Origin: a virus
Taxonomy: Duplodnaviria > Heunggongvirae > Uroviricota > Caudoviricetes
DNA: 6,567 bases
Reading direction: 5' to 3' (one strand)
Virus record (IMG/VR): IMGVR_UViG_2645727604_000023
Position numbers and translations under genes: made by a program
Notes under the pieces: model-generated
What the model saw: the letters and a program-made list of their open reading frames with translations, nothing else
Database searches by the model: none
What the model was told of the DNA's origin: nothing
Shown: positions 1 through 6,567 of the stretch, piece after piece
Layout: the number at the start of each line of letters is the position of its first letter
Position numbering within the stretch: the stretch's first letter is position 1

Positions 1-405
1 ATGGATCAGGTCGTTGTTTTTCAAAAGATGTTTGAGCAAGTGAGAAAAGAGCAAAACTTCTCCTGGTTTTATTCAGAATTAAAACATCACCGTATTGCAC
101 ATTACATTTATTATCTGGCTACGGATAACATCAGAATTATTACTCACGATGACACGGTTTTATTATTAAGAGGAACCAGGAACCTGTTAAAAGTTAGTAC
201 AACCAAGAACCCTGCTAAAATAAAAGAGGCCGCATTGCTTCATATTCGCGGAAAATCTACATTTCGGGAATACTGTTCAACACTGGCAGGCGCTGGCGTT
301 TTCCGGTGGGTTACTGATGTTAATTATAACAAACGCAGTTACTACGCCATTGATAATACGCTTTTATATATTGAAGATGTAGAAAATAATAAACCATTAA
401 TCTAG
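1..405 (+). CDS. DUF1398-family small protein (YcgX/YbcV/YdfO-like), function unknown
   Basis: 134-aa ORF beginning at window position 1 (upstream context not visible). The protein resembles the E. coli DUF1398 paralog family from memory, not from a search. AT-rich, on the chromosomal side of the icd-fragment junction. Confidence 0.6.
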   Translation: MDQVVVFQKMFEQVRKEQNFSWFYSELKHHRIAHYIYYLATDNIRIITHDDTVLLLRGTRNLLKVSTTKNPAKIKEAALLHIRGKSTFREYCSTLAGAGVFRWVTDVNYNKRSYYAIDNTLLYIEDVENNKPLI

Positions 406-612
406 CTAAAGTTGGGAGCTTAAGAAATGCTTCATAATTCAGTAAGGCATTAGCATAATGGAAATAAAAGTGCAGAGACCATCCCTATGGATGATTAATA
501 CTGTCTTTTTATTGCCCCCCATAAATAATCACCAGACCAATACGATCAAATTGATATTTGAAATGTGTTCACTTGACTTTTGATACGTTATTTTATAACG
601 GTTAACATATTT

Positions 613-653
613 ATAAAAACAACGGGCGTGTTATACGCCCGTTACAGTTTTTA
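613..653. terminator. Bidirectional rho-independent terminator (icd 3' end, and possibly the convergent upstream gene)
   Basis: Perfect 9-bp stem aacgggcgt (621-629) / acgcccgtt (635-643) with a 5-nt loop. It is flanked by an A-run on one side (ataaaaac, 613-620) and a T-run on the other (gttttta, 647-653), so each strand sees hairpin plus U-tract. It lies 14 nt beyond the icd-fragment stop. Confidence 0.55.
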
Positions 654-666
654 ACGCATGCAGAAA

Positions 667-831
667 TTACATATTCTTGATGATCGCGTCACCAAACTCT
701 GAACATTTCAGCAGTTTAGCGCCTTCCATCAGACGTTCGAAGTCATAGGTTACGGTCTTCGCATTGATTGCGCCTTCCATACCTTTAACAATCAGGTCAG
801 CCGCTTCAGTCCAACCCATATGGCGCAGCAT
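667..831 (-). pseudogene. icdC: Displaced 3' fragment of isocitrate dehydrogenase (icdC-like), last 54 codons plus stop
   Basis: Minus-strand translation gives [54 protein letters not shown], recognisable as the Icd C-terminus. The reading frame has no upstream continuation: sequence past 831 is unrelated AT-rich DNA. Confidence 0.8.
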
Positions 832-840
832 TAGTTAGAT
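820..840. other. Prophage/chromosome junction (attR side) inside icd
   Basis: Icd-coding homology ends abruptly at 831/832; on the minus strand the codon expected upstream of MLRH is replaced by unrelated AT-rich sequence. e14 is known to integrate in the 3' end of icd. Confidence 0.55.
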
Positions 841-889
841 GACTAAATCATAACTATTTGACATAGCAACATAATTTTACTAATTTGCA

Positions 890-926
890 TATAACTCATT
901 AGCTCTTAGCATTTCTATAACTCATT
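890..926. repeat. Direct repeats tataactcatt (890-900 and 916-926) in the AT-rich prophage arm
   Basis: Exact 11-bp direct repeat 26 bp apart, with a third ataact copy at 850-855, within 100 bp of the att junction. Candidate integrase arm-type or other protein-binding sites; function not demonstrated. Confidence 0.3.
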
Positions 927-1064
927 GATTATAAACATGTGTTTTTGAGTTTTGATAACCATTTTTAGCATAAAAATAGCTGTTAACATTTGCAGAAATT
1001 AAGATCAGAGAAAATTTTTACCCTGTAGGGTATTACGTCTTAAATGTGACTTTAATAAACAATT

Positions 1065-1898
1065 TTATTTCTGTAATCGGTTTATATTAACGTAAAGCAT
1101 CTCGATTAGTTCTTTTGCATTTTTACTATAGTGTAATTCTCTATGACAATTCGGACAAAGGGCAACACAGTTATCTGTTGTATCAGCACCACCTGAAGAC
1201 AGAGGAATTACATGATGCACTTCCAAATATGGGTTTCCATCATTTAAATAAAACGGAGCATTTTTACCACAGTTTTCACATATACCTTTACTTTGCTGTA
1301 AAATCCAAGCTTTTACCATCGGGTCTCGAACATAAACTTTTTGTAGTCTTTCTACCTCAACTGGTTTCCTGGAGCCCTCGGGTTGACTCAACGTTTTCTT
1401 AATTAATTTACTAACCCTCATATTCAGAAGCGATTCATCATCTGTAGGCTGTGAAAGCTCTGATAGTTCTCCACGTATTATAGACGCCCAAAAACTGTCA
1501 CTATAAATTCCTGGAACATTTATCAATATTCGTTTCGTTCTATTGCCGGAAGGAATTTCCTTTCTCCCCGTACGACTAAAATAAGCCTGATAACCACACA
1601 TCTTCAAGCGTATATCGCGGGGGCTATTACCAATCAAAGTAAAATATTCACCAGGATGGATTTTTCTTTCATCCAAAGAATGCATATGTTTTCTGACTGA
1701 TGATGACGCCAGATATACTACGACTTGGGATACACCAGAATCAACCAACCGTTCAATGATATAATCAAGAGCGATATTGTAATCTTTGTTTCTGTCACCC
1801 GGCCCCCACGACTCAAGGATTAGACCATAAACACCATCCTCTTCACCTATCGAGCACTCAGCTTTCAGTTCAATTCCATTATTATCAAAAACATGCAT
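1065..1898 (-). CDS. mcrA: McrA, 5-methylcytosine-specific (Type IV) restriction endonuclease with C-terminal HNH nuclease
   Basis: 277-aa ORF with N-terminus MHVFDNNGIELKAECSIGEEDGVYGL. C-terminal Cys/His HNH motif CENCGKNAPFYLNDGNPYLEVHHVIPLSSGGADTTDNCVALCPNCH. Size and sequence match my recollection of E. coli McrA; position next to pin at the prophage end also fits. Confidence 0.9.
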   Translation of the reverse strand: MHVFDNNGIELKAECSIGEEDGVYGLILESWGPGDRNKDYNIALDYIIERLVDSGVSQVVVYLASSSVRKHMHSLDERKIHPGEYFTLIGNSPRDIRLKMCGYQAYFSRTGRKEIPSGNRTKRILINVPGIYSDSFWASIIRGELSELSQPTDDESLLNMRVSKLIKKTLSQPEGSRKPVEVERLQKVYVRDPMVKAWILQQSKGICENCGKNAPFYLNDGNPYLEVHHVIPLSSGGADTTDNCVALCPNCHRELHYSKNAKELIEMLYVNINRLQK

Positions 1899-1926
1899 AA
1901 TATTAATCTTTAATCAATTTTTCACG

Positions 1927-1956
1927 ACAATACTACTTTTATTGATAAAATTGCAA
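1927..1956 (-). promoter_or_regulatory. Candidate sigma70 promoter for mcrA
   Basis: On the minus strand: TTGCAA (-35, 1951-1956), 18-bp spacer, TATTGT (-10, 1927-1932), about 30 nt upstream of the mcrA ATG. Sequence-only guess with a suboptimal spacer. Confidence 0.2.
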
Positions 1957-2004
1957 CAAGTTGCTGTTGTTTTACTTTCTTTTGTACACAAAGTGTCTTT
2001 AACT

Positions 2005-2559
2005 TTATTTATCCTCTGCAGGAAACCTCTTATACAAAGTTGACACACCAACATCATAGATAATCGCCACCTTCTGGCGAGGAACTCCTGATGCAATTAA
2101 TCGTCCGGCCTGTGCCCATTGTTCTGGTGTAAGTTTGGGACGACGTCCACCAATTCGCCCCTGTGCGCGAGCAGCTTCCAGTCCAGCTTTTGTTCGTTCA
2201 ACAATCAGTTCACGCTCCATTTCAGCCAGGGCACCCATCACATGAAAGAAAAAGCGTCCCATTGGTGTGCTGGTATCAATTGAATCCGTCAGACTACGAA
2301 AGTTGATGCCTCGTTCGCGCAACTCCTCCACCAACACGACAAGATGCCGCATACTACGCCCCAGCCGATCCAGCTTCCAGACAACCAGAGTGTCACCTGC
2401 CGATAATGTCCTGAGCAGTTTTTTCAGTCCCGGCCTTTCGGACTTTGTGCCGCTTATCTTGTCTTCAAAAATCAGCTCGCATCCTGCACAGTTCAGCGCA
2501 TTACGTTGTAGATCTGTGTTCTGGTCATTTGTTGATACGCGTACATAGCCAATAAGCAT
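2005..2559 (-). CDS. pin: Pin-type serine DNA invertase (Hin/Gin/Cin/Pin family)
   Basis: 184 aa from the start MLIGYVRVSTNDQ, which has the catalytic-serine motif of serine recombinases, and a C-terminal HTH (GVPRQKVAIIYDVGVSTLYKRF). A strong SD (GGGGGAG) sits about 5 nt upstream of this ATG. The ORF track's longer 2005-2595 version starts at an upstream ATG with no SD. Confidence 0.9.
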   Translation of the reverse strand: MLIGYVRVSTNDQNTDLQRNALNCAGCELIFEDKISGTKSERPGLKKLLRTLSAGDTLVVWKLDRLGRSMRHLVVLVEELRERGINFRSLTDSIDTSTPMGRFFFHVMGALAEMERELIVERTKAGLEAARAQGRIGGRRPKLTPEQWAQAGRLIASGVPRQKVAIIYDVGVSTLYKRFPAEDK

Positions 2560-2585
2560 GGTAGCTCCCCCTGACAAAAGCAGGA

Positions 2586-2975
2586 ATGATGCCATTTGCT
2601 CGTTATTTCTGCATTTTCATAAACGTTGGTTTGGGAGAATTATCTCTGGCTGGCACTGCATCGGGTGTCATTGGCCTGAATGGGTATGTAACGATCCCGT
2701 TAATTATTTCAGGTTCCCGGAGAACACTGATTATTCAGTGGGGGCAGGCGAGATTTGGTGGGTCTGGTGGTGAAGATGCCGGATATCTTAACGATTTTCC
2801 TTTTGCCTTTCCGTCAGCATGTTATGGAATGATAGTTAGTCATGTGGGGCATACACCTTCAGGCGCAGGAATCCTGTCGGCTTCTGCAATTACATCAAAT
2901 CAGTTCCGCGGTTTTTCAAGCATAGCGACTGCTGCAAACGCTGTATTAGGTCGTTATATCGCTATAGGGGTGTAA
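2586..2975 (+). CDS. Promoterless alternative tail-fibre C-terminal cassette (Sv'-like), silent in this orientation
   Basis: The ORF crosses the left inversion site, whose conserved core encodes GLGE (codons 15-18). From the crossover the frame continues for 111 codons to a TAA that is coupled to the next gene (TAATATG). It has no plausible independent start context, so the functional unit is probably the portion from about 2628 onward, fused to the constant fibre N-terminus after inversion. Confidence 0.6.
   Translation: MMPFARYFCIFINVGLGELSLAGTASGVIGLNGYVTIPLIISGSRRTLIIQWGQARFGGSGGEDAGYLNDFPFAFPSACYGMIVSHVGHTPSGAGILSASAITSNQFRGFSSIATAANAVLGRYIAIGV
2614..2639. repeat. Left inversion crossover site (hix/gix-like 26-bp site)
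   Basis: Minus strand reads TTCTCCCAAACCAA-CGTTT; its first 14 bp are identical to the right site at 4498-4511 in inverted orientation, and 18 of the first 19 bp match. It fits the invertase-site pattern TTnnnnAAACC-NN-GGTTTnnnnAA and lies immediately upstream of pin. Confidence 0.75.
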
Positions 2976-2976
2976 T

Positions 2977-3414
2977 ATGTTTTATAGTCCATCTTTAAAC
3001 ATTTTTGTGAATCCTGCACTTAAGGATGATTACATTAATGCAAATTCATGGCCAGATGATGCTCTGGCTGTCAGTGATGATGTTTATAATGAATTTGCAA
3101 TCAATACGCCTCCAGATGACAAAATTCGTGTTGCAGGAAAAAATGGATTACCCACATGGGCACTAATACCTCCACCATCACATGAAGAACTTATTCAACA
3201 GGCAGAATCAGAAAGGCAATTATTGCTTAATCAGGCCAACGAATACATGAACAGTAAGCAATGGCCCGGTAAAGCCGCTATTGGTCGTCTGAAAGGTGAT
3301 GAACTGGCGCAATATAATTTGTGGCTGGATTATCTGGACGCACTGGAGCTGATCGATACTTCCGGTGCGCCAGATATTGAATGGCCTACGCCTCCGGCAG
3401 TTCAGGCCAGATGA
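2977..3414 (+). CDS. Tail-fibre assembly protein (Tfa/U'-like), partner of the silent cassette
   Basis: 145-aa ORF with SD AGGGG 6 nt upstream. Its C-terminus LDYLDALELIDTSGAPDIEWP resembles the conserved C-terminal motif of caudoviral tail-fibre assembly chaperones and the C-terminus of the convergent gene at 3386-3979. Confidence 0.75.
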   Translation: MFYSPSLNIFVNPALKDDYINANSWPDDALAVSDDVYNEFAINTPPDDKIRVAGKNGLPTWALIPPPSHEELIQQAESERQLLLNQANEYMNSKQWPGKAAIGRLKGDELAQYNLWLDYLDALELIDTSGAPDIEWPTPPAVQAR

Positions 3415-3979
3415 CATCCGGCGCTGTGCTGGTATCTGTTGCCGTCACCGCGTCAATGTAATCCAGCACAGCGTTAAGTCGGGTGTTTTCTGGCTGCGTC
3501 AGCTTCCGCCCAGCCTGTAATTTCAGTTGAATCAGACTGATGGAAGCCATTGCAGCATCAATCAGCGACTGGCGCTGTGCTTCTGCCGCTTCTACTGCGG
3601 CGCTATGCTGTGCCTCGGTATCCGTCACCCATTTCTCACCATCCCATTTATCGTATGGCGTTAACGGTGAAAGCGTGACATAACCGTCTTTGATGGCACC
3701 GATATAATCCACTGTAACAGCTGCGCCATTTTCAGTTGAGTAAACGGTCTCATTGCGATGGTCTTCTTCATGGCTCCATCCCTTACCCGTAAATACTGCC
3801 ACTTTTCCCGGGATGTTTTCGCCCGGGTCAATACCAGTGGAACAGGCGGGTATACTTACGCCAGTATTAATATATTCATCAGACCAGCCGGTATATTCAT
3901 ACGTTACTGCATTATAATAAAAACAACGCATATCGCCCGGCACTGTAGCCAGCCAATTTTCATCAAAAACAGGTATCAT
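3386..3979 (-). CDS. Tail-fibre assembly protein (Tfa/U-like), expressed-orientation partner
   Basis: 197-aa ORF; its start overlaps the tail-fibre stop (TAATG); SD GAGGG upstream. C-terminus LDYIDAVTATDTSTAPDVIWPELPEA is the Tfa C-terminal motif. Its 3' end overlaps the convergent tfa' gene by 29 bp. Confidence 0.8.
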   Translation of the reverse strand: MIPVFDENWLATVPGDMRCFYYNAVTYEYTGWSDEYINTGVSIPACSTGIDPGENIPGKVAVFTGKGWSHEEDHRNETVYSTENGAAVTVDYIGAIKDGYVTLSPLTPYDKWDGEKWVTDTEAQHSAAVEAAEAQRQSLIDAAMASISLIQLKLQAGRKLTQPENTRLNAVLDYIDAVTATDTSTAPDVIWPELPEA

Positions 3980-4800
3980 TATTTAGCCCTCACCAGAAAG
4001 TTGAATGCAATATTTCGTGGACGGGTTTCTGTATCTACATTTCCACTAATTTCACCATAACGTTTAACACTACGAGAGCTAAGAGCTCGTAGTGAGGAAG
4101 GCACATTAAGACCGGGTTCGTCCGTTTTAACTATTCCCCCGTCACCGTATGTAGCCAGTATTCCTGGGTTTACTCCTTCCCGTGCACTTCCTGCGGCAAG
4201 CCCGTCCCCCGTCCACAATTCCATATTGTGTGCATGATCCATAATTGTGTGTGATTGCCCTGAAAGTAGGGTACGTCCGACATCAATCCCGCGCCCATCA
4301 TCCCAGATACGAATGAAATCACCCCGTGCGTCAGGTAATGCTAGCGCCGGAAACACTTTCGCCAGCACAGGGTAATCAGTGGCAGAGAATTTCGCGCCGT
4401 TGAACTTCAAAAACACCATACTGGACCAACTGTCGATTACAGTATTTGGCATTGCGGCGGACGGCCAGAAGAACGGAACGCCAATACCTGGAGCACCTTC
4501 TCCCAAACCAAGGTTTTCGAGAGCCGTTTTCACCGTGCCATCCGATTTGATATCGCCAAACGGATTCTTGCGGCTTAACAGCAGCGCACGAAGCGCGGTA
4601 AGCAGCTGGTCATGCCGCCCCTTCTCCAGGCTGGCACCGGATGCCTCCACCACGCTGCAAAGCTCCTCCTGCAACATATCAAAGTAGTCATCATCAAGAT
4701 CGGTGGCAGGCGTGCCGGTCTGGGGGTTACCACGGGTAAAACCGTTCTTACCCGCGCCGAACTTATCCTTCTGCGCGGTTTTCGTGTCTATACGATGCAT
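3979..4800 (-). CDS. Tail-fibre protein: about 100-aa constant N-terminus (Mu S-like) fused to the currently active variable C-terminus
   Basis: 273-aa ORF with GGAG SD. The N-terminal stretch [17 protein letters not shown] resembles the Mu S / P2-type fibre N-terminus. The right inversion site lies in-frame at codons 95-101 (ENLGLGE). The C-terminal part carries a tail-collar-like motif (NG...YP.L...[19 protein letters not shown]). Confidence 0.8.
4498..4523. repeat. Right inversion crossover site (hix/gix-like), inside the tail-fibre coding sequence
   Basis: TTCTCCCAAACC-AA-GGTTTTCGAGAG, an imperfect dyad around a central AA. It is the inverted partner of 2614-2639. Confidence 0.75.
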
Positions 4801-4803
4801 GGA

Positions 4804-5388
4804 TTACTCCGGATATTTAAAAATTACGTAGGTATGCGACGGGCAGAGTTTGTTAAGCACACACTCGACAACGGTGTCGCCCCAGATACGCAGCGCGGAA
4901 TCACAGGGATCGCCACATGTCATCCAGGTGGTGTTGGTGGCGGCTGGCATGTTGACCTGCCAGTAATACCGCCATTCAGGCGCATTCACAGCGTCAGTAC
5001 AGGCCGATGAGCAGGTGAACGTGCTTTTGTCGTATCGCGTGATGGTGGCATCTGGCCTGCCCAGGGCAGCAAGCTGTGCAAGATAAAAATCCTCGTTGAT
5101 GCCGCCCGCCAGGTTAACCTTCGCATCCAGCCGTTGCTGACGCTGGCGAAGGGTCTGCGCTCCCGCCGGAATACATTCATCCGGCAGACCGCACAGACGC
5201 TCCCAGCGGTTTATCAGTTCAGTGGTGGTGCGCGGATCCAGCTCCCGCATCAGGGCATCCGCACGCTGATGAACGCGGGTTAATGACGGTGCCGCACCGG
5301 CAATCGCCGGATCGCTGGCTGACCACGCCGGACCGGGGGGCAACAGTGCCGACAACAGACGGATGTAATCATCGTTTGTCACGTCCAT
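4804..5388 (-). CDS. Mu gp48-like tail/baseplate protein (YmfQ-like, DUF2313 family)
   Basis: 194-aa ORF directly upstream of the tail-fibre gene, with a 3-nt gap. Its start overlaps the stop of the upstream J-like gene. Family assignment is from position and recalled similarity, not a search. Confidence 0.75.
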
Positions 5389-6440
5389 GAAATCGTCCCC
5401 AGAACCGCCAGTTCATTTTTCGCAATGGAGATATTGTCTGCCGGTGCAAGCAACTGATGGCTATATTCCCCGTTCGCACCGGAAATCGCCTCACTGATAC
5501 GCGATACCTTCAGTTCTCCCTGCGGATAACCATCACGCAGAAGAAACGAACGCAACTCCGCGGTGATGGCAGCCCGTATTTCCGGTGTGTCCGGCGTCAC
5601 GCGGATATGAAAATCCACCGTATGCGCCACCGGCCTGAATACATACAAATCAGAGCCTGCCACCGGGGCCAGTGGCACAATATGTTGTCTTGCCGCCGTT
5701 TCCGTTGATTCTTCCGGAATGGGATTAATCAGGTCACTGCTGGCAATCATCACACCGACAGTTCCCGTTCCCATCCAGTGACGGTATGTCCATGCGCGGG
5801 TAATGCCGGGCACTTCTTTAGCCCAGACGACATAGTCCACGTCAGCCCCGCCCTGAGGCGTCCAGTAATACCGCTCAATGACGCGGGCGCGCCACGTTTC
5901 CAGATCTTCAGTATCAAATCCGCCTGTAAGGGTGTCAGCCACACCGGAAGACGGCAGACCATTCACCGGCGTGACCAGGATTAATGACGTACCGTCGTCA
6001 GCGTTACCGACCGCACCTGAACTTGAGCAGGCGATCGGCACGCGCAGGACACCACCGGAGCTGGTTGCATCGGCAGTTGCCGTGTACTGAACCAGGTCAT
6101 CGCGCTGAATAACACTCCCGGCGGTCACCTTCAGGCCATCATCGCTGACACCTTCCCAGCGCATATACCCGCTGGCAGCCGTGGCCCCCTTGCGCGGACA
6201 CCGTTTCATCGCAGCATGTCGCGCCAGCCAGGACTCATCGCACAGGTCAGGCAGCATGTTCATTGCCAGATAATCGATGTAACCGTAAACCGTATGCAGC
6301 GCCGCCGCATACACCTTTGCCCGCACGTCTTCATCCATGCGCCGGAGCGTGTCGCTGACGTCCAGCCTGGCGAATAAATCGTTACGGAGCATACTGATAT
6401 TTTCTGCCAGCGTCGGGCGCTGAAATTCACTGTCCGCCAT
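5379..6440 (-). CDS. Baseplate J-like protein (Mu gp47 / P2 gpJ family)
   Basis: 353-aa ORF on the minus strand in a GC-rich region. Located between the gp46-like and gp48-like genes, as in Mu. The many small overlapping ORFs in the track here are out-of-frame artefacts. Confidence 0.75.
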
Positions 6441-6567
6441 GCGTTATCGCACTCCACAGATCATCAAAAGAAATCATTACCGGTCCGTCACGACGCCAGA
6501 GAGTGATACTGTTACCCAGTTCATTAATCCCGGTGCGGCGGATATCCAGATCAATACGGGACACCAC
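6427..6567 (-). CDS. Partial CDS, C-terminal 46 codons of a gp46/GPW-like baseplate protein; 5' end lies beyond the window
   Basis: Hand translation of the minus strand from 6567 gives an open frame [46 protein letters not shown] with the stop at 6427-6429. It overlaps the start of the J-like gene by 14 nt. The function is inferred only from its position in the Mu-like order. Confidence 0.45.
   Translation of the reverse strand: MVSRIDLDIRRTGINELGNSITLWRRDGPVMISFDDLWSAITHGGQ

What the first reader, a model, noticed from the sequence alone, without database searches (positions are those of the whole stretch)
1065..1898. Type IV restriction gene mcrA carried as cargo between the invertase and the att junction
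McrA cleaves DNA carrying modified cytosines and so acts as a prophage-borne defence against modified-DNA phages and plasmids. It occupies the position that mom (a DNA-modification gene) occupies in Mu, immediately beyond the invertase at the genome end. The gene is visibly more AT-rich than the GC-rich tail module, suggesting separate acquisition.
Basis: partly seen in the sequence, partly recalled or inferred. Interest (0 to 1): 0.45.

Follow-up and report, generated by a model that had tools for sequence, protein, structure and literature searches.

The report
Known mcrA gene on e14 prophage

Summary
The ORF at 1065-1898 (minus strand, 277 aa) is real. Its protein is 100% identical to E. 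coli K-12 McrA (EcoKMcrA) and 276/277 identical to crystal structure 6GHC. It lies between the Gin-family invertase pinE (2005-2559) and the prophage/host junction at ~831/832, where the displaced icd 3' end (icdC, 667-831) begins. This is the K-12 e14 arrangement, reverse-complemented.

The gene and its spacers (832-2004) are 34% GC, against 54% for 3400-6567. GC3 is 0.295 against 0.62 in the baseplate genes (chi-square p = 4e-18). Sister prophages with 96-98% identical pinE lose similarity exactly at the pin stop codon and carry other cargo there: PD-T4-3, Septu plus PDC-S15, a type I-A retron, or unknown genes. So separate acquisition is well supported.

The Mu analogy holds for position only. 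The baseplate genes (gp47, gp48) and Gin are homologous and in the same order, but McrA is unrelated to Mom.

All seven nucleotide differences from K-12 mcrA are synonymous, so the gene is under purifying selection.

All of this is already known (McrA on e14 since 1989; structures 2018-2019). The only modest addition is that the slot beyond the invertase behaves as a defence-biased cargo hotspot.

The parts
1065..1898 (-). mcrA coding sequence (277 aa plus stop), the type IV modification-dependent restriction endonuclease EcoKMcrA
   Evidence: ORF list. 276/277 identical to PDB 6GHC. 100% amino-acid identity to K-12 McrA, with 7 synonymous nucleotide differences. PADLOC mREase_IV E = 6.5e-203. 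RefSeq annotation in the closest genomes.
1470..1898 (-). Codons 1-143: N-terminal specificity domain (NEco), which reads Y5(h)mCGR without base flipping
   Evidence: Identical to PDB 6R64/6T21/6T22 chains over residues 1-143. Domain boundary and DNA-contact residues from PMC7145662. S30, S65, R97 and N119 are nearly invariant in a 25-member family alignment. No Pfam model covers this domain.
1131..1280 (-). Codons 207-256: HNH (beta-beta-alpha-Me) nuclease core with two CxxC zinc motifs (C207/C210, C248/C251) and H228, H229, H252, H256
   Evidence: Pfam PF01844 at residues 207-256. Residue positions listed. H228A, H229A, H252A and H256A variants gave no cleavage products (PMC6182155).
1899..2004 (-). 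106-bp spacer (24.5% GC) between the pinE stop and the mcrA start; presumed site of the mcrA promoter and ribosome-binding site, not demonstrated
   Evidence: GC content. 100% identical to K-12 and PSS-08-2. Only weak promoter-like matches, no more than in shuffled sequence. Similarity with other pin-bearing prophages stops at 2004.
832..1064 (.). 233-bp spacer (25.8% GC) between the mcrA stop and the att junction: the prophage arm of the attachment site. Contains a terminator-like hairpin at 1019-1032(-) and a TATAACTCATT direct repeat at 890-900 and 916-926
   Evidence: GC content. Hairpin. Direct repeat. 97.4% identical to K-12 e14. The K-12 e14 feature ends at the equivalent position.
667..831 (-). 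icdC, the displaced original 3' end of the host icd gene; its upstream edge (~831/832) is the prophage/host junction
   Evidence: Pfam Iso_dh positions 301-348. Annotated as partial isocitrate dehydrogenase or icdC. Matches to uninterrupted icd end at window 825-831. e14 excision rejoins icd to icdC (PMC4444293).
2005..2559 (-). pinE, a Gin/Pin-family serine DNA invertase, co-directional with mcrA and immediately upstream of it
   Evidence: Resolvase + HTH_7 domains. 79% identical to Mu Gin. Annotated pinE.
2621..4516 (.). Invertible tail-fibre segment bounded by 19-nt inverted repeats (2621-2639 and 4498-4516), carrying alternative tail-fibre C-termini and tail-fibre assembly genes. Context for the slot, not part of mcrA
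   Evidence: Inverted repeat, 95% complementary. Gp53-like_C and two Caudo_TAP ORFs on opposite strands.

Best explanation
The feature is mcrA, the single-gene type IV (modification-dependent) restriction system EcoKMcrA. It is carried as an accessory gene ('moron') at the right end of an e14-type temperate phage integrated into the host icd gene.

Shown here: the encoded protein is identical to the K-12 enzyme.

Shown in the literature for that identical protein:
- It is a dimer.
- The N-terminal NEco domain recognises fully methylated or hydroxymethylated Y5(h)mCGR sites without flipping bases.
- The C-terminal zinc-containing HNH domain cuts the DNA.

Inferred:
- The host's own DNA is spared because E. 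coli Dcm methylates CCWGG, not CpG. No partner methyltransferase is therefore needed, and one gene is a complete defence module.
- The gene is expressed from the lysogen and protects the host, and so the prophage, against incoming CpG-modified DNA.
- It was acquired separately from the Mu-type tail module. It sits in a cargo slot beyond the invertase that holds other defence genes in sister prophages.
For: Identity:
- 276/277 identical to 6GHC, and residues 1-143 identical to 6R64.
- 100% amino-acid identity to K-12 McrA.
- PADLOC mREase_IV match end to end.
- HNH domain.
- H228, H229, H252, H256 and both CxxC motifs present.

Function of the identical protein:
- Nuclease activity, loss of activity in the His-to-Ala variants, and restriction of T4gt and of M.HpaII-carrying plasmids (PMC6182155).
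- Y5(h)mCGR recognition without base flipping (PMC7145662).
- Compatibility with Dcm (PMC3874153).

The gene is maintained: all 7 nucleotide differences from K-12 across 834 nt are synonymous (P about 2e-5 if all substitutions are equally likely, about 5e-4 for transitions only).

Location:
- Same order as K-12 e14.
- McrA has been mapped to e14 (PMC2847215), and e14 excision gives the McrA-minus phenotype (PMC4444293).

Separate acquisition:
- GC and GC3 contrast.
- Similarity to other pin prophages ends at the pin stop codon.
- Sister prophages with 96-98% identical PinE and 98% identical baseplate proteins carry PD-T4-3, Septu + PDC-S15 or unknown genes instead.
- A Salmonella prophage with a Mu-type baseplate carries a type I-A retron in the same slot.
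- 329 of the 331 E. coli genomes with near-full-length mcrA show this same icdC-mcrA-pinE arrangement.
Against: - Nothing here shows expression in this strain. The promoter scan finds no more promoter-like sites than in shuffled sequence, and none is convincing in the 106-bp spacer.
- In vitro, the enzyme is weakly active and only moderately selective for methylated DNA.
- Wild-type T4 (glucosylated) and lambda were not restricted.
- A genome-wide phage-resistance screen saw no strong McrA effect with its phage panel (PMC7553319). The range of natural phages it stops may therefore be narrow.
- Low GC alone would not prove foreign origin. That conclusion rests mainly on the comparative evidence.
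Confidence: 0.93

Rival explanations
1. McrA acts mainly as an 'epigenetic immunity' or host-killing module rather than a phage barrier. It would kill cells that acquire a CpG methyltransferase gene, for example on an incoming restriction-modification element, and so exclude such elements from the population.
For: This behaviour is described for the other E. coli methyl-specific nuclease, McrBC (abstract of PMC2614495, listed). A review of the concept that mentions McrA is listed in the same call (PMC2993543). A plasmid carrying the M.HpaII gene is restricted by McrA-expressing cells.
Against: This is not exclusive of phage defence. T4gt restriction is shown directly. I did not read the McrBC papers beyond their abstracts, and nothing in the sequence separates the two roles.
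Confidence: 0.15
2. The HNH protein serves the phage's own life cycle, for example as a terminase-associated HNH nuclease needed for packaging, rather than being a defence cargo.
For: HNH endonucleases next to terminase genes are common in HK97-like phages (general knowledge). The related full-length phage record has HK97-style head genes.
Against: - mcrA lies at the opposite end of the prophage from the terminase genes.
- The related phage record already has a separate small 'homing endonuclease' gene beside its terminase (L003 19292-19642).
- Sister prophages with nearly identical tail and invertase genes lack mcrA altogether.
- The protein is identical to a characterised restriction enzyme.
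Confidence: 0.02
3. The gene is a decaying remnant on a defective prophage with no current function.
For: K-12 e14 is a defective prophage with several pseudogenes. A truncated, IS-flanked McrA-like fragment exists on a Klebsiella plasmid.
Against: The ORF is intact with all catalytic and zinc-binding residues. All 7 differences from K-12 are synonymous. In this window the neighbouring baseplate J gene is intact, unlike the K-12 pseudogene jayE.
Confidence: 0.02

Closest known systems
EcoKMcrA (mcrA/rglA, b1159) of E. coli K-12 cryptic prophage e14
   Same: Identical protein. 99.2% identical gene. Same neighbours (pinE on one side, icdC on the other). Same AT-rich flanking spacers, with the mcrA-pinE spacer 100% identical.
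   Different: - The host is not K-12. The host flank lacks ymgK-iraM.
- The displaced icd end differs at 7 of 165 nt.
- The adjacent tail genes are intact rather than pseudogenes.
- The closest complete genome is strain PSS-08-2, at 98.7% over the window.
Phage Mu com-mom module at the right end, beyond gin
   Same: Same position relative to homologous genes: gp47 and gp48 baseplate genes, an invertible tail-fibre segment, a Gin-family invertase, then cargo at the genome end. Same transcriptional direction. Both cargoes concern DNA modification in the restriction contest.
   Different: - No sequence similarity between McrA and Mom.
- Mom modifies the phage's own DNA to escape restriction, whereas McrA attacks modified incoming DNA.
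- Mu has a com translational activator and a late promoter annotated upstream of mom. No equivalent is evident here.
- Mu's end is a transposon end, not an att junction.
ScoMcrA (Streptomyces coelicolor) and other HNH type IV enzymes
   Same: Related C-terminal HNH nuclease domain (PDB 5ZMM, E = 7e-11 over residues 183-275).
   Different: The N-terminal sensor domains are unrelated (PMC3874153). The NEco domain of this protein is rare: 43 clusters among 1.84 billion representatives.
Defence-gene hotspots of temperate phages (P2 hotspots; PD-T4-3, Septu and retron cargo)
   Same: A fixed position flanked by conserved phage genes holds different AT-rich defence systems in different relatives. 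Invertases have been noted in a P2 hotspot (bioRxiv 10.1101/2024.10.15.618418).
   Different: Here the slot lies between the invertase and the prophage end in phages with a Mu-type baseplate. It also carries non-defence cargo: glycosyltransferase + acetyltransferase, or an EAL-domain protein. I did not find this particular slot described, but my literature search was shallow.

Membership tests
EcoKMcrA (type IV modification-dependent restriction endonuclease) | Full-length sequence correspondence to the characterised enzyme | tested here: met
   276/277 identical to 6GHC. 277/277 identical to K-12 MG1655 McrA. PADLOC model covered 1-277 of 277.
EcoKMcrA (type IV modification-dependent restriction endonuclease) | N-terminal NEco specificity domain with the DNA- and methyl-contacting residues (S30, W31, R36, S65, S66, R94, R97, K113, N119, R120) | tested here: met
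   Residues 1-143 are identical to the crystallised NEco. Residue roles from PMC7145662. S30, S65, R97 and N119 are at least 90% conserved in the family alignment.
EcoKMcrA (type IV modification-dependent restriction endonuclease) | C-terminal HNH beta-beta-alpha-Me nuclease with a Cys4 zinc site and catalytic histidines | tested here: met
   PF01844 at residues 207-256. CxxC at 207 and 248; His at 228, 229, 252 and 256. The mutants are inactive.
EcoKMcrA (type IV modification-dependent restriction endonuclease) | Restriction of 5mC/5hmC-containing DNA in vivo by this strain | not testable with these tools
   Shown for the identical protein in other strains (T4gt and M.HpaII-carrying plasmid; PMC6182155). 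Expression in this host is unknown.
e14-type prophage integrated in icd | Right end abuts the displaced icd 3' end (icdC), with pinE and mcrA as the last genes | tested here: met
   Gene order and junction.
e14-type prophage integrated in icd | intE/xisE and lambdoid regulatory genes at the other end | not testable with these tools
   The window ends inside the baseplate genes. The related record ON470584 has an integrase, excisionase and cI-type repressor.
Mu com-mom right-end module | Cargo located just beyond a Gin-family invertase that follows homologous baseplate and tail-fibre genes | tested here: met
Mu com-mom right-end module | Cargo homologous to Mom (and Com) | tested here: not met
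   BLASTP of McrA against Mom gives a best E-value of 1.0. So this is a positional analogue, not a member.
Phage 'moron' (independently acquired accessory gene) | Composition distinct from neighbouring phage genes | tested here: met
   38% GC (GC3 0.295) against 57-58% GC (GC3 0.61-0.64); p = 3.6e-18.
Phage 'moron' (independently acquired accessory gene) | Present or absent, or replaced, between otherwise closely related phages, with sharp boundaries | tested here: met
   Similarity ends at the pin stop codon. Alternative cargoes. McrA follows pin only in Escherichia/Shigella loci among 79 Enterobacterales pin loci.
Phage 'moron' (independently acquired accessory gene) | Own promoter and terminator | tested here: inconclusive
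   No convincing promoter: 8 sites found against 5.5 +/- 2.7 in shuffles. A weak terminator-like hairpin lies 33 nt after the stop, at 1019-1032.

The most novel reading that the evidence does not exclude
The position between the Gin/Pin-family invertase and the prophage end, in temperate phages with a Mu-type baseplate and tail-fibre module, is a recurrent defence-biased cargo hotspot. It holds McrA, PD-T4-3, Septu + PDC-S15, a type I-A retron and restriction-modification genes.

The unannotated AT-rich genes found there would then be candidate new anti-phage genes:
- the 341-aa family in Citrobacter and Mangrovibacter;
- the 299 + 200-aa pair in E. coli NADC1036;
- the 244-aa membrane-like protein in L024;
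- the 666-aa protein in L066 with faint STAND NTPase matches;
- the DUF4411 + ImmA-like pair in Trabulsiella.

The mcrA gene itself offers nothing new.
Probability: 0.4. Interest if true: 0.35.

Novelty: already known. Interest (0 to 1): 0.12.

Why it matters
For the scan, the value is in closing the item. The gene, its enzyme mechanism, its crystal structures and its place on e14 are all established, so no follow-up on mcrA itself is warranted.

It matters practically only as a strain property. A host carrying this prophage will restrict CpG-methylated or hydroxymethylcytosine DNA. That affects cloning, transformation with methylated DNA, and susceptibility to non-glucosylated hmC phages.

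The comparative by-product is of modest interest: the slot beyond the invertase swaps defence systems between near-identical prophages. It is a cheap place to look for uncharacterised defence genes.

Tried and rejected
- **Mehta, Casjens & Krishnaswamy 2004.** I could not retrieve this canonical e14 analysis by PMC id or DOI. I cite it only through the reference list seen, and cannot say whether it already discusses composition or the Mu comparison.
- **Promoter and terminator scan.** It gave nothing above background for an mcrA promoter.
- **Rfam scan of 400-2700.** It found only a sub-threshold STnc150 match in the host flank and no RNA element near mcrA.
- **Word-indexed protein search with the N-terminal domain.** It returned only 8 partial or divergent hits and did not list full-length E. 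coli McrA. I therefore relied on the exhaustive search instead.
- **Klebsiella plasmid homologue.** It is a truncated fragment beside an IS element and says nothing about native context.
- **Packaging-HNH and pseudogene readings.** Considered and rejected (see rivals).
- **The 95-aa antisense ORF at 1115-1402(+).** I treated it as a by-product of the AT-rich antisense strand of a conserved gene and did not pursue it.
- **Many invertase loci from other genera are not the same slot.** A conserved ~390 + 171-aa pair follows pin in 13 loci and a ~160 + 422-aa pair in 9 loci. Both pairs have a GC content similar to the neighbouring genes. I did not annotate them. By size they may be tail sheath/tube and UmuD/UmuC-like genes, which is inference only.
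Full report
**1. The observation**

The window contains an uninterrupted ORF at exactly 1065-1898 on the minus strand (277 codons plus stop). Several independent results identify the protein:
- A Pfam HNH domain at residues 207-256 (E = 3.5e-15).
- An end-to-end match to the PADLOC model for type IV methyl-directed restriction enzymes (E = 6.5e-203, model positions 1-277 of 277).
- A match over all 277 residues to PDB 6GHC, '5-methylcytosine-specific restriction enzyme A', with one difference (K195 here, E in the crystallised construct). Residues 1-143 are identical to the chains of 6R64/6T21/6T22.

Aligned with E. coli K-12 MG1655, the gene differs at 7 of 834 nucleotides, and the protein is 100% identical. 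RefSeq annotates the matching stretch as mcrA in the closest complete genomes and in K-12 (b1159).

**2. Surroundings**

The window is the right end of an e14-type prophage plus host flank, reverse-complemented relative to MG1655. In window order:

| Feature | Coordinates | Evidence |
|---|---|---|
| ycgX | 1-405 (+) | |
| Small ymgL-like ORF | 458-583 (+) | |
| icd terminator hairpin | 619-645 | |
| icdC, the displaced original 3' end of icd | 667-831 (-) | |
| Spacer, 25.8% GC | 832-1064 | |
| mcrA | 1065-1898 (-) | |
| Spacer, 24.5% GC | 1899-2004 | |
| pinE (79% identical to Mu Gin) | 2005-2559 (-) | |
| Invertible tail-fibre segment, bounded by 19-nt inverted repeats at 2621-2639 and 4498-4516 | 2621-4516 | |
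| Tail-fibre gene | 3979-4800 (-) | |
| ymfQ | 4804-5388 (-) | |
| Baseplate J | 5379-6440 (-) | |

Matches to uninterrupted icd genes in prophage-free genomes stop at window positions 825-831. K-12 annotation ends the e14 feature at the equivalent base. The att junction is therefore at ~831/832, and mcrA is the last gene of the prophage.

The literature agrees:
- McrA maps to the excisable element e14 (PMC2847215).
- Precise excision of e14 removes mcrA and rejoins icd to icdC (PMC4444293).

**3. Composition and separate acquisition**

| Segment | GC | GC3 |
|---|---|---|
| mcrA | 38.1% | 0.295 |
| 832-2004 block | 34.4% | n/a |
| 3400-6567 | 54.2% | n/a |
| ymfQ | 58.3% | 0.64 |
| Baseplate J | 57.1% | 0.61 |

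The GC3 contrast between mcrA and the baseplate genes gives chi-square 75.5, p = 3.6e-18. The contrast with pinE is weaker (GC3 0.43; p = 0.003). The variable part of the invertible segment is itself only 43-46% GC, so the 'GC-rich tail module' is not uniform.

Comparison with related prophages is stronger evidence than composition. With a query spanning icdC-mcrA-pinE, prophages elsewhere in E. coli that carry a 93-96% identical pinE lose similarity exactly at query position 1405, which is window 2004, the base after the pin stop codon. Their annotated regions show different genes in the same place:
- Two unknown proteins, then intS, in strain NADC1036.
- An HNH protein, an AAA ATPase and an FRG-domain protein in QML220601. 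PADLOC calls these Septu PtuB, Septu PtuA and the candidate system PDC-S15.
- A GIY-YIG protein in O157 Sakai prophage Sp1 and in strain 21B8. PADLOC calls it PD-T4-3 (E = 2e-140).

In NADC1036 and 21B8 the PinE, YmfQ and baseplate J proteins are 96-98% identical to those of the window. The cargo has therefore been exchanged between otherwise near-identical tail modules.

**4. Distribution**

- mcrA matches 340 of 5,426 complete E. coli genomes, 331 of them at 80% coverage or more. All copies are chromosomal, and most sampled hits are K-12 laboratory derivatives.
- 329 genomes have the full icdC-mcrA-pinE arrangement, so the gene is essentially always in this context.
- A close pinE is present at 80% coverage or more in 1,212 genomes.
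- Among 79 invertase loci from one genome per species across Enterobacterales, McrA follows pin only in Escherichia and Shigella.
- A deposited record, Escherichia phage vB_EcoM-689R6, carries invertase and mcrA together with a Mu-type tail, HK97-style head genes, lambdoid regulatory genes, an integrase and an excisionase. Full-length e14-type phages with mcrA therefore exist.
- Two 15.19-kb 'plasmid' records with mcrA have the size of excised e14.

**5. Mechanism**

What is shown rests on published work with the identical protein:
- EcoKMcrA has a structural zinc and a catalytic metal in an HNH fold.
- The H228A, H229A, H252A and H256A variants gave no cleavage products.
- The enzyme restricts a plasmid carrying the M.HpaII gene, and phage T4gt (hydroxymethylcytosine). 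It does not restrict wild-type T4 or lambda (PMC6182155).
- The N-terminal domain (residues 1-143) binds fully modified Y5(h)mCGR without base flipping. It uses pockets around S30/W31, with contacts from R36, S65, S66, R94, R97, K113, N119 and R120 (PMC7145662).
- Dcm methylation (CCWGG) is compatible with McrA (PMC3874153).

All these residues are present here.

All seven differences from K-12 are synonymous, although only 21.5% of random substitutions in this gene would be (33.7% for transitions). This gives P of about 2e-5 to 5e-4, and indicates purifying selection.

What is inferred: the gene is expressed in the lysogen of this strain, and the benefit is exclusion of CpG-modified incoming DNA. 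I could not identify a promoter. The scan finds 8 promoter-like sites against 5.5 +/- 2.7 in shuffles, and none is convincing in the spacer. A weak terminator-like hairpin lies at 1019-1032, 33 nt after the stop.

Some points temper the biological importance:
- In vitro activity is weak.
- A large phage-resistance screen saw no strong McrA effect.

**6. The Mu comparison**

Mu's right end runs: N (DNA circularization), P, gp45, gp46, gp47, gp48, S, U, the inverted U'/S', gin, com, mom, end. The closest genome to the window has, in the same order: DNA circularization protein, baseplate assembly protein, baseplate assembly protein V, GP46-family protein, baseplate J/gp47, YmfQ, tail fibre, tail-fibre assembly, the inverted alternative pair, pinE, mcrA, end.

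Homology backs the names:
- Baseplate J versus Mu gp47: 30% identity over 360 residues (E = 2e-41).
- YmfQ versus gp48: 30% (E = 5e-16).
- PinE versus Gin: 79%.

McrA and Mom are unrelated (best E = 1.0). The statement 'occupies the position that mom occupies in Mu' is therefore correct as a positional analogy within a homologous module. It is not a family relationship. Mu's end is also a transposon end, not an att site.

**7. The slot more broadly**

I extracted the genes in the 4.5 kb after pin in all fetched loci and annotated the AT-rich ones.

Defence-related calls:
- A complete type I-A retron (RT, ATPase, HNH) behind a Mu-type baseplate in a Salmonella prophage (L038).
- A type II restriction-modification specificity gene in a Pectobacterium replicon (L067).
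- An ImmA/RmrA-like gene next to a DUF4411 gene in Trabulsiella (L018; Pfam for DUF4411).

Non-defence or unknown cargo also occurs:
- A glycosyltransferase plus an acetyltransferase (L042).
- An EAL-domain protein (L039).
- A C92 peptidase-like protein (L028).
- A 666-aa protein with faint STAND NTPase matches (L066).
- A 341-aa family shared by Citrobacter and Mangrovibacter (L019 and L035, 46% identity).
- Proteins with no match at all.

Many other pin loci are different contexts, with conserved gene pairs after pin whose GC content is similar to the neighbouring genes. The slot is best described as a moron site with a clear defence bias. This fits the known idea of phage defence hotspots. 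A preprint notes invertases in a P2 hotspot. My sample is small and hand-picked for low GC, so it does not measure enrichment.

**8. The N-terminal domain family**

An exhaustive search of 1.84 billion cluster representatives with residues 1-143 found only 43 at E <= 1e-3. Of 25 aligned longer members:
- 19 carry Pfam HNH.
- 9 match HNH_2, overlapping in part with the HNH matches.
- 2 carry NOV_C.

The experimentally important positions S30, S65, R97 and N119 are at least 90% conserved. Pfam has no model for this domain. The closest relatives outside E. coli are 63-70% identical proteins from Raoultella and Klebsiella. This says the sensor domain is rare. It does not identify a donor for the AT-rich gene.

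**9. Verdict**

Everything about mcrA itself is already known:
- Mapping to e14 (Raleigh et al. 1989; reference seen).
- The e14 analysis of 2004 (reference seen; the paper itself was not retrievable).
- Biochemistry and structures in 2018-2019.

Novelty: already known. Interest: low (0.12). The most novel reading left open is that the invertase-to-end slot is a defence hotspot whose unknown occupants are new defence genes. I put that at about 0.4 probability, with moderate interest if true.

Noticed in passing
window 583-667 (between the ymgL-like ORF and icdC): The host flank lacks the ymgK-iraM segment found in K-12 and in the closest genome, PSS-08-2, whose match spans about 860 bp more than the window. 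The same iraM-less flank (ycgX, a 126-nt ORF, then icdC) occurs in strains AVS0754 and JA0072, which carry a different icd-integrated prophage with sitABCD next to icdC.
   Followed up: partly
window 2621-2639 and 4498-4516; pin ORF 2005-2595: 19-nt inverted repeats (AAACGTTGGTTTGGGAGAA / TTCTCCCAAACCAAGGTTT, 95% complementary) bound a ~1.9-kb invertible tail-fibre segment with alternative fibre C-termini and two assembly genes on opposite strands. The mechanical pin ORF extends in frame to 2595, but the annotated start that aligns with Gin is 2559.
   Followed up: partly
window 505-653 (+): Sub-threshold Rfam match to the Hfq-binding sRNA family STnc150 (31 bits against a gathering score of 60; E = 3e-4), in the host intergenic region just upstream of the icd terminator hairpin.
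   Followed up: no
window 890-900 and 916-926: An exact 11-nt direct repeat, TATAACTCATT, spaced 26 nt apart, in the AT-rich prophage arm next to the att junction. These may be integrase arm-type binding sites. A two-copy short repeat in 26%-GC DNA could also be chance.
   Followed up: no
window 1470-1898 (McrA residues 1-143); proteins P0009-P0050: The NEco modification-reading domain is rare: 43 clusters among 1.84 billion representatives. No Pfam model covers it. In relatives it is fused not only to HNH but also to HNH_2 and, in 2 of 25 cases, to a NOV_C domain.
   Followed up: partly
L003 (ON470584.1) 35567-37278 and 37404-43299: The deposited 'phage' record vB_EcoM-689R6 includes host genes (icd, rluE, nudJ, mnmA, hflD), so it is a prophage plus flank rather than a packaged genome. 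Next to its integrase, where K-12 e14 has lit/ymfD/ymfE, it carries a DUF262 protein that matches the PADLOC NsnA model (E = 8.5e-32). Both ends of e14-type prophages therefore carry swappable defence cargo.
   Followed up: partly
plasmid records OR902851.1 and OR902858.1 (hits H85, H86): Two ~15.19-kb E. coli 'plasmid' records carry mcrA. Their size matches excised circular e14 (15.2 kb in K-12), so they may be excision products rather than plasmids. In OR902858 mcrA is split into three annotated pieces.
   Followed up: no
window 1314-1316 (McrA codon 195): The crystallised EcoKMcrA sequence (6GHC) has E at position 195. Both this window and K-12 MG1655 have K, so the PDB construct carries a substitution relative to the natural protein.
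   Followed up: yes
window 667-831 versus 832-2004: The displaced host icd end is more diverged from K-12 (95.8%) than the adjacent prophage DNA (97.4-100%). This fits different histories for the host and prophage sides of the junction.
   Followed up: no
L019 and L035 (first ORF after pin); L004 2822-4805; L024, L028, L066 (first ORF after pin): Unannotated AT-rich genes occupy the slot after pin in other prophages: a 341-aa family shared by Citrobacter and Mangrovibacter (46% identity), a 299 + 200-aa pair in E. coli NADC1036, a 244-aa membrane-like protein, a C92-peptidase-like protein, and a 666-aa protein with faint STAND NTPase matches. Only the last two have any Pfam match, and none matches PADLOC.
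   Followed up: partly
window 1115-1402 (+): A 95-aa TTG-started ORF lies antisense to mcrA. I regard it as a chance ORF on the antisense strand and did not test it.
   Followed up: no

Follow-up and report, generated by a model that had tools for sequence, protein, structure and literature searches.

A classical Pin/P-segment tail-fibre inversion switch at the icd-distal end of a probable e14-family prophage

Our analysis of a 6,567-nt stretch of viral DNA (record IMGVR_UViG_2645727604_000023; hereafter the window, to which all positions refer) indicates, with a probability of roughly 0.9, that it contains the icd-distal end of a temperate prophage of the e14 family, carrying a classical P-segment inversion switch. 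Members of this family have a lambdoid early region and a contractile tail of the Mu/SfV type. A serine invertase gene was found beside an invertible tail-fibre segment, as had been proposed from an initial sequence-only reading of the same DNA, whose coordinates proved right to the base. The switch of the window is real and almost certainly functional. The Pin tail-fibre inversion switch as such is already known and well described: the Pin/P-segment switch of e14 was reportedly described by Plasterk and van de Putte in EMBO J in 1985, and K-12 e14 is said to be treated also by Mehta, Casjens and Krishnaswamy in BMC Microbiol in 2004.

The chromosomal side of the window holds icdC, the displaced 3′ end of icd (667–831, minus strand), and the prophage/chromosome junction was placed at 831/832, where the match to the prophage-free genome E2348/69, which covers window positions 380–831, goes no further. 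The last prophage gene, mcrA (1065–1898, minus strand), encodes an HNH 5-methylcytosine-specific endonuclease, as indicated by its Pfam HNH match and by the mcrA annotation in PSS-08-2 and K-12. Such an insertion into icd, which leaves the displaced 3′ part of the gene adjoining mcrA–pin, is the arrangement that marks an e14 element. The opposite end of the window is occupied by three baseplate genes on the minus strand, namely the ymfQ/Mu gp48-like baseplate wedge gene (4804–5388; Pfam Phage_Mu_Gp48, ~97% DNA identity to SfV), a full-length baseplate J/Mu gp47-like gene (5379–6440; Pfam Baseplate_J, E = 1.4e-51), and the C-terminal end of a Mu gp46-like baseplate gene (6427–6567), whose upstream part lies beyond the window and which is colinear with a PSS-08-2 gene annotated as 'phage GP46 family protein'. 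None of the eight phage ORFs in the window is interrupted, and an Rfam scan of the window returned no match. Among the genomes compared, PSS-08-2 is the closest, being 99% identical to and colinear with the window, including across position 6169; it carries a complete prophage of ~39 kb within icd, in which the integrase, lysis, terminase, portal, capsid, sheath, tube, tape-measure, and baseplate genes are annotated as intact. RefSeq already holds sequences that are 99.8% identical to the window, with pinE annotated. Record ON470584.1 (vB_EcoM-689R6) was considered as a viable Pin-carrying phage and rejected, as it contains the host genes icd, rluE, nudJ, and mnmA; as proof of virions, it also suffers from a scrambled gene order around pin.

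The pin gene (2005–2559, minus strand; start MLIGYVRVSTNDQ) encodes a serine DNA invertase that fits its class both in size, with 184 residues against ~180–190 for the class, and in domain organization, with an N-terminal resolvase domain (Pfam Resolvase, E = 1.5e-51) carrying Ser9 and a C-terminal HTH (HTH_7, E = 1.5e-13). In the ORF list, a 196-aa ORF starting from 2595 corresponds to pin with an upstream extension. The protein matched the structure of Mu Gin (PDB 3uj3) with E = 2e-94, and it is identical to K-12 PinE at 180 of 184 residues and to Gin at 78.6%, confirming the homology to K-12 e14 and Mu that had been put forward earlier. The catalytic residues are all present, with Ser9 lying in a YVRVSTNDQ motif and accompanied by R7, D64, R65, and R68. 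In Hin, contacts with Fis and the enhancer involve Q151, R154, and L155, together with the basic residues 47, 48, and 51 (PMC3798978); the Pin equivalents, Q150, R153, and L154 as well as K46, K47, and R50, are conserved. By homology, pin nt 22–85 (2475–2538, minus strand) contain a candidate Fis-dependent recombinational enhancer, where two Fis-like 15-mers, GTATCAACAAATGAC and GTGCAGGATGCGAGC, picked out with a crude Fis score, occupy the same places in pin and gin (nt 22–36 and 71–85). The centre of the proximal 15-mer lies 95.5 bp from the centre of the left crossover site, and the Hin enhancer lies ~100 bp from its site (PMC3798978). At synonymous sites, the comparison of pin with gin over the candidate enhancer gave 55% versus 43% identical codons, which is not significant (p = 0.34). 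A promoter scan found no sigma-70-like promoter for pin between 2560 and 2700.

The invertible segment is bounded by two 26-bp crossover sites (pix) in inverted orientation. The left, pin-proximal site (2614–2639, minus strand; TTCTCCCAAACCAACGTTTATGAAAA when read on that strand) lies 55 bp from the pin gene, where a gp53-like C-terminal cassette has its 5′ edge. The right site (4498–4523, plus strand; TTCTCCCAAACCAAGGTTTTCGAGAG) covers codons ~93–101 (ALENLGLGE) of the 273-aa fibre ORF, in agreement with its earlier placement within the tail-fibre reading frame. Each site is an imperfect dyad, whose half-sites agree at 8–9 of 12 positions on either side of a central AA, the crossover dinucleotide (2626–2627 on the left and 4510–4511 on the right). 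The segment measures 1884 bp from one crossover centre to the other, or 1910 bp when both sites are included in full. The two sites are identical at 21 of 26 positions, including exactly the first 14, and their homology ends at the site edges. The description of inverted 26-bp sites with 14 exact bases is therefore upheld, whereas its labelling of these bases as a 'core' is not, because the shared 14 bases consist of one half-site plus the crossover dinucleotide and hence do not form a central core. No further copy of the site was found in the window, and a multi-site shufflon of the Min/p15B type was rejected on the grounds that there are two sites only. By itself, the inverted repeat exceeds chance by a modest margin only: the best inverted 26-mer pairs reached 18–20 matches in 30 shuffles and 21/26 in the window. 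Certainty about the sites comes instead from their identity to the K-12 e14 sites, at 26 of 26 positions in each case (the right one is also identical to SfV orf21), and from the fact that all homology breakpoints and observed inversions end there; at the left site, for example, the homology with both K-12 and FDAARGOS_1373 breaks. Both sites also match Mu gix at 17–18 of 26 positions, so that the alignment to known pix and gix sites speaks for the original proposal.

In its current orientation, the segment contributes to a tail-fibre ORF of 273 aa (3979–4800, minus strand). The constant fibre N-terminus (Sc, ~97 codons; 4511–4800, minus strand) lies outside the segment and is 99% identical to the N-terminus of K-12 StfP and identical to the SfV fibre at 99 of 101 positions. 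The E-type variable C-terminus (residues ~98–273; 3979–4510, minus strand) gave a weak Pfam Collar match, under the curated cut-off, and its tip is assumed, from its position, to bind the receptor. The same cassette includes a TfaE-like assembly gene of 197 aa (3386–3979, minus strand; Caudo_TAP, E = 1.2e-27), whose product is identical to that of CX05 at 196 of 197 residues. It converges, with a 29-nt overlap, on the TfaP-like assembly gene of the P-type cassette (145 aa; 2977–3414, plus strand; Caudo_TAP, E = 1.2e-32). The remainder of that cassette (gp53-like, 2627–2975) is part of a 129-aa ORF (2586–2975, plus strand; Pfam Gp53-like_C at residues 48–128), whose leader, MMPFARYFCIFINVGLGE, is coded outside the segment and across the left site. 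The label promoterless, given earlier to the left cassette, needs correction in that an ATG-initiated ORF, with its start beyond the segment, continues across the left site. When the segment was flipped in silico, the fibre stayed in frame and went from 273 to 212 aa, with the join at ...ENLGLGE; the P-type part of ORF 2586–2975 became the C-terminus of the 212-aa fibre, and the second assembly gene was brought in. The flipped junction corresponds to an annotated gene in 24 genomes. The constant part and the start codon are thus located outside the segment, while two opposed tip cassettes, each with its own assembly gene, are located inside, which is the organization of a tail-fibre switch. 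The suggestion that the locus is built like Mu Gin/G is borne out by the in-frame fusions both ways, the assembly gene in each cassette, and the occurrence of both orientations in nature.

Inversion is observed at near-identical loci. Two assemblies of MG1655, NC_000913.3 and CP032667.1, have 100% identical flanks and differ solely by a 1839-bp inverted block ending in repeats. Likewise, the flanks of the sibling isolates CX05 and CX07 are 100% identical, and a 1,885-bp flip is all that separates the two; their sites are identical to those of the window, and their fibre is identical to the window's at 271 of 273 residues. Across complete E. coli genomes, the window-type junction was found in 51 and the flipped junction in 24. 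The exact cassette pair of the window (>99% identity) is present in three complete genomes only, all in the window orientation, and a search with the flipped segment plus flanks found no flipped counterpart among complete genomes; the evidence for flipping therefore comes from CX05/CX07, with one shared cassette, and from K-12. The kind of check proposed with the sequence-only reading already exists for K-12: in clonal MG1655 cultures, both orientations coexist, as detected by PCR and whole-genome sequencing (PMC4272514), and in K-12 the inversion is driven by PinE, such that deletion of pinE locks the segment (PMC12529663).

In the following scheme, the reaction chemistry and the roles given to the enhancer and to Fis come from the Gin and Hin literature. 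By analogy with these enzymes, Pin dimers would bind the two inverted 26-bp sites, and, at a distance of ~95 bp from the left site, a Fis-bound enhancer in the first part of pin would assemble them into an invertasome. Ser9 would cut the central AA of each site with a 2-bp stagger, one subunit pair would rotate by 180 degrees, and religation of the ends would leave 1884 bp inverted. Since the segment excludes the fibre promoter, the start codon, and the first ~97 codons, a flip would swap the receptor-binding C-terminus, with the E-type tip giving the 273-aa fibre and the gp53-like P-type tip giving the 212-aa fibre. The assembly chaperone would be swapped along with it (TfaE-like, 197 aa, versus TfaP-like, 145 aa). 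It is the E-type fibre that occupies the expressed position in the window. With tip and chaperone exchanged together, a lysogen population would yield particles with two adsorption specificities, and we infer that real virions would have an altered host range between the two orientations.

Comparison with the Mu Gin/G system revealed a close likeness in design. The Mu invertase is 79% identical, lies just outside its segment beside the silent cassette, and is associated with a constant fibre N-terminus and alternative C-termini, each with an assembly gene; the gix sites fall exactly on the annotated boundaries of the G segment, and the baseplate genes upstream of the window's switch are homologues of Mu gp46/47/48. 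The two differ in dimensions, with a G segment of ~3 kb, a constant part of 170 codons, and a fibre of 504 aa in Mu, as opposed to a segment of 1.9 kb, a constant part of ~97 codons, and fibres of 212 and 273 aa in the window. They also differ in the central dinucleotide (GA in Mu gix, AA in the window) and in the surrounding phage, which is lambdoid/SfV-like in the window, whereas Mu is a transposing phage. The viable, serotype-converting Shigella phages SfV, SfII, SfI, and SfIV share the baseplate genes and the fibre constant part at ~97% DNA identity, from window position 4497 onward, and the nearly identical fibre N-terminus of SfV (99/101) contains a perfect copy of the right site. The SfV region that we fetched has one site, one fibre tip, and one assembly gene, with gtr genes beside the fibre module; neither an invertase nor a second site was found in it, and this region therefore holds no switch. 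Hin belongs to the same invertase subclass as Pin and shares with it the conserved Fis-contact and basic helix-B residues, presumably the Fis/enhancer-dependent mechanism, and a similar site–enhancer spacing (~100 bp in Hin, compared with the candidate in the window). Hin lies within its own segment and flips a promoter. In contrast, the window's invertase lies outside the segment, and its flip exchanges coding sequence.

With e14 of K-12, the window shares the position in icd, the displaced icd 3′ end, the order mcrA, pin, segment, ymfQ, and baseplate J, and flanks that are 97–98% identical. Both contain the same two cassette families, the gp53-like P type and the E type, with one Caudo_TAP assembly gene per cassette, and identities between the cassette proteins amount to 42% for the E-type tip (against the variable part of K-12 stfE), ~37% for the P-type tip, 63% for TfaE, and 50% for TfaP. 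As DNA, the segment can be aligned with K-12 at 3259–3667 only, and it spans 1884 bp between the crossover centres versus 1827 bp in K-12, the latter figure being calculated from the site positions. The orientation of the window is opposite to that of the NC_000913.3 reference, and its chromosomal flank, unlike that of K-12, is without iraM and ymgK. The K-12 match stops at the two sites and again at 6169, beyond which the window continues with a complete baseplate J gene, whereas K-12 e14 has a 15-kb deleted structure with a truncated jayE adjoining beeE. Neither this deleted structure nor the K-12 stfP/stfE cassettes, which characterize K-12 e14 in the strict sense, were found in the window. 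Given the lack of the deletion at 6169 and cassettes that are 37–63% identical, the element is a relative within the e14 family and not K-12 e14. The latter is annotated as cryptic, with terminase, portal, and baseplate J (jayE) pseudogenes; its switch genes are largely intact too, and the defects annotated in it affect structural genes further upstream. The sequence-only reading had remarked on intact frames in an element regarded as defective. Its observation on the switch and baseplate frames is correct, but the paradox does not apply to a window that is not K-12 e14: the window represents a fuller relative, whose closest genome holds the full ~39-kb prophage, and the puzzle of a defective yet intact element dissolves.

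Several other explanations of the locus were weighed against an e14-family prophage with a working switch. The inverted repeat might be a chance match or a scar of module exchange, with no inversion taking place at this locus. Its score barely exceeds that of the shuffles (21/26 against 18–20), and the orphan right site of SfV, with no invertase or second site in the fetched region, indicates that the sequence persists as a module boundary too. We nevertheless consider this explanation extremely improbable and effectively refuted, since both sites are identical to K-12 sites that recombine experimentally, an intact invertase lies 55 bp away, and near-identical loci differ by exactly such an inversion. 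It is somewhat unlikely that the switch is a functional but inconsequential relic, in which Pin flips the DNA of a prophage that makes no particles and the switch has no phenotype. The cryptic e14 of K-12, whose segment still inverts, is consistent with such a state, as is the fact that the window shows nothing upstream of the gp46-like gene. Against it stand the eight of eight uninterrupted phage ORFs and the integrity of the window through 6169, where it stays 99% identical to and colinear with PSS-08-2, whose phage genes are annotated as intact.

A further possibility concerns ORF 2586–2975, the positional counterpart of K-12 StfE2, to which it is 44% identical over 88 aligned residues including a near-identical leader. 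K-12 StfE2 was reported in 2025 to block adsorption of phage T2 (PMC12529663). The switch might be a host-exapted, phase-variable phage defence, whose relevant output is this ORF and not the virion fibre; the gp53-like domain would bind to receptors of the outer membrane and keep incoming phages from adsorbing, and a host-range role may coexist. Such a defence would be tied to the window orientation, in which alone the ORF exists. In support of this notion, the segment orientation matching the window leads to T2 resistance in K-12, and plasmid-produced StfE2, with its gp53-like domain at residues 47–125, blocks T2 adsorption (PMC12529663). The ORF of the window has an ATG, a leader that agrees with K-12 at 16 of 18 residues, and the Gp53-like_C domain at residues 48–128. 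However, its variable domain is ~37% identical to that of K-12 (44% with the leader), so that any specificity would differ. No convincing plus-strand promoter was found upstream of the ORF; the sole match (9/12) lies within pin at a distance of 180 bp, and the number of promoter-like matches in the region equalled that expected from shuffled sequence. Moreover, a read-through ORF arises trivially wherever a site is in frame, and the silent S′ cassette of Mu is likewise annotated 28 nt past the G-segment boundary. The evidence on the StfE2 mechanism consists of overexpression and docking (PMC12529663). Taken together, we regard the defence as an unlikely main role of the locus. More doubtful still is a combination of roles, in which a complete, inducible prophage would use its Pin switch both to alternate the host range of an SfV-like myovirus and to vary by phase an adsorption block exerted by the 129-aa StfE2-like protein. 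If this were true, the lysogen would be blocked against a different phage set than that of K-12 StfE2, given that the gp53-like domains are ~37% identical.

As a discovery, the Pin switch of this e14-family prophage carries little weight, having been described in 1985 and its inversion since measured by PCR, whole-genome sequencing, and qPCR. It is of modest value as an example. K-12 e14 derives by deletion from a family of prophages that are integrated in icd and apparently complete, and the fibre-tip cassettes are exchanged as modules whose limits coincide exactly with the recombination sites. At the Pin locus, assemblies of one strain can legitimately differ, and with the alternative tip alleles one could ask whether the anti-phage effect of StfE2 reaches beyond K-12.

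The gene order, assembled from the ORF listing, Pfam scans and the annotation of the best-matching genomes, identified the window as the icd-distal end of an e14-family prophage, running in the direction opposite to the K-12 map. On the chromosomal side, ycgX (1–405, plus strand) is followed on the minus strand by the displaced icd 3′ end (667–831), the HNH endonuclease gene mcrA (1065–1898) and a gene for a 184-aa serine recombinase with Resolvase and HTH_7 domains (2005–2559). Beyond these lie a gp53-like fibre C-terminal cassette (2627–2975) and a tail-fibre assembly gene (2977–3414) on the plus strand and, on the minus strand, a convergent assembly gene (3386–3979), a 273-aa tail fibre (3979–4800), the Mu gp48-like ymfQ (4804–5388), baseplate J (5379–6440) and the C-terminal end of a gp46-like gene (6427–6567). 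The two assembly genes overlap by 29 nt (3386–3414). The prophage/chromosome junction falls at 831/832: E2348/69, a prophage-free strain with an intact icd, matches window 380–831 and ends exactly there, and 667–831 is the original icd 3′ end. Two AT-rich non-coding stretches flank mcrA (832–1064 and 1899–2004); neither yielded an Rfam match or any notable sign of a promoter or terminator.

The sequence-only reading had proposed two inverted 26-bp crossover sites, and they lie exactly where it placed them: the right site at 4498–4523 (TTCTCCCAAACCAAGGTTTTCGAGAG) and the left site at 2614–2639 (TTCTCCCAAACCAACGTTTATGAAAA on the other strand), with 1884 bp from crossover centre to crossover centre. 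The sites agree at 21/26 positions, similarity stops at their edges, and each forms an imperfect dyad about a central AA. The 14 shared bases described as a core are indeed exact and stand first in both sites; this 14-mer corresponds to one half-site plus the crossover dinucleotide. By the bare statistic, the repeat is only slightly above chance (21/26 against 18–20 across 30 shuffles). The sites are certain because both are identical to the two K-12 e14 sites (26/26), match Mu gix at 17–18 of 26 positions, and contain all homology breakpoints found, while the window holds no third crossover site. The Mu gix copies coincide exactly with the annotated G-segment boundaries.

The right site occupies codons ~93–101 of the fibre (…ALENLGLGE…), and its GLGE codons recur in the left site, where they share the reading frame of the silent cassette. 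When the segment was flipped in silico between the central dinucleotides, the 273-aa fibre became an uninterrupted one of 212 aa, now with a gp53-like tip, and the second assembly gene came to lie behind it. Mu S/U–S′/U′ follows the same logic, on a larger scale than here, and the proposed Mu Gin/G-type architecture was borne out. Natural inversions were found in paired genomes. Two MG1655 sequences (the reference NC_000913.3 and a second assembly, CP032667.1) are 100% identical on both sides and differ solely by an inverted block of 1839 bp that ends in the inverted repeats. The sibling isolates CX05 and CX07 likewise share 100% identical flanks, between which 1885 bp are inverted at sites that match those of the window exactly; their proteins match those of the window at 271/273 (fibre) and 196/197 (assembly protein) residues. 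Among 5,426 complete E. coli genomes, 51 carry the constant fibre N-terminus joined to the E-type tip, which is the one expressed in the window, and 24 carry the flipped junction to the P-type, gp53-like tip, including FDAARGOS_1373, which was examined in detail. Only three complete genomes carry the exact cassette pair of the window, all in the window orientation. Clonal MG1655 cultures hold both orientations side by side, as confirmed by PCR (Goldberg et al., PMC4272514). Kirigo et al. (PMC12529663) reported MG1655 sequenced in both orientations, about 30% inversion in the wild type by qPCR, inversion of the segment by PinE, PinQ and PinR, and locking of the segment upon pinE deletion.

The invertase begins with MLIGYVRVSTNDQ at 2559; the ORF that opens at 2595 is longer only by an upstream extension. 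The protein shares 180/184 residues with K-12 PinE and 78.6% identity with Mu Gin, matches the sequence of the Gin crystal structure (E=2e-94), and retains Ser9, R7, D64, R65 and R68. The Hin, Gin and Cin systems have their enhancer within the 5′ end of the invertase gene, and Fis-like 15-mers common to pin and gin were found here at nt 22–36 and 71–85 (window 2475–2538). The centre of the proximal 15-mer is 95.5 bp from the left site; the corresponding Hin distance is about 100 bp (PMC3798978). The invertase also has Q150, R153 and L154 and the basic residues K46, K47 and R50, whose counterparts are specific to Fis/enhancer-dependent invertases (McLean et al., PMC3798978). Synonymous codons in this region are not significantly more conserved between pin and gin than elsewhere, so that 2475–2538 is only an inferred, candidate enhancer.

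The left-hand cassette had been described as promoterless, which needs correcting: an ORF that opens outside the segment (ATG at 2586) crosses the left site into the P-type cassette and encodes 129 aa with a Gp53-like_C domain (residues 48–128). In its leader, 16/18 residues agree with K-12 StfE2. According to Kirigo et al. (PMC12529663), StfE2 exists only in the orientation seen in the window and, when produced from a plasmid, blocks T2 adsorption, so that a similar adsorption block might be a second function of ORF 2586–2975. We rate this possibility low because the P-type variable domain shares only about 37% identity with its K-12 counterpart, no convincing promoter is predicted upstream, and an in-frame site yields such read-through ORFs automatically; the silent S′ cassette of Mu is annotated as a similar read-through.

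Alignment with K-12 shows that the window is not K-12 e14. Only three stretches align: 616–2639 (97.9%), ending at the left site; 4493–6169 (96.9%), beginning at the right site and ending at the K-12 internal deletion; and 3259–3667 (89%), spanning the conserved C-termini of both assembly genes. Identities of the cassette proteins to their K-12 counterparts are 42% (E-type tip), about 37% (P-type tip), 63% (TfaE) and 50% (TfaP). Within the segment, DNA alignment with K-12 is still possible only for the C-terminal halves of the assembly genes, so the fibre tips and assembly N-termini appear to be swapped as modules that flank a conserved middle. Position 6169 is the K-12 e14 deletion breakpoint, where a truncated jayE adjoins the portal remnant beeE, whereas the window continues with full-length baseplate J and the gp46-like gene. 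Strain PSS-08-2 is colinear with the window and 99% identical; its icd element of about 39 kb is annotated with intact integrase, excisionase, repressor, lysis, terminase, portal, capsid, sheath, tube, tape-measure and baseplate genes. K-12 e14 is best seen as a deletion derivative of this phage family. The apparent paradox of a defective e14 with intact reading frames dissolves: the frames are intact, and the window belongs to a fuller relative.

In the chromosomal flank, the window lacks the ~820-bp ymgK–iraM block of K-12 and PSS-08-2 (at 616–658, between a ymgL-like ORF at 458–583 and icdC at 667–831). A 43-bp direct repeat with the icd terminator hairpin borders the block in both strains and is present as a single copy in the window. 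Lack of iraM is a common arrangement, with at least 80% of the junction query covered in 1129 complete genomes; among the top matches listed, ten are contiguous and iraM-less (e.g. E2348/69, 99.1% identical), while the first, KR2009, retains iraM.

The fibre constant part and baseplate genes are about 97% identical to those of the viable Shigella phages SfV, SfII, SfI and SfIV, and the constant part matches the SfV fibre at 99/101 residues. In the SfV (NC_003444.1) fibre gene orf21, the right site is present once, identical at 26/26 positions and at the same codons (3502–3527 in the region examined), and no second site or invertase was found in the 9-kb region covered. In this phage family the site thus also marks a module boundary, and the orphan copy could in principle be a target of host-encoded Pin in trans. 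The GenBank phage record ON470584.1 ('Escherichia phage vB_EcoM-689R6') includes chromosomal icd, rluE, nudJ, mnmA and hflD. Its pin–mcrA directly precedes the fibre constant part, with the cassettes absent, and the record resembles an assembly that broke at the invertible segment and was joined up again there. The pin–segment–baseplate module also occurs outside the mcrA/icd context in FDAARGOS_1373, CX07 and CX05, with a LEM-3-like GIY-YIG gene as neighbour in place of mcrA and with Pin DNA 90–94% identical; the switch module therefore moves between distinct prophage backbones.

Taken together, the observation of the sequence-only reading is confirmed and its interpretation supported with two corrections. 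RefSeq already includes annotated sequences essentially identical to the window, and the switch itself is the long-known Pin/P-segment switch, represented here by a natural allele from a fuller prophage of the e14 family.

Follow-up and report, generated by a model that had tools for sequence, protein, structure and literature searches.

Phage Mu inverts its G segment by means of the Gin invertase: two convergent cassettes, each comprising a fibre tip and its chaperone, lie within the segment, a constant fibre N-terminus sits outside it, and the invertase gene is found just beyond its far end. The C segment of phage P1, on which Cin acts, follows the same switch logic. In Escherichia coli K-12, inversion of the P segment of prophage e14 was described in the 1980s. 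The gene order there, as read in MG1655, is ymfQ - ycfK (StfP) - tfaP - tfaE - stfE (a pseudogene) - pinE - mcrA - icdC. The e14 inversion was revisited in 2014 (PMC4272514) and again in 2025 (PMC12529663). Both orientations coexist in clonal MG1655-derived cultures, in which inversion by PinE fuses ORFs (Goldberg et al. 2014, PMC4272514). The inverted K-12 segment, on which PinE and PinQ act, measures 1797 bp, and its repeats consist of TTGGTTTGGGAGAAGG and the complement of that sequence (Kirigo et al. 2025, PMC12529663); according to the same study, Mu G and the phase determinant of Salmonella can likewise be inverted by PinE (PMC12529663).

Here we analysed a stretch of 6,567 nt, referred to as the window throughout, from the IMG/VR virus record IMGVR_UViG_2645727604_000023. 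We put a probability of roughly 90% on the reading that it contains a PinE-driven P segment operating as a phase switch that gives the receptor-binding end of a tail fibre two states. The switch itself is already known—it is the e14 P segment with its invertase PinE, and the tip alleles are already present in RefSeq. Since the e14 inversion has long been known and the exact fusion protein is in RefSeq, the locus has little discovery value. It serves as a positive control, in that a reader working from the bare sequence (the initial annotation) rebuilt a programmed inversion and its product correctly.

Gene content, gene order and a megablast search of complete E. coli genomes assign the window to the right end of a prophage of the e14 family (SfV/Mu-tailed) in E. 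coli, next to icd. It opens with ycgX (1-405; DUF1398), followed by a 3’ fragment of icd (icd’; 667-831) and mcrA (1065-1898, minus strand; HNH). This is the layout of an e14 right end at icd, with a duplicate icd 3’ fragment and then mcrA and pinE as the terminal genes. At the other end of the window, ymfQ (4804-5388, minus strand) belongs to the Mu gp48 family (Pfam Phage_Mu_Gp48, 1.9e-26), and a baseplate J gene of the Mu gp47 family (5379-6440, minus strand; 353 aa) matches Pfam Baseplate_J at 1.4e-51; the fibre gene is presumably co-transcribed with these upstream late genes. The complete order, icd’-mcrA-pinE-[Sv’-tfa’-tfa-Sv]-Sc-ymfQ-baseplate J, is that of K-12 e14, and apart from the variable cassettes the window aligns collinearly with e14 of MG1655 at ~97-98% identity. 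The gene order is equally that of Mu, gp47-gp48-S(c+v)-U-U’-S’v-gin, the upstream gp47 and gp48 genes being homologous.

The invertase gene, pinE (2005-2559, minus strand), encodes a DNA invertase of the serine type, 184 aa long. An ATG at 2595 would lengthen the ORF, but RefSeq homologues begin at the equivalent of 2559. The protein comprises Pfam Resolvase (1.5e-51) and HTH_7 (1.5e-13) domains, matches the PHROG DNA invertase family (1.8e-97) and carries the N-terminal MLIGYVRVSTNDQ motif with the catalytic serine. It is identical to K-12 PinE at 180 of 184 positions (98%) and to Mu Gin at 143 of 182 (79%). A motif scan placed a Fis-like 15-mer at the same point in pin and gin (nt 94-108), with the position of a second site being ambiguous. 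Inversion would presumably be assisted by Fis and by an enhancer within the 5’ part of pin.

A repeat finder run on the window returned two inverted arms, at 2621-2639 and 4498-4516 (19 nt, 95%), which contain an exact 14-nt core, TTGGTTTGGGAGAA, at 2626-2639 on the plus strand and 4498-4511 on the minus strand. This core was not matched in any of 200 dinucleotide-preserving shuffles, even with one mismatch allowed. Extending the repeat to the site format of the Hin/Gin-type recombinase family yielded two crossover sites of 26 bp each. The left site (2614-2639) reads TTTTCATAAACG-TT-GGTTTGGGAGAA, with its central dinucleotide at 2626-2627; its outer half falls into the pin-proximal spacer and its inner half coincides with the GLGE codons of the unfused cassette. 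The right site (4498-4523), TTCTCCCAAACC-AA-GGTTTTCGAGAG, has its central dinucleotide at 4510-4511 and lies within the fibre codons for ...ALENLGLGE. Hin/Gin-type invertases exchange strands after a 2-bp staggered cut, for which the cores have to match; in the window, AA forms the core of both sites once they are read in one direction. Both sites are imperfect dyads, with 8-9 of 12 symmetric positions in agreement (8/12 in the left site).

Each of the two sites is identical, at 26 of 26 positions, to its counterpart in K-12 MG1655 e14 and in the E. coli genomes CX04, CX05 and PSS-08-2, and the left one is also identical (26/26) to the site in FDAARGOS_1373. The Mu gix sites share the layout of half-site, 2-bp core and half-site, and match the left site at 17/26 positions and the right site at 18/26, but have GA as their core dinucleotide in place of the AA of the window. 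The H segment of Salmonella, inverted by Hin, is alike in recombinase family and in the 26-bp site design. Hin, however, flips a promoter and so turns a gene on or off, whereas the system in the window swaps coding C-termini.

The latter follows from the reading frames at the two sites. The initial annotation had claimed that GLGE is encoded in frame at both crossovers, and we located the codons (GGT TTG GGA GAA) in both ORFs, 2586-2975 and 3979-4800, with starts 42 nt and 291 nt from the ATGs at 2586 and 4800, respectively; in the 273-aa fibre they specify residues 98-101. The invertible P segment (2627-4510; ~1.88 kb) holds a pair of variable C-termini for the fibre and, converging on each other, two genes for tail-fibre assembly. 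We inverted it in silico and translated the product from the fibre ATG at 4800. This gave an ORF of 212 aa composed of the 101 constant residues and 111 residues beginning LSLAGTASGVIGLNGYV, with neither a frameshift nor a premature stop at the junction, and the product was unchanged wherever within the repeat the exchange was placed. The forecast that residues 1-101 would be joined to a different 111-residue C-terminus, for a fibre of 212 aa instead of the present 273 aa, was thus reproduced in both lengths, and all other figures given there proved right as well. Also as forecast, tfa’ (2977-3414) is brought behind the fibre, beginning 1 nt past the new stop codon. The predicted fusion is identical over 212/212 residues to an annotated protein, WP_047612773.1 of E. 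coli FDAARGOS_1373, in which the cassette occupies the expressed position; the 145-aa tfa product encoded downstream of that fibre is identical to the tfa’ product of the window at 141 of 145 residues.

In its present state, the fibre gene (3979-4800, minus strand; 273 aa) is made up of a constant part (4498-4800; residues 1-101) and a variable tip (3979-4497; 172 residues plus the stop codon). The full-length fibre matches the PHROG tail fiber protein family at 4.3e-68, and its tip matches the PHROG tail-collar fibre family phrog_523 (7.1e-49), T4 gp37 (2xgf; E 3.8e-4) and the short tail fibre 9cuy. Against Pfam Collar (PF07484), the tip scored 18.1 bits, under the gathering cut-off of 24. 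With that score below threshold and the PHROG and T4 gp37 matches as support, we refer to the tip as collar-like and not as a certified member of the Collar family; it resembles the collar region of T4 gp37 and gp12. The constant N-terminus is weakly similar to that of Mu S (22/68 identical), a similarity confined to the N-terminal ~70 residues. Mu S is otherwise different, being 504 aa long as opposed to 273 or 212 aa here, and the Mu tips Sv and Sv’ are unrelated to those of the window.

The alternative tip currently resides in an unfused ORF adjoining pinE (2586-2975, plus strand; 129 aa, beginning MMPFARYFCIFINVGLGELSLAGTASGVIGLNGYV), whose codons 1-18 specify a spacer-encoded leader followed by GLGE and whose codons from 2640 onwards specify the 111-aa alternative C-terminus. 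The initial annotation had taken this cassette to encode a tail-fibre domain and had suggested an HMM search, in which the expected similarity emerged. Residues 131-211 of the 212-aa product match Pfam Gp53-like_C (PF21882) at 4e-12 and 46.9 bits, above the gathering cut-off of 24.9. PHROG tail-fibre families were matched as well, and a profile comparison with the PDB returned the R1-pyocin fibres 6cxb (E 5.5e-4) and 6cl5 together with AP22 gp53 (4mtm), at E values of up to 0.29. Going by these matches, the alternative tip is a Gp53-like_C domain as found in R-pyocin fibres. An AlphaFold2 model of ORF 2586-2972, built on a 16-sequence alignment, reached a pLDDT of 38.8 and a pTM of 0.27 and gave no usable fold; the homologues in this alignment were 71-99% identical, i.e. 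too similar, and fibre tips are trimeric. Given that pLDDT, the fold assignment of the alternative tip relies on the HMM matches, which are moderate.

Each tip is paired with its own tail-fibre assembly chaperone. The one belonging to the alternative cassette, tfa’ (2977-3414, plus strand; 145 aa), matches Pfam Caudo_TAP (1.2e-32) and PHROG 188, a tail fiber assembly protein family (5.2e-60). Its counterpart for the present tip, tfa (3386-3979, minus strand; 197 aa), matches Caudo_TAP at 1.2e-27 and PHROG 105 at 6.8e-82, and shares 123 identical residues with K-12 TfaE. The two genes are convergent and overlap by 29 bp at their 3’ ends.

Comparison with K-12 e14 reveals the same switch with different alleles. 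The two elements share the chromosomal site and the neighbours icd’, mcrA and ycgX, a constant fibre N-terminus that is identical at 100 of 101 residues, both families of tip domain (Gp53-like and collar-type) and the conserved C-termini of the chaperones. They differ in the tips themselves, which are diverged alleles (~28% identity, 31/111, for the Gp53-like domain and ~45% for the collar-type one), in the N-terminal halves of the chaperones and in segment length, which is 1797 bp in K-12 and ~1.88 kb in the window. In MG1655 it is the Gp53-like tip that is joined to the constant part, which makes the orientation of the window the reverse of that in MG1655. The nearest fibres from sequenced phages are found in the serotype-converting Shigella phages SfII, SfV, SfI and SfIV: their short tail fibres share 56-70% identity with the 212-aa product, across 75-100% of its length. 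In these viable phages, which have the same tail module, a tail-fibre assembly gene likewise follows the short tail fiber gene.

The megablast search covered a set of 5,426 complete E. coli genomes. The fused junction, as a 401-bp query, was matched end to end in 24 of them at 96.5-98.3% identity, and these matches are annotated as ‘gp53-like domain-containing protein’. In 48 complete genomes the same cassette adjoins pinE, as it does in the window, and the present fibre junction was found in 73.

Flipping is most directly visible when sibling isolates are compared: over 6187 bp, CX04 and CX05 differ in nothing but the 1845 bp between the repeats, which are exact reverse complements of one another; this difference is a natural inversion at exactly these sites. 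More broadly, both orientations occur, at identical chromosomal coordinates, among the near-identical isolates CX04/05/07/15/21 and again among the near-identical isolates 0H15/18/23/24/25/26. The CX05 fibre is identical to that of the window at 271 of 273 residues. The CX and 0H series have the 273-aa tip in common with the window, and their second tip is different (a 207-aa fusion). The exact cassette pair of the window was absent in the flipped state among the complete genomes when an in-silico inverted 3.2-kb query was used: 14 genomes matched at ≥80% coverage, none of them above 91%, and the best full-length matches lay at 84-91%. These 14 genomes have one cassette in common with the query and a different one in the other position. 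As the exact pair was not recovered flipped, it is CX04/CX05 and the 0H series, as homologous elements with identical sites, that attest flipping directly.

The window thus combines an invertase gene, paired sites, an in-frame crossover and convergent cassettes of tip and chaperone, as in the Din-family switches of Hin, Gin, Cin and Pin. The Mu G-like architecture and the 79% identity between Pin and Gin together make PinE-catalysed inversion the best-supported mechanism. According to this model, PinE dimers would bind the inverted 26-bp sites at 2614-2639 and 4498-4523, cleave them at the two central base pairs and carry out strand exchange, whereby ~1.88 kb would be flipped. Because one site lies inside the fibre gene and GLGE is in the same frame at both, the constant N-terminus can be joined to either tip. 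This 101-residue part presumably attaches to the baseplate. In the present state, the 172-residue collar-type tip would be co-transcribed with the 197-aa Tfa, and in the flipped state the 111-residue Gp53-like tip with the 145-aa Tfa. For the source strain, which is represented by a single assembly (GCA_001265765.1), inversion is expected to occur in the same manner. By analogy with Mu G, P1 C and K-12 e14, the outcome would be a functional switch that changes receptor specificity and hence host range.

One may ask whether such a switch, though intact, could be inert—a relic in a defective prophage that forms no particles, so that inversion would have no effect on receptor specificity. K-12 e14 is indeed a cryptic, defective remnant with the pseudogenes oweE, aaaE, jayE and stfE, and the neighbourhood of the window shows decay of its own, in the form of a deletion of ~820 bp that has taken out ymgK and iraM, both of them retained in K-12. 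Moreover, contig JHSB01000012.1, whose end the window represents in reverse complement, stops 1 base beyond the window, cutting the prophage, and for this reason the head and tail genes are out of view. Yet all six parts of the module (pin, two tips, two chaperones and the constant part) are intact ORFs, as are ymfQ and the 353-aa baseplate J gene, the latter corresponding to jayE, a pseudogene in K-12. PSS-08-2, the complete genome nearest to the window (99.5% identity over positions 2000-5200), has a full-length prophage of ~40 kb at icd with integrase, lysis, terminase, portal, capsid, sheath, tube, tape measure and baseplate genes, implying that the switch need not be a relic, unlike in K-12. 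The homologous short tail fibres of the viable relatives SfV, SfII, SfI and SfIV likewise speak for function. We therefore regard an inert switch as unlikely, albeit the most probable of the alternatives.

Another reading concerns the cassette that our preferred model treats as silent. Translation of ORF 2586-2975 might begin at its own ATG and yield a free protein of 129 aa that would serve the host by masking outer-membrane receptors and so hindering other phages from adsorbing. In K-12, the P state arranged like the window creates such a protein, the PinQ-activated StfE2, from the stfE leader MPFACYFFIFINVGLGE and a Gp53-like C-terminus (PMC12529663). When produced from a plasmid, StfE2 reduced T2 adsorption to 3-12% and protected against several phages (PMC12529663). 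Like StfE2, the ORF of the window adjoins pinE and consists of a spacer leader ending in GLGE—here the equivalent leader MMPFARYFCIFINVGLGE—followed by a C-terminus of the same domain family. It is annotated as a gene by RefSeq in homologous genomes, and its two ATGs, at 2586 and 2589, are closely preceded by an AGGA motif. With plasmid-produced StfE2 reported to block T2 adsorption, the cassette otherwise called ‘silent’ might serve the host in the orientation seen here.

Several observations weigh against this view. The StfE2 activity was seen upon over-production from a plasmid, and at ~28% identity (31/111) between the Gp53-like domains of the window and K-12, receptor-masking specificity need not transfer. 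The AGGA stands 0-3 nt from the two ATGs, which is poor spacing. We found no sigma-70-like promoter on the plus strand near 2500-2586; a promoter and terminator scan of 1900-5000 returned as many matches as expected from shuffled sequence and singled out a promoter neither for pin nor for ORF 2586. Among homologues, the leader varies non-conservatively (MPVSRNRC, MPFACYFF, MMPVTRYLC), as expected of a non-coding spacer. Fibre tips, finally, normally require trimerisation on a shaft and a Tfa chaperone. A free, StfE2-like protein is consequently improbable in our view, more so than an inert switch. The same low standing is given to the broader proposal that the P switch is a host-domesticated, recombinase-gated defence acting through a free Gp53-like protein, whose specificity has been diversified by cassette exchange among E. 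coli. If the StfE2-like reading were true, inversion would toggle host defence instead of, or besides, phage host range. E. coli strains differ in their tip alleles at the switch, which would matter if the claim of protection against T2-like phages by one of the two orientations holds.

That the repeat and the open alternative frame are a coincidence and the sites do not recombine can practically be dismissed: apart from the exact repeat being short (14 nt), nothing favours it, and it is contradicted by the 0/200 shuffles matching the core, the full match of both sites to ones whose inversion has been demonstrated by experiment in K-12, the natural flips at exactly these positions in CX04/CX05 and the adjacent invertase gene.

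As for existing annotations of the switch that we identify as the e14 P segment, the RefSeq names are ‘gp53-like domain-containing protein’ for the cassette in its unfused form, which is thereby treated as free-standing, and ‘hypothetical protein’ for the fused fibre of 273 aa; an annotation that takes orientation into account would serve these entries better.

In reverse complement, the window corresponds to the terminal 6.6 kb of contig JHSB01000012.1 from assembly GCA_001265765.1. The contig stops one base past window position 6567 (position 1 of L008, the contig locus), within the gene upstream of baseplate J, and the remaining prophage must therefore lie on another contig or be unassembled. 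A full-length e14-family prophage of ~40 kb occupies icd in the closest complete genome, that of strain PSS-08-2 (NZ_AP027679.1, 1768000-1806500). It encodes intE/xisE, a LexA-like repressor, lysis genes and iss, together with terminase, portal and capsid genes and those for the tail sheath, tube, tape measure and baseplate. Most of these genes are lost from the e14 remnant of K-12. Two extra genes, one of them encoding an AAA ATPase, separate icd from intE in PSS-08-2.

Near the icd' fragment, the window (region 405-667) lacks ~820 bp that are present between ymgL and this fragment in both K-12 and PSS-08-2, and that include ymgK and the anti-adaptor gene iraM. Alignment to the homologous annotated E. 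coli locus L001 matched window 1-658 to L001 3001-3658 and window 616-6567 to L001 4480-10428, with the two alignments overlapping by 43 bp (window 616-658). This overlap coincides with a hairpin-containing repeat, AAAACAACGGGCGTGTTATACGCCCGTT. The loss of ymgK and iraM looks like a deletion that arose when two copies of this repeat recombined.

Within the invertible P segment, the 3' ends of the two convergent tail-fibre assembly genes share 29 bp (window 3386-3414), the same overlap as between K-12 tfaP and tfaE, and both encoded proteins terminate in a conserved ...APD(I/V)(E/I)WP..P.. motif. In the adjoining invertase gene pinE, nt 94-108 (window 2451-2465, minus strand) form a Fis-like 15-mer, GAAGACAAGATAAGC. 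The Mu invertase gene gin carries a similar Fis-like motif, GAAGATAAATTAAGC, at the same codon position, and the pinE 15-mer is a candidate for one half of a recombinational enhancer. A motif scan for the second Fis site of this putative enhancer returned an ambiguous position.

Some genomes harbor two copies of the pin/P-segment module, one oriented like the query and the other inverted, as in strain JB2 (NZ_CP182203.1, 3111423-3114612 and 4380022-4383245). In isolate CX15, one module copy resides on an 18-kb record (NZ_CP081745.1) separate from the chromosome. Where a single cell possesses several Pin-family invertases, P segments could be inverted in trans.

RefSeq labels the fused 273-aa fibre a ‘hypothetical protein’ and the unfused cassette either a free-standing ‘gp53-like domain-containing protein’ or a ‘hypothetical protein’, while the unfused collar cassette of isolate CX04 is listed as a pseudogene ‘missing N-terminus’. 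The orientation of the P segment is ignored in this annotation (L001 6453-6839 and 7843-8664, and 2084-2458 of L006, a further homologous E. coli locus).

Follow-up and report, generated by a model that had tools for sequence, protein, structure and literature searches.

A 29-bp overlap of two convergent tail-fibre chaperone genes in the probable Pin-invertible segment of an e14-like prophage

Two genes for tail-fibre assembly chaperones, tfa' on the plus strand and tfa on the minus strand, converge in the stretch of viral DNA analysed here (the window; 6,567 nt of IMG/VR record IMGVR_UViG_2645727604_000023), and their coding ends run into each other. The locus raises the question of what such shared ends stand for. 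A sequence-only reading had suggested homologous exchange between the two chaperones and an antisense relation between their 3' ends; decay of a defective prophage and the fixed design of a tail-fibre switch were considered as well. Based on all analyses, the last answer was preferred with a probability of about 85%, namely that the region is the midpoint of a Pin-invertible P segment of an e14-like prophage and that the tfa overlap is a fixed, inherited architecture.

The window covers one end of an e14-like prophage, adjoining a duplicated icd fragment. It contained a DUF1398 (ycgX-like) gene (1-405), the C-terminal fragment of icd (667-831, minus strand), mcrA (1065-1898, minus strand) and, next to the tail-fibre cassettes, the serine DNA invertase gene pinE (2005-2559, minus strand). 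The invertase was recognized by its Resolvase and HTH_7 domains in Pfam, and PGAP gave the name pinE at the matching position of an E. coli genome that was 99.8% identical to the window and carried the same gene annotation. The longest pin ORF started at 2595 (196 aa), 26 nt from the left crossover repeat, and the PGAP version started at 2559 (184 aa). On the plus strand, an ORF for a fibre tip (2586-2975; Pfam Gp53-like_C) was directly followed by tfa' (2977-3414). On the minus strand, the tail-fibre gene stf (3979-4800) was preceded by ymfQ and baseplate J on the same strand, as seen from the ORFs, Pfam and PGAP, and the chaperone gene tfa (3386-3979) lay immediately downstream of it. At the host side, only about 260 bp separated the DUF1398 gene from the icd fragment at 667-831, and in K-12 and strain PSS-08-2 iraM and ymgK were located between ycgX and the icd fragment. 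No ORF matching iraM or ymgK was present between these two genes in the ORF list of the window, and the host flank therefore appeared to be shorter in the source strain.

Two 19-nt inverted repeats with 95% complementarity were found at 2621-2639 and 4498-4516, and these are the putative Pin crossover sites. The left one bounds the segment, and the right one sits inside the stf ORF. When the DNA between the repeats was inverted in silico, the tip was swapped in frame: the constant N-terminus of Stf, encoded by the 5' part of the gene (4517-4800), was joined to the alternative tip encoded within the segment (2640-2975), resulting in a protein of 212 aa compared with 273 aa in the window orientation. 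Because this inversion gives an in-frame alternative Stf, the region appears to be a classic Pin-type host-range switch, with the minus-strand cassette predicted to be expressed in the window orientation and the gp53-like tip and tfa' predicted to be silent. It was also observed by blastn that the central block of K-12 is inverted relative to its flanks in comparison with the window; hence, both orientations occur in nature. The inversion of the P segment has been described (PMC12529663): in e14, inversion of this segment by PinQ produced a chimeric StfE2 and adsorption of T2 was blocked, and the overproduction of TfaE or TfaP gave no protection against phage T2 (PMC12529663). The cryptic e14 switch may have a role in host defence.

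The two chaperones, of 145 aa (tfa') and 197 aa (tfa) according to the ORF list, were compared with the Caudo_TAP profile (PF02413; cut-off of 22.1 bits). The scores were 113.2 bits over profile positions 6-130 of 131 for tfa' and 97 bits over positions 1-131 for tfa, and both are accordingly complete Caudo_TAP tail-fibre assembly chaperones. Together with a BLASTP match between the two proteins (34% identity over 80 aa, E 5e-11), these scores agreed with the earlier description of convergent tail-fibre assembly genes with homologous C-termini. A PDB sequence search with both Tfa proteins returned no significant match.

According to the ORF list, tfa' ended at 3414 and tfa at 3386, and the two genes shared positions 3386-3414, that is, the 29 bp that had been proposed. 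The overlap persisted on re-annotation, as the PGAP annotation of the 99.8% identical genome has both CDS with an identical 29-bp overlap, and the same overlap was seen in the comparison with K-12. The C-terminal peptides quoted previously, ...LDYLDALELIDTSGAPDIEWPTPPAVQAR and ...LDYIDAVTATDTSTAPDVIWPELPEA, were also correct. Direct reading of the sequence together with the codon table placed a palindromic core at 3382-3409 (TGGCCTacgcctCCGGcagttcAGGCCA), which has the form TGGCCT-N6-CCGG-N6-AGGCCA. Both strands of this core encode W-P-x-x-P, with the central CCGG belonging to the final proline codon of either strand, and WPxxP is the only motif common to both proteins inside the overlap. The 'short-tail' minus-strand gene ends in WPELPEA*, in agreement with the pattern usual in the family (WPxxPE and one further residue). 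The 'long-tail' plus-strand gene ends in WPTPPAVQAR*; the last eight residues of its protein (TPPAVQAR*) result from reading the final codons of the minus-strand protein in antisense, and the AVQAR ending departs from the usual WPxxPE.

The wobble positions of one frame coincide with the second codon positions of the other and no site is synonymous in both frames; consequently, the 29 bp were almost invariant. Nucleotide diversity was 0.009 in the overlap versus 0.055 and 0.074 in the flanks, and even the second codon positions of the flanks were more diverse than the overlap. The 123 contexts compared were 98-100% identical to the window sequence in columns 3376-3415.

Further, the junction was surveyed in other elements, as the sequence-only reading had suggested comparing tfa pairs for conservation of the overlap. 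An overlap of exactly 29 bp was kept in 125 of 135 distinct convergent Caudo_TAP pairs, a figure biased toward close relatives of the window, as the loci came from one genome scan and two viral scans queried with the window's own proteins and the sequences were not independent. Nearly all of the 29-bp pairs combined a WPELPEA-type with a WPTPPAVQAR-type tail. The same overlap was found in ECONIH4 with a different long-tail allele as the partner, and it was annotated in the isolated phages vB_EcoM-606R2, pro483 (P2-like) and MET_P1_103_31 (a Salmonella peduovirus). The overlap is a conserved architecture, already annotated in K-12 e14 and in many phages. The paper on PinQ and e14 (PMC12529663) never mentions it, and a literature keyword search on the tfa overlap returned no match.

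Several loci of the survey deviated from this layout. The convergent Caudo_TAP pair of Photorhabdus akhurstii (L027, 4585-4815) was 229 bp apart and showed a third junction layout, in which each gene is followed by a separate terminator-like hairpin of its own. In Dryocola (L013, 4484-4683), a 1-nt indel was present, both ORFs read through and the overlap extended to 130 bp. Decayed junctions were seen in the viral contig L118, where a W-to-stop change occurred in the long-tail gene (about 3594), and in another, L146, where the partner gene was frameshifted (about 3438-3469).

Beyond the junction itself, the DNA homology of the window to K-12, Shigella, Kluyvera and P2-like phages was mainly confined to three blocks in blastn. 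The first comprised pin and the left repeat and ended at 2639. The second was a conserved central block of about 400 bp (3259-3667), also apparent in the conservation profile, which contained the C-terminal domains of both tfa genes and was 89-93% identical between otherwise unrelated cassettes (the subjects were K-12, Shigella, Kluyvera, pro483 and a Salmonella peduovirus). The third began at about 4493 and comprised the right repeat with the constant part of stf in K-12 and Shigella. In the loci compared, 17 long-tail and 5 short-tail allele clusters occurred in 25 combinations, and the differences lay in the N-terminal halves. At least 80% of the window's cassette combination was present in only 4 of 5426 complete E. 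coli genomes.

Tfa has been described as modular (PMC9608196): the N-terminal domain binds the fibre and is variable, and the C-terminal domain is conserved. The block-wise homology fits this description. From the mosaic pattern, it seems that homologous recombination moves cassette halves from phage to phage, and the central block and the repeat and constant regions would provide the homology. We proposed that the central block serves as an anchor for this exchange of halves between phages and not for exchange between the two chaperones.

The RNA and DNA folds of the junction were also analysed. The region 3330-3480 folded beyond its shuffles (z of -4.8 and -5.6) and formed three local hairpins, namely H1 (3331-3376) within the coding end of tfa', a small central palindrome, and H3 (3420-3475) within the coding end of tfa, the last containing an 11-nt perfect inverted repeat (3422-3432/3463-3473). 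H1 was located 10 nt downstream of the minus-strand tfa stop and H3 6 nt downstream of the tfa' stop. The antisense z was about -5.7 for e14 long-tail ends, a group with two allele families that differ in stem sequence, and -2.4 for short-tail ends, versus -0.2 for 41 other Caudo_TAP gene ends encoding similar peptides. When compared with synonymous recodings, the native antisense fold was superior to 998 of 1000 for H1 and 999 of 1000 for H3, and native antisense folds exceeded 990-999 of 1000 recodings in three separate sequence families; no excess stability was found for Mu U and U' in this test. For the long-tail allele B, the antisense RNA fold was outstanding and the sense fold was not. 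In a scan of antisense folds along each gene, the interval beside the overlap was the only outlier, and H1 lay in the sole interval of tfa' that was outlying on both strands.

The stems of H1 and H3 were strong. No U-tract followed H1, and a GUUUUCU run, a weak U-tract, followed H3 only when the stem was taken in its extended, bulged form. A generic terminator scan was at background (2 found versus 2.9 expected), as was the scan for promoters, and the junction showed no canonical signal of either kind above chance. Among 77 variants, no clean compensatory covariation was found in H1 or H3: most changes broke pairs, the pair 3425-3470 was mismatched in 58 of the 77, and the only double change tracked the replacement of a whole allele. 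The Rfam search of the window gave no matches. No 3' ends were listed at the K-12 region in the E. coli Term-seq supplements of PMC7815308, the late genes being probably silent there. It was proposed, tentatively and at well below even odds, that H1 and H3 replace a lost terminator of the Mu/P1 type, so that the codon-encoded 3' end of each tfa gene, as read from the opposite strand, would serve as the terminator or 3'-stabilizing stem-loop of its partner. The pair of coding-embedded hairpins flanking the overlap is the only element of the locus that may be new.

The idea of exchange and antisense control, that is, of arms working as an exchange substrate between the chaperones and of a 3' overlap controlling one tfa gene, was weighed against these data and considered very improbable. 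It draws on two observations that hold, as the overlap is real and the inverted similarity of the arms is significant. The imperfect inverted repeat reported near 3400 was recovered with its best self-inverted register centred at 3395.5 (47 of 85 nt matching), and its score of 25.75 was above chance, since 300 shuffles gave 10.1 +/- 1.6 with a maximum of 15.5; the homologous stretches, however, flank the overlap and are not inside it. In inverted orientation, 50 of 90 nt matched in one register versus 11-29 of 90 in 24 others. The similarity of the arms is thus real but weak: they agreed at only about 55% of positions and had no exact run of more than 9 nt in common. RecA-dependent recombination needs roughly 20-30 bp. 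With at most 9 exact shared bases, homologous exchange from arm to arm is unlikely, and this part of the sequence-only reading was not upheld. By codon position, arm identity was 0.58, 0.62 and 0.54, which fits conserved paralogous domains in a codon-biased genome; the third position was not above the first and second, and recent gene conversion between the arms was rejected on this ground and on the lack of exact runs above 9 nt. A single long hairpin or cruciform joining the two arms was also rejected, as the arms remained unpaired with each other and the MFE and centroid folds of both RNA and DNA used local hairpins instead. We proposed that the inverted DNA repeat is a by-product of paralogous C-terminal Caudo_TAP domains encoded on opposite strands and not a structure-forming palindrome. 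The antisense claim was true geometrically, but its consequence is improbable. The plus-strand cassette had no promoter of its own (2 promoter-like sites versus 3.8 expected in the scan) and no 5' part of stf, the fusion to the constant stf part being supplied by Pin inversion in silico. For these reasons, co-transcription of the two tfa genes is not expected, an antisense transcript would be left without a sense target, and antisense control by the overlap is not expected.

Two further explanations concern the junction as a whole. The overlap could be a chance relic left by the decay of a defective prophage, with one gene, probably the long-tail one, non-functional and the conservation due to recent descent. 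The K-12 e14 element is indeed cryptic and defective, the long tail deviates from the usual WPxxPE ending, and decayed versions of the junction exist (the frameshifts of L013 and L146 and the W-to-stop change of L118). However, the junction is intact in isolated phages with unrelated backbones (e14-like and P2-like Peduovirus), it is combined with 17 divergent long-tail alleles, its diversity falls below that of the second codon positions of the flanks, and both proteins match the full Pfam profile; decay was therefore judged very unlikely. A role of H1, the central palindrome and H3 as a DNA-level or protein-binding element, for example an inversion or recombination site, and not as an RNA 3' end, was regarded as highly unlikely. 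The structure signal is similar on both strands and lies near the middle of the invertible segment, but not exactly there: the segment centre, at about 3568, does not match the overlap at 3386-3414. Additionally, the recombinational enhancer of P1 Cin is annotated inside the invertase gene, and allele B stands out in the antisense RNA fold only, which points to RNA on one strand.

The preferred reading, a fixed joint at the midpoint of the invertible P segment, would work as follows. Two host-range cassettes, each composed of an Stf tip and a Tfa chaperone, face each other, and the expressed cassette would be the one joined to the constant 5' part of stf and the late operon, that is, the minus-strand cassette in the window. 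Pin inversion at 2621-2639 and 4498-4516 would swap the cassettes. The last codons of the two tfa genes interdigitate over the 29 bp, and the long-tail gene, having no 3' end of its own after WP, would read the antisense of its partner until a stop is reached. The variable halves lie between the conserved central block on one side and the conserved repeats with their constant flanks on the other, and could thereby be swapped between phages by homologous recombination.

The overlap is thus a standard annotated feature of a classic host-range switch, and the finding as first written adds little. The central block with its 29-bp dual-coding core would be the fixed joint at which natural tail-fibre cassettes recombine, and such a joint could be useful for designing chimeric fibre/chaperone modules and for retargeting phages or tailocins. 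Edits near either tfa stop will alter both proteins. If the hairpins are indeed transcript ends, a regulatory RNA structure would be kept by codon choice inside a convergent partner gene, and with embedded terminators either Pin orientation would bring a ready-made transcript end.

Among known systems, the nearest was e14 of K-12 (stfP-tfaP / tfaE-stfE', pinE), which has the gene order and the Pin repeats of the window and the same 29-bp overlap of tfaP and tfaE at 1208517-1208545, with the tails WPTPPAVQAR* and WPELPEA*. Its central block was 89% identical to that of the window, and the flanks and central block together showed 89-97% identity, whereas the variable halves at 2640-3258 and 3668-4492, which encode the Stf tips and the Tfa N-terminal domains, had no detectable DNA similarity to K-12 e14. 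The segment is in the opposite orientation in K-12, and the neighbouring baseplate genes are intact in the window, unlike those of K-12 e14. The P2-like Peduovirus phages pro483 and MET_P1_103_31 share with the window the 29-bp junction, roughly 160 nt of surrounding DNA and an invertase adjoining the cassette, but differ in phage backbone and fibre tips. Since the same junction occurs on this different backbone, the cassette is a mobile module.

The hairpins themselves resemble the bidirectional intrinsic terminators of convergent bacterial genes in that a stem-loop follows each stop codon. They differ in being two separate hairpins, each within the coding sequence of the partner and without a canonical U-tract.

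The G segment of Mu (S-U / U'-S', gin) and the C segment of P1 (cin) are likewise serine-invertase switches of a fibre tip and its chaperone, with convergent Caudo_TAP-type chaperone genes in the centre whose C-termini end in [WF]PxxP, as in the window. However, conservation of the overlap did not extend to Mu and P1: U and U' do not overlap and are separated by a spacer of 27-28 bp. This spacer carries a AAGGCCCG-loop-CGGGCCTT hairpin between A and T runs and has the form of a bidirectional terminator. One example of this spacer type is AAAAATTAAGGCCCGATAGCGGGCCTTCTCTC, a GC hairpin with A and T flanks. Junctions of the Mu type, with spacers of 26-30 bp, a GC hairpin and A/T runs, were found in Mu, P1, Mixta, Pantoea and Edwardsiella, and the hairpin spacer was present in all 43 distinct Mu-like contexts; no such spacer was present in the window according to the ORF list. 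A solitary gene with a long-tail C-domain of the NLWLDYLDAL type had the normal WPGKPEE* end followed by a terminator-like hairpin. On the basis of these comparisons, the junction of the window is most likely a compact derivative of a Mu/P1-type arrangement, one that would have lost the spacer and the original end of the long-tail gene. With less certainty, the embedded hairpins may be the 3'-end structure, a terminator or a stabilizer, that was formerly provided by the spacer terminator; the coding ends of U and U' in Mu and P1 have no excess structure, unlike the tfa ends of the window.
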